Under the pieces are notes generated by a model, which was not told the origin of the DNA, did no database searches, and worked only from the letters and a program-made list of their open reading frames with translations. The translations under genes were made by a program, and so were the position numbers. 64,000 nucleotides of DNA from Candidatus Yonathbacteria bacterium RIFCSPLOWO2_01_FULL_43_27 (GTDB taxonomy: Bacteria > Patescibacteriota > Minisyncoccia > Phycocordibacterales > UBA1550), in contig MHUV01000003.1 of NCBI GenBank assembly GCA_001823545.1, positions 6,718 through 70,717 on the forward strand, written 5' to 3'. This document shows, one piece after another, positions 1 through 64,000 of this stretch; within the stretch, counting starts at the first letter, position 1, and every line of letters begins with the position of its first letter.

Positions 1-430
1 TGGTTGGTTTAGAAAATGTGAGCGTTGTTTTAAATGGTACAAAATTTTCTGTCATCCAGTCACTTTGAGCTTGAGCAACTGCTGTGCCAAGAAGTACATT
101 ATTAGCGTCATATATTCGTATTGGGAACGACGCTTCAAAATACCACGTTCCACGTGCTTCCCCTTCGGTAAGAAGAGGACTCTTAACTACCGCGCCTTCG
201 ACCGGGGTTGAAACTCTAATGAGGTCAGAGATATTTTTTACTGGTGGACATTGCGCAAACTGACACGTGGGTGCTATTCTCCCTACGGCACTTCCGTCAG
301 GACAAATCTTTACATCCATCGTACATACAACCGTTTCTGGTGGCGTTGTTTTATTAATAATAAAAAGAAACCCGAGCACGATAATAATAATTGCGATTAT
401 GACTGTGAATATAGTGAGTAGTTTTTTCAT
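1..430 (-). CDS. N-terminal part of a membrane-anchored Gmad2 Ig-like domain protein; partial, continues beyond the window start
   Basis: Minus-strand ORF absent from the track because it has no in-window stop. ATG at 430..428 gives MKKLLTIFTVIIAIIIIVLGFLF (TM anchor). The motif GEARGTWYFEASFPIRIYDANNVLLG matches the Gmad2 / spore-germination immunoglobulin-like domain signature. Confidence 0.5.
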   Translation of the reverse strand, partial: MKKLLTIFTVIIAIIIIVLGFLFIINKTTPPETVVCTMDVKICPDGSAVGRIAPTCQFAQCPPVKNISDLIRVSTPVEGAVVKSPLLTEGEARGTWYFEASFPIRIYDANNVLLGTAVAQAQSDWMTENFVPFKTTLTFSKPT

Positions 431-493
431 ATATATAGTGTACTACGCATGTTTTTCTTGTAAAGGGCTCCATCGCTAAGCGCTACTATTTTC

Positions 494-1489
494 CTAGTCC
501 TGTATTATTACCTGTGTGCCCAGATCTGCCCAATAATAAAGGATTTTTGCCTTTTCTGGACGCATATTTACACATCCATTTGAAGCAGGTCCTCCAAAAA
601 AATTATGCCAATAAGCCCCATGAATGATCGAGCCCGTGACGGTGAAGTAAAGATTCCATGGTACACCAGGTAGATCCCATGATTTTACATTCGGGCTCAC
701 CGTGTTTTCAGTACTCGTGCTGATACTCATCGCTGTACTTGTGCTCGTGAGCGCTTCAGTATCGGTGCTTGTTTCAGTTGTTAGGCTCGGAATTTCAAGA
801 GGACCTTGCATATAGCGACTTGGTGTCTTACGAAAAATAGTGAATGTGCCAATAGGTGTCGGTGACTCGTCGAGACCCGCTGAAATCGGCTCCTTCATGT
901 AGATATCCGACCCTTCGTAGGCGTACAAGGTCTGCTCAGAAAGGTCTATAAGAATATATTTATTAGTTGTTCCCGTACTTTTTTTAATAAGATCTTTTGT
1001 TCCTTCATTAAAAAATGATTGCGTATAATTTGCTGAAACGTACCAATCACTCGTAACGCGTTCTGGGTATCTAATCCATTCATCGAGAATAACCCTATAC
1101 CAGTATTGATCATTATTCTCAATAGCTTCACCAACTTTTAGTACTGTCCCGTTACGTAAGCGGGCTACCACTGAATAGTTAAGACCAGGTCCCGAGCGCA
1201 TATTTACACATGTTCCATCATAAAAAGGGCCACATGAATCAACGATTTCTACATAATGAAATAATTCTGCCTCTGTTGGAGTTGGTGGAGGAATTTTTTT
1301 TATATATTTTACTACAGGAGTGAGTGTTGCTCCGGTGATCTTTTGTTCAATCGGTATTATTGAAGCAACTTGTGGTCCATAGGAATTTGGACGAGGAATA
1401 AATAGTAAGATACCGAGCAGTATGAAAAAGATGAGTGTGAGGACTACTACGATTGCAATGAGAATTTTATTTTCTTTATATATTTTCAT
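494..1489 (-). CDS. L,D-transpeptidase (YkuD fold) with SH3b-like domain and N-terminal TM anchor
   Basis: C-terminal HGAYWHNFFGGPASNGCVNM is the YkuD catalytic His/Cys motif. CVNMRSGPGLNYSVV resembles the bacterial SH3b signature. N-terminal hydrophobic stretch ILIAIVVVLTLIFFILLGILLF. Confidence 0.75.
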   Translation of the reverse strand: MKIYKENKILIAIVVVLTLIFFILLGILLFIPRPNSYGPQVASIIPIEQKITGATLTPVVKYIKKIPPPTPTEAELFHYVEIVDSCGPFYDGTCVNMRSGPGLNYSVVARLRNGTVLKVGEAIENNDQYWYRVILDEWIRYPERVTSDWYVSANYTQSFFNEGTKDLIKKSTGTTNKYILIDLSEQTLYAYEGSDIYMKEPISAGLDESPTPIGTFTIFRKTPSRYMQGPLEIPSLTTETSTDTEALTSTSTAMSISTSTENTVSPNVKSWDLPGVPWNLYFTVTGSIIHGAYWHNFFGGPASNGCVNMRPEKAKILYYWADLGTQVIIQD

Positions 1490-1508
1490 ACAATTTCATT
1501 TTCGTTAT

Positions 1509-2099
1509 TTATTCCGGGTGATTAATTGGATATTTTTCAAATTCTGGTAGTAAGTTCTTCCCGTAAAGGAGTCGGGAAAAAGCCTCAGCCTCATATTTTG
1601 CACCATTGATACCAATATGAGGTTTTGGTTCTTCTGGAAGTCCTAGGTAGGAAAGGATTGCGTCTAAGGAAAGATCAGTGCGTTCATTTTTGTGCGGGAT
1701 AGCAATACTGCGTTTCGTTGCGTCCATATATGCCATCGTGTGTAGGTCGAGTGTGCGATATGGGAAATGCCAGCCAATATGCGCACGCGCAAATGAATCG
1801 TTCATAAAATCTCGGTCAAATGAAACATTATGTCCTGCAAGCGTCTTTTCTTCGCACTGGTTAATCCAGTGAAGGAATAGTTGCATTAACTCTTCAAGAG
1901 AGTGTTTTTTTGGATCGGTGCATTCTTGACGTGTGAAGCCGTTGACTTCGAGAGCGTCCGACATAATGCTTGCACCTTCCCACATCCTGCATTCGCCATA
2001 AAACTGACGCTCTGGATGTTCAAGCTCAACAGCACCAATACTTAAAATTGAGTGTTTTTTTGGGTCGAGGCCGGTAGCTTCTATGTCAGCGACTATCAT
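1509..2099 (-). CDS. DEDDh 3'-5' exonuclease (DnaQ / DNA pol III epsilon-like)
   Basis: Exo I motif MIVADIEATGLD, Exo II HNVSFDRDFM, Exo III H...D region. The track ORF (1509..2267) has a hydrophobic N-terminal extension overlapping the divergent nuclease gene; the ATG at 2099 (MIVADIE) is the likely start. Confidence 0.75.
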   Translation of the reverse strand: MIVADIEATGLDPKKHSILSIGAVELEHPERQFYGECRMWEGASIMSDALEVNGFTRQECTDPKKHSLEELMQLFLHWINQCEEKTLAGHNVSFDRDFMNDSFARAHIGWHFPYRTLDLHTMAYMDATKRSIAIPHKNERTDLSLDAILSYLGLPEEPKPHIGINGAKYEAEAFSRLLYGKNLLPEFEKYPINHPE

Positions 2100-2138
2100 A
2101 GGTCCAGTATAACATGAAATCGTGATACACTTATTTTT

Positions 2139-2699
2139 ATGAATAAAAAGGTTCTCTGGATTATAGTGCTTGTTTTGCTGGTGTTGGGTGGTGAAAAAGT
2201 AATAAAAGTAGACAACGAAGAGGTTCTTTCTATTCCATCGCCTCGCATTTTTCAAGAAGAAGCACATGAACCGCTAATTCAAAAGACCTTATCTACTGTT
2301 CTTCGTGTTATTGATGGCGATACTATCGAGGTGAGCCGTAATGGCATATCTGAAAAAGTACGGTTAATTGGTGTAAATACTCCAGAAACAGTTGATCCGC
2401 GCAAGAAGGTGGAGTGTTTTGGTAAAGAAGCGTCACGATTTGTAACGGACATCCTTACCGGAACATCGGTGTCTCTTGAAGCAGACGTGAGTCAGGGTGA
2501 ACGTGATCGCTATGGACGCTTACTTCGATATGTCTATCTTCCAAATGGCACACTACTCAACAAAACAATTATTGCTGAAGGATACGGGTATGAATATACC
2601 TATCGTGTTCCCTATCGTTATATGAATGAGTTCAAGGAAGCTCAGTCTTCTGCTAAAAAATTACAAAAGGGACTTTGGGCGGATGGTGTTTGTGAGTAA
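2139..2699 (+). CDS. nuc: Secreted thermonuclease (staphylococcal nuclease / SNase family)
   Basis: Signal/TM N-terminus MNKKVLWIIVLVLLVLGG. SNase core LRVIDGDTIEV...VRLIGVNTPE...GRLLRYVY...KGLWADG. Divergent from the DEDDh exonuclease gene with a ~39-bp gap. Confidence 0.8.
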   Translation: MNKKVLWIIVLVLLVLGGEKVIKVDNEEVLSIPSPRIFQEEAHEPLIQKTLSTVLRVIDGDTIEVSRNGISEKVRLIGVNTPETVDPRKKVECFGKEASRFVTDILTGTSVSLEADVSQGERDRYGRLLRYVYLPNGTLLNKTIIAEGYGYEYTYRVPYRYMNEFKEAQSSAKKLQKGLWADGVCE

Positions 2700-2775
2700 G
2701 CTGGCTTTAGTTATTTCTTATTAGCGACGTAGAGCAAGTGAAGTGAGAAAGTAGTCTTTCTCACTTCCGAGCCGA
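2700..2775. repeat. Partial copy (3'-terminal ~70 nt, inverted) of the intergenic repeat family
   Basis: ttagcgacgtagagcaagtgaagtgagaaagtagtctttctcacttccgagccgaggaagctaatacgg matches 58150-58220 and the reverse complement of 29045-29115. Contains the hairpin GAAAGTAGTCTTTC region. Confidence 0.55.
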
Positions 2776-2807
2776 GGAAGCTAATACGGATTTCGTGTAT
2801 GTAAAAA

Positions 2808-5021
2808 TCATACGGTTACGAGATCTTTTTCGACACGCTTTAATGACACGGCATTTACCGCAACTATTATTGAAGACACACTCATCAAAAGTGCCGCAAA
2901 TTCTGGACGGAGCATAATGCCAAAGCTAGGATATAGAATTCCTCCAGCAATAGGAATTGCAAGGACATTGTAAATTGAAGCCCAAAAAAGATTCTGTTTC
3001 ATTTTGCGAACTGTTGCTTTGCTTAAGGTGATTGCTCGAAGAATGTCTAATGGGTCTGATTTCATAAGAACAACTTTTGCAGTTTCGATTGCCACGTCCG
3101 TGCCTGCACCAATAGCAATACCCACATCAGATTGAGCGAGCGCGGGTGCGTCGTTGACCCCATCGCCCACCATTGCCGTAAATTTTCCTTCTTCTTGTAA
3201 TTTTTTTACGTAGCTCGCTTTATCCGCAGGTATTACTTCCGCAAACACTCTTTCTATACCAATACGACTTGCCACATTCTCTGCGGTATTTTTATTGTCG
3301 CCGGTAATCATAGCAATCTCAATACCCAAAGCTTTCAAACTCTCAACGGTTTTTATGGCATTGGGTTTTATTGGATCAACTACACCAATCACTGCTTTAA
3401 TGGACCCATCAACAGCGAGAATCATAATCGTCTCCCCTTTTTCCAGAAACTCATTTATTTTTTGTTCCAGTATACCCAGAGCAATACCCTGTTCCTTCAT
3501 AAGTCTCACGGTACCGATAAGTAGTTGTTTTCCGTCGACAACGGCCTTTACTCCCAACCCTGAAAGATTTTTAAATTTATCAACCGACTCTGGCAATATA
3601 AGGTCGCGTTTCTTAAGCTCATCGAGCACGGCACCAGCCAAAGGGTGAGATGATTTCGCCTCTGCCGCGCCGACGAGGCGAAGTGCTTCGTCTGCACTAA
3701 AACCATCCACGGTAGCGATGTCAGTTACTTTTGATTTTCCTTCGGTAAGTGTCCCAGTTTTATCAAGGACAATTGCTTGGATTTTTGAAACTTGTTCTAG
3801 TGTGGGAGCATCTTTTATAAGAATATTATGTTTTGCCCCAAGGCCAGTACCGACAGCTACGGCAGTCGGCGTGGCAAGTCCAAGTGCGTCGGGGCAAGCA
3901 ATGACAACCGTAGCAATAGCAAAAGAGAGAGCCAAAAGGAGCGGTGAACCAACTATAAAATACCAAATTATAAATACCAAAAGACCTGATCCTACCGCCA
4001 CAATGACCAAGTACTTTGCAAACCTATCGGCGATTCTTTGTCCCGGAGCTTTTGAATTCTGCGCTTCTTCAACCATCGTTACAATTCGTGCAAGAGCAGT
4101 GTCCTTGCCGATTTTTGTTGCCTTAAATTTCACCGATCCGGTAGTGTTGATTGATCCCCCAATGACCTGGTCCCCAATCCTTTTAGCCGTAGGGATCGAT
4201 TCTCCAGTAACCAAAGATTCGTCTATGGCAGTTTCTCCCTCAATAACCTCACCATCAACAGGAACCTTGTCTCCTGGCTTAAGAATGATGATGTCACCAA
4301 GTTGTATATCGGATGTGGAAACCATCATCTCTCTGCCATCTTTAAAGATTCTGGCTTGAGGCGGTACGAGATTAAAAAGTGCCTGAAGAGCGTCTGTTGT
4401 CCCGCGACGAGATCTCATTTCCATCCAGTGACCGAACAAGACGAACGTGATAAGCATGGCAGCCGCTTCGTAATAGGAATCGGTACTTCCCATAAGAGTA
4501 AGCAGGATACTGAAGCCATACGCTGCAGTAATGCCGACGGCAATGAGTACCGCCATATTCAGTATTTTATTTTTCAACGCAAAATAAGTTGAATAGAGGA
4601 AAATCCATCCGGAATAAAAAAATACCGGTGTTGTTAACATAAAGAGGAGCCACGGTAAAGGAATTGGAGATGCCAGATCAATCCTTAAAAACTCGGTGCC
4701 TAAAGGCGAATACAAAATTATAGGAATGGTGAGGATAAGCGAGAAGAAGAATTTATTCCGAATATCTATCTCCATGAGGCGAGCCATTTCCCGACCTGCA
4801 AGTCCGGTATGATCCATGCCCATCGTCATCGACATACTCATCTTGAACTTTCCCCAGAATCCCATCTTCGATATATCGCCCATTGCGTGCCCAGAATGGG
4901 CACTATGCTTTTCCTGATCATCTTTCTTAACAAGCTTCATCCCACATTTCGGGCACGTGCCGAGTTTGCCCGAAACAACCTCAGGATGCATTGGGCAGGT
5001 ATACATTTTGTTTTCTTTCAT
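2808..5021 (-). CDS. copA: Copper-translocating P1B-type ATPase
   Basis: DKTGTLT phosphorylation motif, GDGVNDAPAL, TGES-like actuator, membrane CP(D)-ALGLATP motif (IACPDALGLATP). N-terminal metal-binding region YTCPMHPEV...CPKCGM followed by a His/Met-rich linker. Confidence 0.9.
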   Translation of the reverse strand: MKENKMYTCPMHPEVVSGKLGTCPKCGMKLVKKDDQEKHSAHSGHAMGDISKMGFWGKFKMSMSMTMGMDHTGLAGREMARLMEIDIRNKFFFSLILTIPIILYSPLGTEFLRIDLASPIPLPWLLFMLTTPVFFYSGWIFLYSTYFALKNKILNMAVLIAVGITAAYGFSILLTLMGSTDSYYEAAAMLITFVLFGHWMEMRSRRGTTDALQALFNLVPPQARIFKDGREMMVSTSDIQLGDIIILKPGDKVPVDGEVIEGETAIDESLVTGESIPTAKRIGDQVIGGSINTTGSVKFKATKIGKDTALARIVTMVEEAQNSKAPGQRIADRFAKYLVIVAVGSGLLVFIIWYFIVGSPLLLALSFAIATVVIACPDALGLATPTAVAVGTGLGAKHNILIKDAPTLEQVSKIQAIVLDKTGTLTEGKSKVTDIATVDGFSADEALRLVGAAEAKSSHPLAGAVLDELKKRDLILPESVDKFKNLSGLGVKAVVDGKQLLIGTVRLMKEQGIALGILEQKINEFLEKGETIMILAVDGSIKAVIGVVDPIKPNAIKTVESLKALGIEIAMITGDNKNTAENVASRIGIERVFAEVIPADKASYVKKLQEEGKFTAMVGDGVNDAPALAQSDVGIAIGAGTDVAIETAKVVLMKSDPLDILRAITLSKATVRKMKQNLFWASIYNVLAIPIAGGILYPSFGIMLRPEFAALLMSVSSIIVAVNAVSLKRVEKDLVTV

Positions 5022-5043
5022 TGAGTGAATAGTACCTGTGGTC

Positions 5044-5283
5044 TTATGAAGTTAAGTCTTTTTTCTTTTCTTCGAACTCTTTCTTATCAATTTCACCTTT
5101 CGCATAACGTTCCTTAAGAATATCGAGTGCTGACTTAGATCTTGGAGTGTCGGAATGGTTGCCACCCCTTGCCTCTCTTGCTAACCATACAATAAAGAAG
5201 ATAACTGCGCCCCAAAAAATTATCATCATCAAACCTCCTCCGAAACCCCAGCCAAAAATGTCTCCATAGTAATTTCCCATCAT
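5044..5283 (-). CDS. SHOCT-domain small membrane protein
   Basis: One TM (LMMIIFWGAVIFFIVWLA) followed by ALDILKERYAKGEIDKKEFEEKKKDL, which matches the SHOCT short C-terminal domain. Adjacent to copA. Confidence 0.65.
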   Translation of the reverse strand: MMGNYYGDIFGWGFGGGLMMIIFWGAVIFFIVWLAREARGGNHSDTPRSKSALDILKERYAKGEIDKKEFEEKKKDLTS

Positions 5284-5423
5284 ATATTTTTTTGTGATTA
5301 ATTAATAATTAATACAAATCCATGAACTCTTTAATAGCTTCTAGATTAATTGTTACATCGACCTTTATCTATACATACTCTATACCTCCGTACCCTTTAT
5401 GTCTACTCTATGTAGCGAGTATT

Positions 5424-6404
5424 CTAGATTCCACACCCACCTTGTTGTCGTGGGGGCGCAACTGTCGCTCCATTTCCTACTCCACAACCATTTCCGCTTC
5501 TTTGTTGTGGGGGTCGAGAGACCTGGGTGGCAATTTTTGCGTATCCTTGTGCACTTGAATAATTTATGCCAAGCATTTCTTGCGGATTCACATCCTTCCA
5601 TTCGATACCCTTGCTCTTCATGTAGGATGCTATCGTGAGATAGGTATCAGGGAACCAATATGAATTGACAACCAGAGCCGCTTTCCACATATCTTGCTCG
5701 CTCGCGCCTTGTGAGGCCATAAGTTCAAGAAACCCGAGCATAGCCATTCCGTGATTGCAGTCAGGGAAGTGAGTAGAATTACCACAGCATGGTCTATATA
5801 TGCCTCTTGATACTTTGTCTACGAGGTCCTGCTGTTCGGAGGTCAGATCAAAGAATTTATGACGGCTATAATGATCCATTGCGCTACCTTGAGCGATAGT
5901 CCACCCACCCGTTGATGCAAAGTTTCCCGCACCGCCGTAGGATGGATCTGTCATCTCTCCTGATTCCAATATTGGATTTTTACTTGCGAGCCCAAGTGCC
6001 CAAAACAAATTGAGCATATACCCAGCATTTTCGTTTGTGATCGTAAGTTTTCCCTCGTTTTGACCAAGAAGGAGTTTCCTGTATTCCTCGGTAAAAGCTC
6101 CTCGCTGATCATATATGGCTATAAACTTATCAGCATCAATGGTTCCGGTACTAACAAGTTTTGATCCAAGATCACCCCAAATAACCGGAAGCTCAACGCC
6201 ACCCGAGGGTAGAACCGCTTCTTCGGCAGCCGAAACTTGTTTTGCGCTTGGTGTTTGTAGTGAACTATTCCCCGCGTTGTAGATCATCTCTCCTGCGATT
6301 ACGAATCCTGCAATAATAATGGCGGTTGGGAGCGTGTATATACCATCAACCTTTTTCGACGTTTCCTGATCTTGAATTATCTCCTCTTGAATTTCGTTGT
6401 TCAT
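5424..6404 (-). CDS. Membrane-anchored hypothetical protein with conserved Cys/His motif; candidate metal-binding
   Basis: N-terminal TM (LPTAIIIAGFVIAG). Motif RPCCGNSTHFPDCNHGMAML. Gly/Cys-rich C-terminal tail GNGCGVGNGATVAPPRQQGGCGI. No family recognised by eye. Confidence 0.45.
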   Translation of the reverse strand: MNNEIQEEIIQDQETSKKVDGIYTLPTAIIIAGFVIAGEMIYNAGNSSLQTPSAKQVSAAEEAVLPSGGVELPVIWGDLGSKLVSTGTIDADKFIAIYDQRGAFTEEYRKLLLGQNEGKLTITNENAGYMLNLFWALGLASKNPILESGEMTDPSYGGAGNFASTGGWTIAQGSAMDHYSRHKFFDLTSEQQDLVDKVSRGIYRPCCGNSTHFPDCNHGMAMLGFLELMASQGASEQDMWKAALVVNSYWFPDTYLTIASYMKSKGIEWKDVNPQEMLGINYSSAQGYAKIATQVSRPPQQRSGNGCGVGNGATVAPPRQQGGCGI

Positions 6405-6414
6405 TGTTTTGTTT

Positions 6415-7986
6415 TTATGGAGTTACATTAATATCAAGCTCTAATTTCAATGTCGGATTTGTTGCAGAATCAGTTTCTATATAGACGACCTTTTTTGCCG
6501 GACCCGCGCCTTGCGGTCCGTGCGCCGCTGGGTCTACCTCCACTTCGATTATAATTTCTTGTCCCGGTTTGACTATCTCATTTATTTTAGACGCAAGCCC
6601 GCCGTGCCCCGGCATACCAAACGGACCCTTACGAGATGTGCCATTTATAATGGTTGCTTCTGTACACATACAAGAAGTGGTAACACTGGCGATCTCTACC
6701 GAAGAACTACCAGTATTTTTTATCTTGAACGAATGACTAACTTTTCCGTTTTTCATCGAAACCGTGCCGAAATCAAAAGATTTCTCTGACGAAACAAGCT
6801 CGCTATAGTTGCCTTTGCCTGAAATTTCTGCATCTCTATACCACACACTAATCCCGTTTGGCATCTTACCCACGTTTATTTTCGCAACTTCTTTCTCCAT
6901 AGCAGTATCAATTATTGACACATCATCACTCTTGAGATTAGTAATGTACGCAAACTTCCCATTTTTAGAAACAGTAACTCCGTGAGGAGCAGACCCACTT
7001 TTGATAGCCTGTACTACGCTCATCTCCTTCAAATCAATCTTATAGATAGTATCGCCAATTGGCTGATCAAAATAGAACCCTTGATCGGCAACATACACAA
7101 AGCGTGAGTCAGGGGTAGGATAAAGCTGTACCGGTCCTTTTGCATCTTGTGGTAAATCAACGTAGCTCAATTTTGCCAAGGCAGTATCGTATACCGCTAA
7201 ACTTTTCGCGTCATACACTGAAGCTAGTGCATACTTCCCGTCTGGCGTGACACCTGTCTGCACTGCCGCACCATTGAGTGAAATGTCTTTTAAGTTGAAA
7301 CTATCGATATCAAGAACTCCCATACTTTTGCCCGACAACATCGCGATATATGCGGTTTTTCCATCTGGTGAGATACGAAGCCCATGAGGTCCACCACCTT
7401 TTTTTGTAGTAACTTCTTTCTCTACCTCAAACGAAGTAGTGTTTATTTTGTATATAATTCCCTTTTCTTGTGATGCGACAATGGCGTACCTGCTGTCGGG
7501 TGTTAAAGAAATATGCGAGAGGTGAAGTTCCTGCCCAATTTCAATCCTCTTTATAATTACGTCTGAGAATGGATCTATGACGATGACTTCGTCGTTGTTC
7601 CTTTGCATAGCCATCCCCTCCTCGCCGTGACCTGCGTTTGCTTCAGCTCTTGGTATGATACGAAACGACATTTTCATATTCTTCTCGTCTTCTGCGTTAG
7701 CGGTTACCCATACACTTTTATTATCCGGTGCAACTTGCACATTGTGTGGCATATAACTAACCGTTATGCCATCTGTATCCTTGGATAAATTTATTTTCTT
7801 TAAAACCTGTTTTGTCTGCGGATTGAGTACAGCGATTTCTCCGGAACCCTCAATTGCAACATATACTTTTTCTTCTACACGTAAGGAACTATTAATTTTG
7901 TTTTCCTGCTTGCCACTTCCGTAATTAATAATTACTCCAATTATCACGATCGCCACCAATACAATTATAATTTTAATATTTTTCAT
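6415..7986 (-). CDS. YVTN-type beta-propeller repeat protein fused to a C-terminal DUF1573-like domain
   Basis: N-terminal TM/signal. Repeated ~40-aa units with V..P DG/DS + ..Y(V/I)(A/T)N spacing typical of YVTN/lactonase-like propellers. C-terminus SFDFGTVSMKNGKVSHSFKIKNTGSSSVEIASVTTSCMCT matches the DUF1573 SC.CT signature. Confidence 0.6.
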   Translation of the reverse strand: MKNIKIIIVLVAIVIIGVIINYGSGKQENKINSSLRVEEKVYVAIEGSGEIAVLNPQTKQVLKKINLSKDTDGITVSYMPHNVQVAPDNKSVWVTANAEDEKNMKMSFRIIPRAEANAGHGEEGMAMQRNNDEVIVIDPFSDVIIKRIEIGQELHLSHISLTPDSRYAIVASQEKGIIYKINTTSFEVEKEVTTKKGGGPHGLRISPDGKTAYIAMLSGKSMGVLDIDSFNLKDISLNGAAVQTGVTPDGKYALASVYDAKSLAVYDTALAKLSYVDLPQDAKGPVQLYPTPDSRFVYVADQGFYFDQPIGDTIYKIDLKEMSVVQAIKSGSAPHGVTVSKNGKFAYITNLKSDDVSIIDTAMEKEVAKINVGKMPNGISVWYRDAEISGKGNYSELVSSEKSFDFGTVSMKNGKVSHSFKIKNTGSSSVEIASVTTSCMCTEATIINGTSRKGPFGMPGHGGLASKINEIVKPGQEIIIEVEVDPAAHGPQGAGPAKKVVYIETDSATNPTLKLELDINVTP

Positions 7987-8009
7987 TTTTTTATAGTTAA
8001 TCTGCTCAT

Positions 8010-8100
8010 AAAAGCGGTAGGTACCACAGGGTAAGCCACCCTTGTATTATTCCATTACATGGACGGTACACCTTGTCGCTCATAGTAAAAAAGCTCACTA
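8010..8100. repeat. Short member of the intergenic repeat family
   Basis: Begins aaaagcggta (the 5' terminus shared with 28841 and the rc of 58320). 8039..8073 is 35/35 identical to 28923..28957. Ends tgtcgctcatag (compare ctacgtcgctaatag). Confidence 0.55.
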
Positions 8101-8157
8101 AAAGTGGCTTATGCAGACAAAAGAAGCGTGTCGAGGTGCGACAGAGTTTCTTTTGTC

Positions 8158-8565
8158 TTAATTAAAAGATGGACTATTTATAAAAAGTGACAACCAGCGA
8201 GTAATAGCCTGTGGTCTGAATAATTTTGTACTATAATTACGGGACAAATAACGTAGTGATATACGTATATGAGATATCGACGGAAAATATTTTTGAAGCA
8301 CATATAGTACCCCTATCGTGAGTAATATTGTCATCAGTACCTGCGCGACAAATGAAGAAACAAGAACATTGGTGAATGTTTGGTACATGAAAAGAACGTG
8401 AGTGGCGGTAGATAGTGTTCCCGTTGGGCACGTAGAAGTATGGAGAGGCGTCGTAGGACAATTGTCACTCGTCATCCCGTCCATATGGTGTTCCATCGAA
8501 GAAAAGCTAAGAATTGCTCCCGCTATAAAGCCTATAAGTACTATAAATACGAGAAATTTCTTCAT
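8158..8565 (-). CDS. Small His/Met/Cys-rich membrane protein; candidate metal (Cu) binding
   Basis: Signal/TM MKKFLVFIVLIGFIAGAILS, then SMEHHMDGMTSDNCPTTPLHTSTCPTG, then a second TM. The C-terminal ~35 aa may be read-through. Confidence 0.4.
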   Translation of the reverse strand: MKKFLVFIVLIGFIAGAILSFSSMEHHMDGMTSDNCPTTPLHTSTCPTGTLSTATHVLFMYQTFTNVLVSSFVAQVLMTILLTIGVLYVLQKYFPSISHIRISLRYLSRNYSTKLFRPQAITRWLSLFINSPSFN

Positions 8566-8615
8566 ATTTCTATTCTATCACTTTCTTTTTAAAAAGTGCA
8601 AGAGTGCATCAACAC

Positions 8616-9791
8616 TTACATTATTTGATCAATAATTTTTGTTTTTAAATTTTCCACTTTTCTCGTCTTTATCCGTTTAATAAACGGATACTCAACATAG
8701 CGATATGTGAGAGAAGAAACAGATATTGTTATAACCCCGCTAAACAGTATGAGAGACCAAAATACTGTTGGTGAAATTGATGTTATCGGATAAAAATAAT
8801 CTATAGAATTTAGTATCGCAAAAAGCATGATGCTGTGAATCAGGTACACACTGTAACTTATAGTTCCTAGAAACTTTGCCACCTCTGTCTTTAATAAACC
8901 AAAAAGATCAGCACCATATACAAAAGATAAGAATACTCCAAGTGAAATAAAGTATTGGGTAAAAGAATAAGGTTTGTAGCTGATAAAATATATGAGAACC
9001 ACTCCTAAGATGGGCACCAGTGATGATATCGACTTTTGGAAAAATTTAATTTCTGGATATTTTTTATATATATGAGCAGCCATGATGCCGAATAAAAATA
9101 TAGCCCAATATCCTCTGAGTGGAGAGGAGAGAGCAAAGAAGGCTAACGGCAGTGCCATGATGAACATCTTCTTGCCTTTAAGAGAAACCGCAAGAATAGG
9201 AAGCATAAGATAAAACACCCATTCAAAAGCCAACGTCCAATGAATACCTGCGTTTATGGGAAGAACACTTATATTGTTAACAGAGGTAGTGGTAATAAGT
9301 CCGAGAGAAAGGAAGGAGAGGATACCTTTTACTGTTTCTCTGATATCTATATCTAACCCTGATTGTATGAAAATTGAAAAAATAATTATTCCCGCGGTAA
9401 AAAGATACATCGGAGCGAGACGCAAAAACCTACTTCGGTATAAAGCTCCTGCATCTATGTCTCCTTTTTGCGCAATAGCTTTTGACCAATATAGGAAACT
9501 TGTAAGAATAAAAAACAAAATAACGGCTTCCCCACCTAAGTGTCTATAAAATCTGATAGGAACAATTTCCCAAACACCACTCTGAAAATAAAAATGACTT
9601 GTCACCGCATGCTGAAAAAATACATTTATTGCTAAAAAACCTCGGAGGCCATCAAGGGACTCAAATCTGCCTCGCTCCTCCTCCTTTATAATCTTTCTGT
9701 AAAATGGAAAATTTCTTACCAATAAAATACTAAATCCCACAAGGATCCCTAAAATCAAAAAATATATCCATATCGTAGTAAAATCAAGCAT
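8616..9791 (-). CDS. Acyltransferase family 3 (OafA/YrhL-like) integral membrane protein
   Basis: ESLDGLRGFLAINVFFQH motif characteristic of acyltransferase_3. About 10 predicted TM segments. Confidence 0.8.
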   Translation of the reverse strand: MLDFTTIWIYFLILGILVGFSILLVRNFPFYRKIIKEEERGRFESLDGLRGFLAINVFFQHAVTSHFYFQSGVWEIVPIRFYRHLGGEAVILFFILTSFLYWSKAIAQKGDIDAGALYRSRFLRLAPMYLFTAGIIIFSIFIQSGLDIDIRETVKGILSFLSLGLITTTSVNNISVLPINAGIHWTLAFEWVFYLMLPILAVSLKGKKMFIMALPLAFFALSSPLRGYWAIFLFGIMAAHIYKKYPEIKFFQKSISSLVPILGVVLIYFISYKPYSFTQYFISLGVFLSFVYGADLFGLLKTEVAKFLGTISYSVYLIHSIMLFAILNSIDYFYPITSISPTVFWSLILFSGVITISVSSLTYRYVEYPFIKRIKTRKVENLKTKIIDQIM

Positions 9792-9879
9792 CTAGGAATG
9801 TTGGTATCTTTTCAAGAAATATATTATAACAAATAAACACCGAATTGTATCGATGATTATTTGTTTAAATGCTGATTTA

Positions 9880-10377
9880 GTTGAGATACGGTGAAGTCTC
9901 GGTCAAGCGCTCGCTCGTCGCCTTATTTGCGGTAAATGAATCGGTCACAGATATTTTGTTCGCCCCTCGGTGAAGTCTCGGCCAAGAACATTTTTCCTCG
10001 TCGTCACTCGAAAAATTTCTCGGCCCTGCTCGGATGACCCATTCTACTGAATGGGTGCCCATCCTCGCTTTCGATTCCTTCACCTACCACGCAAACAATC
10101 GTCGCTCAATGCTCTGCATTGTTCTCCTTGTTTGCGGTAAATGAATCGGTCACAGATATTTTGTTCGTCGTCACTCATAAGATTCCGCGGTCACAGGTAT
10201 TTTTCTGCTGAAAAATCCCGCGACCCCTCCTCGCGCCGTCGCGCTCCGGCCTTGCGAAAGCTCCAAGTATTCGCTTTCTCACCCGGCTCGTGGTCTCGCG
10301 TGTTCGCTCGACAACACTCCGCCCTTCGATTCCTTCACCGTCGTAAAGCGTTGCTTTACGATACCCCTCGTTCACTG
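9880..10377. repeat. GC-rich repeat-rich non-coding island downstream of tRNA-Trp
   Basis: Exact 37-nt direct repeat tttgcggtaaatgaatcggtcacagatattttgttcg at 9926..9962 and 10131..10167. cggtgaagtctcgg at 9889 and 9968. cgtcgtcactc at 10000 and 10166. Inverted copies of the tRNA-Trp 3' end (ttcgattccttcacc) at 10069..10084 and 10325..10340. Hairpin cgtaaagc-gtt-gctttacg at 10342..10360. Confidence 0.6.
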
Positions 10378-10448
10378 CGGGCGGTGAAGGAATCGAACCC
10401 TCGACATCGGTTTTGGAGACCGAAGTTATACCATTTAACTAACCGCCC
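10378..10448 (-). tRNA. trnW: tRNA-Trp (anticodon CCA)
   Basis: Reverse complement GGGCGGT-TA-GTTA-AATGGTA-TAAC-T-TCGGT-CTCCAAA-ACCGA-TGTC-GAGGG-TTCGATT-CCTTC-ACCGCCC-G gives a full cloverleaf of 71 nt. CCA is not encoded. Confidence 0.85.
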
Positions 10449-10541
10449 TATCTTCGCGAGTATAGCAAAGTTTAGATGAAAAATGAAGGTGTGGACGACT
10501 ATACAAAAAAATACCCCTTGCGGAGTATTTTTTACGGAGTA

Positions 10542-10700
10542 TTATTTCTTTACTTCTTTGTGCACGGTGTGCTTCTTGCACCACTTGCAAAACTTTTCAA
10601 GTTCTATCTTTCTGGTGACGAGCTTCTTGTTTTTGCGTGACCAGTAGTTGACGCGCTTACAATTTTTACAGCCAAGTTTAATAAGTTGATCTTGTGACAT
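10542..10700 (-). CDS. rpmG: 50S ribosomal protein L33
   Basis: Manual translation gives MSQDQLIKLGCKNCKRVNYWSRKNKKLVTRKIELEKFCKWCKKHTVHKEVKK, the L33 zinc-ribbon pattern (C-x2-C ... C-x2-C). Missed by the ORF track because it is 52 aa. Confidence 0.8.
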   Translation of the reverse strand: MSQDQLIKLGCKNCKRVNYWSRKNKKLVTRKIELEKFCKWCKKHTVHKEVKK

Positions 10701-10721
10701 AAATTTAAAATATATACCAGA

Positions 10722-11120
10722 TTATACTGTTGCTTCTGTTGCTTCTTCTTTTGATTCTGTCGCAGTTTCAGCTACTACAGATTCTACGGTTGCTTCGTTT
10801 GCTACAGGTGCAGGTGTCGCCTCTACTGCAGGAGCTTCCTTGATTATAGGAGTCTTCTTGCCGAGTACGTTAATTTTCTTTCCTGTTACTGCTTTGAGAT
10901 CAAGGAGAATGTTGTGAACAGTTCCTGAGGCAATCGCACCTTTTGAAATCCAGTGCTTTGCGCGCTCAACGTTGATTACGGGCTTTCCCTTGCGAGCGTC
11001 ATACATACCAAGGATTTCGAGGAAATTCCCTGTCTTTGGTTTTAATTTTGAGTCAGCGACGATAACACGAAATGATGGATCATTCTTTCGTCCGACGCGT
11101 TGTAATCTGATTGATAACAT
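10722..11120 (-). CDS. rpsP: 30S ribosomal protein S16 with Ala/Glu/Thr-rich C-terminal tail
   Basis: MLSIRLQRVGRKNDPSFRVIVADSK is the canonical S16 N-terminus. The track ORF has a 12-aa upstream extension. Confidence 0.85.
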   Translation of the reverse strand: MLSIRLQRVGRKNDPSFRVIVADSKLKPKTGNFLEILGMYDARKGKPVINVERAKHWISKGAIASGTVHNILLDLKAVTGKKINVLGKKTPIIKEAPAVEATPAPVANEATVESVVAETATESKEEATEATV

Positions 11121-11197
11121 AAAAACCATCCTATCAGAAAGCAGTGAAATGGTCAAGCGCCACTGGAAATATTACATTTTTTGAGCATCCAGCGCCC

Positions 11198-12058
11198 TTA
11201 TAAAGGACACACTTTCCCTATTTCTTGTATCACTTTTTCGATCCTTTCTTCGGGGAAACCGAGGGTACGGAGAGGGGTGTCGTTATCCCTAATAGAGCGA
11301 CACATTACGATTCCTTGTTCTAGAAGGTCTGTTTTTTCTTGTGCGGTAAGAGTAGAAAGGAAGGTTAAAGGATGTACCCCCGTTTCAATAATAAGATCCT
11401 GTAAGTTGCCCTGTTCCGGATAGTCCCAACCAATAACGGTGAGTCCTGTGCACTGCGCATAGGCAATTGCATCGCTCGTCAGTTTTGTGTTAGTAATTAA
11501 CCATCCCTCGTGTATCTTTGGTTCGTCACCATCTTTTACATCGTGACCTTTTTGAAGATCAAGAAAACGTGCATAGACATAGAGGGCAATCTTTACGTCA
11601 CTCTTGATCCCCTGCTGATTATGAAATTTACATTCTGCAAAGACATGACGTTCATCTTTTTCCATCAGAATATCAACCTCGTGTGACACACAAAAACCAG
11701 AGAGGACGACTCCGGTTTGTGTGTGGAACCCTTTTTTCTTGAGGACTTCAGCAACAAATTTTTCAAAAGGAAAGCCACTCGGGCCAAGATCCATTACGGC
11801 TTTACGAAGCGAGTAACGTACCGCTACAGGAAACGTCTTCTTTTCAAGAATATCAAACGCGTGTTTATATATTGCAGATGTCGTCATCCCATTTTTAAGT
11901 TCAGGAGTGATGTGATCCACGACCATTTGAATAGTTTCTTCGTCTGCTCCAGATCTTACAAGCGAACGCCTCAATTTCTTAACTGAAAAAGGTTCGCGCT
12001 CTCCGGAGTTTTTAATAACCCATGCAACTTCAGTATTGTTGTGTTCATTGTTTGTCAT
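11198..12058 (-). CDS. ATP-cone domain fused to an Mrr-cat (PD-(D/E)xK restriction-endonuclease-like) domain
   Basis: N-terminal VIKNSGEREPFSVKKLRRSLVRSGAD is an ATP-cone. The central FEKFVAEVLKKKGF...EVDIL...ECKF block is an Mrr-cat nuclease core. The likely start is MTNNEH at 12058, avoiding overlap with mnmA. Confidence 0.65.
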   Translation of the reverse strand: MTNNEHNNTEVAWVIKNSGEREPFSVKKLRRSLVRSGADEETIQMVVDHITPELKNGMTTSAIYKHAFDILEKKTFPVAVRYSLRKAVMDLGPSGFPFEKFVAEVLKKKGFHTQTGVVLSGFCVSHEVDILMEKDERHVFAECKFHNQQGIKSDVKIALYVYARFLDLQKGHDVKDGDEPKIHEGWLITNTKLTSDAIAYAQCTGLTVIGWDYPEQGNLQDLIIETGVHPLTFLSTLTAQEKTDLLEQGIVMCRSIRDNDTPLRTLGFPEERIEKVIQEIGKVCPL

Positions 12059-12096
12059 AACGCTTCTATTGTCGCATATTGAAGGAATACTGACAA

Positions 12097-13197
12097 TTAT
12101 TCTTCGACAATTCCACCACCAACACACTCACCCTCGTTATACAACACAATGGATTGCCCTTTGTCTACAATAACCGGCTTGAGGAATTCTATAGTGATTA
12201 TGGAGTCACGATATACGAGACGGCAGGGATACAGTTCTCCGTGGTAGCGTACCTGTGCGGTGTATGATTGCACTGTAGAAGGAATAGTCCCTGCACAGAA
12301 ACTTGTTTGAGAAATAGGCACCGTTGTTCGTTCACACGAGAGTGAGTTTTTTATTCGATGAGCAACGGTGATTGTGTTTGCCTCAAGATCCTTTGAGACA
12401 ACATAATAGGGCACTTCCTCGGTTGTTTTTTGGCTAATTACGAACCCGTGTCGTTCACCAAGGGTATAGAAGTACGCACCACGATGTGTGCCAATAGTTT
12501 CTCCTGCTTCGTTTAGTACCGCACCTTCCTTTTCGGTAATATAATGTGCGAGAAAATCCTTCATATCAAGTTTCCCTACAAAGCAAAGACCCTGACTATC
12601 CTTCTTTTCTGCAACAGGAATATTAAATTTCTTTGCCAGTGTGCGCACGTGTGTTTTTTTGTATTTGCCAATTGGGAAAAAAGTTTTTGATAATTGTTCC
12701 TGCATAAGTGTCCATAAAAAGTATGACTGATCTTTAGCTTCATCTATCCCCGTGAGGAGCTGATAATACGGGTGTGGTGCTTTTTTATTGTATGCCACCC
12801 GCGCATAGTGCCCCGTGGCGACAGCATCAGCACCAAGGGCTTCAGCTCGACGAAAAAATGCACCGAACTTTACTTCCTTGTTGCATAACACATCTGGGTT
12901 TGGGGTACGTCCTGCTTTGTATTCACGAATCATATAATCAGCAACATATTCCTTATATTCTTTTTCAAAATCCCACGTTAAAAGTGGAATACCTAAGTGT
13001 GCAGCAACACGCAACGCATCACGACGTTCTGCCTCCCATGTGCACGGTAAAAAATCCGGTTGCCATACCTTCATAAAGACCCCGACGACGTCATACCCCT
13101 CTTTTTTAAGAAGTGCAGCCGAAACCGAGCTGTCAACGCCTCCCGACATCGCTACAAAGACCCTTTTTTTGTTCTTCATCATAAGCTCTTTTAGCAT
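12097..13197 (-). CDS. mnmA: tRNA-specific 2-thiouridylase
   Basis: PP-loop SGGVDSS, catalytic-Cys context CNKEVKFGAFF, C-terminal barrel; full length. Confidence 0.9.
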   Translation of the reverse strand: MLKELMMKNKKRVFVAMSGGVDSSVSAALLKKEGYDVVGVFMKVWQPDFLPCTWEAERRDALRVAAHLGIPLLTWDFEKEYKEYVADYMIREYKAGRTPNPDVLCNKEVKFGAFFRRAEALGADAVATGHYARVAYNKKAPHPYYQLLTGIDEAKDQSYFLWTLMQEQLSKTFFPIGKYKKTHVRTLAKKFNIPVAEKKDSQGLCFVGKLDMKDFLAHYITEKEGAVLNEAGETIGTHRGAYFYTLGERHGFVISQKTTEEVPYYVVSKDLEANTITVAHRIKNSLSCERTTVPISQTSFCAGTIPSTVQSYTAQVRYHGELYPCRLVYRDSIITIEFLKPVIVDKGQSIVLYNEGECVGGGIVEE

Positions 13198-13210
13198 ACA
13201 TCATAAGTAT

Positions 13211-13253
13211 TAATAAAGGAACCTCGGGGCAAAGCTCCGAGGTTCCTTTATTA
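13211..13253. terminator. Perfect 17-bp stem hairpin, intrinsic-terminator-like
   Basis: taataaaggaacctcgg-ggcaaagct-ccgaggttcctttatta. Confidence 0.5.
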
Positions 13254-13273
13254 CCGCACATTCAAATTTTGAG

Positions 13274-13801
13274 CTATAGAGAAATTTGAACAATTGAGGC
13301 TATGAATTCAGCTGAGGTACCAATACTTTCCTTACTCATCACCATAACATAATCTCCATTTTTTATGTCGCTAACACCGAGCTTGGTACCAGCTTCTTTC
13401 TTGGCAAGTAACTCTAATTTCAAAATTTTTGTTTCTCCGATTATCTTTATCGTTCTATCTCTCAAGTAGCTGGAAATGAACACCTGATCGTTGCAAGTTC
13501 CCAATGATTCGCTAGAAGGTTGGATCTTTATAAAATCGGCACCAACCTCAACGACCGTACCGCTGATTTCATTGGAATTTTGTACCCTACTTTTTAAATC
13601 TGCTTCCTCTTGTGCAATATCCTTTGGGTCACGACTTCCGTTTTGGTTAGTATTTGACTGGATTTCTCCTGTATTGGTACTCAATTCTTGACCAATCATA
13701 TTTCGCACATAATATCTTGTGGCAAAAAAACTTGTAGCAGAAGCAGCAACAACGACTACGATGAGATTTAGTGCTTGGTAGAAAACTTTTCTGTTATCCA
13801 T
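13274..13801 (-). CDS. Hypothetical N-terminally anchored protein
   Basis: TM LNLIVVVVAASATSFFA, then a polar region; no recognisable motif. Confidence 0.4.
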   Translation of the reverse strand: MDNRKVFYQALNLIVVVVAASATSFFATRYYVRNMIGQELSTNTGEIQSNTNQNGSRDPKDIAQEEADLKSRVQNSNEISGTVVEVGADFIKIQPSSESLGTCNDQVFISSYLRDRTIKIIGETKILKLELLAKKEAGTKLGVSDIKNGDYVMVMSKESIGTSAEFIASIVQISL

Positions 13802-13825
13802 GATGATGGTAAATATTTATGTTAA

Positions 13826-14791
13826 TTAAAAATTTGTGTCTACTGAAGTCCAATTTTCAGGAAAACTTCCGAAGCTTAAAACTACATTGTTTCTCACTTG
13901 ATATTTAGTATTACTTGTATCTGTTTCTTCTAAGCAATACATTCGTGTAGTGGGTCCGGTGCATGTACTGTTCGTATAGACTAACGCTGTTCTATTACCG
14001 CTGGATGTACAATTTATATTTGTAAAATCAGCTTCTGTATGAATAGTTCCTGTGGTGTAATTCCTATAGGTGGGAATACAGACATTGGCTCCAGTGTTCC
14101 AGTCCTGTTGCAGGGTGTATAAGTTAATACTTGAAGGCATTCCTGAGCCATAATTGTCGCGACAATTTAACATAAAAACCCAAGAAGCTCTCTCAAAAAA
14201 ATTACATGTTACGGAATAATTAACAGGAGCATTTACCCAACCAAAACTCTTTTTATTAATAGAGGCATTGAGATATCCACCAGAAGTACCCCATACATTA
14301 CTCGTGACGGTGCCAGTTTTTGTGCAAAACTTGGTTTGGTTCCTTGCAAGAGTCACCGTACTGCCATCAGCAGCACACGTTGCTACACATTTATCAGCAT
14401 TGCAAGTAATAAGTCCTGTGCCACTGCTGCTAGAAGTCACAGAAGTATACAGTGCTCTCCATTCTGTGCCATTACAAATTTCTACGTTATTAATTGCAGA
14501 GTTGTAATGTATTGATCCCGTGTTTGTCGCCGTGCAGGGAGTGGGTATCGAATCATTACCTATTCTGATACTTCCTCCAAAGACCGCGCTGTTGATAACA
14601 TTTAACGCCCCAACAGTCAGATTGCCGACTTTAGTTTGTGCTAGTGATGAGGTATTAATTGGACTGGTAACACCAGGGACTGGATTAGGAGGTGTAACGG
14701 TTGGTGGAGTCCATGCATATGCTACGCCACACAAAAGTGCTGTTACTAAAAATACAACTAATGTCTTTAATGATGTGCTGATTGTGTTCAT
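13826..14791 (-). CDS. Secreted Cys/Thr/Asn-rich hypothetical protein
   Basis: Signal peptide (LKTLVVFLVTALLCGVAYAW), a Pro-rich linker, many Cys. Confidence 0.45.
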   Translation of the reverse strand: MNTISTSLKTLVVFLVTALLCGVAYAWTPPTVTPPNPVPGVTSPINTSSLAQTKVGNLTVGALNVINSAVFGGSIRIGNDSIPTPCTATNTGSIHYNSAINNVEICNGTEWRALYTSVTSSSSGTGLITCNADKCVATCAADGSTVTLARNQTKFCTKTGTVTSNVWGTSGGYLNASINKKSFGWVNAPVNYSVTCNFFERASWVFMLNCRDNYGSGMPSSINLYTLQQDWNTGANVCIPTYRNYTTGTIHTEADFTNINCTSSGNRTALVYTNSTCTGPTTRMYCLEETDTSNTKYQVRNNVVLSFGSFPENWTSVDTNF

Positions 14792-14899
14792 TAATTTAAT
14801 AAATTATTAATAAGTGAGAACGTGTTTCAAATACATGCATATATAATACACTCTTCATGTTAGATATACAACAAAAATATCGTCTAATTTTTAATTATA

Positions 14900-15949
14900 T
14901 TATTTTATATATTTTGTTTTGTTAACCTTATGTTCATCGAACGTGCGCGCGTAGTGTAGTATTCCTTTTTCGTCCGAAAGGTAGTAGAGGTAAGGAGATT
15001 CTTTTGGTTTGATAGCAGCACGAATGGTGGAGATGCCAGGATTGCCGATAGGACCAGCGGGAAGTCCTTTATTTTTGTAGGTATTATACGCAGACTTCAT
15101 TGCAAGGTCTGTTTGAGTAAGCTCACTCGATGTTTTACCAAGTAAATAATAAAACGGAGCATCTACCTGAAGGGGGATCCCTTTTTCAATACGTTTCCAA
15201 AGAATTCCTGAAACAAGCGCTTGATCTTCTTCTGTTTTGGCCTCCTTTTCAATAATCGACGCCATAATAATAATTTCACGCTCAGTATGTCCTGAAGCTT
15301 CGATAAAAGGTGTCCACGGCTCAATTTTTTTCTTAAATTCAGTACTCATTACGCGTATGACTTCATCAGTGTTGGCGCTTGCATTAAAGAAATAGGTATC
15401 TGGAAATAAAAATCCTTCTTGTGTACGTGCACGGTCGGTAAAAAAGCGGGCGTCGAACTTTGAAAGGAGTGGTGAGAGAGTATCAGCAATACTTTGATTT
15501 GATGTTCCTTCAGGGATAGTGACTTTCACCATAGGAATACCTGAAACACCACGTACGATACGCATTGAAATACTGCATGCCCCTACAGGTTTTTTGAAAA
15601 CATAATCCCCCGCCATAATATGTTTATCGCCTCCTAATACTGTCATACATACTTTAAACATAAAGCCTGAGCGAATAATATTCTTTTCTTCAAACGAGAG
15701 CGCTACACTACCTAATGGCGAACCTTTTTCTACTGTAATAGTTTCATTTGAAGGAAACTGTCGTGGTGGAACTAAAAGATAAGCAAAAAAAGAAACGAGT
15801 AACACAAAAATAATTATTAGTACAAATAATATTTTTGAAGACCGTGTTGAGAGTCCGAGGCTCCCCGCAATCATTGAAAAAGGAATTTTTTTGAAAAAAT
15901 TTGTATTTTGTGGCGTTTGTGGTGGGTGTTCCGGTAGTATTTGATCCAT
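14900..15949 (-). CDS. mltG: Endolytic murein transglycosylase MltG (YceG family)
   Basis: TM anchor, then YceG motifs IPEGTS, ASIIEKEA, LQVDAP, NTYKNKGLPAGPIGNPG, YLYYLSDEKGILHYARTFDEH. Confidence 0.8.
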   Translation of the reverse strand: MDQILPEHPPQTPQNTNFFKKIPFSMIAGSLGLSTRSSKILFVLIIIFVLLVSFFAYLLVPPRQFPSNETITVEKGSPLGSVALSFEEKNIIRSGFMFKVCMTVLGGDKHIMAGDYVFKKPVGACSISMRIVRGVSGIPMVKVTIPEGTSNQSIADTLSPLLSKFDARFFTDRARTQEGFLFPDTYFFNASANTDEVIRVMSTEFKKKIEPWTPFIEASGHTEREIIIMASIIEKEAKTEEDQALVSGILWKRIEKGIPLQVDAPFYYLLGKTSSELTQTDLAMKSAYNTYKNKGLPAGPIGNPGISTIRAAIKPKESPYLYYLSDEKGILHYARTFDEHKVNKTKYIK

Positions 15950-15965
15950 GGTGAATGCGTTTTTG

Positions 15966-17249
15966 TTATATTGGTAAGTTTACCGGTGCCTCGCTCTTGT
16001 GTGAAGGAATGCGACCGAATGTTGGTGTCTGAGAAACACCTCCTGGGAAATGGAAGATCGTTGCAAGTTCCTCAGTAGTGAGCGTGAATGGCTTCAATTT
16101 GCGTGGTAAATAAAACCATGAGCGGTGCTTATACGCATCAAACTGAATCTTCCTTTTTTCTGAAATGCGTTTATTTTTACTAAAGTAAAATTTGGGGAAG
16201 AATATATAATCTTCAAATGTTACATATGACTGCCATGGGTAGTCAAAACCAGCAGTCTGGTTGAGGAGGCCGAAACCGTTAAGGTTACTTGAAGAAAATG
16301 CACCCCACAACACACCGAGCGCTCTACTGTGAACACCTATATTAAAATTTTCTTTTTTCGCAAGATACATTGCGCGCACTCCGCAATCAAAACCGGTTTT
16401 CCCAACGCTTCGCTCAATGGCTGCTATGGTATCCAGCTCCCCTCTTGTTTTCAAAAGCATTTTGAATCCAACATCTTCCCCTTCTTTCTTCTCCCCTTCT
16501 TTGAGCTTTGCGATGATGTCCTTTGCTTCATCTTTCCAATCACCCAAGCTGCCATCCTTCTTTTTGTATCTTTTTTCTGCTGCGCGTACAAGAATCTGAA
16601 TCCAAATCTGCTCACCTTTTCCTATTGAGCCAAGGTATTCTATTATTGAAGTAATAGGGTCAATTTTGTATTCTTCTTTAATACCTTCTTTGTCGAGCCC
16701 GTAGTCAACATAGGTTTTAATGGGGTACGGGTCGGCCTTTACGAGCTTATAGTCACGACCAACAACATCCCACGCACTACCTTCGCCATGATAATCAACA
16801 TAGCGTGTATAGTCAGGAACTTCGTAGATTTCAATGTCTGGATATTGCGCGTAAAGCTGTGCCTCAATAATGTTTTTATACGTGGCAGCAGAACGAATAA
16901 AAAACTTAACGTTCCCTTCGAGAGAAACTATTTCTAGAGAAAACCAATCTCGTACCCTGCCCTTAGTATACCAATCCCACCAATTGCCTTTTCCTGTTTG
17001 ATTGAGTGCGTTCAACATTATCTCCATCGCAAGAGGAGATTTATTTACTTCTTTTGGAACTTTAATTTCAAGCAAGACCCATTTTATTTTTGAGCGCCAC
17101 TGTGCTTGAATATAATGCACCCATGATTTCCATAGAACGTACGCAAAAACAACAGGTCCCCAGTACGGAAACCACTGAAGAATTATGATGAGATATATCG
17201 CTAGGTTACTAAAAAGTTTGCTGAATCCGAGTGTTTGAATAACATTCAT
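15966..17249 (-). CDS. Hypothetical conserved membrane-associated protein (427 aa)
   Basis: Long ORF with strong coding character and an N-terminal hydrophobic segment. No motif identified by eye; the C-terminal ELATIFHFPGG stands out. Confidence 0.4.
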   Translation of the reverse strand: MNVIQTLGFSKLFSNLAIYLIIILQWFPYWGPVVFAYVLWKSWVHYIQAQWRSKIKWVLLEIKVPKEVNKSPLAMEIMLNALNQTGKGNWWDWYTKGRVRDWFSLEIVSLEGNVKFFIRSAATYKNIIEAQLYAQYPDIEIYEVPDYTRYVDYHGEGSAWDVVGRDYKLVKADPYPIKTYVDYGLDKEGIKEEYKIDPITSIIEYLGSIGKGEQIWIQILVRAAEKRYKKKDGSLGDWKDEAKDIIAKLKEGEKKEGEDVGFKMLLKTRGELDTIAAIERSVGKTGFDCGVRAMYLAKKENFNIGVHSRALGVLWGAFSSSNLNGFGLLNQTAGFDYPWQSYVTFEDYIFFPKFYFSKNKRISEKRKIQFDAYKHRSWFYLPRKLKPFTLTTEELATIFHFPGGVSQTPTFGRIPSHKSEAPVNLPI

Positions 17250-17293
17250 ACACTACATCATACAATAAAGTATGAAAAGTAAAAAGAGCGGTT

Positions 17294-17338
17294 CCATATT
17301 AAAAAACCTCGCCATGGTGGCGAGGTTTTTTAATATGG
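17294..17338. terminator. Perfect 21-bp stem palindrome flanked by A-run and T-run (bidirectional intrinsic terminator)
   Basis: ccatattaaaaaacctcgcca-tgg-tggcgaggttttttaatatgg. Confidence 0.6.
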
Positions 17339-17342
17339 AATG

Positions 17343-18371
17343 TTATGCAAGTATATACTTCCCTTCTTTTGTTTTTTTGAAAATCTTTGGATCTTGCAGG
17401 TTTACAAAGACAGTGTTTTCTTTGACATAACGCTCTTTGAGCACACGATCTATGATGTCCTTTTTCGAAAGTGGGCCTTCTTTTTTGAGAATTTTAGCAA
17501 TGACATCTTTAACGATTCCCTGCTCGTATCCCCACGAAGAGAGTGCGTATAGTCCGCGTCCAACGAGAATAAAACGAGGGTCTTTAATAAGTTCGTTGTG
17601 GCAAGTAGCAATATGAGCTTTTTTATCAAAAACTTGAGAAATTGATTTAGCAACTTCTGTGAAGTGCATTGGTGAGCCATGCTTACGAAGCACCAAATAT
17701 GCGTAGTCGCGCATACCACGTGCACTTACATTGTGTGATTCCGACCTCCCCCATTCGCCAAGCGGATTCTTTGAAATGGTTTTTGAGAGTGAGAGCCAAC
17801 GCTTGGTAATCTCTTCGTTCTTGTATGTATCTGATACGTCTTTGAGATGATTGAGGAACATCGCGATAAGTTCATTTTCGGGAATAAGTTCGTCTTGCGA
17901 AAGTGACTCATAGAGCGTGCGAAGTGCATCATGCACCTTCATTGAAATTTTGTCATCAACAATCCATCGATGATGAAAATGTTCATTCTCTTTTTCTCGA
18001 GCAAATTCATCGCCAAGTACCAAGAGGAAGTAGAGATGGTTTTGTGTGCTAGGATCTTTGGAAATATGCATCAAAAAATCTTCCTCACACACTACGCCAC
18101 CCATAGAAACAACAAGGTTGTGGAGCTCCGTAAAAACCCCTGCCTCTTTCTTGAAGATGTCAGATTTTTTTATGGTCGCAAGTGCAAAATTTTCTATCTG
18201 ACGCACACGCTCGCGGGTGATGTGATAAATATCGCCGATTGCTTCAAGAGTCATTCGGTCGGTATTATCTCCTAGTCCATAACGCTTGATAATGACATCT
18301 AGGTTGCGTGGAGGTAGTGTAGCGATAAGCCTTTTTACTACTTGCTTTGGCTTAAAAGTAATTGCGGACAT
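17343..18371 (-). CDS. DNA-binding protein: sigma-70 region-4-like HTH plus C-terminal HARE-HTH-like winged helix
   Basis: N-terminus LEAIGDIYHITRERVRQIENFALATIKK matches a sigma70 r4 HTH. C-terminus HFTEVAKSISQV...LIKDPRFILVGRGLYALSSWGY resembles HARE-HTH, as in RpoE-delta. Confidence 0.5.
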   Translation of the reverse strand: MSAITFKPKQVVKRLIATLPPRNLDVIIKRYGLGDNTDRMTLEAIGDIYHITRERVRQIENFALATIKKSDIFKKEAGVFTELHNLVVSMGGVVCEEDFLMHISKDPSTQNHLYFLLVLGDEFAREKENEHFHHRWIVDDKISMKVHDALRTLYESLSQDELIPENELIAMFLNHLKDVSDTYKNEEITKRWLSLSKTISKNPLGEWGRSESHNVSARGMRDYAYLVLRKHGSPMHFTEVAKSISQVFDKKAHIATCHNELIKDPRFILVGRGLYALSSWGYEQGIVKDVIAKILKKEGPLSKKDIIDRVLKERYVKENTVFVNLQDPKIFKKTKEGKYILA

Positions 18372-18502
18372 AGGTTATTGGTTAAATTACAATGATTAAA
18401 TGTTATGTTTACTATTGGTACTTTTTATCACTAAAGGAGCATAAAGTCAAGAGGTGGGTTTACAAGCACTGAGGTTGAGTTTACGCTTATTGGTTTCTAT
18501 CG

Positions 18503-21340
18503 TTACCCCGTAACAATATTTATTAATTTACCCTTTACGATAATGATTTTTTTGATTTCCTGACCCCCTACCCATTTCACTACCATTTTTTCCTCCAGCG
18601 CGAGTTTCTGTATTTCCTCGTCAGAGGCAGATAAAGGGACGGTAATTGTTTCGCGTACTTTGCTGTTTACCTGAACGACAATAACGATCTCTTGCGCAGT
18701 CGTTTTTGATGGATCGTAGGTTGGCCACCGTGAGAGGTTGATTGACTCTGCGTTCCCGAGTGTATGCCATAGCTCTTCCGTAATATGTGGCGCAAATGGT
18801 GATAGGAGCACGAGGAGTGTTTCGTACTGTGAACGAAGTAGAACTGTTGCCTTCTCCATTTCATTTACCAAAATCATTAGCGCTGAGATTGCGGTATTGA
18901 AGTTAAATGATTCAATATCTTCCCCTACTTTTTTTATTGTCTTATGGAGAATTGACTCTACATCATGTGTGTCCCCTGCCGTGACAATTTTTTCTTGTAA
19001 ACGCCATACCCGCTCGAGAAAACGACGTGGTCCAATAATACTTTCGGTACTCCACGAAACAGATTGAGTAAATGGCCCCATAAACATTTCATACATGCGC
19101 ATCGTGTCTGCACCGTACTGATGGACCACATCATCAGGATTTATGACGTTGCTCCAGCGTTTGCTCATCTTGCGTCCATCGTTTGCCATAACCAAACCGA
19201 CGTTATATAAACGATTAAAAGGTTCCTCGTAATTCACCACCCCAAGATCGTACAAAAACTTATGATAGAATCGCGCGTAAATAAGGTGGCGCGTAGCGTG
19301 TTCAGCTCCACCGACATACATATCTACCGGTGACCAATATTGTTCTTTTGTATGCTCAACAAGTGCCGTGTCGTTCTTTGGATCCATATAACGAAGGTAG
19401 TACCACGATGATCCAGCCCACTGAGGCATCGTATTTGTCTCGCGTTTAGCAGGACCGCTACACGTTGGACAGGTCGTGTTTACCCAATCGGCAATATTCG
19501 CGAGTGGAGATTCTCCCGTTCCCGTAGGTTCGTACGATTCTACTTTTGGAAGAACTACGGGTAATTCATTTTCTGGTACTGCAACAACACCGCATTTTTC
19601 ACAGTGTACAAGGGGAATTGGTTCGCCCCAGTATCGTTGTCGTGAAAATACCCAATCCTCAAGACGGTACTTTGTTGTCCATTTCCCTTTTACAAAATGC
19701 GTGATATTTTTCTTCGCCTCTTCATTTGAAAGACCATTGAAATCACCAGAGTTAATGAGTACGCCACTGTCAATGTGTACCGCATCTTTTTCCTTGAGAC
19801 GAAGGAGCCAAATATCCATTTCCGCATGACACATCGTCACGGGGTTAATTTCTGATTCATCAAGCCATACGATGTCATTGTTTTCCTCTTCTTCTTTTGT
19901 AATCGAAGAACGCTCTTCATCTACCAATTCAGCATAGACCGCCGTGGTATACGAAACTCTGTTCTGGTCCTTATGCGCTGCAAAATACTCCGCGCGTACT
20001 TGCCCACCCAAAATTTGCTCGTTAGTGATATTTTTGTATCCCGTCTCCTCTAAAAGTTCTCGTCGCGCAGCATCAAGAACACTTTCTCCTTGTTCGACGC
20101 CACCCATAGGAAACGTAGTCCACCAATACTTCTTAGATTTCAAGCAAAGAAATTTCCCATTACGAGGATTTCGTATAATAACGTGCACATTTTCTCTTGT
20201 TACACTTTTCTTGCCGAGAACAGGAGGATTTCTCTTGTCGACTCTCTCAGGAATAATAACTTCTTTAACAGGAAGATGGTATTTTTTTGCAAAGGTAAAA
20301 TCTCGTACATCGTGTGCGGGTACTGCCATAACCGCTCCCGTACCGTAATGCGCAAGAACATAGTCTGCCACATACACAGGAAGCTCCTCGTTATTTGCGG
20401 GGTTTATCGCTATTACTCCTTTGAGCTGTACGCCTGTTTTTTCTTTACCAACAGCAGTGCGCTCTATTTCTGTTTTTATTTTTACCGCATCGCAATATGC
20501 TTCTACTTCGCTTTTATTAGAAACTTCCTCAAGGAGTTCACTCACGAGGGCGTGTTCTGGTGCCAATACCACATACGTCGCACCAAAAAGTGTGTCAGGA
20601 CGCGTCGTGAACACGGTAATTTTCTTGCTACCTCCCTTAATAAGGAAATCAATTTCCGCGCCTTCACTTCGCCCAATCCAATTTCGTTGTGATTCTTTGG
20701 TTGATGCGGGCCACTCAAGTTTATCGAGATCGGTAAGCAAACGGTCTGCGTAGTCGGTAATACGGAGCACCCACTGACGCATAGGTTTTTTCTCGATAAG
20801 GGTATCACATCGCTCACAACGGTCTCCGTCGAGGTCTTCGTTTGCAAGTCCCGTCAAGCATTTTGGGCACCAGTTAATAGGCTCATACGATTCATAAGCA
20901 AGACCTTTTTCGAACATTTTAAGAAAAATCCACTGTGTCCAACGATAGAAGTGCGGGTCAGTAGTATTTACTTCGCGTGACCAATCATAATCAAACCCCA
21001 GAATGGAGAGCTGTTCTTTATAACGAGCAACATTTTGTGCCGTCATAACCATCGGGTTAATTTTCATCTTGAGGGCGTAGTTTTCTGCGGGTAAACCAAA
21101 TGCATCAAAGCCCATAGGGTGAAGTACATTGAATCCCTGTAGTCTCTTCATACGAGAATACACGTCGGTTGCAATATAGCCCTTAGGATGCCCAACATGG
21201 AGACCCTCTCCAGAGGGATATGGGAACATGTCTAGTACATAGCACTTTGGTTTACTGATATCCTCTTTTGTATGATATAAGCCTGCCTTCTCCCATTGTT
21301 CCTGCCATTTCTTTTCTATCGTTCTGTGGTCGTAATTCAT
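18503..21340 (-). CDS. leuS: Leucyl-tRNA synthetase carrying an internal Nudix-box-containing insertion
   Basis: PYPSGEGLHVGHPKGY (HIGH), editing-domain TRPDTLFGATYVVLAPEH, KMSKR and the anticodon-binding domain are all present. A ~145-aa insert sits between AHDVRDFTFAKKYHLPVKEVI and GVLINSGDFNGL and contains GGVEQGESVLDAARRELLEETGY. Confidence 0.9.
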   Translation of the reverse strand: MNYDHRTIEKKWQEQWEKAGLYHTKEDISKPKCYVLDMFPYPSGEGLHVGHPKGYIATDVYSRMKRLQGFNVLHPMGFDAFGLPAENYALKMKINPMVMTAQNVARYKEQLSILGFDYDWSREVNTTDPHFYRWTQWIFLKMFEKGLAYESYEPINWCPKCLTGLANEDLDGDRCERCDTLIEKKPMRQWVLRITDYADRLLTDLDKLEWPASTKESQRNWIGRSEGAEIDFLIKGGSKKITVFTTRPDTLFGATYVVLAPEHALVSELLEEVSNKSEVEAYCDAVKIKTEIERTAVGKEKTGVQLKGVIAINPANNEELPVYVADYVLAHYGTGAVMAVPAHDVRDFTFAKKYHLPVKEVIIPERVDKRNPPVLGKKSVTRENVHVIIRNPRNGKFLCLKSKKYWWTTFPMGGVEQGESVLDAARRELLEETGYKNITNEQILGGQVRAEYFAAHKDQNRVSYTTAVYAELVDEERSSITKEEEENNDIVWLDESEINPVTMCHAEMDIWLLRLKEKDAVHIDSGVLINSGDFNGLSNEEAKKNITHFVKGKWTTKYRLEDWVFSRQRYWGEPIPLVHCEKCGVVAVPENELPVVLPKVESYEPTGTGESPLANIADWVNTTCPTCSGPAKRETNTMPQWAGSSWYYLRYMDPKNDTALVEHTKEQYWSPVDMYVGGAEHATRHLIYARFYHKFLYDLGVVNYEEPFNRLYNVGLVMANDGRKMSKRWSNVINPDDVVHQYGADTMRMYEMFMGPFTQSVSWSTESIIGPRRFLERVWRLQEKIVTAGDTHDVESILHKTIKKVGEDIESFNFNTAISALMILVNEMEKATVLLRSQYETLLVLLSPFAPHITEELWHTLGNAESINLSRWPTYDPSKTTAQEIVIVVQVNSKVRETITVPLSASDEEIQKLALEEKMVVKWVGGQEIKKIIIVKGKLINIVTG

Positions 21341-21349
21341 ATGCTTGTG

Positions 21350-22345
21350 TTATTTTGTTGGTATCTTATCAATTGGCGGGTACCGCTCTGGGTCTATAGT
21401 TCGTTCGAAACACGCGTGTCCTTTTTTGTGATGCCAATTATCTATTTTTTCTCCTTTTACATCAATAACTGCTACAGGGTATGGTCGCGATATCATGTTT
21501 GACGATCCATCCATTGTTGTGCGACTTTGTCCATTAAATACTGCGCACAACTGGAACGAAAGCGATGATGAACCCTTATACTCGTATGCTTCTTTTGTTT
21601 GTGGGTCTGTGGGTAACATAAAACCAGAAATAGGATCTGAGAGGTCACTTAATTTTTCTGGCAATCTTTTTTTCTGCTGCCAATAATTTACTACTTGCCA
21701 TTGAATATTCTGCAGGTCATTTACCCGCTGTGTATCATATCGTGCCAGACGCGCCTGTCGTGGTGTCCCTACGATAAAAAATCCTGAGATTACGGTACCA
21801 GCAACAATTACCGCAACCGCAACACCAACATAGAATATACGTCGCGGAAAATGTGTCCAGTATCCTTTCATGTCTGCAAGAAAATGTGCAAATACAATGA
21901 TTGCAACAATAATTACCGTTGCAATTTTCAAGAGGAAACGTGCGGTAAGCTCTTCGCCGTTCAAAAAGGTACTCAAGAGTACAATAAGAGTTCCCGCAAT
22001 TGTTGCACCTGAGACAAACAACGTGAATACGAGTGCCCATCGGCGCACCCAAATCTCCTGTCGCGTGGAATCAATAGATATGGTGTGGCGAATAACGCGC
22101 ATCAACACGAGGAATACCGGAACCGCAACGATTACCATTGCCATATAAGCACTGATACCGCTCTGGTAAGGGTCGATTTGGTATCCTCTCAGTGGATCGG
22201 GGTAAAGATAATTAATATACTGAAACACAAGATTAATAAACGCAATAATACTTGTATAAAATGCACCCATTGCGCCCACCCAAAGAAAGAAATCCTTAGG
22301 GGCTACGCGCGCACTTTTCCCTGGTTGTGTGGTAAGTGTTTCCAT
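21350..22345 (-). CDS. Multi-pass membrane protein, hypothetical
   Basis: 6-7 hydrophobic helices in the N-terminal two thirds, with a soluble C-terminal domain. Start taken at METLTT. Confidence 0.45.
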   Translation of the reverse strand: METLTTQPGKSARVAPKDFFLWVGAMGAFYTSIIAFINLVFQYINYLYPDPLRGYQIDPYQSGISAYMAMVIVAVPVFLVLMRVIRHTISIDSTRQEIWVRRWALVFTLFVSGATIAGTLIVLLSTFLNGEELTARFLLKIATVIIVAIIVFAHFLADMKGYWTHFPRRIFYVGVAVAVIVAGTVISGFFIVGTPRQARLARYDTQRVNDLQNIQWQVVNYWQQKKRLPEKLSDLSDPISGFMLPTDPQTKEAYEYKGSSSLSFQLCAVFNGQSRTTMDGSSNMISRPYPVAVIDVKGEKIDNWHHKKGHACFERTIDPERYPPIDKIPTK

Positions 22346-22434
22346 ATACAATACTATACCCCACATTTAATTTCCCGACAATATTGTTATTGCTTCTCAA
22401 AAATAATTTGTGTGATAGAATACGAGTAAATTAT

Positions 22435-22863
22435 ATGGAGAATAAAAAAACAAAAATACTGATTATTGACGACAATGAGATCATTCGCATGATGTTCTCC
22501 AATATTTTCTGGTTACACGGTCTTGATGATACGTATGAACTTAATACTGTTGCCCGCGCAGATGAAGCACTAAAACAAATAGATGATCCATCTTCACGTC
22601 CTGACATTATTTTTATGGGACTCGTGATGCCATTTGAAAAAGGTGGCAAGGTAACACCAAGTGTCGAAGCAGGATTTACGATTATTAAGCATATCAAAGA
22701 AAGCTCTGACCTCTCTCGTATTCGTATTATTGTCCTCTCGGGATATCAAGATGCTGAGTTTCAACAAAAAGCGCTCGATATGGGTGTCGAACACTATCTC
22801 AAAAAGAGTGAGAGTATGCCACAAAATATTCTTGAATTAATTCGCTCGCTCCACCAGTCATAA
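22435..22863 (+). CDS. Stand-alone receiver (REC) domain lacking the phospho-acceptor Asp (pseudo-receiver)
   Basis: KILIIDDNE (acidic pocket DD), SGY (T/S87 equivalent) and HYLKK (K109 equivalent) are present. The D54 position reads DIIFMGLVMP (Gly in place of Asp), followed by an unusual insert FEKGGKVTPSVEAGF. Confidence 0.6.
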   Translation: MENKKTKILIIDDNEIIRMMFSNIFWLHGLDDTYELNTVARADEALKQIDDPSSRPDIIFMGLVMPFEKGGKVTPSVEAGFTIIKHIKESSDLSRIRIIVLSGYQDAEFQQKALDMGVEHYLKKSESMPQNILELIRSLHQS

Positions 22864-22867
22864 TATT

Positions 22868-24169
22868 ATGAGTACCCCTCTCGTAAAATTAGAGAATGTA
22901 AACTATTACTACAACCGCGGTAAACCGTCGGAGGTACATGCGTTGAAAAACATTAATATCGAGATCCCACGCGGTGGATACGCAGCGTTCTTCGGTCCTT
23001 CTGGTTGTGGAAAAACAACACTCACTTATTTGATTGGTGGTATTGAAACTGAAAACACCGATAGCGGTAACATTTTGATTAACGGTCGTGACCTACGTGG
23101 CCTCGAAAAGAAAGAGCTTGCGGTGTATCGCCAGATCGGTGTAGGTATTATCTTTCAGCAGTTCAACCTTTTGCCCTCCCTTACCGTACTTGACAATGTC
23201 GCTCTTCCGATGGCATTTCTAGGTATTGACGTTGAACGCCGAAAAAAGGAGGCATTGAAACTTCTTGATCGTTTCGGTATGACAAAATATTCTGCACGCT
23301 TCCCTTCTGACCTTTCAGGAGGACAGCAACAGCGCGTAAGTATTGCACGTGCGCTTTCCAATAACCCCCCGCTTATTATCGCTGACGAACCGCTCGGTAA
23401 TCTCGATTCTGAAAATGCAAATAAAGCGCTTGAGTTCTTGAAAGAGCTGAACGAAAAAGACGGGCGTACGATTATTATGGTTACACACGAATCATGGTCA
23501 TTACGTGACGCGCGTCTCGTCATTTACCTCAAAGATGGCGAGGTTATACGAACTGATGAGCCTAAAAATAAAATTGACGCCAAGAAATCACTCTCTGAAC
23601 ATTTTTATAAACAACTCTACCCCGAGAGCCCACCGGAGAACCTTATGGCGCAATCTCTTTCCAGTATGCTTGCGCGCGGGTTGTCAGGACAAGAAATAAA
23701 GCGCTTCGAGCTATTCCTCGCAGAGCGCCTCAAAGGAAACATTACTTCGGAGCATTTCATTGATTTCCTCGACCAGCCTTTTAAAGATGGCGGATTAGGA
23801 CTCTGGAAACAGCGCGCTATTAAAATCTCAGAAACAGTTGACGAACTCGCTCATAATCGTAAAAAAGTAGAGGATGTTTACCACGAGCTTGAGCGTAATC
23901 CCGAAGTTCCCCTCTATGAAGAAATATCCAAAATGCGTGACTGGCTCTTGAGTAGCTATTCGGGTACCCTGGACGAAATTGGACGCGTTCGTTTCGATGA
24001 GGCCGTTGAGGATCGTATTCGTAACGTCATCTCATCTGAACATTTCTGTCGCGTTCTCGAACTTCCCCGTAAAGACTTTGGCGTTGGACTTTCTATGAGC
24101 GCTATTCGTGGCATCTCAGAGCGACTAGAATCGGCTCTTACCGGAAAAAAATATCAGGTATTACACTAA
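22868..24169 (+). CDS. ABC transporter ATP-binding protein (MacB/LolD/FtsE-like) with a ~200-aa duplicated C-terminal extension
   Basis: Walker A GPSGCGKTT, signature LSGGQQQRVSIARAL, Walker B LIIADEP, H-loop VTHE. The C-terminal extension has two homologous modules, ITSEHFIDFLDQPFKDGGLGLWKQRAIKISE and ISSEHFCRVLELPRKDFGVGLSMSAIRGISE. Confidence 0.85.
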   Translation: MSTPLVKLENVNYYYNRGKPSEVHALKNINIEIPRGGYAAFFGPSGCGKTTLTYLIGGIETENTDSGNILINGRDLRGLEKKELAVYRQIGVGIIFQQFNLLPSLTVLDNVALPMAFLGIDVERRKKEALKLLDRFGMTKYSARFPSDLSGGQQQRVSIARALSNNPPLIIADEPLGNLDSENANKALEFLKELNEKDGRTIIMVTHESWSLRDARLVIYLKDGEVIRTDEPKNKIDAKKSLSEHFYKQLYPESPPENLMAQSLSSMLARGLSGQEIKRFELFLAERLKGNITSEHFIDFLDQPFKDGGLGLWKQRAIKISETVDELAHNRKKVEDVYHELERNPEVPLYEEISKMRDWLLSSYSGTLDEIGRVRFDEAVEDRIRNVISSEHFCRVLELPRKDFGVGLSMSAIRGISERLESALTGKKYQVLH

Positions 24170-24215
24170 GGTTGCGAGTCCATCTGTTTTTTATTTTATT
24201 TAACAACACCACATT

Positions 24216-25466
24216 ATGGAACCAACCATCACCAAGCAACCTGAAAAATTAAAAGTTGATACGGGGCACAAATTATCTGTGTGGGATCTCCTCAAGCTAT
24301 CCTTACGCGTTTTTCGTACCAAACCTGCTCGTACGATTCTCACCATTCTTGGTATGTCTGTCGGTATCGGAACTGTTGTGTTTCTTGTGTCACTCGGATA
24401 TGGTCTCCAGTACATCTTGATCGGTCGCCTTATTACCAGCGAAGACTCACTTATTACGATTGAGGCTTCGTACCCATCTGAAAGTGGAAAAAGTATCGAT
24501 GCAAAAAAAGTAGAGGAAACGAAACACGTTCAAGGAATTGCTAGCATAAGCCCTGTTGCTGAGTTTATGGGTGAAGTTTCTATTGGTGATAAATCACGCG
24601 GTATTATTCCTATTATGCGTGTTGTTCCTGCTACTTATTTTAAGATGGCAGGCGCAAGTCCCGACATTGGAGAAGCATTTACCGAAGACACTCCAGGTGC
24701 CGTTCTTTCAGCAAAAGCGCTGATGCTCTTCGGTCTTCCTGCCGATAAATCAATTCTCGGTGAAGAAATTACCGGAAGTGTCTATTATCAAAAACCCGAC
24801 GGCTCAACAGAAGAAGTGATAGTTTCAAGAATGAAAATTCGCGGTATTTTTACTGACGACCGCGAAGACCCTCTCGCCTATATCCCCTACACCTCTGTCG
24901 CACAACCACCAACGTATTTTAAAAGCATGCTCATCAAGGCACGCGATATCAATTTCGTAGAGCCTCTTCGTGATACATTAGAAAAAGAAGGGTTCCTCAT
25001 TAGTGCAAAAGTTGACCTTGTTAAGCAAGCGCGCAAGATTACCAACGCGCTCACCACGGTGCTGATGGTTTTCGGTACCGCCGCACTTATTGTGTCAGCA
25101 ATTGGAATGTTCAACACTATGATCGTGGGCTTCCTTGAACGTATTTACGAAGTGGGCGTTATGAAATCGCTTGGTGCAACAGACAAGGACGTTCAAAATT
25201 TGTTCTTGATGGAGTCATTTATCATTGGGTTTCTCGGAGGAGTGTCGGGAGTTCTCTTGGGTATGGGGGGAGGTTCGCTTATTAACTTCGTTATGAGTTC
25301 TCTCTCAAAAGGAAGTGGTGGTCTTACCCTCACGCTCTTTATTACCCCAACGTGGTTTATTATTGCGACGCTCATCCTCTCATCGTCAATCGGTGTTATC
25401 TCTGGTTTTTATCCTGCACGACGCGCGTCGTATCTTTCGCCGCGTGAAGCGTTTGTACGCAAATAG
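24216..25466 (+). CDS. ABC transporter permease, FtsX/MacB family
   Basis: N-terminal TM, a large periplasmic domain, and C-terminal FtsX-type 3-TM bundle (LGATDKDVQNLFLMES...). Confidence 0.85.
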   Translation: MEPTITKQPEKLKVDTGHKLSVWDLLKLSLRVFRTKPARTILTILGMSVGIGTVVFLVSLGYGLQYILIGRLITSEDSLITIEASYPSESGKSIDAKKVEETKHVQGIASISPVAEFMGEVSIGDKSRGIIPIMRVVPATYFKMAGASPDIGEAFTEDTPGAVLSAKALMLFGLPADKSILGEEITGSVYYQKPDGSTEEVIVSRMKIRGIFTDDREDPLAYIPYTSVAQPPTYFKSMLIKARDINFVEPLRDTLEKEGFLISAKVDLVKQARKITNALTTVLMVFGTAALIVSAIGMFNTMIVGFLERIYEVGVMKSLGATDKDVQNLFLMESFIIGFLGGVSGVLLGMGGGSLINFVMSSLSKGSGGLTLTLFITPTWFIIATLILSSSIGVISGFYPARRASYLSPREAFVRK

Positions 25467-25488
25467 ACAGATAGTCAACAGACAACAG

Positions 25489-25519
25489 AAAAACCCCGCA
25501 AATAATTTGCGGGGTTTTT
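25489..25519. terminator. Bidirectional intrinsic terminator between convergent permease and ychF
   Basis: aaaaaccccgcaaat-a-atttgcggggttttt, with A-run and T-run flanks. Confidence 0.7.
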
Positions 25520-25537
25520 CTGTTGCTCTCATTAAAT

Positions 25538-26635
25538 TTAAATTTTAAACTCCATCACATCACCATCCTTGACGATATATTCTTTTCCTTCAGTTCGTAC
25601 CAACCCTTTTTCGCGTGCAGATCCGTACGAACCTGCGTTAAGAAGATCTTGCCAAAATACCACCTCAACACGAATAAACTTATCTTTAAAATCGGTATGA
25701 ATGGCGGTACCAGCGATAGGCGCGGTGCTTCCTTTGTGGATGGTCCATCCGCGTGTTTCAACCTCTCCGGTGGTAAAATAGGTCATAAGGCCCAACATTT
25801 CGTAGCTCTTTCGAATAAGATTATTAATCCCGTCATCTTTAACCCCGAGCTCCCCACGGAACATTTCTTTTTCTTCGCCTTCAAACTGAGAAAGCTCGTG
25901 TTCTACTCCCGCATCTACCACCACATAATGCGCTCCAAGAGATGCTAGGTATGCAAGGAGCTTATCGAATCGCTCATCACCCAGCTCGTCTAGATTGCGT
26001 CCGCCAGCTTTTTTATTAAGCACGTAGAGAATCGGCTTCATTGTAAGGAGGTGCATACTTCGCACAATCAATGCATCGTCTTCTGAAAGCGATACAGAGC
26101 GTGCGAGCAATCCCTTATCGAGAGCTTCTAGAATCTTTGTAAGTACTTCTTTTTCTTTTATCGCGCCTTTTTCGCCACGCTTCACATCACGCTCGATATT
26201 GGCGAGTCTTTTTGCAACAGTCTGCTGGTCAGCGATAACAAGCTCAAGATTGATCGTTTCAATATCGGATACAGGATTAACGTGCCCGTGCACATGGATA
26301 ACATTATCATCTTCAAAAATACGCACCACCTCGGCAATAGCATCTACTTCGCGAATATGTGAGAGAAATTTGTTTCCGAGCCCTTCACCTTCACTCGCAC
26401 CTTTTACGAGTCCTGCAATGTCTACAAATTCAATAATTGCGGGAATTGTTCTCGAAGTATGCGAAAATTCTGCAAGTTTATATAAACGCTCGTCAGGCAC
26501 GGCAACAACCCCCACCGATGGATCAATAGTACAAAATGGATAGTTCTCTGCTGGAACAGATTTTTTTGTTAATGCGTTAAAGAGTGTCGACTTCCCCACA
26601 TTAGGAAGACCGACGATGCCGATTGCAAGTGCCAT
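25538..26635 (-). CDS. ychF: Ribosome-binding ATPase YchF (Obg family) with TGS domain
   Basis: GIVGLPNVGKSTLFNALT, NYPFCTIDP, the FVDIAGLVKGAS... G-domain, and a C-terminal TGS region. Confidence 0.9.
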   Translation of the reverse strand: MALAIGIVGLPNVGKSTLFNALTKKSVPAENYPFCTIDPSVGVVAVPDERLYKLAEFSHTSRTIPAIIEFVDIAGLVKGASEGEGLGNKFLSHIREVDAIAEVVRIFEDDNVIHVHGHVNPVSDIETINLELVIADQQTVAKRLANIERDVKRGEKGAIKEKEVLTKILEALDKGLLARSVSLSEDDALIVRSMHLLTMKPILYVLNKKAGGRNLDELGDERFDKLLAYLASLGAHYVVVDAGVEHELSQFEGEEKEMFRGELGVKDDGINNLIRKSYEMLGLMTYFTTGEVETRGWTIHKGSTAPIAGTAIHTDFKDKFIRVEVVFWQDLLNAGSYGSAREKGLVRTEGKEYIVKDGDVMEFKI

Positions 26636-26734
26636 ATATTTTTATATCTTTTGATACTCGCATTTTTTGCAGGAAAACTCAAGTAAATCTACAAATTTCA
26701 ATATTTTAATCTATATAAATAAGTGCGCATAATA

Positions 26735-26764
26735 TTGACAAATAGAAAAAATATCTCTATGCTG
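26735..26764 (+). promoter_or_regulatory. Candidate sigma70-like promoter
   Basis: TTGACA at 26735, then a 17-nt spacer, then TATGCT. Followed by RBS aagggggt and the ATG at 26817. Confidence 0.35.
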
Positions 26765-26816
26765 TATAGAGAAGGTTTTTGTAAAAATCATTGCCAATAG
26801 GCACAAGGGGGTAAAA

Positions 26817-27308
26817 ATGGAAGAGAGCAAAAGAAACGAGAAGCTGTATTGTCTGTTTCAAGAGCTTGGCGGATTTTATCCTTCCATGGGCACCATTTTT
26901 CTTCCCGAATCTGAACGCATAGAAGAGTTGATGAAAAGACTCGAAGCGTACCAGAAAAAAGAGAAGATTGATTCCGCTCAAAAGGTAGCAAGACTTCTTC
27001 CTGAGCCTCAGCGGACAAATGAGTTAAAGAAGATTTTTGAATCATACCGAGAGAGGAGTAAATACAAAGAGGCAGAAGAAGTAGCACTGCTTCTTCCCGA
27101 GCCACACAGAAGTGATTCACTAGTAATAGTCCTCAGATTTTATTTTGATCAATTTTCGGTTGATAACCCCCTGAGGATCGTACGTATCCTTCAGGAACCT
27201 CAGAGGGCAAATGAGTTAATGAAGATGCTCGAAGTGTGCATCGAAAAATACAAGCACGAGGATGCTCGAAAAGTGGCAGATGTAATCCTCGAAGACTATA
27301 GAAAATAA
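26817..27308 (+). CDS. Hypothetical protein with three to four ~40-aa tandem internal repeats
   Basis: Repeats KVARLLPEPQRTNELKKIFESY, EVALLLPEPHRSDSLVIVLRFY, LRIVRILQEPQRANELMKMLEVC. Strong RBS. Confidence 0.5.
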   Translation: MEESKRNEKLYCLFQELGGFYPSMGTIFLPESERIEELMKRLEAYQKKEKIDSAQKVARLLPEPQRTNELKKIFESYRERSKYKEAEEVALLLPEPHRSDSLVIVLRFYFDQFSVDNPLRIVRILQEPQRANELMKMLEVCIEKYKHEDARKVADVILEDYRK

Positions 27309-27328
27309 CCCGCTGTGCCACAAAACGC

Positions 27329-27366
27329 AAGAGGTCACACAAAATGTTGTGTGACCTCTTTTTTTA
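27329..27366 (+). terminator. Intrinsic terminator
   Basis: aagaggtcacacaa-aatg-ttgtgtgacctctt followed by ttttttt. Confidence 0.7.
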
Positions 27367-27384
27367 AACACCCTAACAATAAAA

Positions 27385-27609
27385 TTACTGCATTATCTTT
27401 TGCAATTCTGCTTGATGCGCGCGCATCACCTCAAGTGCTGCGGCCTGTTCTGAACGGCCACTTTTTACTTTTGCTTTGATTTCGTCGCCAATTTTCTTGA
27501 ATATTTCAGGATTCTTGCCCACAATATCAACAATGCGATCAACTTCGCTTTCGGGTAACCCCTTTAATTGCCTTTTTACTACTTGTTTTAATAAGAAATC
27601 TTTAATCAT
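27385..27609 (-). CDS. Small hypothetical protein (74 aa)
   Basis: MIKDFLLKQVVKRQLKGLPESEVDRIVDIVGKNPEIF... The longer track version overlaps the MFS gene start, so the ATG at 27609 is preferred. Confidence 0.35.
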   Translation of the reverse strand: MIKDFLLKQVVKRQLKGLPESEVDRIVDIVGKNPEIFKKIGDEIKAKVKSGRSEQAAALEVMRAHQAELQKIMQ

Positions 27610-27660
27610 ATATTTGAATTGTGTTATAATAGCACAAAATAAAAGGTAATCAAACAACCC

Positions 27661-28833
27661 ATGCCACACCATCCCGCAAAAAAAACAATGCTCCTTCTTG
27701 TGTATCTTGCAAGTTTTCTTTATTCGTTCCACTACGCACTCCCCCTCTATATCGAATCGTCATTCATTGCCCAGTTTCTTTCCACAGAAGAAATGATTGG
27801 CGTTATTTTTTCTATTGCCGCAATCATTTCTGTGGTAAGTATTTTTTTCTTTCCGAGAGTTCTTCGAAAATTTGGAAATTATCGTACCACGCTTGCAATT
27901 ATGGGGCTGGAAATTGCAACCCTTCTTTCGCTGGTGGCATTTTCAATACCGCTTGTTGTGGTGGGTCTCTTTATAGTACACCAAGCACTCCTTAGTCTTA
28001 TATTTTTAAACCTCGATACTTTTGTAGAGTCATACTCAGACAACCAGTCAACAGGAAGCATCCGTGGTGTTTTTATGACGGTTCTCAATATCGCGATAGC
28101 GATTGCGCCATTCCTTGCGGGACTTATGCTTACGGACCACGATTTCTGGAAAGTCTATCTCGCGGGAGCAATATTTATGTCCCTTTGCTTTCTGGTGATT
28201 GCGAAAAATTTTAAACACTACATTGACCCACAATACCTCGTGCCAAAGTTTAAAGATACAATAAAAACGGTGCTGAAAAGCCACGACCTTCATTCTGTCA
28301 TCTTTCTTCATTTCCTGCTCGCCTTCTTTTTTTCATGGATGGTAATTTATACACCTATCTATCTCAATAAGCACATTGGCATACCTATGAGTGATATCTT
28401 GAGCGTCATCATTCCTGTAGCACTCCTTCCCTTCATCTTTTTTGAAGCAATATTAGGCAGAATTGCGGACACGAAACTGGGAGAAAAGGAAATCGTTACT
28501 ATGGGGTTCCTTTTGATGGCAGTTGCCACCATGGGACTTTCGTGGATCACCTCAACCAGTGTTGTAGTATGGGCAGTTGCACTCCTTATTACCCGCATTG
28601 GCGCGAGCGCTGTAGAGTCTATGATTGAGAGTTATTTTTATAAAAAAGTAGGCCCCGAAGAAATCAATCTCGTAACCTTTATGCGTATGGTACGCGGAAG
28701 CGCTTATATTGTCGGACCACTTCTTGGCTCGCTCGTACTTTCGTTCATCAATTTCCGCTTCCTCTTTTTTACGCTTGGAATTATCGTTCTTACCAGTATC
28801 CCCTACACGCTCACGATCAAGGATACTAAATAA
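27661..28833 (+). CDS. MFS transporter
   Basis: 12 predicted TM helices in a 6+6 arrangement. Confidence 0.8.
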   Translation: MPHHPAKKTMLLLVYLASFLYSFHYALPLYIESSFIAQFLSTEEMIGVIFSIAAIISVVSIFFFPRVLRKFGNYRTTLAIMGLEIATLLSLVAFSIPLVVVGLFIVHQALLSLIFLNLDTFVESYSDNQSTGSIRGVFMTVLNIAIAIAPFLAGLMLTDHDFWKVYLAGAIFMSLCFLVIAKNFKHYIDPQYLVPKFKDTIKTVLKSHDLHSVIFLHFLLAFFFSWMVIYTPIYLNKHIGIPMSDILSVIIPVALLPFIFFEAILGRIADTKLGEKEIVTMGFLLMAVATMGLSWITSTSVVVWAVALLITRIGASAVESMIESYFYKKVGPEEINLVTFMRMVRGSAYIVGPLLGSLVLSFINFRFLFFTLGIIVLTSIPYTLTIKDTK

Positions 28834-28840
28834 AAGCGGT

Positions 28841-29115
28841 ATTTACCCCGAGGCAAAGCCCCGGTCAAAATGTGTTCGCTTCGCTCACCAATTTACCGCC
28901 CCAGAGGGGCAGGGTATTCAACCCTTGTATTATTCCATTACATGGACGGTACACCTTTTGGATTTTCTTTTCGTGATTACACGCAATAAAATCTCAAAAG
29001 GTCTTGCGAAGCTCCATGTATTCGCTTCTCACCTCGGCTCCCTGGCCGACTGCTGTCAGCGGGTTAGGCGGAAATGAGAAAGATTACTTTCTCATTTCAC
29101 TCGCTCTACGTCGCT
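28841..29115. repeat. Full-length (long variant) copy of the intergenic GC-hairpin repeat family
   Basis: Termini aaaagcggtatttacc ... ctctacgtcgctaatag. Hairpins CCGGGGC-ttt-GCCCCGG (as its complement here), CCGCCCC-aga-GGGGC(A/G)GG and GAAATGAGAAAG-attac-TTTCTCATTTC. Versus 58150-58320 (inverted) it carries a ~130-bp internal insertion that includes the 35-mer shared with 8039. Confidence 0.65.
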
Positions 29116-29120
29116 AATAG

Positions 29121-30122
29121 TTACCTACGACGTATTTTTTGAGTGACCCATTTTAACGCGCGGTACAAAATATAAAATACCACTACATAAAAAATAACCT
29201 TATATTCAAAAAAATACTGCAGTACCGCGAGCACAAAATAACTTACGTACGCAAGAGGTTTCTCTGCTTCTGTACGCACCGTCTCGGTAAATGGTTTTTC
29301 CTTTTGAGTCGAGATTGCCTCTGTAGGAATACGATTACGCTCATTAAGTGCATCTATTTCTTTTGATTTTTCTTCTTTTGCAAGTTTAAATTGATATCCT
29401 TCACTAATACGAAAACGCTCAACAATATTTGAACCTGATGAAACTGCTTCTTTTATTGGTTCAGGAATTTTTGAGTCCACTACACTCATAGCGTTCTCTA
29501 CGACGCCTAGATTTTTAGTTCCCGTTGCGGTCTGCGCGCGCGCTTCAATAAGTTTTAGCTCTTTATCATCCGAAACACCATTACCATCAGAATCTTTTTT
29601 AAGTGGGTCGGTGCTATTTTTAATTTCATCAATATCTGAAACATTATCGTTATCATCATCCAGATCATCAGTATTTCCTATACCATCTCGGTCAGTATCA
29701 AAATCAATAGCGAGTTCATTCTTTGCCGTTTCTATGTTTTCAAGCACAATAGGTCGTTTTTTCCCTCCCGTACCAACCGCATGCACCCCAGAAAGGCGCG
29801 CGGTGATGGTATGCTTGCCGTCCTTTGCAACCCAATCAACCCACACATCACGGGCGCGACCTCCGCTCGCAAGAGAAAAATCTGTTTTACCAATTAAAAT
29901 TCCGTTATCTAGAAATTCAACAACGCCAATCAAGTCCTCTGAGCTTCCATTGAAAATAATGGTATAAATGCGAATACTATCCCCTGAGAAAAAAGGACTT
30001 CGTGAGTACCAAATATTAGAGGGGGCAAAGCCGGCATTTTTTAAAGGAGTATCAACTGCGTATACAGGAACCACGGTCGCAACAAAAAATAAAAGAATTG
30101 CAAAAAAAGATTTCATAACCAA
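29121..30122 (-). CDS. Secreted protein with thrombospondin-type-3-like Ca-binding Asp repeats and a C-terminal TM anchor
   Basis: Signal peptide MKSFFAILLFFVATVVPVYA. DTDRDGIGNTDDLDDDNDNVSDIDE...DSDGNGVSDDKE match the DxDxDG calcium-binding repeat. Hydrophobic C-terminus. Confidence 0.55.
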   Translation of the reverse strand: MVMKSFFAILLFFVATVVPVYAVDTPLKNAGFAPSNIWYSRSPFFSGDSIRIYTIIFNGSSEDLIGVVEFLDNGILIGKTDFSLASGGRARDVWVDWVAKDGKHTITARLSGVHAVGTGGKKRPIVLENIETAKNELAIDFDTDRDGIGNTDDLDDDNDNVSDIDEIKNSTDPLKKDSDGNGVSDDKELKLIEARAQTATGTKNLGVVENAMSVVDSKIPEPIKEAVSSGSNIVERFRISEGYQFKLAKEEKSKEIDALNERNRIPTEAISTQKEKPFTETVRTEAEKPLAYVSYFVLAVLQYFFEYKVIFYVVVFYILYRALKWVTQKIRRR

Positions 30123-30139
30123 GATATGCTCCTAGTATA

Positions 30140-31129
30140 TCATCTTTCAGATTCTGACGAAGGTGCAGAAATGTATGTTTTTCGTTCCTCATCCTTTTCT
30201 TCTTTTTGTCCCTCTTCTTTACGAGTTTCCTTACGTCGTTCGTATTCGGCTTTCTTTTCTTTGTTTCTTTTCTCAAGATTTTCGCGTACTTCTCGAATAT
30301 CATCTATCGTCTTCTCGAGAGATTCTGTGCCGCTCTTTTTTATGCGAATACTATTAGTATCCTCACTCGGGCGCTTTTCACGCTCTGTATTATTAATACT
30401 ATTTTCTATCTTAACCGATGGAGTACTCGTAGATACGGTTGTACGAACTCGCTCGGTCTCTTTTTTGAACTTAGAAGATTTCTTTATCTCTACGTTAGCT
30501 TGCTTGTCCTCGTCATTATCTTGCTCACTTGTCTTTTTATGGATATCCTCAAGAAGTTCTTTTTCGTAAGTTTGAAGTACCCGCGCAAGATTTTCAGCGA
30601 CTTCAAGCGCTCGCTCGTCATCATCGTTATCGTCAAACTCCACAATGCGCCTCTGTGCACGTTCAGCATATTTTCTCACATTCTTACGCGCAAACTCCTT
30701 GGTCTCTGACGGGATACTCTCGAGTGATCCAACTTCCTTCATTTCCGTGAGACGGCGTTCCACAAGTGCAATATCCCATTCTGCTTTCGCTTGTGGGGTA
30801 ACCGCCACCACGCCACGTACACGCTCATTTACCCCCGTTTTAACAGGATAGAGCACATTCCCAGGGAGTGCCCCTTCTGCCGCAAATGAAACTGTTCCTC
30901 CAATAAGAATACCGCCAATCACAGTAGCGGATAGTACCTTAAATCCGCGCGCCTTTCGCATAAATGAGTATGGGGAAACCACGGTACGCGAATTCTTCGC
31001 TTGGGATGTGTGCGCAACAGGGTTCTCTTGCGCAAATTGCAGAAGTGCCTGACGCATTGCGGATTTTTCCTCGACAGTAAGACGCACTTCGCGTGAACCT
31101 TTTTTAAATTGTTTAAGCAAATTTCTCAT
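30140..31129 (-). CDS. Putative membrane-anchored anti-sigma factor with a highly charged KE-rich C-terminal tail
   Basis: Immediately downstream of, and overlapping by 17 nt, the ECF sigma gene. Single TM (VLSATVIGGILIGGTVSFAA). The extracytoplasmic domain LPGNVLYPVKTG... is of the type seen in sigma-associated proteins. Confidence 0.45.
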   Translation of the reverse strand: MRNLLKQFKKGSREVRLTVEEKSAMRQALLQFAQENPVAHTSQAKNSRTVVSPYSFMRKARGFKVLSATVIGGILIGGTVSFAAEGALPGNVLYPVKTGVNERVRGVVAVTPQAKAEWDIALVERRLTEMKEVGSLESIPSETKEFARKNVRKYAERAQRRIVEFDDNDDDERALEVAENLARVLQTYEKELLEDIHKKTSEQDNDEDKQANVEIKKSSKFKKETERVRTTVSTSTPSVKIENSINNTEREKRPSEDTNSIRIKKSGTESLEKTIDDIREVRENLEKRNKEKKAEYERRKETRKEEGQKEEKDEERKTYISAPSSESER

Positions 31130-31622
31130 ATAATGTTTTTGTTTTTTCTATTGCACGATGAATGCGTACGGAGACCACATTTTCAGTTTCTCCTGTAACT
31201 CGTGCAATCTCTTTAACCGAAAGTCCGTCTACGTGTCGCATCACCAACACCTCACGATATTTATCAGGAAGTGTTTCAATGAGTGCTACGAGACGTTGTG
31301 AAAGATCTTTGGTCTCAAGGTCTTCTCTAAAATCGACTCCCACGTCAAACCCGATTTCTTCCTGCATCTGATCCAATGAAAATGATTCTTTTTTACGATA
31401 CTCATCGATAATCAGATTGTTAGCAATTTTGTACAAAAACGCACGCTGATTCACAATTTCTTTCTCTTCTGCAAGATATTTCCAGAAACGAATAAATGTC
31501 TCTTGAGTAACATCTTTTGCCTTATCTCTATCCGATAGGCGGAAAAAGCAATGCCGAAAGATCACGTCGGCAAATTCATCGTACGACTTTAAAAAATACC
31601 CCTCTTTGGCCTGATCTTTCAT
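31113..31622 (-). CDS. RNA polymerase sigma-70 factor, ECF subfamily
   Basis: Region 2 (FIRFWKYL..., YKIANNLIIDEYRK) and region 4 (LPDKYREVLVMRHVDGLSVKEIARVTGETENVVSVRIHRA). Confidence 0.85.
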   Translation of the reverse strand: MKDQAKEGYFLKSYDEFADVIFRHCFFRLSDRDKAKDVTQETFIRFWKYLAEEKEIVNQRAFLYKIANNLIIDEYRKKESFSLDQMQEEIGFDVGVDFREDLETKDLSQRLVALIETLPDKYREVLVMRHVDGLSVKEIARVTGETENVVSVRIHRAIEKTKTLYEKFA

Positions 31623-31663
31623 TACTTCTTAATCTAATACAAAAGACGGCGTTGCGCCAGTTT

Positions 31664-31705
31664 TCTTACAAAAAGATGCCGAGACTGAGCTCGGCATCTT
31701 TTTGT
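31664..31705. terminator. Perfect 19-bp-stem palindrome; bidirectional terminator
   Basis: cttacaaaaagatgccgag-actg-agctcggcatctttttgtaag. Confidence 0.6.
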
Positions 31706-31713
31706 AAGAAACT

Positions 31714-31926
31714 CTACATAGTCTGCACAGTGCACGTCTTGCACTCACTACTATGCGTTACCGCAAAGTAGATTGCAGAAAGTCCCACAAGTGCATATAC
31801 AACCTTTCCTGCTATGGAGCCTGCACCAAGGATCATATCGACAACATTATAACCAATTGCGACAAGTCCCCAATTCAAACCACCAACCACAAGGAGGATG
31901 AATGCGATAATATGTAATATTTTCAT
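31714..31926 (-). CDS. DUF378-family small membrane protein
   Basis: GGLNWGLVAIGYNVV motif; two TM helices. Confidence 0.55.
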   Translation of the reverse strand: MKILHIIAFILLVVGGLNWGLVAIGYNVVDMILGAGSIAGKVVYALVGLSAIYFAVTHSSECKTCTVQTM

Positions 31927-32013
31927 TTTATTTTTTAAAAAAATTACTTATCGACCTTTCTCTTATAAGTATACACCTTCCCATAATACGTGCGAGAGTA
32001 CCTGTGTATAACC

Positions 32014-32721
32014 TTACGCTTCCCACATGACTCGAATACGCGCCATAATTAAACTTGTTGCATTTTTTAATTCCTCAAGCGTGGGTGGGCGTCCTTCTTT
32101 GAGGGCAGTCTCAAACACCTCTGATGAAGCAATAGGCGCACCATAGGAAACGGTAATCGTTCGCTTCCTTAAAAAAATCTCTCGTAATGTTATTCGATAG
32201 TCCCCACGAATAGCGACGGGGATAACAGGAACTCCTGTGCGCCATAAGAGATGCGCAACGCCAGGTTTTCCTTCGCCAATAAATCCATCTCGCGTAATTT
32301 TTCCTTCAGGGAAAATACAAACACTTCTTCGGTCGTTCAGAATCTTAATATGATGTCGTAAGGCAAGATCGTAGTCACCCAAACCAACGGTAGCAGGATA
32401 TGCGCCCCATAATTTGAAAAAAGTTCCTCCGTATAAAATTTGTTTGAGACTAAATCTTTTTTTACCGTCACGAAGATAGAATGCCGTCTCGCGAGAGACA
32501 TAGAACATCGGCATCAAGCGTGACAGAAACGGCAATGTTGCCGGCACGAGAATAGGATTGAGCTCGCTGGAATGATTCACCGCAAAAAGAGCACCATTTT
32601 TCATTCCACGCACGTGTTCTAATCCTCTAATGCGAATGTGGGTAAAAAAACGAAATGCAATCCACGTACACGGATACACAAGTGTCTGAAAAACCAAAGG
32701 TGTAAAATATATAAATTGCAT
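32014..32721 (-). CDS. plsC: 1-acyl-sn-glycerol-3-phosphate acyltransferase (PlsC / LPLAT family)
   Basis: NHSSELNP (the NHxxxxD-box equivalent) and FPEGKITRDG motifs. Confidence 0.7.
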   Translation of the reverse strand: MQFIYFTPLVFQTLVYPCTWIAFRFFTHIRIRGLEHVRGMKNGALFAVNHSSELNPILVPATLPFLSRLMPMFYVSRETAFYLRDGKKRFSLKQILYGGTFFKLWGAYPATVGLGDYDLALRHHIKILNDRRSVCIFPEGKITRDGFIGEGKPGVAHLLWRTGVPVIPVAIRGDYRITLREIFLRKRTITVSYGAPIASSEVFETALKEGRPPTLEELKNATSLIMARIRVMWEA

Positions 32722-32792
32722 AATGTAATATTTTGGTTTGATTGCTATACATTATAACATATTTTATACAAAATAGCAAGTACTTATATCAA

Positions 32793-32825
32793 CAAAAAAA
32801 CCGGCAAAATTACCGGTTTTAATGA
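32793..32825 (-). terminator. Intrinsic terminator after rplU
   Basis: aaccgg-caaaatta-ccggtt, with a T-run on the minus strand. Confidence 0.55.
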
Positions 32826-32831
32826 GGAAAA

Positions 32832-33146
32832 TTATTTGATTGCGTCAATCTTCACTTTAGTAAAAGGCTGACGATGGCCATTTTTCTTGAAATAACGGCT
32901 CTTTTGGCGGTAACGGATAACCGTTACTTTTTTACCCATACCTTCTTCGACGATGGTCGCCTCTACGGTTGCCCCAGGGACCAATGGCATACCAACGGAT
33001 GTCTTTACTCCACTATTCACAAGAAGAACTTGGTCGAAAACTACCTTGTCCCCTTTTTTGGTGCCATTAAGCTTTTCAATCACCAAAGACTCGCCTGGAG
33101 CGACCTTGTACTGCTTGCTACCTGTTTGTATTACTGCGAAATTCAT
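32832..33146 (-). CDS. rplU: 50S ribosomal protein L21
   Basis: MNFAVIQTGSKQYKVAPGESLVIEKL is the canonical L21 N-terminus. Confidence 0.85.
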   Translation of the reverse strand: MNFAVIQTGSKQYKVAPGESLVIEKLNGTKKGDKVVFDQVLLVNSGVKTSVGMPLVPGATVEATIVEEGMGKKVTVIRYRQKSRYFKKNGHRQPFTKVKIDAIK

Positions 33147-33269
33147 AATTCCAATATAGTACACGAAACGTAATAAAAATGCAAGTGGATAGGATTGACA
33201 TTATAAGACAATATCTGGTATAAAGCCTCCAGAAGTTCATAATTAAAATTAAATGATAGGAGGGACATT

Positions 33270-34001
33270 ATGTCAGGAACAGTATCAATAATTTACCCGA
33301 GGATAGGTGAAAAGATTCAGGTTGTTCATTCCACGTATGGCTATGCCTCAGGATACCGAAAACCAAAAAGTATCCCCGAGCAAGTAAATACTCTCTGTGG
33401 CGTGTTTCCTCATATCACACGAGAACTTCTTGGCACATCAACAACTACGAAACCAGTACCTGCTTTTGCAGAGGGATTATTCGTTATCCCTCACTGGGGA
33501 CTCATCGCACAGACCTACGCCAGCGCTGTTTTGGCTGCACTTGAAGAACTTGAAGCAGTGCGAGGAAGCAAGATTTGCAAGTACTACCGTGGGGAAATAG
33601 GGAGTGAAAACTTCAGGCGAAACTTCAACACCGAACGAGCACTGAGGAGCATTCACGGAGGTGACGAGGATTGGTGGCACAAAGTATTCACGATCCCCGC
33701 TCAGTTTGGTATTCAGTACCGTGGGGCCTCTTCGCACTGGGCAAAAAGAACATTTACAAAGTGCGAGTTCGGTCTCGGACTTTTTGAGGTCATCATTATG
33801 CTCATTACCCACCCTGAGCGCCTCAGCTGTAACGACGATCTCTGGATTGAATGTCCTGGAGACAGTTATTCATTCACTCCCGATAACGATCCTCTCAGTA
33901 CACCATTTCTCAACATCATTGATGGCGAGATTGGTGTCGGTACTGTGCCAACATATGAGCCAGGAGCACGTTATGGCTCGGCAACGTTGTTTCTTCCATA
34001 A
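33270..34001 (+). CDS. Hypothetical protein (243 aa)
   Basis: Strong RBS (taggaggga) 8 nt upstream; coding-like composition; no motif recognised. Confidence 0.45.
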   Translation: MSGTVSIIYPRIGEKIQVVHSTYGYASGYRKPKSIPEQVNTLCGVFPHITRELLGTSTTTKPVPAFAEGLFVIPHWGLIAQTYASAVLAALEELEAVRGSKICKYYRGEIGSENFRRNFNTERALRSIHGGDEDWWHKVFTIPAQFGIQYRGASSHWAKRTFTKCEFGLGLFEVIIMLITHPERLSCNDDLWIECPGDSYSFTPDNDPLSTPFLNIIDGEIGVGTVPTYEPGARYGSATLFLP

Positions 34002-34016
34002 GGTTCTCTCTAATAA

Positions 34017-34054
34017 AACAAAACTACCTACAATACACCGTAGGTAGTTTTTTA
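34017..34054. terminator. Bidirectional intrinsic terminator
   Basis: aaaactacctac-aatacacc-gtaggtagtttttt. Confidence 0.65.
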
Positions 34055-35179
34055 TTACTCCTCCATCCTTGGTTTATCAATCAAAAGGGGCTCTATACCT
34101 GCAGATTCACCGGTGATTTTTACCACGTCTTTGTCTACTTTTTTCAACTCCTTATATGCGGATGTATAGTGGTTCACCGTGGTACCGAGCGCATTACCAA
34201 GCTTTTTCATATAATCTTCATATGCGGTAAGGTGCTTGCGAAGCTCTTCAACGCGACCGATAATAAGCTGTGCTGATTCTTCAATCTTAAAGGCGCGAAA
34301 ACCATACAATACTGATTGCAAATATGCTGAAAAGGTTGTTGGCGATACGATGATCACCTTTTTTTCATTAGAAGCATAGTCAATAAGTGACCTCGTGTTT
34401 ACTTTCACTGAACCGACTTCATTGACGAGAAGGTCGTAGTAGATTCCTTCCGCTGGGATGAACATAAATGCAAACGGAAGCGTTCCTTCGGCAGGACGAA
34501 CATACTTTGCTGTTTCATCAATACGTTTTTTGAGATCATTTTTGAATTCCTTTTCCAACTCTTCCTTTCGCGTTTCGTCAGTTTCGTTTACGACGCGGTT
34601 ATAATTATCGAGTGAAAACTTTGCATCAACAGGAATCATTCCATCCTTGGTAAGGATGACCGCATCCACCATATCACCATCCTTGAACTGATACTGAAGC
34701 TTGTATGCCGTAGGGGGTAAAATATTTGAAAGAATGAGCTCGAGTGCCGCCTCGCCGAGCGCTCCACGTTGCTTTTGGTGTTTGAGAACCTTTTCAAGAT
34801 TGTGGAGTTGGTCGGTAATGGACAGCACTTGCTTTGAAGTTTCGTTGGCAGTCGTCATTTCTTTTGCCACACCCAAAAGATTGCGCTCTACTTGTTCATT
34901 GATTTGACGAATAAGTTTCTGTGATTCAGTAAATTGCGTATATACCGCCTGTTGCATTTCTTTGTTGGTTGCTCCCATTTTCTCATCTACTGTTTTCATA
35001 AAACTACCAAGTTGTGATTGAAAATTTCCAATCTGGTTTTGAATGAGCAGAAGTGCCTCATTCTGTGGCTCGGGGGCAGAACCTTGAGAAACTGATTTAT
35101 TTTTCAAATACAAGACAAAAACAACAGCTGAAGCAACTCCCACCACAAGCCCGATAAGAATAAGGAAAAGTGGTGACAT
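34055..35179 (-). CDS. rmuC: DNA recombination protein RmuC
   Basis: N-terminal TM, coiled coil, and the RmuC core (QRGALGEAALELILSNILP..., PVDAKF, MFIPAEG). Confidence 0.8.
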   Translation of the reverse strand: MSPLFLILIGLVVGVASAVVFVLYLKNKSVSQGSAPEPQNEALLLIQNQIGNFQSQLGSFMKTVDEKMGATNKEMQQAVYTQFTESQKLIRQINEQVERNLLGVAKEMTTANETSKQVLSITDQLHNLEKVLKHQKQRGALGEAALELILSNILPPTAYKLQYQFKDGDMVDAVILTKDGMIPVDAKFSLDNYNRVVNETDETRKEELEKEFKNDLKKRIDETAKYVRPAEGTLPFAFMFIPAEGIYYDLLVNEVGSVKVNTRSLIDYASNEKKVIIVSPTTFSAYLQSVLYGFRAFKIEESAQLIIGRVEELRKHLTAYEDYMKKLGNALGTTVNHYTSAYKELKKVDKDVVKITGESAGIEPLLIDKPRMEE

Positions 35180-35181
35180 AA

Positions 35182-35409
35182 TTATATAGCAAGCATCGCG
35201 CTCAAATTATTGAGGAGCATAGGAATCGCAAACAGTAGCCCTACTAACGGAATAATAAAAAGTGCGAGCGTAACGATAAGGGTCCACATAAAATACTTTC
35301 GTGTTTTTTCCACTGACACAAACACTTTTTGCAAAACTTCGTTTTGTACCGCAATTTGTCGTAAGATTTCTTGTTCCATAATACGTATCTTACTACATAC
35401 GTAGTCCAA
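35182..35409 (-). CDS. Small membrane protein, hypothetical
   Basis: 75 aa with two TM helices in the C-terminal half. Confidence 0.3.
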   Translation of the reverse strand: MDYVCSKIRIMEQEILRQIAVQNEVLQKVFVSVEKTRKYFMWTLIVTLALFIIPLVGLLFAIPMLLNNLSAMLAI

Positions 35410-35457
35410 AAAAAAGCGGCCACCTCGTGTGAGATGACCGCCAGAAAAAACTAGTAG

Positions 35458-36012
35458 TTATTGGTTCTTTGAAATTACTTTTTCCTGATACATTCTCTCG
35501 TCAGCGAGTCTTCTAAGTTCGTGAAAATCACAAACTCCTTCAGATGTAGAAGATACCCCGACCGAGAGTTCAACATTGGTTTTTCCTGCAAAAACCATGC
35601 TGGTAATCTTCTCGATTACTTTATTTGCTACGTGCTTTGCAATAAGAAGGTCGCTCGCAGGAAGGATAACGATGAACTCGTCCCCGCATGGCCGTGTGAC
35701 GATATCACTCGCCCTCACGACCTTCTTTAAGAATGTAGCCACCTCTCTGAGTACAACGTCGCCGACATCGTGCCCGTGCGTGTCGTTTATTGACTTGAAA
35801 CAATCAAGGTCAATAAACAGTACTGCAAGTGGCGCGTCCTGTCGCTTCGCCTGAGCAAGCGCGCGAGTGACTTCAACTTCTAATCCTCGACGATTTAAAA
35901 TTCCCGTCAGAGGATCGATTAAAGAGAGACGCTCCGCGTCAGCGAGAGTTTTTTTAAGTTCCCTCACTTTCTGTTCTAGTTCTGCAATCCTTTGTTTGGA
36001 CACGTTCGCCAC
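35458..36012 (-). CDS. GGDEF-domain protein with non-canonical active-site motif (CGDEF) and intact RxxD I-site
   Basis: DPLTGILNRRG, FIDLDCFKSINDTHGH, RASD I-site, then RPCGDEF. N-terminal coiled coil. Confidence 0.7.
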   Translation of the reverse strand: MANVSKQRIAELEQKVRELKKTLADAERLSLIDPLTGILNRRGLEVEVTRALAQAKRQDAPLAVLFIDLDCFKSINDTHGHDVGDVVLREVATFLKKVVRASDIVTRPCGDEFIVILPASDLLIAKHVANKVIEKITSMVFAGKTNVELSVGVSSTSEGVCDFHELRRLADERMYQEKVISKNQ

Positions 36013-36136
36013 CTCCTAATGCAATTTTTTATAATTATCTAAATAAAAGTATAGCATATTCAAGACTAAATGTCAATGTCTTTACCTCGCCCCTCTTAAA
36101 CGGTATACTACACAACATAATAATCAATATATAACT

Positions 36137-36592
36137 ATGACACTACACGAACAAATCAAAGGCGAAGTAAAACAGGCAATGCTTGCAAAAGATACGGTTA
36201 AACTTTCTGTCGTACGCGGAATGGTATCAGCGTTTACCAATGAGCTCGTTGCTACGGGGAAAATGCCACAAGACATCCTCGATGATGCAGGGGTACTCAA
36301 GGTTATCAAAAAACTTGCTAATCAACGCAAGGATTCGATTGATCAGTTCGAAAAAGGTGGTCGCCCTGAACTCGCCGACGGTGAACGCGCAGAACTCGCT
36401 ATTCTTGAAAAATATCTCCCTGCACTAATGTCACGCGAAGACATTAAAAAAGTTGCCATTGCGAAAAAAGAAGCGCTTGGTATTACCGACAAAGCAAAAG
36501 CAGGTCAGCTTACCGGCGCCATCATGAAAGAGCTTGGAGGCAACGCAGACGGCAACGACGTAAAAGCAGTTGTGGAGGAACTCCTCGCGTAA
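36137..36592 (+). CDS. GatB/YqeY domain protein
   Basis: EQIKGEVKQAMLAKD...LSVVRGM...ANQRKDSI..F...GR.ELA..E..E...L..YLP is the typical YqeY pattern. Confidence 0.8.
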   Translation: MTLHEQIKGEVKQAMLAKDTVKLSVVRGMVSAFTNELVATGKMPQDILDDAGVLKVIKKLANQRKDSIDQFEKGGRPELADGERAELAILEKYLPALMSREDIKKVAIAKKEALGITDKAKAGQLTGAIMKELGGNADGNDVKAVVEELLA

Positions 36593-36593
36593 T

Positions 36594-37790
36594 TTATTTG
36601 AATTTTCCTCTCAACGTGCGGTGGTATCCTATAGCAAAACGGTGTGCCTCGCTATTAGCCAATAAAATATCACGCTCATTAAATCCAAGGTCCGACCTTG
36701 GATTTTTTAGTATCTCGCGTGGGCGGTGGTGTTCGTCTTTCACTACTCCAACGACAGGGATCGCAAGTCCCCACTCCTTCATAAGACGCAACGCCAAATT
36801 CATTTGTATTGTTCCCCCATCGACAACAATAAGTTTTGGCAGAGACCACTCAGTATGCTCGAAACGACGCGTGAGCACCTCACGAAGCGAAGCAACGTCA
36901 TCGTTAGTACTCGTCCTCAATTTAAACTTGCGATACTCACTCTTTTTTACCTCGCCATCTTCCACCACGACCATCACCCCAACAGCATTCGTACCAGAAA
37001 TATGCGCTATATCATAAGCCTCAATCCTGCCAAGGTCCGACCTTGGCAGGATTTCTGATTTGAGGAGGGCAACATCTTGGATATGTTTGAGGGCAAAAAT
37101 AGTTTTTTTGAAACGAGATGCCTCTTCAAATTTAAGGGCACGCGCGGAGTTCTTCATCTCTCGCTCAAGTGCACGAAGGAGCGCTGTCTTCTTTCCCTCA
37201 AAGAAAAGTTTGATATGTCGAATCGTTTTTGCGTATTCAGTACGTGACACGTTTCCGGTACACACTCCAGGACACAACCCTATTTGCGCGTTAAAACAAG
37301 GCTTGCCTGAGTTTGGTGCACATCTGTCACGAAACGGAAATATCTTGCGCACTAAGGAGAGCGCTTCACGAAGCACGCCCCCTTGTGGAAATGGCCCAAA
37401 AGAATACTTCACTTCATCACTTCGCACGCCAAGCTCTCTACTTCGCATCGTCACGACTCGAGGAAACTCTTCTTTGGTAATCACGACGTAATTAAAACTT
37501 TTATTGTCTTTTTCTTTTGTATTATACGGTGGTTGATGTTTTTTAATGAGGTGTGCCTCGAGTATCAATGCTTCAAGAACAGAATCTGTGGTAATAAAAT
37601 CAACTGTTTTTGCTGTCTTCACCATGCCCGTAATGATCGGCCCACGGGTCTCCACGAGATCACGACGAAAATAACTCGCGACGCGCGTCTTGAACGAGGC
37701 TGCCTTGCCAATATACAATATTGAGCGCTTGGGTCCACGGAAAATATAGACCCCAGGAGCATCGGGTAATTTTTTATCTAGGTTTTTCAT
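36594..37790 (-). CDS. uvrC: Excinuclease ABC subunit C, short form lacking the C-terminal (HhH)2
   Basis: GIY-YIG (GVYIFRGPKRSILYIGKAASFKTRVASYF), a Cys-rich region, the UVR domain, and an RNase-H-like endonuclease domain. Ends at ~398 aa. Confidence 0.8.
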   Translation of the reverse strand: MKNLDKKLPDAPGVYIFRGPKRSILYIGKAASFKTRVASYFRRDLVETRGPIITGMVKTAKTVDFITTDSVLEALILEAHLIKKHQPPYNTKEKDNKSFNYVVITKEEFPRVVTMRSRELGVRSDEVKYSFGPFPQGGVLREALSLVRKIFPFRDRCAPNSGKPCFNAQIGLCPGVCTGNVSRTEYAKTIRHIKLFFEGKKTALLRALEREMKNSARALKFEEASRFKKTIFALKHIQDVALLKSEILPRSDLGRIEAYDIAHISGTNAVGVMVVVEDGEVKKSEYRKFKLRTSTNDDVASLREVLTRRFEHTEWSLPKLIVVDGGTIQMNLALRLMKEWGLAIPVVGVVKDEHHRPREILKNPRSDLGFNERDILLANSEAHRFAIGYHRTLRGKFK

Positions 37791-37819
37791 TGTAATTATC
37801 ATATGGTACAATAATACAT

Positions 37820-38071
37820 ATGGAAAAAGAACCATTTGAAAAGACTCCTCAAGGAATTGAGCAGAGGATCTCAGACCTTATCAGAGAGATGCAGGAAAAA
37901 TATAGTACATACTACGATGATTTAGACCCCGCTGACCAAACGACATGGAACGAATTGTCCCGTTTTGCCAACATTGAGAAAGATCAGGACGAAAAGAAAC
38001 GAATCGTTCTCGAAGAGAGCCTCATTTCTTTCCTTGATTTTTTACAATCTACCTACGGTACAAAAGAATAA
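37820..38071 (+). CDS. Small acidic hypothetical protein
   Basis: 83-aa ORF in the uvrC-uvrA intergenic/divergent region; weak RBS. Confidence 0.3.
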   Translation: MEKEPFEKTPQGIEQRISDLIREMQEKYSTYYDDLDPADQTTWNELSRFANIEKDQDEKKRIVLEESLISFLDFLQSTYGTKE

Positions 38072-38077
38072 TAATTT

Positions 38078-40651
38078 TTACTTCTTTTTTAGCACCTTCT
38101 TGAGGTATTTCCCTGTATGGGAATGTGTATTTGCAGCGATTTGCTCAGGAGTACCCCGCGCAACGATCTGTCCGCCCCCTACCCCACCCTCGGGACCAAA
38201 ATCAAGCACGTAGTCTGCACTTTTTATAACATCCATATTGTGCTCAATGAGTAGCACGCTGTTGCCTTTATCAACAAGTTTTTGCAAAATTTCAATAAGT
38301 TTACGTACGTCTTCATAATGAAGTCCAACAGTTGGTTCATCGAGAAGGTAGATTGTACGCTCAGCAAAAGGACGGTAGAGCTCTGAAGAGATTTTAACAC
38401 GCTGTGCCTCGCCACCAGAAAGTGTGGTTGCTGATTGCCCAAGCTTCAAATACCCAAGTCCTACCTCATTCAGTGTTTTGAAACGATCGTAAATTGCGGG
38501 AATATCCTCAAAAAACGTGAGTGCTTCTTCGACGGTCATTTCGAGCACGTCGAAAATATTCTTTTTTTTGTACTTTACCTCGAGTGTTTCTTTATCGAAT
38601 CGTTTTCCGCGACACACATCGCACGTTACATACACCGTTGGTAAAAAGTGCATTTCAACCGCAATGAGCCCATTACCCTGACAGGTCTCACATCGACCAC
38701 CTTTTACATTAAAAGAAAAACGTCCCGGCCCCCACCCACGCAAGCGCGCCTCCTCGGTTTCCGCAAAAATATCACGAATAAAGGTAAATGCACCCGTGTA
38801 GGTTGCGGGATTAGAACGGGGGGTGCGTCCGATAGCAGACTGATCAATAAGCACCGTACGGCTCAAATATTCCGTGCCGGTAAAACTTTCACAATTAAAA
38901 ATCTGATTAGTGCGATACTTGTATTCCAAACGCGCTTGAAGATTTTTGTGCACTATTTCGTACAAGAAGGTAGACTTTCCTGAACCAGAAACACCCGTAA
39001 TAGCAACGAGTTTACCGAGAGGAATTTCCGCATTAAGATTTTTTATACTAAACGCTGCACCCTCACGAATACGCAGATGCCCGCGATCTTGCGCGCGACG
39101 TGCATGAGGAATCTCAACCACAGTATCTCCACGCAGATAATCGAGCGTAAGTGATTTATATTTTTTAGGATTGGTAATGAGGTCATCAAGATACCCTGCT
39201 ACCACGATATTACCACCATGCACCCCCGCCCCTGGGCCAATATCCACCATATAGTCCGCAGAGAAAATAGTATCCTCATCGTGTTCAACCACAATGATAG
39301 TGTTGCCGAGATCGCGTAATTCTTTCAGGGTTTTAATGAGGCGGTCATTGTCTCGCTGATGAAGACCGATAGTCGGCTCATCGAGCACATAGAGCGCGCC
39401 CACAAGACGTGAACCGAGCTGTGATGCCAGACGGATGCGTTGTGCCTCACCACCAGAGAGTGTGTTGGCGCGTCGGTCGAGAGTAAGGTAATCAATCCCC
39501 ACGTCAAGCATAAAGCGAAGACGGTTTTCAATTTCCTTTACCACTGGCACCGAAATATCTTTATCACGCGTAGATATTTTCAAGTGTGCAAAAAAATCAC
39601 TTGCTTCACGAATTGACATGCGGGTCACCTCGACAATATTCTTGCCACTGATGCGTACATTTAGGGCTTCTTTACGCAAACGAGCACCTTCACAGTCAGG
39701 GCACGCTTCTTTGCCAAAAAAATGTTTCGTGCCAAGACCATTACAAAGTGGACACGCGCCGTAGGGAGAATTAAACGAAAAAAGACGTGGCTCTATTTCT
39801 GGATATGAAAAACCATCATTGGGGCACGCAAAACGATTGGACATAATGGTGTCTTTGAGAATTGTCGTATCTTTTGCAAACACAATACGTACCAAACTTT
39901 CAGATTCAGTAAGTGCACGCTCCATCGCCTCAGCAAGACGCGCGCGCCCTTTTTCGTTCTTACCAGCAAAGTCTGCTATGCTGATTTCATCAACCAGTAC
40001 ATCAATCTCGTGCTTTTTTGTCTTTGAAAGAATGATCTGCTCGCGAAGATTTTTCATCTCGCCATCAATGCGCACCAAAAGGTACCCTTTGCCAAGGAGA
40101 TCGTAGAGAAGCTGATAGTATTCGCCCTTGCGCCCACGTACAATGGGTGCAAAAATTTTAATAGTGTCAGATTTTTTTCCAACAGCTCCCTTCACATCTT
40201 CCATAATGAAATTCAAAATTTCCTCGTTACCAAGACGCTTGATTTCTTCTCCACACACGAGACAATAAGGTTTTCCAATACGCGCATACAATACACGAAG
40301 GTAATCGTAGATTTCGGTAATCGTCGCCACGGTCGAGCGTGGATTTGATGAGTGTGATTTTTGGTCAATAGAAATTGCCGGCGAAAGACCCGTGATTTCA
40401 TCCACGTCGGGCTTTTGCATTTGATTCAAGAACTGACGTGCGTATGCGGAAAGTGACTCAACATAGCGTCGTTGCCCCTCTGCAAAAATCGTATCAAACG
40501 CAAGGGATGATTTTCCTGAACCAGAGAGACCTGTAAAAACCGTCATCGTGTTGCGCGGTATTTCAACAGAAATATTCTTAAGATTGTGCGTGCGGGCACC
40601 ACGAACAGTGATTTTATCCAGCTCTTTTATTTTTTTATGTTCCGATCTCAT
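38078..40651 (-). CDS. uvrA: Excinuclease ABC subunit A
   Basis: Two ABC ATPase modules ([24 protein letters not shown]; LSGGEAQR in both) and zinc-finger Cys clusters. Confidence 0.9.
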
Positions 40652-40740
40652 TGTTGACAGATTGTATCATATATGCTATTTTTTGCAAAGAAGAGGAGTG
40701 TTTCAACACAAAACCCTATCTAGAAACAAGGAGGTTAAAG

Positions 40741-41265
40741 ATGAGTCTAAGCACGCCGAAGTACCTTACCAGGGAAACCGCCGAAGAAGCAATAGACACG
40801 GCATTAATTATGGTTGCAGGAGAATCGTCGCCATTAAAAAGGTGTTTCAACTCTCTTTTCCCTCAGTGCCATATTACGGTGCTCGTGCCAGGAATGGAGA
40901 GCCATCACCTTGAGGACATCCTCAAATGGCCGAACTTCCCCATCCATGCTGTTTCTCTCTGTGAGAGAAGTATAGGCCAATCCATATGGAAACATCGCTA
41001 CGACGAAATCGCGAAATGCAAAGCGCTTCAGCTTTGGGCGGACCGAAACGATGACGGGACAGGATCCATTCCACACCTACTCTTTTCGGAGGACACGCCC
41101 TACTGGGGTGGCGTCAAGCGTAAAGGAATCGTCGTTGCTTGTTCAGGTTTTCATCCATGGTTCGACAAGATGATCTCTGGTATTATCGCTGACATCATGA
41201 TCGGACTGGCACACGATGCCTACGAAAATGACAGTGCCCGAGTATCAGATGACTTTTTGAGCTAA
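40741..41265 (+). CDS. Hypothetical Cys/His-containing protein (174 aa)
   Basis: RBS aaggagg 6 nt upstream of the ATG at 40741. Divergent from uvrA. No motif recognised. Confidence 0.45.
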
Positions 41266-41285
41266 CTTTTCGTGAAGAAAATTTT

Positions 41286-41322
41286 AAAGGGTTACCCGCA
41301 ATATTAAGGGTAACCCTTTTTT
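41286..41322 (+). terminator. Intrinsic terminator
   Basis: aaagggttaccc-gcaatattaa-gggtaaccctttttt. Confidence 0.65.
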
Positions 41323-41431
41323 ATTTTTAGGCGGAATAAACCCTGTAAATTAAAAATAGAAATTCTAATTACTGAGTGTTATACTTCTTAACGACGAGTG
41401 ATGGACACATGGAACAATAAGAAATAAAAAT

Positions 41432-41695
41432 ATGTATATAAAAATATTAGTCTCACTGATGGGAGTACTTATGTCGATCGGCTACTATCCACAAGCGTAC
41501 ATAATCTGGAAAAATAAATCATCACAAGGTATTTCCATTTTGACCTACTCAATATTTAGCGTTGGAACTTTTGTGTGGACGATCTACGGATTCTATCTTC
41601 GTGACGTACCAATCATATTAAGTTTTATTCTTGGAGTGGTCGGCTCGTGGCTTGTTCTTGGCCTGACGCTGTATTATAAGAGGAAGAAAATATAA
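41432..41695 (+). CDS. SemiSWEET / PQ-loop family 3-TM transporter
   Basis: 87 aa with three TM helices and the PQ motif GYYPQAYIIWKNK in TM1. Confidence 0.65.
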   Translation: MYIKILVSLMGVLMSIGYYPQAYIIWKNKSSQGISILTYSIFSVGTFVWTIYGFYLRDVPIILSFILGVVGSWLVLGLTLYYKRKKI

Positions 41696-41710
41696 TTTTT
41701 CGTGAAGAAA

Positions 41711-43726
41711 TTACTTTAAAAGTTGCTCCTTGAGCACCAAGATCTCATCACGAATGATCGCCGCGGTTTCAAAATCAAGTTCTTTCACCGCCTTTGACAT
41801 TTCTTTTTCTTTTAACTTAATGAGCTTTTGAGGATCTTTGGCAAAAACTTGCGCATCGATATCCACGTTCATTTTCACCGCTTTCGTATGTTCGCTCTCG
41901 AGATGTTCAGTAATGTCGCCCAATTTTTTAATAATCGTTTTCGGCGTTATGCCATGCTCCTTATTGTATGCCTGCTGAATTGCACGACGACGATTGGTTT
42001 CTCCCACAGCACGTTCAATTGAGCCGGTGATGTTGTCCGCGTAGAGAATGACGCGCCCCAGCACGTTACGGGCCGCACGACCAATAATCTGAATGAGCGC
42101 CGTCTCTGAACGCAAGAAACCTTCCTTGTCGGCATCCAAAATTCCAATGAGCGTAACTTCTGGAAGATCGAGCCCTTCACGGAGAAGATTTACTCCCACC
42201 AAACAATCAAACGTACCTCTTCGAAATTCGGTGAGAATCTGAATACGCTCAATCGTTTTAATATCACTGTGAAGATATTCTGCCTTAATTCCCTCTCCTT
42301 TTAAATACTCAGAGAGATCTTCTGCCATCTTTTTCGTAAGAGTTGTTGCTATTACACGTCCACCTTTCTCAACCGCATTTTTTACTTCAATAATGAAATC
42401 TTGTATCTGTCCTCGGTATGATCCTTTTTCTTGTATCGGTCGCAATGAGATTTCCGGATCAATAAGTCCTGTCGGACGAATAATTTGCTCAACAATTTGC
42501 TCACTCGTTTCGCGCTCGTGCGTGCTTGGCGTTGCTGAGGTGTAAATCACCTGCCCCACGCGTTCAGTAAATTCCTCAGACCGTAGAGGTCTATTATCAA
42601 GTGCCGATGGTAAACGGAAACCAAACTCAACCAACGTTTTTTTACGTGATTGATCACCGGCATACATACCACCAATTTGTGGAATCGTAACGTGCGATTC
42701 ATCGATGATGGTAAGAAAATCTGGTTTACCATTCTTTGTGCGGGGGAAATACGAAAGAAGCGTATCAGGCGCTGACCCTGCTTCACGACCCGACATATGG
42801 CGAGAATAATTTTCGATACCATTACAGTAACCAACTTCACGAATCATGGCGAGGTCGTAATTGGTGCGACGCTTGAGACGCTCTGCCTCGAGGAGCTTCC
42901 CTTCTTTCTCAAACTTTTTTAACTGCGTAGCAAGTTCTGCTTTAATTTTTTTAATTGCGCGGTCCTTTTCCGCCTTGTTGGTGATAAAATGTTTTGCAGG
43001 AAAAATAAAAATATCTGTTTCAGTCCCCACAATTTTTTGCGAAATAGGATCCACCTTATTGATTGACGCAATCCCTCGTGCATCGAGCACAATACTCCAA
43101 ATCATCTTTTCTGAAACAGGCATAATTTCCACGAGCGAACCAATGGAACGAAATGTTCCGGGCGTGAGGTCGGCATTAGTACGCTCGAAATGAATTGCAA
43201 TGAGTTTTTGCATCAACGCTTTGCGGTCAATTTTTTGCTTTACGGAAAGTTTTAGATTTTCTTTCTCGTACTCTGCAGGCGAACCAAGACCGTAAATACA
43301 CGACACCGACGCAACAATGATCACGTCACGACGCGTGAGGAGCGATTGCGTTGACGCGTGACGTAGGCGGTCAATTTCTTCGTTGATCTGCGCGTCTTTT
43401 TCAATATAGGTATCTGTCACGGGCATATATGCCTCTGGCTGATAGTAATCGTAGTAGGAAACAAAATAGTGGACAGCGTTGTTCGGGAAAAATTCTTTGT
43501 ATTCTTGCGCAAGCTGTGCGGCAAGTGTTTTATTGTGCGCAATAACGAGTGTAGGCTTGTTCACCTTGGCGATCACATTTGCCATCGTGAAGGTTTTTCC
43601 TGAGCCTGTGACCCCAAGGAGTGTTTGGCGCGAAAAACCTTTCTCGAGGCCTTGTACGAGCTTTTTAATGGCCTTGGGCTGGTCACCTGCCGGTGGCCAA
43701 TCTGATTGTAGGTTAAACGAGGTCAT
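41711..43726 (-). CDS. uvrB: Excinuclease ABC subunit B
   Basis: GVTGSGKTFTMAN, helicase motifs, beta-hairpin region, and a C-terminal UVR domain (ETAAIIRDEI). Confidence 0.9.
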   Translation of the reverse strand: MTSFNLQSDWPPAGDQPKAIKKLVQGLEKGFSRQTLLGVTGSGKTFTMANVIAKVNKPTLVIAHNKTLAAQLAQEYKEFFPNNAVHYFVSYYDYYQPEAYMPVTDTYIEKDAQINEEIDRLRHASTQSLLTRRDVIIVASVSCIYGLGSPAEYEKENLKLSVKQKIDRKALMQKLIAIHFERTNADLTPGTFRSIGSLVEIMPVSEKMIWSIVLDARGIASINKVDPISQKIVGTETDIFIFPAKHFITNKAEKDRAIKKIKAELATQLKKFEKEGKLLEAERLKRRTNYDLAMIREVGYCNGIENYSRHMSGREAGSAPDTLLSYFPRTKNGKPDFLTIIDESHVTIPQIGGMYAGDQSRKKTLVEFGFRLPSALDNRPLRSEEFTERVGQVIYTSATPSTHERETSEQIVEQIIRPTGLIDPEISLRPIQEKGSYRGQIQDFIIEVKNAVEKGGRVIATTLTKKMAEDLSEYLKGEGIKAEYLHSDIKTIERIQILTEFRRGTFDCLVGVNLLREGLDLPEVTLIGILDADKEGFLRSETALIQIIGRAARNVLGRVILYADNITGSIERAVGETNRRRAIQQAYNKEHGITPKTIIKKLGDITEHLESEHTKAVKMNVDIDAQVFAKDPQKLIKLKEKEMSKAVKELDFETAAIIRDEILVLKEQLLK

Positions 43727-43849
43727 GATTGAAAATTATAACACGAAATGGTGCTTTTTGAAAGATGCGCGGCGCCGATGCACGGCAGTGCATACCTTCC
43801 TGCTCCAACAAAGTACTCCTTAGTAAAGATATGTTATCTGAAGAAAACA

Positions 43850-43887
43850 ATATCGACGTATAATATACTATAGTATATTATACGTCG
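43850..43887. repeat. 38-bp perfect AT-rich palindrome in the uvrB upstream / DKNYY downstream intergenic region
   Basis: atcgacgtataatatactatagtatattatacgtcgat is exactly self-complementary. Confidence 0.5.
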
Positions 43888-43965
43888 ATATTTATTTTAT
43901 TTATAATTTATAACAAGCAAACAAAAAAGTTGCTTAGTTATTTCCTAGCTCTATGGAAGTTGCAA

Positions 43966-44685
43966 TTAAATAGAAACCGTACCGGTAATGACCGTATTCG
44001 CGTTAACCGCACAAAGAGAATTATGAATACACGTGCGTGGATCAACACATTGACCCTCATCATTCAATACTTTTTCGCCATCAAGGAAAATACAATTTTT
44101 ATCTTTGGTGGTTACTCTAATTGGGCAATTATTCTGATCATTACCACAACCGATACCAAATTCCGTTAAAAACTCAAAGGTCTCAGGGTCAGCATGGGGC
44201 AACATTTGTCTTCCGATATATACATACTGCGCGTCGGCACCATACGCTGGTGTACGGACACCATATCGTACTCCCCCATCGTAAAGAACTCGGAATGTTT
44301 GGGGATCTGCAGAACGAATTTTTTCTACAACAACTGAAGATCCATAGCGATACACATCACTCATATCATACACAGCATTTACGTCCGCCCCATACGAACC
44401 TCCGGGGAGCAATGTAAATGATTCAATATCAAGACCTGGGGGCGTAACGAGTACTACACCATCGTAATAAAGATGTTCATTATCTTTATTAAGAGAACCA
44501 AATATATTATGTTGAGGACATACTGACGTTGCAACGCGCGCCGACTCAACACCACATCTCGTTGATATTGATGGAGGAATACGATTACCAACATACGAAC
44601 GCACCAATCTTGAATATTCTATCTCAGAAAAAATAAAAATTACTGACAACACAATAAACGAAATTACTATCGCAGTTCTATTCAT
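43966..44685 (-). CDS. DKNYY-repeat family secreted protein
   Basis: N-terminal TM/signal. Repeats NKDNEHLYYDGVVL...GLDIESF, AQYVYIGRQMLPHADPETFEF, KDKNCIFLDGEKV match the DKNYY motif. Confidence 0.55.
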   Translation of the reverse strand: MNRTAIVISFIVLSVIFIFSEIEYSRLVRSYVGNRIPPSISTRCGVESARVATSVCPQHNIFGSLNKDNEHLYYDGVVLVTPPGLDIESFTLLPGGSYGADVNAVYDMSDVYRYGSSVVVEKIRSADPQTFRVLYDGGVRYGVRTPAYGADAQYVYIGRQMLPHADPETFEFLTEFGIGCGNDQNNCPIRVTTKDKNCIFLDGEKVLNDEGQCVDPRTCIHNSLCAVNANTVITGTVSI

Positions 44686-44795
44686 GTGCTATAAGTATAG
44701 CATCTCTATTGGTAATGCCAATAAACGAAGTATGGTTGACTAACATGTCATAAGGTAGTATCTTTTTAAAAGACAAAAAAAACGGAGGTGCTGTT

Positions 44796-45179
44796 ATGGA
44801 TAATCCTGTTTCATTTGTTTGCCCAATTTGCAAGAACACGAAATACGGGGAGGTACTCCGAGAACCGGTAATGATGGGTGGAAGAAACGCAGTAAGTCAT
44901 CACTACTGCACGAAATGTACGTTCATGTTTCTTTTCCCAACGTCTTTCACTGAGCCAAAGAATGAATTGAATTCAACTACAGTGCTGTACTCAAAGGAAC
45001 GCTGTAAGCACACAACAACCATCAGAACCGCAGGTGGAGAGCTTCAAGTGATGTGCGAAAAGAGGAAAGGTCACGAAGGGATGCATCAACGCTCGGCTCA
45101 CCAGCTTGACAGCATCAAGGAAGACGAGCTCAAAACGGGATGGGAAATATCCTGGGGAGAATGGGGATCTACTACATAA
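44796..45179 (+). CDS. Small zinc-ribbon protein
   Basis: RBS aacggaggtg. CPICKN...CTKC pair of CxxC motifs. Confidence 0.4.
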   Translation: MDNPVSFVCPICKNTKYGEVLREPVMMGGRNAVSHHYCTKCTFMFLFPTSFTEPKNELNSTTVLYSKERCKHTTTIRTAGGELQVMCEKRKGHEGMHQRSAHQLDSIKEDELKTGWEISWGEWGSTT

Positions 45180-45211
45180 AGATGTGTGCAAATTTGACAA
45201 AGGAGATGCCT

Positions 45212-45445
45212 ATGTCGAGAAAAGAAAATAGAGCCAAGGCCAAAGCCAAAAGGAAGTCAGGTACAATATGCAACGGTTGTGGGAAGAACCGCGATGTGCG
45301 TGGCCACTGCTGGACATGTGTTTCTGCGACAAGAGACCATCTGTATGAGCGCTTTCTTGCAACACTGAGAGACGACCAGCAGAGAATTTTCTTCGCTTAT
45401 CAGAAGGTACGGGAACAGTTTATCTCCATGGTCATCCTTGATTAG
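45212..45445 (+). CDS. Small basic Cys-containing protein
   Basis: RBS aaaggag 6 nt upstream. MSRKENRAKAKAKRK...CNGCG...CWTC. Confidence 0.35.
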   Translation: MSRKENRAKAKAKRKSGTICNGCGKNRDVRGHCWTCVSATRDHLYERFLATLRDDQQRIFFAYQKVREQFISMVILD

Positions 45446-45472
45446 AATTTCTTCGAGACCTTCGAGACTCAG

Positions 45473-47183
<1,711 letters not shown>

Positions 47184-47277
47184 ACCGATAACCTATCATC
47201 ATTGACTGAAATAGTAAACATTGGTAATCTTTCTGGAGATAGTATGAATTTAAAAAAATGCTTAAGGAGGAGTTTTT

Positions 47278-47562
47278 ATGGGAACTAGTGAAAAAGTAGA
47301 ATCTGCTGCTTGCCGTGAGTGCGATTGGGACGGGAAGTGTCCTATACACTGCATCCACCTTAAAGGAAAAATAACTGCAGACGAGACTCAAAAAGAAATA
47401 TCCGAAACACCAGCAGCTTGCCGTGAGTGCCAGATAGACCAGTGCCCTCTGCACTGCAGGCATTTGGGAGTAAGGGTACCGGAAACAGAAGCCCGAAAGG
47501 AAGCAGTAACTGCACCAAAAACTCTCGACTACCTCAAGGTAAAAGGGGGCCACGATGTCTAA
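47278..47562 (+). CDS. Small protein with two tandem Cys/His-rich repeats (AACREC-x4-6-CP-[IL]-HC-[IR]-HL)
   Basis: Strong RBS aaggagg with a 7-nt spacer. Repeats AACRECDWDGKCPIHCIHL and AACRECQIDQCPLHCRHL. Confidence 0.5.
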   Translation: MGTSEKVESAACRECDWDGKCPIHCIHLKGKITADETQKEISETPAACRECQIDQCPLHCRHLGVRVPETEARKEAVTAPKTLDYLKVKGGHDV

Positions 47563-47737
47563 GCCTAAAAAAGACAACGTAATACATGTAGACTTCAAAA
47601 AGTGGAAGAGAATACTCCCTAAGAAAAAACTAACCGACAGGGATATTACTCGCGCCATCGTGGGGAACATTAAGGAAGATTATTTGTCCAAGATCATCAA
47701 GCATCGCAAGAAAAAACCACCGAAGGGGGCTCTATGA
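47555..47737 (+). CDS. Small basic protein, translationally coupled to the preceding gene
   Basis: ATG overlaps the stop of the upstream gene (ACGATGTCTAA). RBS aaaaggggg. Lys/Arg-rich. Confidence 0.35.
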   Translation: MSKPKKDNVIHVDFKKWKRILPKKKLTDRDITRAIVGNIKEDYLSKIIKHRKKKPPKGAL

Positions 47738-47752
47738 GCCCCCTTCTTTTTA

Positions 47753-48892
47753 TCAATCACGAATCACGTTTTTTATAACATCGACAATTCCCCGATCAAA
47801 TGCCTCAGGAAGAACTTGGTCTGGTTGTGGATCTTTTACATATTCTGCGATCGCGTGTGCTGCATCAATGAACATTTTTTGTTTAAATTGCTTTATGCGA
47901 TTATCGAGCGCTCCACGGAAAATACCGGGGAATGCAAGTGAATTATTTATCTGATTAGGGAAATCAGAACGTCCTGTAGCAACGATAAACGCACCCGCTT
48001 CCTTCGCAACATCAGGCATGATCTCGGGAATAGGGTTAGCGAGAGCAAAAATAATTGGGTTCTTCGCCATCGTGCGGACCATTTCTCCCGTAAGAAGCCC
48101 GCCCTTCGACACCCCGATAAAAATATCGGAATCACGTAGGACTTCATGCAATTCACCTTGGACCTTCTCAGGATTAGTTGCGCGTGCAAGAGTTTGCTTT
48201 TCCATATTCAGATTTGCACGACCATCATAGAGCGCGCCCTTTGAGTCACACACGATAACATTTTCAAAACCATAGGCGAGTAAAATTTTTGTAATAGCTG
48301 TACCTGCCGCCCCTGCACCATTCATCACCACGCGCACATTCTCTTTGGTACTTCCCCGCAGTTTGAGTGCATTGATAAGTCCCGCAAGAACGATCGTCGA
48401 CGTACCATGCTGATCGTCATGCATAACAGGGATCGGGAGTTCGGCACGCAAGCGCTCTTCTATTTCAAAACAACGTGGCGCAGAAATGTCTTCGAGATTG
48501 ATTCCACCAAAACAGGGAGCAATATTTTTCACCAACGCAATGATCTCCTCAGTATCTTGCGTATTCACACAAATAGGAAAAGCGTCGATACCTGCAAATT
48601 CCCTAAAGATAGCTGCCTTCCCTTCCATGACGGGAATAGCTGCATGTGCGCCAAGGTTCCCGAGACCGAGGATCGCAGAACCATCCGAAACAACAGCGAC
48701 AGTGTTTCCTTTTATCGTGTAATCGTATGCAAGTTTTTCATCACGACCAATCTCGCGCGAAACCTCGGCTACACCAGGCGTGTAAGCAAGCGAAAGTTCT
48801 TCTTTGCATGTGAGGGGCACTTTGCTTACCACTTCTATCTTGCCACCATGTAAGCGATGGAGGTCAAGAGATTTTTTATAGATATCATTCAT
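47753..48892 (-). CDS. NAD(P)-dependent malic enzyme (short ~380-aa form)
   Basis: LSLAYTPGVAEV, GLGNLG, and the Rossmann motif RVVMNGAGAAGTAI. Confidence 0.85.
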   Translation of the reverse strand: MNDIYKKSLDLHRLHGGKIEVVSKVPLTCKEELSLAYTPGVAEVSREIGRDEKLAYDYTIKGNTVAVVSDGSAILGLGNLGAHAAIPVMEGKAAIFREFAGIDAFPICVNTQDTEEIIALVKNIAPCFGGINLEDISAPRCFEIEERLRAELPIPVMHDDQHGTSTIVLAGLINALKLRGSTKENVRVVMNGAGAAGTAITKILLAYGFENVIVCDSKGALYDGRANLNMEKQTLARATNPEKVQGELHEVLRDSDIFIGVSKGGLLTGEMVRTMAKNPIIFALANPIPEIMPDVAKEAGAFIVATGRSDFPNQINNSLAFPGIFRGALDNRIKQFKQKMFIDAAHAIAEYVKDPQPDQVLPEAFDRGIVDVIKNVIRD

Positions 48893-48895
48893 GTG

Positions 48896-49738
48896 TTAGT
48901 AATAATACTTTAGTCTTGCGTACGAGAGGGCGCCATATAAGCCGCCAAAATCAGCAAGTTCAGCTTTTTTAATTTCGGGAATTTTTGGAAATATTTTAAG
49001 AATTTCGGTGAGATGTTTTTTTACTGCTGGGACGGGGATACCCACCTCCTTCATCATTGAGCCACCGAGCACGATAATATTGGGTGACCAGTGTACGGTT
49101 GTGTTCGCAAGACCATACGCGAGATATTTTGCTAATTCATCCCATACCGTATCGTCGTGAATTTCGTACGGCTTTTTCCCAAAACGTTTCTCGATCGCGG
49201 TACCTGAAACATACGCCTCGAGATCGTTTCCTTCACATGTTGGACACAGAGTGTTATCAGGATCGATGATCTGATGCCCTGGTTCAAAACCAAGAGCGCT
49301 CTCGTCGATTGTGCCATTCACGATACGCACCCCTCCCACGCCAGTACTTATCGTCAAATAGACGACAATATTATGATCACGTCCTGCACCATAGTTTGCT
49401 TCCCCAAGCCCTACGAGTGCCGCATCATTTTCAATACTTACGGGTACGTTAAATGTTCCCGCAAGTGCTTCTCTAATATTGTGATCTATCCACCCACCCA
49501 AATTTGGACTTTTGATAAGTTTTGCCTTATCGGGATCAAGAGGCCCTGCAACTCCTCCCACAATTGCCTCAATAGGCGCACCTTGAGAAAGATTACTGAT
49601 AATGTTCTTCAGTGTCTCAATTCCCTCTCCAAAATCCTTTGGGGTATTAACAATGACGGGTTCAGCAAGGAATTTCTTACGGTCTGCAGAAACAACGCGC
49701 ATTTTCGTACCTCCAATATCGAATAATATATACATCAA
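48896..49738 (-). CDS. ROK-family sugar kinase (glucokinase-like)
   Basis: FDIGGTKMRV, ENDAALVGLGE, GVGGVRIV and a Cys/His zinc motif region. Confidence 0.75.
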   Translation of the reverse strand: MMYILFDIGGTKMRVVSADRKKFLAEPVIVNTPKDFGEGIETLKNIISNLSQGAPIEAIVGGVAGPLDPDKAKLIKSPNLGGWIDHNIREALAGTFNVPVSIENDAALVGLGEANYGAGRDHNIVVYLTISTGVGGVRIVNGTIDESALGFEPGHQIIDPDNTLCPTCEGNDLEAYVSGTAIEKRFGKKPYEIHDDTVWDELAKYLAYGLANTTVHWSPNIIVLGGSMMKEVGIPVPAVKKHLTEILKIFPKIPEIKKAELADFGGLYGALSYARLKYYY

Positions 49739-49771
49739 GCCATTTTACCAGAACAAGAACTAAAAGTGAAT

Positions 49772-51766
49772 TTACTCACCCGTATACAGCGGATTGCACT
49801 TTAAGCAAATACCGAGCTCTTCAAGACGATTAAGGTATTTTATAATCGTTGCAACGTATTCAGAATGGCTCCACGTGAGGGGTGCTGCCGAAAGTTGAGC
49901 ACCTGTGTGAGGATGAATCTGTTCTGAAAGAACTCCAGATGATGTCGCATATTTTGTTGCCCACGCAAGCCATTTATGCACCTCACCAAAATCAGACTCC
50001 TTTTTAGCACGTTCGATATAGTATTGTGCAAGCCAAAGTGTCGTAATGAACCACGGATTTCCAGGCACATCCTCAATTGATCGATAATAGCGGTCACCTT
50101 CATACCTCACAACACCAGAAACCCCCGTCTTGCACACAAGACGATTTTCTACATTTTTAATCGTCTGTACAAGACGAGGATCATCAACAGACAGTACCCC
50201 AAACGCAAACACTCCATATACGCTCGACATATCCAATGTATGATCGTACACGATGGTTCCCTCGTCGGTAATATTTATCATTTTTACAAAGAAACCCTGC
50301 GATTCATCATAGAGATACATTAAAATTGCTTCTCGAATTTCATTTGCAGCAACGGTATACGCGTGCTCACTTTTTTCTTTGCCAAGTAATTTTGCAAATT
50401 TAGCCGCCGCAATGAGCGCACCATACACCGACGCGGAGGTGAAGGTATGAATACCAAATTTTTCTTCCCACAAGTCATACGATGCCTTTGGTAGACGAGT
50501 TTTTTGATCACGATACTCCACCATAAAATCAGCAGCCTGTTTAATGAGCGTGTCGTACACACGTTCAATAAACTCAAGATCACGCGACTGCTCATAATGC
50601 TTCCAGAGCGCGAGAAGCACGAGGGCTGTTTCGTCTTCCTGAATAGGGAATTCAATTTTTCCATTTCGAACCCATGGATGCCACGAGCTTCCCAACGATT
50701 CATCGGGACGATATTTGTGCATAAAATACCCGCCGTCAGTGATAACATGACTACAAAATTCAAAAAAACGTTCTGCAACGTTATGCTCGCCGGTTATATC
50801 AAACGACTGTGCAGAAAACGCACCATCACGAGGCCACATATAGCAGTACGTATCACGACCATCTTGGAGCATATCGGAATCAGATGATGCAATAATAGCA
50901 CCACGGTTGTCAGCGTGGGTACGCATAACGAGGAGCGAACGTTTAAAAAGGGTGATCTCACTTTGGGTTAACCCATAGAAACTATAATTATATTTACTAA
51001 CCCACGCACGCCAATAATCCTTGGTAGTCCGCACCAGATGTTCAGGTTTCTTTAATAAAACATAATTATTAAGGCCAAGTGCTTCTTTGATAGACTTAGC
51101 AATAGCCATCCAGTAGTAAACCGTTTTTTCTTCATTCGGCTGAAGCTCTACATAAAAACCGATTACCGAATCTGTTGGCCCATGTTCAATATGATTTTTT
51201 GACAACAACCCATCTTCAGCATCTTTATAGCTTCCTTCCCTGCCCTCTATTTTAAAAATACCTGTTGTGTAATCATCGAATCCTCCTGCCCCAGATGCGC
51301 CATTGATAAGGAATACACGCTTGCCATTATAGTGAACAATCACATTGTGAACAGGGTCGTAATACGCCGTATCGCCACGATGGGATTCATATATTTCGAA
51401 TTCGTGATTAAAGAAAAGCTTTACCGTGCGTGCACGATCGCTTTTGTTTTGAATCGTCACCGCGCGTAGAAAAATATTTTTTTCATTATAAACAGTATCT
51501 GACAATGATAAAGTCACGCCGAGTGCATTGTTTTCTGCGGTTGTTTCGCCAACGAGAGAATCTTTTGTAAGCGTCGTGTTGATATTCCAGTTTGGATGTC
51601 CGAACCAATTGAGTTGATGGTCCACAAACACACCGACACGATGCGTGTAGTGCCCACCGAGATGATTTTCAAGACCAATGTAGGGAAAGTAGAGGTCACG
51701 CACCTGCGCATACTTATCCATACCAACGAGCATGTTCCCATTGCCGAGCGTGAGAGATTTTGGCAT
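49772..51766 (-). CDS. Glycoside hydrolase family 15 (glucoamylase/glucodextranase-like) with N-terminal beta-sandwich domain
   Basis: LGNGNMLVGMDKYAQV start and the (alpha/alpha)6 catalytic domain signature regions (DLWEE, WLAQYYI). Confidence 0.75.
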   Translation of the reverse strand: MPKSLTLGNGNMLVGMDKYAQVRDLYFPYIGLENHLGGHYTHRVGVFVDHQLNWFGHPNWNINTTLTKDSLVGETTAENNALGVTLSLSDTVYNEKNIFLRAVTIQNKSDRARTVKLFFNHEFEIYESHRGDTAYYDPVHNVIVHYNGKRVFLINGASGAGGFDDYTTGIFKIEGREGSYKDAEDGLLSKNHIEHGPTDSVIGFYVELQPNEEKTVYYWMAIAKSIKEALGLNNYVLLKKPEHLVRTTKDYWRAWVSKYNYSFYGLTQSEITLFKRSLLVMRTHADNRGAIIASSDSDMLQDGRDTYCYMWPRDGAFSAQSFDITGEHNVAERFFEFCSHVITDGGYFMHKYRPDESLGSSWHPWVRNGKIEFPIQEDETALVLLALWKHYEQSRDLEFIERVYDTLIKQAADFMVEYRDQKTRLPKASYDLWEEKFGIHTFTSASVYGALIAAAKFAKLLGKEKSEHAYTVAANEIREAILMYLYDESQGFFVKMINITDEGTIVYDHTLDMSSVYGVFAFGVLSVDDPRLVQTIKNVENRLVCKTGVSGVVRYEGDRYYRSIEDVPGNPWFITTLWLAQYYIERAKKESDFGEVHKWLAWATKYATSSGVLSEQIHPHTGAQLSAAPLTWSHSEYVATIIKYLNRLEELGICLKCNPLYTGE

Positions 51767-51791
51767 GCAATAATTATACTAGATAAAAAAA

Positions 51792-51898
51792 TAAATAGAA
51801 GCGGTATTTATCCTGTGGCAGGTCCCCGAACAAAAAAGATTACATTCTTTTGTCTTTGCCAACGACGCAAATTTACTAATTCGTCTACGTCGCTCATA
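51792..51898. repeat. Probable divergent member of the intergenic repeat family
   Basis: Starts agaagcggtatttatcc (compare aaaagcggtatttacc) and ends ctacgtcgctcataac (compare ctacgtcgctaatag). The internal sequence is unrelated. Confidence 0.4.
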
Positions 51899-51907
51899 AC
51901 AAAAAAA

Positions 51908-51937
51908 TAACCCGTACCAAAACATCGGTACGGGTTA
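51908..51937 (-). terminator. Intrinsic terminator
   Basis: taacccgtacc-aaaacatc-ggtacgggtta, with an A-run upstream on plus (a T-run on minus). Confidence 0.6.
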
Positions 51938-51955
51938 TTATGCAAACAAGAAAAC

Positions 51956-52639
51956 TTACCTTAAGTACGTAAACGACAGCAGAACGCCGAGCATTATATA
52001 CAGCACGATGCTCGCGATCCAGTATTTCATTCCCTTTTCTTTTTTTTCCTGCCGTCCGATGACATACACTGTCGGAGCGATAGATATAGCGAACAAAAAA
52101 GTAGAAAGAAAAGGGGCGACGGGCTTGATGGCCAACAAAGAAAACACCAGTCCCAAAACAGCTGCCACCGAAGCACACACATCGTATATAGGTGCTTCAA
52201 AACGAGGATGCCTCATGTTCAACAAAAACGTTGCCATAAACGCGAGGATCCACCAGACAATGAACGGACTGAAGACGACCGAACTCGAAAGAACCGTCGG
52301 ATCATTGATCATCTTGACCTCCTTATTGTCCAGATAGTAAACAACGCCACTATACGCAACGAGGTCTCTCTTGAGACCGAAAAGACTTATCATTCCCTTA
52401 GGAACTTCACGAGTCAACACGGGAATAAATTCCCCAGGAGACTTGATCGCCTTTTTTATGCTATCAATATACCTTTGTGCTTCATCGGTGATATTGATGC
52501 CCGCAGATTCCCAATGGTCAGCGCTGACCGCATAGCGGTATTCACCACGTTGTTTCATTTCTACTGCAATTTGGGCAAAAGCAGAATTCCCAATACAGCC
52601 CACGAGAAGTGCGGTAAGTAGTACCACAAACACCTTCAT
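51956..52639 (-). CDS. Membrane protein with signal peptide and a C-terminal multi-TM region, hypothetical
   Basis: Signal MKVFVVLLTALLVGCIG, a soluble domain, then four TM helices. Confidence 0.4.
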   Translation of the reverse strand: MKVFVVLLTALLVGCIGNSAFAQIAVEMKQRGEYRYAVSADHWESAGINITDEAQRYIDSIKKAIKSPGEFIPVLTREVPKGMISLFGLKRDLVAYSGVVYYLDNKEVKMINDPTVLSSSVVFSPFIVWWILAFMATFLLNMRHPRFEAPIYDVCASVAAVLGLVFSLLAIKPVAPFLSTFLFAISIAPTVYVIGRQEKKEKGMKYWIASIVLYIMLGVLLSFTYLR

Positions 52640-52711
52640 TTATTACATTCCTCCTCTTTCTAATTTTTTAGAACCTCTATATATTGATATATCACACAAG
52701 AAATAAATTGT

Positions 52712-54013
52712 CTATTTTTTCTTTTTTACAACAGGTTTCTGTACTGATTTTGTAACCTTTTTTCCAGATTTTACGTTTGCCTTCATTCCGAGATCACTTT
52801 TTCGCGTCGTGCGTAATTTTAAATCCTGAAGTGCATTCATATACGCGATGAATGCTTCGTAAGGGGTGTTATAGGGATTAAAATATTTATGCACATCGCC
52901 ATCATTGAACCATTTGGTACACATATAATAAAAATGATCTGAAGTCTGCAAACGACGCCAGTCGTCAATAAGTTTTTCATCTCCAGACGCAAGGACATCC
53001 TCCTCGAGTTTATAGACCGTATCGAGCGCATCGTGTTGCATCGGGTTCGAGAGCCACGCAGAGAGATCACGCTCTACATCTGCCCATGACATAAAATGGT
53101 GTACGTCGAGCTCGGCAACCGTATCATAGCGCGCCACCGCTTCAGATGGCGTCACAAAATCATTATCGGGATGTTTGTAAATCTCTTCTGGCAAATGACG
53201 AAGGAAATTAAAAATGCCCGTGTCCTCCCACTGATGTTCTCCAAATGTCTCGTAGTCCATAAAGAGATTGATTACATTCCCGTTGCCGTTAACTTGCGAT
53301 GCCCACTCTGCAAACTTTGGTGCGGTAAGAGGAAAATCTGCCCAATCTCTTGAAGAAAAACGAAACGCAATATCATCCGAAAGACGATAATTTTTCAGAA
53401 GAAGCTTAAGTTTTTTTGTTCCTTGGGGACGATAGAGGAAGTTGGGACTTCGCCAACCAAGCACATGATCAGCGCCTTCGGCAATGATCCCCTTGTACCC
53501 CATCTTCTCAACCTCGTGTGCGAGCGCGTTGTTGTAAATAAGTTCAGTATTACGAAAAATAGTTGGCGTGACACCAAAAAGTTTTTTGACTTTTTCACGA
53601 TGGAGTGCAACCTGACGACGAAACTCCTCGGGAGAATACAAAAATGAAAGTGAATGATAATACGTTTCTTCAAGTACTTCTACGCGACCCGTTGCCACGA
53701 GCTTTTGAAAAGACTTCAGTGTTTCAGGGCTAAACATTTCCAACTGTTCCAAAAACACACCAGAAAATGAAAAACTCGCTTTAAACTCAGGATGCTTATT
53801 GAGAAGTTCAAGAATCACCGCATTTGCAGGAAGGTAGCATTTCCCTGCTACTTTTTCGAGAATTTTCTTGTTGTTGATTGAACGTTCTGAGTTGTCGTTG
53901 AAATATTCGCTATCGTTTCCAATATCAAATACGCGATAGTCTTTTACGCGGAACGGCTGATGTACTTGGAAATAAAAACAGATTGACGCCATAGTCTTTA
54001 GTATACCACGCAT
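52712..54013 (-). CDS. Glycoside hydrolase family 57 (alpha-amylase / alpha-glucan-active)
   Basis: N-terminal ICFYFQVHQPFR (the GH57 HQP signature) and GH57 catalytic region blocks; Lys-rich C-terminal tail. Confidence 0.75.
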   Translation of the reverse strand: MRGILKTMASICFYFQVHQPFRVKDYRVFDIGNDSEYFNDNSERSINNKKILEKVAGKCYLPANAVILELLNKHPEFKASFSFSGVFLEQLEMFSPETLKSFQKLVATGRVEVLEETYYHSLSFLYSPEEFRRQVALHREKVKKLFGVTPTIFRNTELIYNNALAHEVEKMGYKGIIAEGADHVLGWRSPNFLYRPQGTKKLKLLLKNYRLSDDIAFRFSSRDWADFPLTAPKFAEWASQVNGNGNVINLFMDYETFGEHQWEDTGIFNFLRHLPEEIYKHPDNDFVTPSEAVARYDTVAELDVHHFMSWADVERDLSAWLSNPMQHDALDTVYKLEEDVLASGDEKLIDDWRRLQTSDHFYYMCTKWFNDGDVHKYFNPYNTPYEAFIAYMNALQDLKLRTTRKSDLGMKANVKSGKKVTKSVQKPVVKKKK

Positions 54014-54080
54014 AAAAAATTACAAAACAAAATGCCGAGAGTCGTCAGAGACCCTCGGCATGAAATTTCCTTCTCGCTTA

Positions 54081-54608
54081 CTACCATGGAAAATAGAGCA
54101 CCTCAGGAAATTCAAAATGCTCAAGGACGTCCCTTTCAGTGATGCTCTTTTTGCCTCTTTCTTTCATTTTCTTGGCAAAAGTACTATGCGTTCTTACAAA
54201 CGGTGCATCAGTCATAATGTAGTGCTTTAACGAAAGAAACGTCCTCAATTCTTCATAGGTAACAATTCCGCTCTTTTCAGAAACTTTTACACATAAAGAA
54301 TCTCCCTCATCGAAGCATGTCGCTTCAATGGTTGAGTGTGACCAAAAAGTTCCTGCGATCCTCTCGTTAAAACACGACCTCACGATCGGGTCACGGGGTA
54401 TCTGTGGCAACTCTCGTGCCACAATAGAACAGGACAGGGGTTTATCTCCAAAAAACTTCGATGTAGTTATGGAGATTTTACTGCCTACCAACTCAAAGAA
54501 CGGAGGAAAGTTAGAGAGACTGATTGGACGCCCTCCCTCCTTGATGCTTACGAAGTATTTCATGCCGTTCGTACTTACGACAGTGAACCGTACATTCAAT
54601 CTTTTCAT
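54081..54608 (-). CDS. Hypothetical protein inside the glucan gene cluster
   Basis: 175 aa; no motif recognised. Confidence 0.35.
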   Translation of the reverse strand: MKRLNVRFTVVSTNGMKYFVSIKEGGRPISLSNFPPFFELVGSKISITTSKFFGDKPLSCSIVARELPQIPRDPIVRSCFNERIAGTFWSHSTIEATCFDEGDSLCVKVSEKSGIVTYEELRTFLSLKHYIMTDAPFVRTHSTFAKKMKERGKKSITERDVLEHFEFPEVLYFPW

Positions 54609-54688
54609 GTCCTCCTCCTTTTATAAGGTTGTTAGAAGCTGTATCTTCTAACAAGTTATCACACTATGTAATATTTGCAACACAGAAC

Positions 54689-55897
54689 TTACATCCCCCC
54701 GCACAACACCCGCGCATAGTAATCAATACACTTCTTGCTCGCGGTATCCCACGTTACCTTTTTTACTTCTTCACGACTATTCCCCCAAAGTGTCTGCCAC
54801 AAAGAACGGTGTGATACGACACCTAGGATTTTATTTGCCATATCTTCGGTATCCCAAAAGTCTGTCTTGAGTGCGTGTGTTAGAACTTCTGACACTCCTG
54901 ATTGTTTTGAAATAAGCACCGGTGCACCTGCAATGATTGACTCTAAGGGGGTGATACCAAATGGTTCTGAAACAGATGGCATTACAAAAAGGTCTGCTGC
55001 TTTGTATACCGCATTAAGATCATTTCCTCGCAAGAATCCTACAAAAATTACGCGATCGGAAATACCAAGATGCGCTGCCTCGAGCATTATCTGGCGCTCC
55101 ATATCGCCACTCCCCGCAACCAAAAACAAAACGTTGGGATTATGTTCGAGTACGCGCTGTGCCGCGCGAATAAAATACTCTGGACCTTTTTGTATCGTAA
55201 TCCTTCCCGCAAAAAGTACAATCTTTTGCCCACTTCTTTTAATTTCCATCAAACGTTCCGGAATGTCTGCGTAATCACATTCATCAATACCGTTATGGAT
55301 TACTTCAATTTTATGTGCGGGAATACCGTAGTGCTCTACGATCTTTTGTTTGGTAAAGTTACTCACCGCGATGATACCGTCTGCTTGTTCCATCGCCGAG
55401 CGCTCGATATCATACACCTCCTGATTGACCCCCTGCCCTCCCGTGCGATCAAACTCCGTAGCGTGCATATGAAGGATGAGCGGTTTCCCTGAAACCCGCT
55501 TTGCCTCAAGTCCCGCAAGAAACGAGAGCCAATCATGTGCGTGGATGACATCAAAATGTTCTTTTTTCGCTATTTCACGCGCTCGAAGCGCATAGCGACG
55601 AACTTCTTGGAGAAGAGTGTTACCGTAAATATCACGCAAAAATGCATCTCGTTCGCGAATGTACCCCTCAGAGGTAACGTACGGTTTGAGCGACGATGCA
55701 ACTTCATGGAAAGTCACCCGACGTTCGTCTGCAAAGACCATTTTTGCATATGATGATGAAACACCAACTTTTTTAGGGAGTACAAAGATAACTTCTATGT
55801 TACGTCCTGCGAGTGCACGTGTAAGGCCAAAACACGCGGTACCTAAGCCGCCGCTGTTATGTGGAGGAAATTCCCACCCGAACATGAGTACGCGCAT
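54689..55897 (-). CDS. GT-B glycosyltransferase (GT4/GT5-like; glycogen/alpha-glucan synthase-like)
   Basis: N-terminus MFGWEFPPHNSGGLGTA; C-terminal E-x7-E retaining-GT motif region (SEPFGITPLESIIAGAPV). Confidence 0.75.
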   Translation of the reverse strand: MRVLMFGWEFPPHNSGGLGTACFGLTRALAGRNIEVIFVLPKKVGVSSSYAKMVFADERRVTFHEVASSLKPYVTSEGYIRERDAFLRDIYGNTLLQEVRRYALRAREIAKKEHFDVIHAHDWLSFLAGLEAKRVSGKPLILHMHATEFDRTGGQGVNQEVYDIERSAMEQADGIIAVSNFTKQKIVEHYGIPAHKIEVIHNGIDECDYADIPERLMEIKRSGQKIVLFAGRITIQKGPEYFIRAAQRVLEHNPNVLFLVAGSGDMERQIMLEAAHLGISDRVIFVGFLRGNDLNAVYKAADLFVMPSVSEPFGITPLESIIAGAPVLISKQSGVSEVLTHALKTDFWDTEDMANKILGVVSHRSLWQTLWGNSREEVKKVTWDTASKKCIDYYARVLCGGM

Positions 55898-56052
55898 ATT
55901 AATAATGTAAAAGTGTTATTGCTAATTGTAGCATATGTGTGCAAAGAAAAAATAAATAGAACGTGTGGAAAACGCATCGTACTCACCATCAATACACAAC
56001 ACAAAGGTGGTATACTCATAACAAGGTCATAGAACCCCTAAAAAATTAAACT

Positions 56053-56244
56053 ATGTTGAACAATCATATTTATAATTTACTCCTTCAGGCAACCGAAGAA
56101 CATAAAAGTCTCTGGCGTATTAAAAGTAACTACCACGATGACGCAAAAGACTGCGCGGAGTGTTCGGTGTTTTGGGAAAAGCTCGCGAAAGACAAGGAAC
56201 AACATGTGGCAGAAATTGAAGAAATGATTAAGAAGCACTTATAG
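56053..56244 (+). CDS. Small hypothetical protein
   Basis: 63 aa, followed by the hairpin terminator tccgcaaa-cacagca-tttgcgga. Confidence 0.3.
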   Translation: MLNNHIYNLLLQATEEHKSLWRIKSNYHDDAKDCAECSVFWEKLAKDKEQHVAEIEEMIKKHL

Positions 56245-56329
56245 AGAATTTTATTTGTCGAGCACGTTAAAATATCCGCAAACACAGCATTTGCGGAGTA
56301 TTTGCATTTTTATACAAAATATGTTATAA

Positions 56330-57058
56330 TTGTACTCAATGAAACAAGAACCTCTTATCTATCCTGTACGCCTCAACCGATACCTCGCCCACAAGGGGCT
56401 CGCAACACGTCGCGGTGCTGATGAACTTATTGAAAAGAAACTCGTAACTATCAATGGCACGGTTGCAAAACTCGGCGATAAAATTAACGAGAAAGATGTT
56501 GTGATCGTAGCTCCATCTGTACTTGCTAGCATCTCAAAGCAGTATCGCTATATCGCCTACCACAAACCGTGTGGTGTTTCCACAGATGTTCAACCAGGAT
56601 CACAGTCAATCTCTTCTGAACTTCCAGCACTTCGCGGTCTCTTCCCTCTTGGTCGCCTCGACAAAGCATCACACGGACTTATTATCCTTACCAACGATGG
56701 GCGCCTGACCGAACGTCTTCTTCATCCTTCGCACCATCACGAAAAGGAATACCTCGTGCGTGTTGATAAGCCTATTACGGATTCATTCATTCGCCATCTT
56801 GAACATGGTATTCTCATTGAAGGATATAAAACAAAACAAGCAAAGGCGCGACGCTCTGGCGAAACTATTTTTTACATTACGATTGTCGAAGGCAAGAAGC
56901 ACCAGATCCGCCGTATGTGCACCGCTGAGGGATACCAAGTCAAGGACCTCAACCGTGTGCGTGTGATGAACATCAAACTCGGTACCCTCAAAGAGGGTGC
57001 TTATCGATCTATTGAAAAAGACGAACTCTCAACGTTCCTCAAAAACATCGGGCTTTAG
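56330..57058 (+). CDS. Pseudouridine synthase, RsuA/RluB family, with S4 domain
   Basis: S4 domain RLNRYLAHKGLATRRGADELIEKKLVTING, then HKPCGVSTD and GRLDKASHGLIILTNDG (catalytic Asp). Confidence 0.8.
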   Translation: MYSMKQEPLIYPVRLNRYLAHKGLATRRGADELIEKKLVTINGTVAKLGDKINEKDVVIVAPSVLASISKQYRYIAYHKPCGVSTDVQPGSQSISSELPALRGLFPLGRLDKASHGLIILTNDGRLTERLLHPSHHHEKEYLVRVDKPITDSFIRHLEHGILIEGYKTKQAKARRSGETIFYITIVEGKKHQIRRMCTAEGYQVKDLNRVRVMNIKLGTLKEGAYRSIEKDELSTFLKNIGL

Positions 57059-57074
57059 AATACAAGAAGAGAAT

Positions 57075-57719
57075 TTAAACGAAAATCGCAAGAAGTTTTG
57101 TCGGATCCCCGTCAGGAATTTCGTAATCAAATTTTTTACCAAGGTCTTTCTTTTGATTAAAAGCAACATACCCTCCTACGCGCTCAATTACGGGCACTTG
57201 AGTAATTGAATTTGCAACAATCGCGATGTCGCTAGGTGTTACAGAAAAAGTTTCGGCGAGAGCTTGGATCGCGTCTCCTTTGTCGTAACGATTAAACTCC
57301 TGCACCAGATTTCCTGTCACCATATCATTCTCATACTCAAATACTGTCCCTTGTGCAAAATCAAAGTCATATATTTCCTCAAGCGCATCAACAACAAAAT
57401 CCGGATGCGCAGTCATAACACCCACAACATAACCACGACGCCTTAGCTCAAGAATTACCTCCTGAAATCGTGGACGAAGATATTCTGAAAGATATTTAAC
57501 GGTGAGAGCGGTAATCTTTTCTTTTTCAACTCCACGAAAAAGTTCTGCGTACTGTGCAAGCCCCCATGGCCCTACTTCCTTCCTTTTTTCATATTCCTCC
57601 TGAATCATCCGTGCATCGTGCTCTTTTCCCAACACACACAAGATATCAAACATAGGATTACTACCATCCTTAAGAAGAATTCCTCCGACTCCAAAAATAA
57701 TTATCTTTGGTTTTTTCAT
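57075..57719 (-). CDS. HAD-like fold protein lacking the nucleophile Asp (possible pseudo-phosphatase)
   Basis: Motif I position reads FGVGGILL instead of FDxDGTLL. A K...GD motif is present (YDKGDAIQAL). Motif IV reads IVANSIT instead of GDGxND. Confidence 0.35.
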   Translation of the reverse strand: MKKPKIIIFGVGGILLKDGSNPMFDILCVLGKEHDARMIQEEYEKRKEVGPWGLAQYAELFRGVEKEKITALTVKYLSEYLRPRFQEVILELRRRGYVVGVMTAHPDFVVDALEEIYDFDFAQGTVFEYENDMVTGNLVQEFNRYDKGDAIQALAETFSVTPSDIAIVANSITQVPVIERVGGYVAFNQKKDLGKKFDYEIPDGDPTKLLAIFV

Positions 57720-57751
57720 AAGTTTATTTACGCACGTACCATCTCCTATTA

Positions 57752-58114
57752 CTAAAAGTGGTTTATCAAAAGAAGAATACCGATAATAGAGGTAACCACC
57801 ACGGTAAAAAGAACATACCCTGCCATCGTATCTTTTATCTTGCCAATCACCGGGTCAAAACTTGGTTCTATCTTGTTGCAAATGTCTTCAATTGCAGTAT
57901 TTACAATTTCCGCAGAAAGTACCGCGCCAATACACCCAAGCAGGATGACCCACTCAATAATTGAAAAGCGAAGAATGCCCGCACCTACGACCAAGACAAG
58001 TCCGATAACCAATTCGATACGAAAACTGAGTTCTTCGCGCCATACTGTGCGAAGTCCGTTCATTGCCCACCCAAAGCTCTTGATAAGTTTGTTCATCATT
58101 AATAATAATACCAA
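57752..58114 (-). CDS. dgkA: Diacylglycerol / undecaprenol kinase, prokaryotic DgkA family
   Basis: 120 aa with three TM helices; WREELSFRIE and AEIVNTAIE motifs. Confidence 0.7.
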   Translation of the reverse strand: MVLLLMMNKLIKSFGWAMNGLRTVWREELSFRIELVIGLVLVVGAGILRFSIIEWVILLGCIGAVLSAEIVNTAIEDICNKIEPSFDPVIGKIKDTMAGYVLFTVVVTSIIGILLLINHF

Positions 58115-58149
58115 AAACCACCTTCGAACAAAAGGTGGCTCTCGGTATG

Positions 58150-58320
58150 TTTATTAGCGACGTAGAGCGAGTGAAATGAGAAAGTAATCTTTCTTATTTC
58201 CGAGCCGAGAAGCCAATACAAGGGTATAATACCCCGCCCCTCTGGGGCGGTAAATGTGTGAGAAGCGAATACATTTTGACCGGGGCTTTGCCCCGGGGTA
58301 AATACCGCTTTTATCTATAC
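58150..58320. repeat. Short-variant copy (inverted relative to 28841) of the intergenic GC-hairpin repeat family
   Basis: ttagcgacgtagagcgagtgaaatgagaaagtaatctttcttatttc...ccgcccctctggggcgg...gaccggggctttgccccgg...taccgctttt. Confidence 0.65.
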
Positions 58321-58326
58321 TCGATA

Positions 58327-60120
58327 TTAATTCTCTTGTGTTTCAATTGGTTCAACAATCGATGATGGAGCGGTCGTCGGAGCAACAAACGTTCCTGTTT
58401 CTCCGGGTGGTGGTGGCATCACGGGAGGAGGATTCCACTCTCCAGAAGGCATAGTACTTCCTTCTTTATAAAACGGCATCTCGCCATCACGCGGTGGCAT
58501 ACCTTCATCACCTATCGGCGTACCATTATACGGTGGTGGTGGTGGCATGTTTCCATACTGAATATCTCTTTGCATATCAAAGGGTATCCCTTGCGCGCGA
58601 GGGTCCATCATTGGTCTGTCCTGATATTGAGGATCTATTAGTCTTCGTGGATCGAATTGAGGCCTTTCTCGTGGATGGAATAAAGATGAGGAAGTTCCCT
58701 GCCCTCCCTCAAATTTCGGAGGCATCATCTGCCCACGAAAATCCTGCGGTGGCATGTTTCCGCGCGGTCCTTCAAATTCACGCATACAAGTACTTACCGC
58801 TTGCCCGATAGCACCATCTTTACCGATCTGTGCAGTTCCTAATTCACGAAGAGCATCCTCGCCAACTTTATCTTTTACACATTCCTCAACCTGAGGAGGG
58901 AACATTTTTCCTTGGGGACGACCTTGCATAAAGGGCGCACCTCCACGAGGTGATGAAGTACTGCCCCCTTGTATGAACGGCACACCAAAACCTTCTCCGT
59001 CAGGACGCATCATTCCCGGGAATCCCATTCCTTGTGGCGCACCCTCTCTTTGTTCGTTCGGAGCACCTAAAACGCTTTCAAAACAACCGCGCATCTTCTC
59101 GCCAAAATCACGTTTGGGTGTTTGTCTGCCTGCGATCATTTGATCAAGAGCATCCTTCCCGACGACTCCCTCAAGACATTGTTTAATCTCGGCAGGTGCG
59201 TTCACAATCCCCTCTCTAAAACGCGTAAGACCCTCTTCCATCCGCGCTTTATCTTCAGGTCTGACAAGATCGTGTTCTTCAGCAAACTGCATACATTCGT
59301 CTTGATGTTCACTGCAGTATGTGTCGCATTGTTCCTTACCACGACATCCGCCAGGACCTTTACCACCAGTCTTTTTGATCATCTCTAAATCTGAGGGTGG
59401 AATGAGGTCATTCTCCTCACCGAATTTCAAACACTTCTCCATTATTTCATCACTTACAGGGTTCTCACATTGCTTAAAATCTTTCGGTGATTTGAAGGGT
59501 GCCTTTCCTTCTTCAATAAGTTTAAAAACCTTCTCGGCCTGAGCTCGGTCAACATGTGGAGGTAATAACCCCGCCTTTTCTGCAAACGCAAAACATGCAC
59601 GCGCAATGCCAACATTTTTTGGTTCTTCGCACATTTGTTTACACGACTCACCACTTGTACATCCTTCAGGTAGCGCCACACCACCCGCGAGTGCCTTCAC
59701 TACTTTTTCCGCTTCTTCAAGCTCCTGCCCTTTAAGAAGTCCGTGTGATTTACCGTACGTGACACATTCATTCATATTCTCCGGAGTGTCACAATAAGTA
59801 CGACAGCTTTTCTCCGGATCAGCCGTATTCGTCGCGCAATTACCAGGACCACCATCTTTCATGGCGATCTCTTTGCGGTCCATGCGCTCTTTTTGTTTCT
59901 CTTTTGCACTACCGACACCGTACGAGGCGGCAAAATCTTCACATGCATTTTGATGTTCGGAGACATCACAATATGCTTTACATGAAGTTTTGTCGGTACA
60001 TCCCCCAAGTTCAGTAATCGGGTACTCTATATCGAAAATAGATTTTGCGTATGCTGTCGTGGCGAACGCAGCAATCACGACAAACGAGCCAACAAACAAT
60101 TTATTTGAAAGGATTTTCAT
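58327..60120 (-). CDS. Secreted protein with 4-5 tandem ~45-aa Cys modules and a Pro/Gly/Met-rich low-complexity C-terminal half
   Basis: Signal peptide. Modules GGCTDKTSCKAYCDVSEHQNACEDFAASYG, GNCATNTADPEKSCRTYCDTPENMNECVTYGKSHGLL, EGCTSGESCKQMCEEPKNVGIARACFAFAEKAGLL, GGCRGKEQCDTYCSEHQDECMQFAEEHDL. Then PGMM/PPPP-rich sequence. Confidence 0.55.
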   Translation of the reverse strand: MKILSNKLFVGSFVVIAAFATTAYAKSIFDIEYPITELGGCTDKTSCKAYCDVSEHQNACEDFAASYGVGSAKEKQKERMDRKEIAMKDGGPGNCATNTADPEKSCRTYCDTPENMNECVTYGKSHGLLKGQELEEAEKVVKALAGGVALPEGCTSGESCKQMCEEPKNVGIARACFAFAEKAGLLPPHVDRAQAEKVFKLIEEGKAPFKSPKDFKQCENPVSDEIMEKCLKFGEENDLIPPSDLEMIKKTGGKGPGGCRGKEQCDTYCSEHQDECMQFAEEHDLVRPEDKARMEEGLTRFREGIVNAPAEIKQCLEGVVGKDALDQMIAGRQTPKRDFGEKMRGCFESVLGAPNEQREGAPQGMGFPGMMRPDGEGFGVPFIQGGSTSSPRGGAPFMQGRPQGKMFPPQVEECVKDKVGEDALRELGTAQIGKDGAIGQAVSTCMREFEGPRGNMPPQDFRGQMMPPKFEGGQGTSSSLFHPRERPQFDPRRLIDPQYQDRPMMDPRAQGIPFDMQRDIQYGNMPPPPPYNGTPIGDEGMPPRDGEMPFYKEGSTMPSGEWNPPPVMPPPPGETGTFVAPTTAPSSIVEPIETQEN

Positions 60121-60358
60121 ATTCGTTTTTGAAAGGATTAGTCTTTTCTAAAGGATTCACGGCAGGGACTGCAGCAGTGGCAGGATTGGTCTCTGGCGCA
60201 ACAGAAAGAGTATTTTCAACGACCTGTTCTATCGCTTGCGTGGTGTCGAGAGCTTGCTCTCTGGCTTGCTGTGTTGGACGCATAACCGTAAACCAGTACG
60301 CGACCCCAACGATTGCGATAAGGATTGCAACGATTTCTATAATCTTTTTTGTATTCAT
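60101..60358 (-). CDS. Small single-TM protein
   Basis: MNTKKIIEIVAILIAIVGVAYWF...; C-terminal NPFK repeats. Start chosen at the internal ATG to avoid the long upstream overlap. Confidence 0.3.
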   Translation of the reverse strand: MNTKKIIEIVAILIAIVGVAYWFTVMRPTQQAREQALDTTQAIEQVVENTLSVAPETNPATAAVPAVNPLEKTNPFKNEYENPFK

Positions 60359-60518
60359 ATTTTCATTAAAAGTGCTTGTGTCTAGTAATACCGTATATTG
60401 TATCGCCAATGCGGAAGATATGCGAGGATCGTTGTCCACACCCCACCACCCACCATCGGCAAAGTCATACAAGATGGTTGCATTTTTAGTGAATTTTAGT
60501 ATTATACCTATTACATAT

Positions 60519-60591
60519 TCCGTGATAGCTCAGTCGGTAGAGCGCCTCGCTGTTAACGAGGATGTCCCAGGTTCGAGCCCTGGTCACGGAG
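60519..60591 (+). tRNA. trnN: tRNA-Asn (anticodon GTT)
   Basis: TCCGTGA-TA-GCTC-AGTCGGTA-GAGC-G-CCTCG-CTGTTAA-CGAGG-ATGTC-CCAGG-TTCGAGC-CCTGG-TCACGGA-G; 73 nt. Confidence 0.9.
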
Positions 60592-60604
60592 CAAAAACAG
60601 TTAT

Positions 60605-60640
60605 GCCCCCGATATGAAAATATCGGGGGTTTACTGTTTT
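60605..60640 (+). terminator. Intrinsic terminator immediately after tRNA-Asn
   Basis: gcccccgatat-gaaaa-tatcgggggt followed by ttactgtttt. Confidence 0.7.
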
Positions 60641-60940
60641 CTCACGTGACCAGGGCTCGAAAGACGGAGGTCGCGAAGCCGATTTGAGCAAAGCGAAAAT
60701 CGTAGACCGAGTCGGGGTCGAGAGTACTTATGAGCAAAGCGAATTAGTAACTCGTGACCGCGCCCTGGTCGGCAAGCATTGATTAAGGGCTCGAACGCCG
60801 GAGCTATACCGAGCGAGCTACTCCGTGCGTCCGCACGGACGCTCTAGGAGCACAAAAGGTAGCGAGGCGGTGCCCAGACCGAGGCGAGTGACGACGAGCT
60901 GAGAGTCGAGGGAGAGATCCCTGGTTGTGTGGTTAGCAAA
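60641..60940. repeat. GC-rich repeat-rich non-coding island downstream of tRNA-Asn
   Basis: An inverted copy of the tRNA-Asn 3' end (cgtgaccagggctcgaa at 60645..60661, 17/18 match). Internal repeats gagcaaagcgaa (x2) and gtgacc(ag/gc)g..cctgg. Shares words (gagtgacgacga, cgagcgagc, gaccgag) with the tRNA-Trp island. Confidence 0.55.
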
Positions 60941-60941
60941 A

Positions 60942-60984
60942 AACACCCATACGAATATGGGTGTTTTTTGCTACCTTGAATAAG
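60942..60984. terminator. Perfect 16-bp palindromic hairpin, bidirectional-terminator-like
   Basis: gcaaaaaacacccata-cgaa-tatgggtgttttttgc. Confidence 0.6.
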
Positions 60985-61034
60985 ATTCAAACCTATTGAC
61001 ATTAGTGAACGGCTCACATATAGTATAAATATCA

Positions 61035-61568
61035 CTACGAAAGAGACCCTGATGTAGATACGTCTACATTGGGGGCTTTTTCTTTTAATCTCACGGTAGA
61101 AAATTTATGATAATGTTCGTTCAAAAACGTTATTTCAATATTTTTATTTTTTAACAAAATAGAGCACTTCTTTTCGTCGGGAGCTACGACACGATTAATT
61201 ACTTTGTTGTCTTGCAAAAACTGTACCAAACACCCAAAATCACCATCACCTGTTACTAAGATACAAGAAGTAAATGCTTTCATATAAAAATCGGAAACTG
61301 TCTTGAGCACCAATTCCGCGTCACAATTACCTTTAACCGTTCCTTCAAATGAAACTGTTTGTTTAAAAACAAGAATAAAACCACACTCCTGAAGATACTC
61401 GTAAAAGGATGTCCTGCTTGGAACAAGGCCAATAAAAAGATAGACGTTCGCTGGATTATATTTTTGACGAAGCCATCCGCGAAACTTTTTATAGTCTATT
61501 TCAAAACTAAGCTCTTTTGCTGAGCGATAGAGATTATTTCCATCAATATAAATATTGATTTTATTCAT
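61035..61568 (-). CDS. NYN/LabA-like domain protein (putative RNase)
   Basis: IYIDGNNLY and VTGDGDF motifs, with PIN-like spacing. Confidence 0.65.
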   Translation of the reverse strand: MNKINIYIDGNNLYRSAKELSFEIDYKKFRGWLRQKYNPANVYLFIGLVPSRTSFYEYLQECGFILVFKQTVSFEGTVKGNCDAELVLKTVSDFYMKAFTSCILVTGDGDFGCLVQFLQDNKVINRVVAPDEKKCSILLKNKNIEITFLNEHYHKFSTVRLKEKAPNVDVSTSGSLS

Positions 61569-61707
61569 TACATAATTTTAACACACAAAGCCTAATTGTT
61601 TCCATCGATAATTACTTGCCAAAGTGCAGTCTTAGTCGCACGTCTATATTCATATATTTCCCCTCCCCTTGCTATTTATCCATTAAAAGTGCAGACTCCT
61701 CTTATCT

Positions 61708-62154
61708 ATGACAAAATACAATAAACCAAGCAGTGGGAAGAGTTTTGGCGAGAAGAGAAGCAAGCCTTCATTTGGCGGTAGCCGTTCTGGTGCATCGAGT
61801 TTCAGTAAGAAAAATTGGAGTGGAAGTAGATCGAGTGATGGCCCTGTCACCCTCCACAAAGCAACTTGTTCCGAATGCAATAAAGTATGCGAAGTACCTT
61901 TTCGGCCAATGAGCGGAAAGCCTGTCTACTGCAAAAATTGCTTTAACCCTGCAGGGGGAAGTTCTCGGGATGACAGAAGTGGAGACCGATTTCAAAAGAA
62001 AGAATTCAGTCCACGTAGCTCATACACTCCTCGTTCTGAAAACAGTACGGACAACAATGGTGCAATAATGAAGCAGTTAGAACTCATCAACACTAAACTC
62101 GAAAAACTAGCACGCACCGTAGAGTCTTTGACGAAGAAAAATTCAGACGAATAG
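61708..62154 (+). CDS. Ser/Gly/Arg-rich protein with a CxxC-x17-CxxC zinc ribbon and a C-terminal coiled-coil
   Basis: N-terminal low-complexity SFGEKRSKPSFGGSRSGASSFSKKNWSGSRSS. ATCSECNKVCEVPFRPMSGKPVYCKNCF. C-terminal IMKQLELINTKLEKLARTVESL. Confidence 0.45.
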   Translation: MTKYNKPSSGKSFGEKRSKPSFGGSRSGASSFSKKNWSGSRSSDGPVTLHKATCSECNKVCEVPFRPMSGKPVYCKNCFNPAGGSSRDDRSGDRFQKKEFSPRSSYTPRSENSTDNNGAIMKQLELINTKLEKLARTVESLTKKNSDE

Positions 62155-62199
62155 AGCATTAAAAATGCATATTGGTTATTTTTTAAAAATTAAATTGTT

Positions 62200-62382
62200 A
62201 TGAAAATAATTAAAGTAACACACACATTACTTGCCCTCGTATCAGGAGTGCTTCTCATAGGGTACGGTGGTTGGGATGACAGCCCTGGTGCTCAAGGTAT
62301 CGGGCTTCTTACCATCATCGGGAGTATCATACTGATTGTATCTATGTACCGAAATTCAAGAAAGGTAAAAGATCTCCGCTAA
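62200..62382 (+). CDS. Small two-TM membrane protein
   Basis: 60 aa with two hydrophobic helices. Confidence 0.3.
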   Translation: MKIIKVTHTLLALVSGVLLIGYGGWDDSPGAQGIGLLTIIGSIILIVSMYRNSRKVKDLR

Positions 62383-62485
62383 ATTCTTACCGCCCATACT
62401 TCCCTGACAAAAAAGCCGCTACGACATAAGCACGGATTATTAAGACATCCTGATGTTATATTTTCCAATGTGGCAAACCGGAAAG

Positions 62486-63103
62486 TTAGAACCCCAGTTT
62501 TTCATTCACAAAAATAACGTGAGATTTGCGTCCCATAAACGGCTGTTCTTTGTTAATGACCAGCATTTTGGAAATATAACTGCCACCCATACCGACTGAT
62601 TTCATGCGCTCGTCCTCCAGCGGGTATACGTATTCTTTAAGGCGAGCGATTGCCGTATCAAGATCAGATGTAATTTTTTGTAAACCGACAACAAAGATGA
62701 GATTGGGAGATGTAAAGACGAGATGAGGAAGCTGACTGCCGGAATTGGAGGCGACAACGATTTCGCCTGTTTCCGTAACGGCATGCGCACTGCCTAAGTA
62801 AAAATCAGACAAGACTGATTGCTTACGAAGCTCAGCTTGTTTTATATGATCCTTTTCGGCAAGGATAGTCGCGTGCAGATTGTTCCATCCGTGCTTACCT
62901 TCCCTGAGATAGTCAACAAAGCCTATTTCCTCAAGCGTACGGGATGATCCATTCATTACTGATGCGCCATGGGGTATCAATGTTTTGATTTTTTCGAGCG
63001 CTTCAACACGAGATTCTACAAATTCCGGCAAATGACCGCGCTCTTTAAGTGAGGCCATCGTCTTTTGAATTGATTCTTTTGATGCGAGTATGTTGTATTT
63101 CAT
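62486..63103 (-). CDS. LUD-domain protein (LutC/YkgG-like)
   Basis: Overall LUD_dom pattern: a C-terminal GxGxxG-like MGGSYIS and conserved Arg/His positions. Roughly 205 aa. Confidence 0.6.
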   Translation of the reverse strand: MKYNILASKESIQKTMASLKERGHLPEFVESRVEALEKIKTLIPHGASVMNGSSRTLEEIGFVDYLREGKHGWNNLHATILAEKDHIKQAELRKQSVLSDFYLGSAHAVTETGEIVVASNSGSQLPHLVFTSPNLIFVVGLQKITSDLDTAIARLKEYVYPLEDERMKSVGMGGSYISKMLVINKEQPFMGRKSHVIFVNEKLGF

Positions 63104-63447
63104 AACTTTTATTGATTATGTTTGCGTGCTAAATTTGTTGCCAGTTTTTTGAGCAATCCGGCCATACAGGAAACATTAACCGAATACAGCACACCTCTTG
63201 GTCTTGTCGCTCATCCTCGACTAAATTGGCGGACTAAAAGACTTTAAGGTGTTGAGACACGGCTGATTGAGAGAGGTTAATCTTCGTGACGATTTCTTTA
63301 CATAAGTCTGTTATATACAAATATTAGAATATCGTAATATATAATGCAATGGCCTTTTGTCTGAGTAAATACCTTTGTGCTAAGTTCGCAATTATGATCG
63401 AAGGTAAACTATTTGCGCTGGTCTTGTGTGGGGTATATTATTAATAT

Positions 63448-64000
63448 ATGCAATTAAATCCATTGACTCCAGAGGAAGAAAATGTGATAGAAAGGAAAGG
63501 AACGGAAAAGCCTTTTTCTGGACAATATGACAATTTTACTCGAGAGGGTATCTATCTCTGTCGACGGTGTAACTCCCCTCTTTATGAATCTAAAGATAAA
63601 TTTGACGCGCATTGCGGTTGGCCAAGCTTTGATAATGAAATAGAGGGTGCAGTAAAAAGACAGGTTGATAAGGACGGTTTGCGGACGGAAATAATTTGTG
63701 CCACGTGCGGAGCTCATCTTGGACACGTATTTGAAGGAGAGAACATGACAGAGAATAATGTCAGGCATTGTGTGAATTCTCTCTCGATGCAATTTATACC
63801 AACAGAATTTGGAGAGAACGAGGATCATTCCGCTGTTTTTGCCGGAGGGTGCTTCTGGTGTTTAGAGGCAGTGTTTAAGGAAATTAAAGGAGTGTCGTTG
63901 GTGATACCCGGATACTCTGGCGGACATATTTCAAATCCGAATTATGAGAGAGTAAAGAAAGGTGACACCGGCCATGCCGAATCAGTAGAGATAAAATACG
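63448..64000 (+). CDS. msrAB: Peptide methionine sulfoxide reductase MsrB-MsrA fusion; 3' partial, runs off the window end
   Basis: Manual translation: MsrB zinc and catalytic motifs CRRCNSPLY...HCGWPSF...[12 protein letters not shown]...RHCVNS, followed by the MsrA active site [13 protein letters not shown]...GYSGG. Confidence 0.85.

Follow-up and report, generated by a model that had tools for sequence, protein, structure and literature searches.

A conserved operon of Paceibacteria encodes a receiver, aspartate-less in Yonathbacteria, together with an ABC transporter whose ATPase has a duplicated helical tail

What does a receiver protein do beside an ABC transporter when its phospho-acceptor aspartate is missing? 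The question is raised by a locus in a 64,000-nt stretch of the genome of Candidatus Yonathbacteria bacterium RIFCSPLOWO2_01_FULL_43_27 (contig MHUV01000003.1), the whole of which is referred to here as the window. In this locus, genes for a receiver, an ABC ATPase with a long C-terminal extension (the tail), and a permease follow one another on the same strand (Table 1). A preliminary description made from the sequence had proposed a phosphorylation-independent adaptor that regulates the transporter or docks onto the tail of its ATPase. The receiver and ATPase genes are separated by 4 nt, and a promoter-like site is found 14 nt 5' of the receiver start codon; this site is considered weak because the scanned region contains 17 such sites where 10.4 are expected.

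Table 1. Features of the receiver-transporter locus, in positions of the window
Feature	Position	Strand	Description or basis
Promoter-like site TTCTCA-16-TAGAAT, TG extension	22394..22421	+	Consensus match alone, weak
Receiver gene	22435-22863	+	142 aa, single-domain receiver, aspartate-less (pseudo-receiver) type; PF00072 4.7e-14, 93 homologues
Gly62 codon, CheY Asp57 position	22618..22620	+	Alignments
beta3-alpha3 loop insert KGGKVTPSVE, 10 aa	22639..22668	+	Alignments
ATPase gene	22868-24169	+	433 aa
ABC nucleotide-binding domain (NBD), ATPase residues 1-225	22868..23542	+	Pfam, NCBIfam, motifs
ATPase C-terminal extension (tail), residues 226-433	23543..24166	+	Without Pfam or PDB match; AlphaFold2 model
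Tail module 1, residues 257-332	23636..23863	+	hhalign against module 2
Tail module 2, residues 349-428	23912..24151	+	hhalign against module 1
Permease gene	24216-25466	+	416 aa, type VII ABC permease; MacB-like extracytoplasmic core residues 40-255, FtsX transmembrane residues 284-409

The receiver protein and its acceptor site

The receiver protein matches the Pfam Response_reg family (PF00072) over residues 8-128 with 52.9 bits against a cut-off of 30.2, aligns end to end with solved response regulators by HMMER, and has no output domain by Pfam. Judged by these alignments, it is a genuine receiver domain. No phospho-acceptor Asp is present at the end of beta3: Gly62 falls in the column of CheY Asp57 both in HMMER alignments to solved response regulators and in a MAFFT alignment with CheY, Spo0F, and PhoB, in agreement with the Asp-to-Gly replacement first read from the sequence. 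The acidic pair Asp12/Asp13, Ser102 (CheY T87), and Lys124 (CheY K109) align to their CheY counterparts, as had also been described, and are conserved in homologues; Tyr121 (CheY Y106), a switch residue like Ser102, is retained as well. Of 94 sequences (the window and 93 close homologues), 92 have Gly at the acceptor position, and Gly62 is therefore not a sequencing error. The insert in the beta3-alpha3 loop (K69-E78) proved shorter than the 15 aa previously given, measuring 10 aa against CheY, Spo0F, and PhoB and 10-13 aa against PDB response regulators.

As a receiver match without the D site, the protein falls within the published definition of aspartate-less receivers (PMC12632262). It shares with these proteins (ALR or PsR, including FrzS, RitR, HP1043, and ChxR) a PF00072 domain without acceptor Asp and an orphan gene, but differs in that it stands alone, is encoded directly 5' of an ABC ATPase gene, and has orthologues most of which are ordinary Asp receivers. 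Gly makes up 11% of ALR substitutions at the acceptor site, and as of 2015 no member of this class had been characterised or had its structure solved (PMC4395418). The statement that no histidine kinase is encoded nearby was upheld: tblastn and a motif scan found no HisKA/HATPase_c protein in the 64-kb window, and phmmer searches at E<=10 with EnvZ and with two kinases from CPR bacteria found none there. Of 51 loci, just 2 have a kinase close to the operon, which counts against a kinase-switched receiver in the Asp-type lineages.

The transporter and the tail of its ATPase

The NBD of the ATPase matches ABC_tran (PF00005, 1.3e-31) and its motifs are complete (Walker A GPSGCGKTT, signature LSGGQQQR, Walker B LIIADEP, H-loop MVTHE), while the permease matches FtsX (PF02687, 4.7e-20) and MacB_PCD (PF12704, 2.8e-16). 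An FtsX permease with a MacB-like core and an ATPase with intact motifs together identify a type VII ABC system; the features shared with MacB, LolCDE, FtsEX, and Gram-positive YknYZ or HrtAB-like systems are a separate LolD/FtsE-like ATPase and a permease in which a single FtsX domain is combined with a MacB-like extracytoplasmic core. In contrast to these systems, NCBIfam equivalog scores here are far under their cut-offs for both FtsEX (FtsE 180.4 against 264.85, FtsX 33.7 against 255) and LolCDE (LolD 183 against 307.75, lolCE 38.6 against 362.45), and the best NCBIfam matches of the NBD (DarD, LolD, FtsE, MacB NBD) are all below family cut-offs. The locus is not MacB proper, as the genes are separate and PRK10535, with a cut-off of 966 bits, gives scores of 176 and 71. 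Among the nearest genes identified, no membrane-fusion partner gene adjoins the transporter, and the unit adds to the type VII plan a receiver gene of its own and, on the ATPase, a duplicated helical tail of 208 aa. By analogy with the MacB/FtsX family, we assume that the transporter may have an envelope or extrusion role.

The tail begins with a ~30-aa linker, predicted at low confidence, which is followed by two helical modules of ~78 aa each; the AlphaFold2 model contains nine helices (pLDDT 88.8, pTM 0.77). The two modules are homologous to one another (hhalign probability 99.5%, E 5.6e-23, 76 columns), and each is closed by a conserved Gly-rich hairpin (GGxGL...A). Module 1 contains the motif P-F-K-D-G-G-L-G-L-W-K-Q-R-A and module 2 the motif P-R-K-D-F-G-V-G-L-S-M-S-A. 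The sequence SEHF at residue 243 is a third copy of a module motif, located in the linker, and no third module accompanies it; elsewhere in the family module number varies, with three copies in P0158. The tail had zero matches in Pfam and, when searched with the family profile, zero among PDB sequences, which together with the internal homology bears out the earlier reading of a duplicated, unassigned domain. A likeness to RGS domains in phmmer against PDB (E 0.016) was lost with the family profile, RGS was absent among the top fold-search matches listed, and no significant sequence or fold match supports an RGS assignment. With 258 cluster representatives found at 50% identity, the tail is an uncatalogued, lineage-specific domain family, an all-helical tandem duplicate.

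An extra domain at the C-terminus of the NBD is likewise present in MalK (RD), MetN (C2), ModC (TOBE), and OpuAA (CBS), and by analogy the tail could gate NBD closure. The regulatory domains of these ATPases are beta-rich or CBS folds on importers, whereas here the ATPase of a type VII system carries an all-alpha tandem repeat, for which no Pfam or PDB homologue was detected.

Conservation of the operon and loss of the acceptor

The three genes form an operon conserved in Paceibacteria (Parcubacteria-type CPR bacteria), where the unit of receiver, tail-bearing ATPase, and permease was found in ~50 species. Co-conservation of the three genes, on which the preliminary description depended, held well in relatives: of the 46 genome loci with the relevant flank present, 41 have the receiver next to the tail-bearing ATPase and permease, and a metagenome search that started from the receiver found a tail-bearing ATPase after all 14 family receivers with enough downstream DNA. 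Between receiver stop and ATPase start the median distance is -3 nt, and 34 of 38 loci fall within +-20 nt. In four loci (L021, L022, L030, L044) the receiver gene is downstream of the permease rather than upstream, and in five loci with intact flanks the tail-bearing ATPase has no adjacent receiver.

Among 43 orthologous receivers tied to the transporter, the acceptor residue is Asp in 28, Gly in 14, and Cys in one. Because 28 of 43 orthologous loci keep Asp, the pseudo-receiver is a derived, lineage-specific state, and the Gly acceptor is that of the Yonathbacteria clade; the module is thus not intrinsically phosphorylation-independent as had been proposed. Losses of Asp sit in three separate clades of the permease tree, namely the Yonathbacteria clade and, independently, L046 and L030/L044, and the 14 metagenome receiver-ATPase pairs added no further independent loss. 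The 10-aa beta3-alpha3 insert is common to the whole receiver family, Asp forms included, and therefore does not compensate for the lost Asp. Two residues of the receiver were considered as substitute acceptors, Asp57 (in RPDIIF) and Glu78 (in the insert), and were rejected, both being conserved in Asp-type proteins too.

The missing catalytic Asp, and the failure to find a kinase in the 64-kb window, would fit a decaying remnant without function in Yonathbacteria. We consider this highly improbable, as the reading frame is intact in 12 of 12 Yonathbacteria-clade loci and in 92 Gly-bearing sequences (the window and close homologues, with ~50% identity at the lower end), the DD pair, Ser, Tyr, and Lys are retained, and in relative evolutionary rate the protein equals the Asp forms. 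The ratio of receiver to permease divergence for the Gly clade, 1.52, compares with 1.44 for Asp-type lineages; therefore, relaxed constraint on the Gly-type receiver is not indicated.

Possible coupling of the receiver to the ATPase

ATPase residues Val187 and Arg411 are invariant in 38 of 38 pairs with an Asp-type receiver (with one Lys at 411), and both are altered in all three Asp-less lineages; in the window, Ser411 in module 2 replaces the Arg of Asp-type orthologues. None of 153 conserved permease columns tracks the acceptor state of the receiver in this manner. The covariation rests on three independent events, with ~0.57 such columns expected by chance and a chance estimate of P ~0.1, and it is a weak lead suggesting that the receiver may dock on the tail. 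No receiver-ATPase fusion was found among long tail-bearing proteins, and the N-terminal extensions of P0211 and P0219 are not receivers.

We infer that the receiver serves the ATPase as a dedicated regulatory partner, ancestrally switched by phosphorylation and fixed or otherwise controlled in this organism, a reading to which we give an even chance. As a regulatory subunit, the receiver would bind the ATPase at the NBD and/or tail module 2, and its binding would tune ATP hydrolysis and through it permease mechanotransmission. A kinase encoded elsewhere would switch the binding by phosphorylation in most lineages, while Yonathbacteria would have lost this switch, leaving the receiver constitutive or answering another input. 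A more specific form is tentative and on the whole doubtful: the tail would be a new receiver-docking domain, and the receiver a stoichiometric subunit binding phospho-dependently at Arg411 and the Val187 helix (after the D-loop) and gating NBD closure, with the switch hard-wired in Yonathbacteria and two further lineages by joint loss of Asp and Arg.

ABC ATPases are well known to carry C-terminal regulatory domains, and the tail may be a ligand-binding or dimerisation domain (of the trans-inhibition type), as in MalK, MetN, and ModC, with the receiver acting elsewhere, for example only on the NBD or only on the permease, or having another target. The five loci that have a tail without an adjacent receiver are consistent with this, as is the variable module number, and the Gly-rich hairpin followed by a helix N-terminus could, from its sequence, bind an anion or phosphate. 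We nevertheless regard it as unlikely given the very tight reciprocal association of receiver and tail and the tracking of the acceptor state by Arg411 of module 2. It is decidedly unlikely that the receiver shares no more than a transcript with the transporter and, as an orphan single-domain regulator, signals to an unrelated target. Adjacency has been kept over deep Paceibacteria divergence with frames overlapping or nearly so, and the receiver stays with the unit even where it has moved downstream of the permease, although single-domain receivers commonly have diverse partners, such as that of EpsW (PMC12802240), and the absence of ATPase fusions would also suit an orphan. A helix-hairpin-helix assignment of the tail is suggestive only, and a nucleic-acid-binding domain of that type, through which the ATPase would contact DNA or RNA in DNA uptake or gene control, is improbable; the tail is near-neutral (median pI 6.3), and therefore protein binding fits better than DNA binding.

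Bce modules (BceAB with BceRS) also tie an FtsX-family ABC transporter, in both genetics and function, to two-component signalling proteins (PMC9169098), but their permease has 10 TM segments and they include a histidine kinase and an OmpR-type DNA-binding regulator. In the operon described here no adjacent histidine kinase or OmpR-type regulator is present, the receiver lacks an output domain, and the MacB-like permease has a single FtsX domain. CheY (with FliM), DivK, CpdR, and EpsW, the last of which acts on a phosphoglycosyl transferase (PMC12802240), are likewise receivers without an output domain, and they act by protein binding. Direct contact is presumed for the receiver of the operon too, but its partner would be an ABC ATPase. 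Our literature search found no description of the receiver/ATPase-tail/permease module and no report of a single-domain receiver acting on an ABC ATPase.

The tail family could enter domain databases. The receiver family provides a natural experiment on the loss of receiver phosphorylation, in which three independent losses of Asp have left the rest of the active site intact, possibly with matched changes in the partner. Direct regulation of the ATPase by the receiver, if correct, would let two-component signalling reach transporter activity while bypassing transcription. We found no report of such a route, which here would be part of one of the few membrane machines conserved in genome-reduced CPR bacteria.

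Composition of the unit and its receiver

Pfam assigned Response_reg to REC at 52.9 bits against a cut-off of 30.2, ABC_tran to residues 1-176 of the ATPase, and MacB_PCD and FtsX to the permease. The ATPase starts 4 nt from the REC stop, and its Walker A, signature, Walker B with catalytic Glu, and H-loop motifs are intact. The nearest NCBIfam families were DarD, LolD, FtsE and the MacB NBD for the ATPase and MacB, ADOP, LolCE and FtsX for the permease. Since every score fell far under its family cut-off, the transporter is a type VII (MacB/FtsX-type) ABC system outside every named subfamily.

Features of the REC-ATPase-permease unit and neighboring genes (window positions)
Feature	Position	Strand	Length	Domains and remarks
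REC	22435-22863	same as ATPase and permease	142 aa	Pfam Response_reg
ATPase	22868-24169	same as REC and permease	433 aa	Pfam ABC_tran
Permease	24216-25466	same as REC and ATPase	416 aa	Pfam MacB_PCD, FtsX
Two-helix-turn-helix protein	17343-18371	-	342 aa	N-terminal Sigma70 region 4 helix-turn-helix (1.3e-12), HARE-HTH (1.5e-10)
Leucyl-tRNA synthetase	18503-21340	-	945 aa	NUDIX hydrolase domain, residues 382-500 (Pfam 3e-16)
DUF5671 membrane protein	21350-22366	-	338 aa	divergent from REC operon, 68 nt between
ORF	26817-27308	+	163 aa	no Pfam match; three LLPEPQR(T/A)NEL(K/M)K-type motif copies, ~40 residues apart
Two weak ABC-type ATPase segments in tandem	about 38200-40600	-		tblastn with NBD; possibly from a two-NBD protein, e.g. 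UvrA or ABC-F

Gly62 of REC falls in the CheY Asp57 column both when REC is aligned to solved response regulators by HMMER and in a MAFFT alignment that includes CheY, Spo0F and PhoB, which bears out the Asp-to-Gly replacement read in the preliminary description. The column is Gly in 92 of 94 sequences (the window and 93 close homologues). Asp12/Asp13, Ser102 (CheY T87), Tyr121 (Y106) and Lys124 (K109) are kept. The insert in the beta3-alpha3 loop, KGGKVTPSVE, is 10 residues long (10-13 according to which reference is used), rather than the 15 first proposed. REC is an aspartate-less receiver (pseudo-receiver) as PMC12632262 and PMC4395418 define the term. Among such receivers, 11% of acceptor substitutions are to Gly, and the Gly class was without a characterised representative in 2015 (PMC4395418); REC is a new member of the already known aspartate-less class.

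Conservation of the unit and loss of the acceptor

A scan of one genome per species gave 51 loci encoding an ATPase with the C-terminal extension (the tail, residues 226-433), virtually all of them from Paceibacteria-type CPR lineages (Yonath-, Lipton-, Wolfe-, Terry-, Kaiser-, Nomura-, Staskawicz- and Adlerbacteria). The three genes are co-conserved in relatives, as had been supposed: REC adjoins the ATPase and permease in 41 of the 46 genome loci having the relevant flank, directly upstream in most and directly downstream of the permease in four. When metagenomes were searched from the REC family first, the tail-bearing ATPase was next in all 14 members with enough downstream DNA. REC stop and ATPase start are separated by a median of -3 nt, the distance being within 20 nt in either direction in 34/38 loci, a spacing typical of co-translated partners. 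The flanking genes LeuRS, DUF5671 and YchF are conserved in the Yonath clade and not beyond; DUF5671 synteny was seen only in that clade (L001, L003, L005-L007, L009, L010, L049). The insertion point of the LeuRS NUDIX domain (Nudix box GESVLDAARRELLEETGY) is the C-terminal end of the CP1 editing domain. By tblastn, this insert seems to be present in L001, L005 and L007 and missing in L002, L003, L006, L009 and L049, where HSPs break at about residues 360-520.

The acceptor in orthologous RECs is Asp at 28 loci, Gly at 14 and Cys at one. On the permease tree, the Gly forms comprise the Yonathbacteria clade, window included, and Asp was lost independently two more times: once in L046 (Adlerbacteria, with Gly) and once in L030/L044 (Staskawiczbacteria, with Gly and Cys). 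Asp and Gly forms share the loop insert, DD, Ser, Tyr and Lys, and the essentially equal REC/permease divergence ratio (1.52 in the Gly clade vs 1.44 in Asp-type lineages) indicates that the Asp-less REC is still under comparable constraint. Ancestrally the module is a normal receiver system, presumably phosphorylatable, and the window REC is in a derived state, hard-wired or re-wired. The module as a family thus does not fit the earlier description of it as phosphorylation-independent, given the Asp kept in 28 orthologous loci.

No histidine kinase was found in the 64 kb window, in agreement with the preliminary description, and the fetched flanks contained one in 2/51 loci. Just downstream of the L046 permease (3695-5809, +) lies the gene for a 704-aa hybrid histidine kinase that has a C-terminal receiver of its own, and yet the stand-alone REC of this locus (173-613) has Gly at the acceptor. 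In L021, a kinase lies ~3 kb upstream and REC is Asp-type.

The duplicated tail of the ATPase

Profile-profile comparison of the tail halves (probability 99.5%, E 5.6e-23, 76 columns) confirms that the two homologous modules proposed earlier are tandem duplicates of a ~78-aa unit. Each is predicted to form a pair of helices followed by a short one, a Gly-rich hairpin (P-x-x-x-G-G-x-G-L) and a last helix starting x-x-x-(T)A. Some relatives have three modules, and at least three GGxGL copies occur in some family members (P0158, P0159, P0173), so module number is variable; P0200 and P0229 have long low-complexity C-terminal tails. As the preliminary description had it, the extension could not be assigned: Pfam gave no match to residues 226-433, for the tail alone or across 40 family members, and a PDB sequence search gave no significant match. 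A weak RGS match (E 0.016) was gone with the family profile. Searching 1.84 billion cluster representatives exhaustively with HMMER recovered 258 tail-bearing proteins (163 at E<=1e-10), and in those examined the tail was joined to an ABC NBD or else the protein was a fragment. The tail is an uncatalogued domain. Its hairpin resembles the helix-hairpin-helix motif but is spaced differently. No HHH profile gave a match and, with a median pI of 6.3, the tail is near-neutral, leaving nucleic-acid binding a minority possibility.

The window differs from GenBank MHUP01000007.1 (Candidatus Yonathbacteria bacterium RBG_16_43_6; L052) by 2 mismatches in 5,563 nt. At one of these, the conserved Trp210 codon of the ATPase is TGG in the window (23495-23497) and TGA in that record (L052 3851-3853). 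NCBI accordingly annotates the ATPase there as 209-aa and 174-aa pieces, the tail thereby becoming a separate hypothetical protein. The collection's gene calls for this record, which has N runs, list none across the permease and YchF region.

Covariation and proposed action of REC

The ATPase and permease alignments were screened for columns that are invariant across Asp-type loci and altered in each of the three Asp-less lineages. Two passed in the ATPase, Val187, in the helix following the D-loop, and Arg411, two residues ahead of the conserved Ala of the module-2 hairpin, against 0/153 conserved permease columns. All 10 added metagenome Asp-type pairs keep both residues, and both are absent from four more Gly-type pairs. 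The covariation represents only three independent events, with ~0.57 such columns expected by chance, and so is a lead rather than proof; what it points to as the contact for REC is the ATPase, and module 2 within it.

That the association is tight, reciprocal and translationally coupled argues for REC working with the transporter. Lacking an output domain, REC must act via partner binding. In the literature searchable here, we found no report of an ABC ATPase gene with a dedicated stand-alone receiver gene fixed to it. Bce-type modules likewise tie FtsX-type transporters to two-component signaling, but the link there is a kinase plus a DNA-binding regulator (PMC9169098). Importer ATPases with regulatory C-domains offer a functional analogy to the tail-bearing ATPase and nothing more; the nearest mechanistic precedent for REC is EpsW, a single-domain regulator acting by protein contact (PMC12802240). 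A tentative reading, which we consider rather unlikely, makes the tail a docking domain for phospho-receivers on an ABC ATPase, Asp having been lost together with its matching Arg. In the best model, REC would act on the ATPase by binding it, modulating both NBD closure and ATP turnover. This action would be phosphorylation-dependent in most Paceibacteria, and in Yonathbacteria it may be constitutive or responsive to another cue.

Follow-up and report, generated by a model that had tools for sequence, protein, structure and literature searches.

The repeats in a 64-kb stretch of DNA from Candidatus Yonathbacteria (hereafter the window; GC content 42.5%) belong to an undescribed family, widespread in Patescibacteria (the candidate phyla radiation), of small structured mobile elements that carry no genes and are about 80 to 290 bases long across their forms. 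Because relatives have precisely empty sites, the copies are insertions, and these sites demonstrate that the element has been mobile. The explanation that we favor, with a probability of roughly 50%, is a non-autonomous single-strand-DNA element of the HUH/Y1 type that resembles PATE or REP elements, is a member of neither and is mobilized by a putative enzyme. Patescibacterial genomes are among the smallest and most streamlined bacterial ones. In the 64 kb studied here a selfish element has reached three intact and three decayed copies.

Copies of the element in the window

A sequence-only reading of this DNA had proposed a repeat family with at least five loci. All five are present, with slightly shifted limits, and a sixth, decayed member had been missed, so that the window holds three well-preserved copies, two decayed copies and one decayed fragment. 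A covariance model of the 3' domain (R1) scored the three intact copies at 85.9 bits (the short copy), 83.0 bits (the copy at 2719-2786) and 53.4 bits (the long copy, E 3e-14), with E values from 8e-25 to 3e-14, and gave no other score above 18 bits in the window. Pfam matches of the genes flanking the window copies (SNase/copper P-type ATPase, beta-propeller protein, MFS, GH15 and DAGK) bear out the names that these genes had been given.

The long copy (28833-29119, + strand; 287 nt, written 5'-AAAGCGG...GCTAATA-3') occupies the entire gap between the stop codon of the MFS gene (TAA, 28831-28833) and that of the convergent gene (29121-29123). The trinucleotide ATA is found at its insertion site (28830-28832, +) and the copy ends in the same ATA (29117-29119); the junction ATA is either a 3-nt duplication or the target beside which the element inserts. 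In the 3' domain (29054-29119, +) the model assigns TGTCAGC (29054-29060) as the 5' strand of a closing helix, P0, whereas the strand that corresponds to the family consensus of P0, TATTCGC, is found at 29019-29025, upstream of the second of the two insertions described below. Next come a conserved loop and hairpin P2 (GAAATGAGAAAG-ATTA-CTTTCTCATTTC); another conserved loop, ACTCGCTCTACGTC, then leads to the P0 3' strand GCTAATA. Three strong GC hairpins had been noted in full copies. All three exist, the third (GAAATGAGAAAG/CTTTCTCATTTC) being AT-rich and not GC-rich.

The short form had been described as the long form minus a single block of about 130 bp. Instead, the long form carries two insertions. 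The first (28932-29022, +; about 91 nt) is an imperfect long hairpin with a GTATT direct repeat at its bounds; blocks of this type occur in five other loci (L001, L014, L048, L122 and L164) and are missing from the short form. The second (29041-29068, +) is a 28-nt hairpin, CCTGGCCGACTGC-TGTC-AGCGGGTTAGG, inserted in the 5' conserved loop.

The short complete copy (58152-58311, − strand; 160 nt) is 91% identical to the long copy over its 5' ~100 nt and 98% identical over its 3' 51 nt. It consists of a hairpin, P1 (AAGCGGTAT.../...ATACCCTT), with three small hairpins inside it, and then P0 (TATTGGC/GCTAATA) with the conserved loops and P2; the copy is placed between the stop codon of a 597-aa gene and that gene's terminator, upstream of dgkA. 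Its minimum-energy fold reproduces the model (z −4.6); the RNA fold of the long copy has a z-score of −6.9. The third intact copy is a 3' domain at 2719-2786 (−; 92% identical) with P0 TATTAGC/GCTAATA and P2 GAAGTGAGAAAG/CTTTCTCACTTC, where G-C stands in place of an A-T pair of the long copy, a compensatory change. A short P1 (GATTTT/GAAATC) may lengthen this copy to ~2807, where it would overlap the copA stop codon. Relatives are not syntenic downstream of the copA site, which yielded no third empty site.

The remaining members are decayed. An internally deleted copy derived from a long form (8011-8084, +; not detected by R1) is preceded by ATA (8008-8010), begins with AAAGCGGTAGGTACC..., and ends in ...GTCGCTCATA. 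Its core, earlier given as 35 of 35 identical positions at 8039-8073, is a block of 37 nt (8038-8074) that is identical to 28921-28957. A degenerate copy at 51798-51898 (+), also preceded by ATA (51795-51797), retains the termini only: GAAGCGGTATTTATCC... at the 5' end (77% identity over 40 nt) and ...TCTACGTCGCTCATA at the 3' end (15 of 16 positions). The sixth member (~10128-10300, +; TTTTTCTGCTGAAAAATCCCGC...CTTGCGAAAGCTCCAAGTATTCGCTTTCTCACCCGGCTCG) is a fragment of a long variant in which neither P2 nor the 3' end is left. It was recognized by a match of 88% over 43 nt, aligns with interior sequence of a long variant in L122 and adjoins a tRNA gene (10378-10448, −).

Distribution, empty sites and the junction rule

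The family is not confined to the window. An exact 22-mer of the conserved core was found at 54 loci in 34 genomes that are labelled as Patescibacteria, and the number of metagenome contigs with the core exceeds 118; the 22-nt stretch is identical across lineages whose records carry different candidate-phylum labels. Copies in one genome have their P2 sequence in common. Two element patterns had no match in viral contigs, and neither did BLAST searches against plasmids and phages. Full-text literature searches with the element sequence gave no mention of it, and those combining Patescibacteria with MITE, REP, structured RNA or IS605 gave no paper describing such a repeat. A paper on tRNA introns in Patescibacteria does not mention such repeats, and we found no report of repeated mobile DNA in these bacteria.

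Precisely empty sites were identified for two window copies: for the long copy in relatives L179 and L180, which read ...ATAG|TTACC, and for the short copy in relatives L182 and L183. Insertion is precise enough to fall inside a stop codon, as one window insertion does, and that codon is recreated. Taken with the non-coding nature of the copies, the lack of terminal inverted repeats and the very large family outside the window, these sites uphold in substance the earlier suggestion of a MITE-, REP- or BIME-like selfish element.

The same suggestion had included a family of terminator-embedded sRNAs. The element is neither a terminator nor such an sRNA. Its hairpins have no U-tract and, a marginal 5-bp stem aside, none qualifies as an intrinsic terminator. 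A convincing terminator was found only outside the element (58108-58148, −); it was already in place at a relative's empty site, and so predates the insertion. Orientation with respect to neighboring genes is random (28 same, 29 opposite). A search for an internal promoter gave one 9/12 match, in the short copy, which is no better than chance.

It could be proposed that the element serves its host as a stabilizer of mRNA 3' ends, a terminator, an insulator or a protein-binding site, that it is kept by selection and that its mobility is incidental. Its position at gene ends and the strong conservation of the core across distant lineages would fit such a role; furthermore, enterobacterial REP elements have host roles of this kind and RAYTs are considered domesticated (PMC5581495). 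We nevertheless regard this as very unlikely, as the corresponding sites of close relatives carry no copy and are otherwise unchanged, copies have decayed where they stand (8011-8084, 51798-51898 and 10128-10300), the orientation to genes is random and the hairpins are not terminators. Among 95 genes directly beside copies, Pfam enrichment revealed housekeeping families only.

The insertions follow a junction rule. The trinucleotide (A/G)TA invariably bounds elements on both sides and is present as a single copy at empty sites. The triplets at the 5' flank and the 3' end were ATA/ATA in ~39 cases, GTA/GTA in 11, GTA/ATA in 9 and ATA/GTA in 2, and the flank triplet follows the end triplet of the family (Fisher p = 1.5e-5, computed with 41 in the ATA/ATA cell). 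Within the element, the purine of the terminal 3' RTA forms a base pair, and covaries, with position 3 of the P0 5' strand (U-A in 75 sequences, C-G in 15). The base after the element is A in 93% of the copies and the next base is A in 70%. The junction reads (A)RTA^AA, and the complementary strand TTTAY. As judged from the sequences, RTA on both sides would fit equally well a 3-bp target duplication or insertion beside RTA by an element that itself ends in RTA.

The first of these two options would be expected of an ordinary MITE, for which a DDE transposase generates a 3-bp target-site duplication of (A/G)TA. Identical trinucleotides on both sides, the single copy at empty sites and the small, non-coding, multi-copy and intergenic nature of the elements are all in keeping with a MITE. 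However, no subfamily has terminal inverted repeats: none of the 5' ends (AAAGCGG, AAAGGTT or AAACCGG) is the inverse complement of the 3' end CGTCGCTAATA, and AAAGG... and ...CGTCGCTA are unrelated. The structure is conserved and the end sequences are not. Moreover, the duplicated purine covaries with an internal base, which is unexpected for a target-derived duplication unless the target is chosen by pairing, and no DDE transposase was seen near any copy. We consider a MITE the least probable of the explanations weighed here.

Secondary structure and the folded strand

The minimal unit is ~81-89 nt long and consists of hairpin P1 followed by the 7-bp helix P0, which closes a large, nearly invariant internal loop (TCCTCGGCTCG / ACTCGCTCTACGTC) bearing a hairpin of free sequence, P2. 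Some subfamilies add hairpin modules, which gives rise to the 160- and 287-nt forms of the window. Compensatory changes are abundant: double-sided changes were observed in 12 of 12 pairs of P2 (94.5% of cells paired) and in 5 of 7 pairs of P0 (90.8% paired). None of 500 shuffles reached these values, only 38-53% of the cells were paired when the structures were slid by 1-3 columns, and RNAalifold recovered both helices de novo. The strong covariation of P0 and P2, together with the gain and loss of extra hairpin modules, bears out the description of the element as a modular structured nucleic acid.

MAFFT could not align P1 across subfamilies and therefore no whole-element covariance model was obtained; the evidence for P1 comes from direct inspection of distinct subfamilies. 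Between families both of its strands differ while complementarity is kept (AAGGTT/AACCT, TATAGTC/GACTATA, AAACCGG/CCGGTTT and AGATTACC/GGTAATCT). P1 and P2 do not resemble each other and both vary freely between subfamilies. A conserved loop motif, TCGCTTCGCT, shifts between the P2 tip and expansions of P1. Two other features were considered and rejected: a short frame that starts from an ATG inside P2 in some copies is not coding, as the P2 sequence is not conserved, and pairing between CCTCGG in the 5' loop and CCGAGG in hairpin P1a is contradicted by the fact that P1a varies and the loop does not.

Paired inverse ends and a variable central hairpin also describe integron attC sites, and a rival reading is a folded recombination site moved by a tyrosine or serine site-specific recombinase, in the manner of attC cassettes or of Xer-dependent elements, with crossover in the shared ATA core. 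P0 pairs inverse sequences at both ends of the 3' domain, like the R''/R' boxes of attC, P2 is conserved in structure and not in sequence, the core is identical on either side, and in tandem arrays one ATA serves two neighboring copies (L011, L024, L097 and L111). On the other hand, P0 (TATTAGC/GCTAATA) does not contain the RYYYAAC/GTTRRRY core of attC, and the copies are dispersed, solitary and in both orientations. There are no cassette genes or arrays beside an integrase, and no recombinase is enriched near copies. Recombination of this kind is, in our view, quite improbable.

The folded, active strand is probably the complement of the long copy as written, because the mismatches in P2 are asymmetric and a weak GC-skew bias points the same way. 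Isolated mismatches in 120 unique P2 hairpins comprise 39 A.C and 13 G.T (p = 4e-4); P0 has no such wobble asymmetry (21 G.T, 20 A.C). With GC skew over 8-12 kb loci as a proxy for the replication strand, the complementary strand coincides with the G-rich strand at 48 independent loci and does not at 30 (78 in all; Wilcoxon p = 0.012, binomial p = 0.054), a weak bias that is partly confounded by gene orientation. The direction of the skew is that expected if the active strand is the lagging-strand template (PMC5027513). The probable functional strand, the closing helix P0 and the (A/G)TA junction rule had all escaped the sequence-only reading.

Another possibility is that the element is first of all a structured RNA, such as a small ribozyme or a protein-binding RNA, with the internal loop as its catalytic or binding core. 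Its copies would then have arisen from RNA, by reverse splicing or retro-mobility, or have been carried by horizontally transferred RNA genes. Near-invariant unpaired stretches between helices of free sequence are the classic pattern of ribozymes and riboswitches, the movement of TCGCTTCGCT recalls peripheral elements of large RNAs, folding is significantly stable (z −4.6 and −6.9), and the same internal triplet can pair with either junction, like the guide sequence of an intron. We consider this unlikely for several reasons. Rfam searches of the window and eight other loci, at gathering and at permissive thresholds, found only tRNAs; no family matched even when E values of up to 10 were allowed for the window and of up to 5 for L132, and the best non-tRNA matches reached 10-22 bits against thresholds of 45-100. 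The orientation to host genes is random and there is no conserved promoter, so that half of the copies would be without sense transcription. Near the copies no reverse transcriptase was observed, Patescibacteria are reported to lack group II introns (PMC13011429), and a GC-skew bias would be expected of DNA that is single-stranded at the replication fork and not of RNA.

A candidate Y1 transposase and related elements

A family of ~230-aa proteins with CLMPNHFHLL and YIHLNP motifs emerged only after all ORFs in the loci had been clustered. Its members match Pfam Y1_Tnp at 24-40 bits (cut-off 23). As for REP elements, their nearest protein family is the REP-associated tyrosine transposase (NCBIfam REP_Tyr_transpos), matched at 34-47 bits, which is below the family cut-off of 80. 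By source names the proteins are from Kaiserbacteria and Patescibacteria; KKW23832.1 is one of those from Kaiserbacteria. In three of five independent loci the Y1 gene lies within 130-370 nt of an element, and the relative orientation of the two is constant. Palindromes of their own, different from the element, flank the Y1 genes in L083, L107 and L132, with a single element nearby on one side; even an unfiltered model search revealed no second copy beside them. The 64-kb window contains no Y1 gene, and no autonomous parent with the ends of the element was found.

The Y1 family is a candidate source of the enzyme for the non-autonomous single-strand-DNA element that we favor. Such an element would move by 'peel-and-paste' as single-stranded DNA, and a tyrosine transposase of the Y1 (HUH) type, IS200/RAYT-like, would catalyze the reaction in trans. 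The order on the active strand would be 5'-TTTAY^TAGC-GAC-GTAG-AGCGAGT-(hairpin)-CCGAGCCGAGGA-GCTARTA-(hairpin P1')-TTTAY^, and insertion would take place 3' of TTTAY on this strand. The cleavage and target triplets would be read by pairing with the internal RTA guide and not by protein; readout of both sites by base pairing is the logic described for IS608 (PMC3201880, PMC5027513). A circle junction would be expected to read ...CCTTTAY joined to TAGCGACG.... In the host the element acts as a selfish passenger, tolerated at gene ends because its own ends recreate stop codons. If this single-strand, guide-paired mechanism is correct, it would extend the IS200/RAYT world into Patescibacteria and show in a very compact natural system how a target can be chosen by base pairing. 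Counted against the mechanism were the dissimilarity of P1 and P2, the position of the guide 3' of the large hairpin, the fact that no Y1 gene is bracketed by the element or lies in the window, the weak and partly confounded GC-skew bias, the even numbers of G.T and A.C in P0, and the equally good fit of the junction ATA to a 3-bp duplication. All computed results are also compatible with folding as RNA instead of DNA.

A more far-reaching version, which we think rather unlikely, is that the 80-nt core is a self-guiding mobile element in which one internal triplet, with its neighbors, picks both the element's own end and the genomic target by pairing. The near-invariant 25-nt internal loop would then either be a catalytic core of a new kind, made of nucleic acid, or serve as substrate for an enzyme family that is specific to Patescibacteria and has yet to be identified as a transposase, and the elements would form a superfamily apart from IS200/IS605 and REP/RAYT, possibly exchanged horizontally between candidate phyla.

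Among known systems, the non-autonomous Y1 reading finds close parallels in the IS200/IS605 family and its gene-less PATEs, which are served by the Y1 HUH transposase TnpA (as in IS608 and ISDra2). Like these, the element lacks terminal inverted repeats, has subterminal hairpins at both ends (P1; P0/P2), shows hints that its folded form is specific to one strand and that its orientation is biased with respect to replication, and has Y1 genes in the same lineages and near copies. In IS200/IS605 elements both ends carry similar hairpins that are bound by the same transposase. In contrast, the two end hairpins of the present element are unrelated and free to vary, conservation is in the unpaired loops, and the 7-bp P0 ties the end to the strand beyond the hairpin. 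Compared to IS608, insertion likewise takes place beside a short specific sequence (TTTAY on the inferred active strand, TTAC in IS608), the distance from left cleavage to the hairpin foot is similar (~18 nt versus 19 nt), and the cleavage and target triplets would again be paired with an internal guide; however, the putative guide lies 3' of the large hairpin instead of 5', and right-end cleavage would be 3-4 nt from the hairpin instead of 10 nt (PMC3201880, PMC5027513).

In the published definition of REP elements, the 5' tetranucleotide GT(A/G)G precedes a palindrome whose composition varies (PMC3686654), and a RAYT gene has REPs in inverted orientation on either side. The present element has, on its presumed active strand, an invariant GTAG upstream of the variable palindrome P2, and like REPs it is short, very abundant and intergenic. 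Unlike in REPs and REPINs, this GTAG is 8 conserved nt away from P2 and within a much larger conserved structure, there are no inverted doublets of the element, and the Y1 genes are flanked by other palindromes.

On a broader scale, pneumococcal BOX, enterobacterial ERIC, Neisseria Correia and Rickettsia RPE repeats are also small, non-coding and highly structured, gain and lose internal blocks in a modular way, and lie at gene ends, where they can overlap the ends of coding regions. Correia and ERIC have terminal inverted repeats, unlike the window element. To our knowledge none of the four shares sequence with the window family, has been reported from Patescibacteria or has a guide-paired junction.

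The element also breaks metagenome assemblies, as contigs L058 and L059 end at it, and the covariance model provides a ready marker for these bacteria.

Copies in the window and their empty sites

Direct reading of the sequence, together with a BLAST search at sensitive settings that compared the two main copies with the window, located all five repeat loci claimed by the sequence-only reading. The long copy lies at 28833-29119 (+, 287 nt) and the short copy at 58152-58311 (-, 160 nt), the latter being 91% identical to the former over its first ~100 nt and 98% identical over its last 51 nt. Their length difference is internal, as had been proposed, but it consists of two insertions in the long copy (28932-29022 and 29041-29068) and not of a single ~130-bp block. 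One partial copy, at 2719-2786 (-), holds only the 3' ~68 nt (92% identity); another, at 8011-8084 (+), combines the 5' end, 37 nt that match the long copy perfectly, and an end resembling the 3' terminus. The degenerate copy at 51798-51898 (+) retains the termini only, and a decayed sixth fragment (~10128-10300, +) shares homology with the inner part of a long variant in L122 (L numbers denote compared loci from other genomes and metagenome contigs).

The flanking genes were confirmed by Pfam: SNase/copper ATPase, beta-propeller protein, MFS, GH15 and DAGK. The copA product matches, at 100% identity, a protein whose record names Ca. Yonathbacteria bacterium RIFCSPLOWO2_01. The copper P-type ATPase (2811-5021, -) is 85-89% identical to proteins named from Nomura-, Kaiser-, Moranbacteria and other candidate phyla and its downstream neighbours differ, which suggests recent horizontal spread of the gene. 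The sixth fragment lies within ~590 nt (9792-10377) that hold no convincing gene, between the gene starting at 9791 (-) and a tRNA (10378-10448, -); an inverted copy of the tRNA 3' part, GATTCCTTCACCG, at 10325-10340 could pair with the tRNA gene end (10383-10395). A promoter-like match within the short copy (TTTACC-17-TATTAT, 9/12; 58226-58254, -) would drive transcription into the 3' domain; it scores no better than chance and is not conserved in other subfamilies.

Two sites can be compared with empty counterparts. In relatives L179 and L180, whose MFS proteins are 88-90% identical, the MFS stop abuts that of the convergent gene (...ATAG directly followed by TTACC), while the window reads ...ATA[AAAGCGG...GCTAATA]GTTACC. 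The long copy therefore sits within what used to be a TAG stop codon, and a TAA stop is restored by the first A of the element. At the second site, the 71%-identical relative L182 reads stop-ATAGACAAACATACC-terminator and lacks the element; in the window, ...GATA and AACATACC are separated by the 160-nt element, and the same terminator comes next. The two genes overlap in L183.

Further signs of transposition are that copies within one genome share their P2 hairpin sequence, which differs between genomes; that tandem copies share a single ATA (L011, L024, L097, L111); that assemblies break at the element (L058, L059); and that a TAA stop straddling the junction after its second base ends an upstream ORF in sense orientation, 100 codons or longer, in 11 of the 65 copies whose 5' limit is defined. 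L058 breaks off 207 nt beyond the MFS gene and L059 at it, and several metagenome contigs with an identical MFS gene stop inside or at the element, consistent with a repeat that breaks assemblies.

Upstream of the 597-aa gene homologue, L182 (1-1570) and L183 (37-1575) carry a large serine recombinase (Resolvase/Recombinase/Zn_ribbon_recom), with an Mrr-type nuclease as well in L183; the corresponding side in the window (~60100-60600) has a tRNA (60519-60591, +). An integrated element that some strains have and others lack may account for this.

A widespread family with covarying helices

The element is a real, very widespread and undescribed family of small structured non-coding elements. Confinement to the window, which the sequence-only reading had considered, does not hold: the exact 3'-end 22-mer CACTYGCTCTACGTCGCTAATA occurs at 54 loci in 34 species-representative genomes, and the conserved core, searched as a gapped pattern, in at least 118 metagenome contigs. 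Most of the 34 genomes are labelled Patescibacteria (Yonath-, Vogel-, Kaiser-, Lloyd-, Doudna-, Komeilibacteria, Parcubacteria/Paceibacterota and many MAGs labelled Saccharibacteria); the 22-mer is also found in three MAGs labelled Gammaproteobacteria or Planctomycetia. Yonathbacteria, Doudnabacteria and Saccharibacteria are different candidate phyla in NCBI. Some Saccharibacteria labels may be generic or unreliable, because one such MAG ('uncultured Candidatus Saccharibacteria', CAYIHV01, source of L027 and of L184, CAYIHV010000018.1) contains, in syntenic position, a homologue 70% identical to the Yonathbacteria-type 597-aa gene of the window. The searches did not find the element in viral contigs, plasmids or phages. 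Nor is it a known element as far as Rfam goes, where no family corresponds to it, and the searchable literature holds neither its sequence nor a description.

Copies in other genomes define a minimal unit of ~81-89 nt. On the long-copy strand, (A/G)TA is followed by AA, the P1 hairpin, 1-3 nt, the P0 5' strand (TATTAGC), TCCTCGGCTCG, the P2 hairpin, ACTCGCTCTACGTC and the P0 3' strand (GCTAATA), with AA beyond. The compensatory changes that the sequence-only reading had proposed to look for are present, and covariation preserves structure in all three helices. P2 is almost free in sequence, yet it is nearly always a perfect stem of ~12 bp. Among 95 distinct metagenome copies, from a search in which P0 was left free to vary, P2 shows double-sided changes in 12/12 pairs (94.5% of cells paired) and P0 in 5/7 (90.8%), for example TTGGC/GCCAA, CTGGC/GCCAG and TAAGC/GCTTA. 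None of 500 shuffles reached these pairing values, and in control structures slid by 1-3 columns only 38-53% of cells pair. P1 could not be aligned across subfamilies; even so, at least nine distinct sequence versions show complementarity between the bases right after (A/G)TA and those right before P0. RNAalifold recovered P0 and P2 de novo from 22 short natural elements and also proposed an invariant 3-bp GGC/GCU helix within the loop. The short copy folds exactly into the P1/P0/P2 scheme (z = -4.6); for the long copy z = -6.9. Such conservation could be that of a structured RNA or ribozyme, a reading to which we give a low probability.

Larger forms carry extra hairpins inside P1, with loops of GCAAGC or GCAGAGC and GGTATT after each, and gain the loop motif TCGCTTCGCT, which forms the P2 tip in other subfamilies. 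As (T)TCGCTTCGCT(C), it is the P2 tip in L006, L008, L014, L022 and L040, and occurs in the P1 expansions of most long copies (window 28872-28889). Two pentamers are each present in duplicate, TCGCT within the invariant 3' loop and CTCGG within the 5' loop. One subfamily (L064 ~8700-8900, -; also L062, L160 and L024) has an additional domain of the same topology, with a TATAAT/ATTATA helix closing two loops and a hairpin; these loops, GCCGAGCGAGGAGC and GTCCGAGCGATGGG, look like the usual 5' loop in reverse complement.

Junctions, active strand and mode of movement

The element is inserted precisely at (A/G)TA, at gene ends and without terminal inverted repeats. It is preceded by (A/G)TA and itself ends in (A/G)TA; the following flank is A in 93% of cases and the next base A in 70%. 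GTA-ending subfamilies have GTA before the element in 11/13 cases, and ATA-ending ones have ATA ~39 times and GTA 9 times (Fisher p = 1.5e-5, with 41 used for the ATA/ATA cell). Position three of the P0 5' strand is the pairing partner of the purine in the 3' triplet, as U-A in 75 sequences and as C-G in 15. Because flank and end triplets are associated and the 3' purine pairs with P0, both junction triplets are tied to an internal base. Passive target duplication would not predict such a tie. A DDE MITE with a 3-bp duplication, to which the matching triplets might also be ascribed, is improbable. A folded site for a site-specific recombinase, another reading of a structured element with precise junctions, also seems unlikely.

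Orientation relative to neighbouring genes is random and the second-site terminator is already present at the empty site in L182, which leaves the proposed terminator-embedded sRNA unsupported. We likewise think it improbable that the element, for all its position at gene ends, is a cis element serving the host.

Isolated mismatches in 120 unique P2 hairpins are A.C in 39 cases vs G.T in 13 (p = 4e-4). Since A.C mismatches become G.T wobbles on the complementary strand, it is therefore that strand whose folding has been tolerated; the same asymmetry was not found in P0. In 48/78 de-duplicated loci the complementary strand is part of the G-rich strand (binomial p = 0.054, Wilcoxon p = 0.012; intercept after controlling for gene orientation, t = -2.4). 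The bias is weak, yet it points the way one would predict for an active strand that serves as lagging-strand template, which is the case for IS608 and ISDra2 (PMC5027513).

Written for the complementary strand, the element has the sequence TTTAY^TAGC-GAC-GTAG-AGCGAGT-[hairpin]-CCGAGCCGAGGA-GCTARTA-[P1']-TTTAY^. Its short target resembles the TTAC of IS608, and the left cleavage point would lie ~18 nt from the hairpin foot, vs 19 nt in IS608 (PMC3201880). An invariant GTAG precedes a palindrome whose composition is free, a layout that recalls the published REP definition (PMC3686654). We put at about even odds (roughly 0.5) that the element moves as single-stranded DNA, on which a Y1/HUH transposase supplied in trans would act, and would then work like the IS200/IS605-derived PATEs or REPs. 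It is a member of neither group, because its two end hairpins are unrelated to each other and it brackets no transposase gene.

A candidate Y1 enzyme

The immediate neighbours of the copies are housekeeping genes, among which transposases are not enriched, and the 64-kb window has no Y1 gene. When all ORFs in the 172 loci were clustered, a ~230-aa family emerged that is present in eight loci, representing five independent places, and has HUH (CLMPNHFHLL) and tyrosine (YIHLNP) motifs. Against Pfam Y1_Tnp it scores 24-40 bits, above the cut-off of 23; in NCBIfam the REP-associated tyrosine transposase matches it best (34-47 bits, below the cut-off of 80). An enzyme of the right kind thus exists in these organisms, the hosts being Kaiserbacteria and Patescibacteria by source names.

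In three of the five places the element lies 130-370 nt downstream of the Y1 gene, with its complementary strand always co-oriented with the gene. By a rough estimate that assumes the gene density, this is more often than chance (3/78 observed vs ~0.25% expected per copy). The Y1 genes each have other palindromes of their own on both sides, and no second element copy flanks any of these genes in a search with filters off. L101 is the L132 locus without the Y1 gene, with its breakpoint at a Y1-bracketing palindrome. The family is thus a lead, a candidate enzyme linked to the element by proximity.

A second, much smaller palindromic repeat, ATATCGACCTACGAGGTCGATAT, clusters with its relatives around the Y1 gene in L132 (8853-8875, 9050-9073, 9588-9610 and 9659-9682) and also occurs in L176, L101, L083 and L110. 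One copy lies in frame inside the Y1 gene (...SIDLRGRYE...). This repeat looks like a separate REP-like family of Kaiserbacteria-type genomes.

Follow-up and report, generated by a model that had tools for sequence, protein, structure and literature searches.

We found that the open reading frame (ORF) at positions 58327..60120 on the minus strand of the window, the whole analyzed stretch of 64,000 nucleotides, is a real, intact gene whose product is exported and probably consists of helical repeats braced by disulfides, followed by a flexible tail. Its association with an upstream gene for a membrane protein with an NPF-containing tail is described here for the first time. On balance, we lean toward the product being a membrane-tethered scaffold of the cell envelope that has a structural or binding role and no enzymatic one, with the coupled NPF-tail protein as its anchor, rather than a metal-binding protein. 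The gene pair comprises the following features, listed from the partner gene to the hairpin beyond the large ORF:

60101..60358, minus strand: partner gene coding for an 85-aa bitopic membrane protein (from its translation; a homologous small ORF stands upstream in related loci)
60046..60120, minus strand: signal peptide, aa 1-25 (MKILSNKLFVGSFVVIAAFATTAYA, cleaved ahead of KS), of the Sec type with an A-x-A cleavage motif
59881..60012, minus strand: type-A 4-Cys module 1, aa 37-80 (module HMM i-Evalue 1.8e-14)
59677..59850, minus strand: type-A 4-Cys module 2, aa 91-148 (module HMM 1.7e-17; three helices)
59506..59670, minus strand: type-A 4-Cys module 3, aa 151-205 (module HMM 6.3e-12; three helices)
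59359..59484, minus strand: degenerate type-A module 4', aa 213-254, with two Cys (C218, C230; partial HMM match over aa 225-254, 2.7e-9)
59209..59361, minus strand: type-A 4-Cys module 5, aa 254-304 (best HMM match, 5.5e-22)
59068..59202, minus strand: type-B unit 1, a C-x30-C three-helix mini-domain, aa 307-351 (type-B HMM 1.1e-22; pLDDT >90)
58906..59067, minus strand: predicted disordered linker 1, P/G/M-rich, aa 352-405 (pLDDT <50 over aa 361-405)
58768..58905, minus strand: type-B unit 2, aa 406-451, inside what had been called the disordered half (type-B HMM 4.9e-18)
58327..58767, minus strand: predicted disordered P/G/Q/M-rich C-terminal tail, aa 452-597, with the stop codon (pLDDT <50 and composition)
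58108..58148, minus strand: terminator-like hairpin and T-run (18-pair stem, T-rich tail)

The large ORF opens with an ATG and codes for 597 aa, including 22 Cys; its boundaries agree exactly with those given in an earlier note on this DNA. The identical sequence is on record from Ca. Yonathbacteria as KKT81688.1, OHA78825.1 and UniRef A0A1G2SD01, in each case annotated as hypothetical. The cleavage site of its leader was placed by the AxA rule, with no predictor used, and the relatives display the same signal-peptide layout. The n-region of the leader, MKILSNK, is an alternate-frame reading of the codons for YENPFK-stop at the end of the partner. A twin-arginine motif, as in Tat-exported cofactor proteins, is missing from the leader (no RR), and the end of the protein, ...APTTAPSSIVEPIETQEN, is free of the sortase-type combination of LPXTG, hydrophobic segment and basic tail. 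Most relatives terminate in a short amphipathic helix plus R/K after P-T-S, not in LPXTG; this helix is missing from the window protein, and hence any role it might have does not apply here.

A type-A module HMM trained solely on the more regular relatives found five matches in the window protein (aa 37-80, 91-148, 151-205, 225-254 and 254-304; i-Evalues 3e-9 to 6e-22). Counted by their cysteines, these matches correspond to four 4-Cys groups of the form C-x5/10-C-x3-C-x6-11-C (aa 41-60, 95-119, 154-176 and 259-276) and one 2-Cys group (aa 218/230), whose C218 and C230 are invariant across 68 sequences. Together with the Sec-type leader, the matches bear out the earlier description of tandem 4-Cys modules in a large secreted protein, with an actual period of ~53-60 aa in place of the ~45 aa then proposed. 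Ahead of module 5 comes TGGKGPGGCRGK, the motif that is best conserved in the family; T251, G252, G253, G255, P256, G257, C259 and G261 vary little or not at all. The AF2 model is all-alpha with a pLDDT >90 over aa 30-350 and three helices per unit, those of module 1 spanning aa 44-51, 54-66 and 72-89 (pLDDT >90).

Thus modeled, the ordered part of the protein (aa ~30-350 and 406-451) consists of three-helix units, namely five of type A (~53 aa) and two of type B (46 aa). C315 and C346 of type-B unit 1 are invariant, and the helices of type-B unit 2 are predicted at aa 409-449 with a pLDDT of 80-94. The remainder comprises about 200 aa of predicted disorder rich in Pro, Gly, Gln and Met, the P/G/M/Q-rich tract containing 16.7% P, 13.9% G and 6.7% M. 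Accordingly, the earlier view of a low-complexity C-terminal half stands for aa 352-405 and 452-597 and fails for aa 307-351 and 406-451, where the C-x30-C repeat is predicted to fold; likewise, the strings PGMM, MPPPPPY and RPQFDPRR cited as repeats are all present, each as a single occurrence. That note had missed this second repeat type, the spread of the family and the conservation of the partner gene.

The sharp contrast in composition between the two halves might have suggested an annotation artefact, in which a frameshifted or chimeric fusion joins a Cys-rich gene to an unrelated low-complexity ORF. However, relatives with 65-73% identity cover 97-99% of the query, tail included; a type-B unit is folded inside the tail in the model; and 104 relatives likewise carry a tail of ~215 aa and comparable composition. 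This conservation of the full-length architecture refutes a frameshifted or fragmentary fusion, and we regard an artefact as vanishingly improbable.

Searches recovered at least 504 matches, several of them spanning 97-99% of the query, with relatives in 285 species genomes; the named ones among these belong to Parcubacteria candidate phyla, besides generic labels that look wrong. Representative clusters numbered 1,969, 1,677 and 1,124 at E <= 1e-3, 1e-10 and 1e-30, respectively. The public homologues, all labeled 'hypothetical protein' and derived from Ca. Yonathbacteria, Kaiserbacteria, Wolfebacteria, Nealsonbacteria and others, have the architecture and the gene pair in common; all are unnamed and lack both Pfam domains and any functional description. 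The earlier statement that no family is recognisable holds for Pfam, NCBIfam and PDB sequences, with a profile search against the latter giving no match below E 0.4, and the literature searched contains no specific description of the family, its partner gene or either repeat type. The large ORF encodes a member of this uncharacterised family, which was encountered here almost exclusively in Parcubacteria/Paceibacteria.

The window protein shows the complete family layout of a Sec leader, at least five type-A modules with TGG[KR]GPG[GN]C, one or more type-B C-x30-C units and a P/G/Q-rich tail. Between candidate phyla, identity is 40-45% and the TGGKGPGGC motif is invariant, with the number of modules ranging from 5 to 11 across lineages. 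In longer relatives, the same modules are fused to extracellular LamG (E 9e-27) and Kazal domains. Invariant positions in the alignment are occupied by Cys, Gly, Pro, Phe or Leu; as conservation is nearly confined to Cys, Gly, Pro and Phe and nothing resembling a catalytic set stands out, the family is predicted to be non-enzymatic.

The cysteines follow a pattern of their own. Their count is even in 116 of 120 relatives, 542 of 656 modules have all four (CCCC), and module 4' has lost exactly two while retaining the invariant pair. Replacement of a Cys by another residue was seen nowhere in the full-length module alignments, apart from one truncated 543-aa variant. In light of the even counts, the pairwise loss, the Sec signal and the LamG/Kazal fusions, the cysteines point to extracellular disulfides rather than metal sites, making 'disulfide-rich' the better of the two readings offered earlier. 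With connectivity read from the patterns of Cys loss, the disulfides would staple the repeat units outside the cytoplasm through C1-C2 and C3-C4 bonds in type A and a single bond closing each type-B unit. For CPR genomes, enrichment in an MdbA-like oxidoreductase and VKOR has been described (bioRxiv 10.1101/335083); none of the ten ORFs scanned in the 64-kb window is a thiol oxidoreductase or VKOR.

The other reading, a metal-binding or redox protein with Zn, Fe-S or Cu in each 4-Cys module and Cu(I) on the Met/Pro-rich tail, draws on the four Cys per module, the 6.7% Met of the tail and a heavy-metal P-type ATPase elsewhere in the window (2808-5021). Against it, a Sec-type leader lacking a twin-arginine motif implies export in an unfolded state, and the cysteines are even in number, lost pairwise and practically never substituted. 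Further, the Met share of the tail is anywhere from 0 to 15% in the 104 relatives, and the window tail has neither MxM nor MxxM motifs (0 of each) and a single His, unlike Met-rich Cu(I)-binding proteins. A distance of 53 kb separates the large gene from the ATPase, and apart from the small gene, any one neighbor reappears in at most 6 of ~83 loci. Hence, the suggestion that the Met/Pro tracts and Cys modules bind metals is unsupported, and we consider such a role very improbable.

The partner protein begins with a K-rich N-terminus followed by a single TM helix, from which a linker leads to the C-terminal tail, ...NPA..NPLEKTNPFKNEYENPFK, and the last 20 nt of its gene overlap the start of the large ORF; in the relatives, this overlap is often 20-26 nt. 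Across the family, the partner terminates in tandem NPx/NPF motifs (...KTNPFxxYxNPFE), with N74, P75, N82 and P83 invariant in the alignment and the NPF motif placed 0-2 residues from the free C-terminus (NPF-E/K-COOH). A small ORF with a TM segment and NPF tail directly precedes the large gene, in the same orientation, in ~80 of 83 related loci; by individual method, the NPF-tail ORF was recovered in 74/80 (one script), 81/85 (a second script) and 76/83 (BLAST clustering). The partner matched no Pfam family, and DUF5775 was rejected as its family, with 1 of 33 members reaching 23 bits against a cut-off of 28. We also rejected a correspondence of one NPF motif per Cys module: NP[FYW] counts gave a Spearman rho of -0.07 with module number, and since the NPF count does not track the module count, this model fails; all NP motifs taken together gave a rho of 0.30, calculated without phylogenetic correction. 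The NPF-tail peptide EKTNPFKNEYENPFK is short and synthesisable, a candidate ligand of the mature large protein.

On the other side of the large ORF, the hairpin at 58108..58148 probably ends the two-gene unit ahead of a DAGK_prokar gene (Pfam: prokaryotic diacylglycerol kinase) at 57752-58099. The repeated intergenic element noted earlier just downstream of the ORF is real (58115-58330), with other copies at 2698-2787, 28827-28931, 29069-29119 and 51791-51835; an Rfam search with this flanking repeat gave no match apart from tRNA-Asn. Beyond the small gene, no neighborhood is conserved, the next best neighbor family being present in 6 of ~83 loci.

These contexts bear on a possible role as a scaffold or regulator of cell-wall biogenesis, akin to LpoA/LpoB or the TPR-type regulators whose disordered linkers let them extend across the wall and contact synthases. 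The helical repeat domain with its long disordered linker would fit, as would strong conservation suiting a housekeeping role; in one Kaiserbacteria locus the pair lies 3' of a Mur ligase and Ddl, and in the window the DAGK_prokar gene comes next after it. However, with no recurring neighbor besides the small gene, these adjacencies are merely anecdotal, the terminator-like hairpin separates the DAGK_prokar gene from the large ORF, and sequence and fold searches show no similarity to Lpo proteins. We accordingly consider this role quite unlikely.

In the envelope scaffold that we favor, the partner and the large gene would be translationally coupled, yielding their products in matched amounts. 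The small protein would sit in the membrane with its N-terminus in and its C-terminus out, and its extracytoplasmic NPF tail would dock on the helical repeat domain, so that the large protein is tethered on the external side of the membrane, from which the disordered tail may reach into or through the cell wall. Alternatively, the protein might be a surface adhesin or host-contact protein, with a disulfide-rich helical head binding a host ligand and the disordered tail acting as a stalk. Its export, the lectin-like LamG and Kazal domains added in longer relatives, the lineage-specific repeat number (5 to 11 modules) and the thinking that CPR bacteria are mostly surface-attached symbionts are all consistent with this. 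Yet 40-45% identity between candidate phyla and an invariant TGGKGPGGC motif are unusually conserved for an adhesin; the large protein is atypical in being single-copy, with no paralogues or further modules elsewhere in the 64-kb window; and an invariant partner with a conserved tail argues for an internal, conserved binding partner instead of a variable host ligand. An adhesin thus appears unlikely, if still worth weighing. Equally tentative is the most specific form of the scaffold reading, a Parcubacteria/Paceibacteria-specific surface complex in which a disulfide-stapled three-helix solenoid recognises the free NPF C-terminus of its co-translated anchor.

The Parcubacteria/Paceibacteria are abundant, uncultivated and ultra-small, and their envelope and host-attachment biology is little known. 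Our analysis turns an anonymous 'hypothetical protein' into a defined, testable unit with two new repeat domains, a likely disulfide pattern and a linked partner gene. The structure of both domains is predicted with confidence and has no solved relative. Should the pair form a core envelope complex, it would offer a useful marker and an entry point to the surface of these organisms; if not, it would be an ordinary lineage-specific secreted protein.

Among known systems, the sole Pfam model with any signal, by way of Cys spacing, is the plant defensin-like AtDEF-like (PF25052), which scored 10.7 bits (E 0.69) on the window protein, below the gathering cut-off of 25, and 18.5 bits in the relative P0118; it is also present as precomputed annotation on three relatives. 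Defensins are Cys-stabilised alpha/beta proteins, whereas the model of the large protein is all-alpha. Similar in organization are the disulfide-containing Sel1-like repeats of Helicobacter HcpB/HcpC and human COA7, non-enzymatic solenoids that bind peptides or proteins (PMC8892353). Like the large protein, they are exported or compartmentalised and built of alpha-helical repeats; their individual repeats carry disulfides, which the even Cys counts and pairwise loss make probable for the large protein as well. The Sel1 profile, however, had no Pfam match at E <= 10 in the window protein and none in the relatives, and comparison with HcpB (1KLX) and HcpC (1OUV) revealed no structural similarity. 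The conserved motif at the free C-terminus of the partner, encoded beside a helical repeat protein, resembles the TPR-EEVD clamp and the EH domain-NPF pairing. NPF is the classic EH-domain ligand, which we take only as a lead: the large protein has no EH, TPR or ARM match by sequence or fold, nor the EF-hand pair that makes up an EH domain. The setting here also differs in being extracytoplasmic and bacterial, with the binding itself putative. Should the specific complex hold, bacteria would have an extracytoplasmic equivalent of the peptide recognition known from TPR-EEVD or EH-NPF, and the complex would stand at the core of the unusual envelope or host interface in these ultra-small symbionts.

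The large ORF lies exactly where the earlier note had placed it and forms a pair with a small gene:

58327..60120, minus strand: large ORF with an ATG start, coding for the 597-aa Cys-repeat protein
60101-60358, minus strand: partner ORF, 85 aa in translation, directly upstream of the large ORF
58148-58108, minus strand: terminator-like hairpin after the gene pair

Sixteen of the 22 cysteines of the large protein fall into four groups with the spacing C-x5/10-C-x3-C-x6-11-C (aa 41-60, 95-119, 154-176 and 259-276), a reduced group accounts for two more (aa 218 and 230), and the remaining four make up two C-x30-C pairs (aa 315/346 and 414/445). A profile of the four-Cys type-A module (consensus gPGgCkskeeCeaYCsdpshieeClaFaekaglippeeleeakkvlkagkkg), built without the window sequence on 71 modules from more regular relatives, recovered five matches (aa 37-80, 91-148, 151-205, 225-254 and 254-304) with i-Evalues of 3e-9 to 6e-22. 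The tandem 4-Cys modules described previously are thus borne out, though with a period of ~53-60 aa rather than ~45 aa. The profile for the C-x30-C or type-B unit (46 aa; consensus qaPpEVkeCLkekvGedvlekiksGekppspelgekmreCFesff) matches at aa 307-351 and 406-451. Since the latter match falls within the C-terminal half that had been taken as disordered, this half contains a folded unit, and low complexity is confined to aa 352-405 and 452-597 (P 16.7%, G 13.9% and M 6.7% over aa 346-597). The invariant columns of the family are nearly all Cys, Gly, Pro, Phe and Leu, and its most conserved stretch, TGGKGPGGCRGK, lies directly N-terminal to module 5 (aa 254-304). No catalytic-type residue set was seen among the conserved columns; hence, our reading is of a scaffold or a binding protein, not an enzyme.

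A search of 5.8 billion proteins returned at least 504 matches. Relatives sharing 65-73% identity align with 97-99% of the query, including the tail, and this coverage rejects the reading of the ORF as a chimera. When 1.84 billion cluster representatives were searched exhaustively with a profile, the thresholds E <= 1e-3, 1e-10 and 1e-30 gave 1,969, 1,677 and 1,124 clusters, respectively; the family is discrete, with no long trail of remote relatives. Scanning one genome per species, we found it in 285 genomes, those with names being from the Parcubacteria/Paceibacteria candidate phyla only (Yonath-, Nomura-, Taylor-, Kaiser-, Jorgensen-, Harrison-, Sung-, Wolfe-, Lloyd-, Nealson-, Niyogi-, Lipton-, Colwell-, Yanofsky- and Wildermuthbacteria). 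The generic "Saccharibacteria" or "Gammaproteobacteria" labels on some third-party assemblies with family members look wrong, because at one such "Saccharibacteria" locus (L007) the protein shares 70% identity with that of the window. No paralogue occurs within the 64-kb window. An identical protein is already public (KKT81688.1, OHA78825.1, OHA82903.1, UniRef A0A1G2SD01) as a "hypothetical" or "uncharacterized protein" of Ca. Yonathbacteria or Parcubacteria, which assigns the window to a Yonathbacteria-type genome. The family is sizeable, parcubacterial and uncharacterised.

The earlier statement that no family is recognisable holds for Pfam, NCBIfam and PDB sequences. The sole Pfam signal, AtDEF-like (E 0.69), scores 10.7 bits against a cut-off of 25, which rejects a defensin-like reading, and the family profile retrieved nothing from PDB sequences below E 0.4. 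An AlphaFold2 model computed from a 68-sequence alignment is all-alpha with three helices per unit; its pLDDT exceeds 90 for aa ~30-350 and is 80-94 for aa 409-449, with values under 50 at aa 361-405 and over most of aa 452-597. The best Foldseek matches of this model in the PDB, PPR and annexin-type repeats, reach only E 0.5 and represent generic helical similarity.

The leader, MKILSNKLFVGSFVVIAAFATTAYA|KS, is of the Sec type with an AxA motif and lacks a twin arginine, which rules against Tat export; accordingly, export of the protein across the membrane should take place in the unfolded state, with no cofactor bound. A sortase-substrate reading was also tried and found no support. In most relatives (e.g., P0021, P0039, P0043 and P0047), the C-terminus consists of a conserved P-T-S, then a short helix of amphipathic or hydrophobic character and a terminal Arg/Lys (...PTSxL....SLLANVISxL..GR; for example, ...APTSRLPQIGGSSLIANVVSILLALLW). 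This element, which neither the window protein nor its Yonathbacteria clade has, could serve in membrane binding or as an unrecognised sorting signal.

Several features point to disulfides. The post-leader Cys count is even in 116 of 120 relatives, and all four cysteines are kept in 542 of 656 modules, most of the others being local alignments of the conserved 2-Cys module that miss some Cys columns. In the latter module C218 and C230 are invariant across 68 sequences, and the E-N-P after C218 parallels the E-E-P after C3 (the third cysteine) of module 3, indicating that it lost C1 and C2 while keeping C3 and C4. This pattern of Cys loss suggests C1-C2 and C3-C4 bonds in type-A modules. In longer relatives these modules are joined to Laminin_G_3 (E 9e-27 and 3e-24) and Kazal domains, both of which are extracellular, the Kazal domain being disulfide-rich. 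A published survey reports enrichment of CPR genomes in an MdbA-like thiol-disulfide oxidoreductase of the membrane, often beside VKOR (bioRxiv 10.1101/335083); neither was found among ten ORFs scanned in the 64-kb window.

Of the earlier proposal of a large secreted, disulfide-rich or metal-binding protein, export is supported and the disulfides are probable, but metal binding does not stand. The tail (~215 aa; on average P 13%, G 12%, E 11%, Q 9%, M 5% and F 5%) is a feature of the family, with Met anywhere between 0 and 15% in 104 relatives. In the window protein the tail lacks MxM and MxxM motifs and has only one His, which rejects a Cu-motif reading, and the heavy-metal P-type ATPase (2808-5021) lies 53 kb away.

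In the partner (MNTKKIIEIVAILIAIVGVAYWF...NPATAAVPAVNPLEKTNPFKNEYENPFK), a Lys-rich N-terminus and a single transmembrane helix are followed by a linker and an NPx/NPF-motif tail, and the last 20 nt of its gene overlap the start of the large ORF. The same arrangement recurs in Kaiserbacteria, Wolfebacteria and other loci: an NPF-tailed small ORF lies directly upstream in 74/80 or 81/85 loci by two scripts and in 76/83 by BLAST clustering. Any other neighbor is shared by at most 6 of ~83 loci, so the gene pair is the conserved unit. Pfam offers no family for the partner; DUF5775 was rejected, matching 1 of 33 members below the cut-off. N74, P75, N82 and P83 are invariant in a 33-sequence alignment, the consensus tail is NPxxxxPxxNPxxKTNPFKxxYxNPFE, and the final NPF (or NPL) lies 0-2 residues from the C-terminus. 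Recurring N-termini of the large protein (MKILSNK, MNTKILLNK, MKTRLNS) are the alternate frame of the partner's (N)EY(E/K)NPF(K/E)-stop. As the tail is equally conserved at loci without overlap, it is probably the feature under selection, with the n-region of the large protein derivative. The number of NPF motifs does not track that of modules (rho -0.07), which rejects binding of one motif per module and places any binding at one conserved site. The exact 85-aa sequence is absent from a 15-billion-protein collection that includes the large protein; public annotations of this genome may have called another start or missed the gene.

In one subfamily (L040, L045, L048, L050, L057, L064, L072 and L078), the large protein bears an extra N-terminal domain (...SLQPVGKSSYGG...) with no match in Pfam. 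A C-terminal LamG-like region is present in L040, L050, L064, L072 and L078, with Pfam confirmation for L040 and L050; the Kazal domain is confirmed in L050 only. The partner tails here end in ...NP[FY]KYxNPLR in place of ...NPFE, except in L072 (...NPLLNKYKNPFE). The co-occurrence of both alterations in the same loci indicates that the two genes diversified together.

Elsewhere in the window we observed the following:

58115-58330: intergenic repeat element between the large-ORF stop codon and the terminator, with GC-rich internal hairpins (e.g., CCCCGGGGCAAAGCCCCGG, CCGCCCCAGAGGGGCGG)
2698-2787, 28827-28931, 29069-29119, 51791-51835: partial copies, both orientations, 78-98% identity
60519-60592, plus strand: tRNA-Asn
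60620-60930: beside tRNA-Asn, non-coding stretch (~400 nt) between tRNA-Asn and an NYN-domain gene
60605-60630: strong hairpin of this stretch
2808-5021, 6415-7986, 8158-8565, minus strand: heavy-metal P-type ATPase with an HMBD domain (2808-5021) and the ORFs near it

The repeat element has no Rfam match and looks REP/MITE-like. By eye, part of 60620-60930 seems related to it (e.g., ctcggtctacg...cgctttgctca); the stretch was not among the BLAST matches of the downstream element within the window. Near the ATPase we noted a secreted YNCE-like beta-propeller/DUF1573 protein and, without a Pfam match, a small exported ORF with Cys/His/Met (MKKFLVF...MEHHMDGMTSDNCPTTPLHTSTCPTGT). Together they may form a metal-handling cluster, which is unrelated to the Cys-repeat protein.

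Overall, the earlier finding is real and its description largely correct. The window protein, neither a metal-binding protein nor a chimeric ORF, is best read as a scaffold of helical repeats that is extracellular, probably stapled by disulfides, and extended by a disordered spacer. The gene overlap would couple translation and match the amounts of the two products. By the positive-inside rule the partner would adopt an N-in/C-out topology, so that its NPF tail and the exported repeat domain would share a compartment; docking of the tail on that domain could then tether the large protein to the outer face of the membrane, and the P/G/Q/M-rich region would give a flexible link within the wall or through it. 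Newly defined here are two repeat domains not described before and a conserved membrane partner with an NPF tail, whose gene often overlaps that of the large protein; they offer a concrete, testable hypothesis.

Helical repeat domains that read the C-terminal motif of a partner are known from TPR-EEVD and EH-NPF. The likeness, an NPF-tailed partner beside a helical repeat protein, is only a lead; sequence and fold searches gave no EH, TPR or ARM signal in the window protein. The closest known proteins by working principle are the disulfide-containing Sel1-like repeat proteins HcpB and HcpC of Helicobacter and human COA7, helical solenoids with intra-repeat disulfides that bind peptides or proteins (PMC8892353). 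Membership in the Sel1-like repeats fails for want of a profile or structural match, and the unit differs: that of the window protein comprises three helices and ~53 aa, with four Cys.
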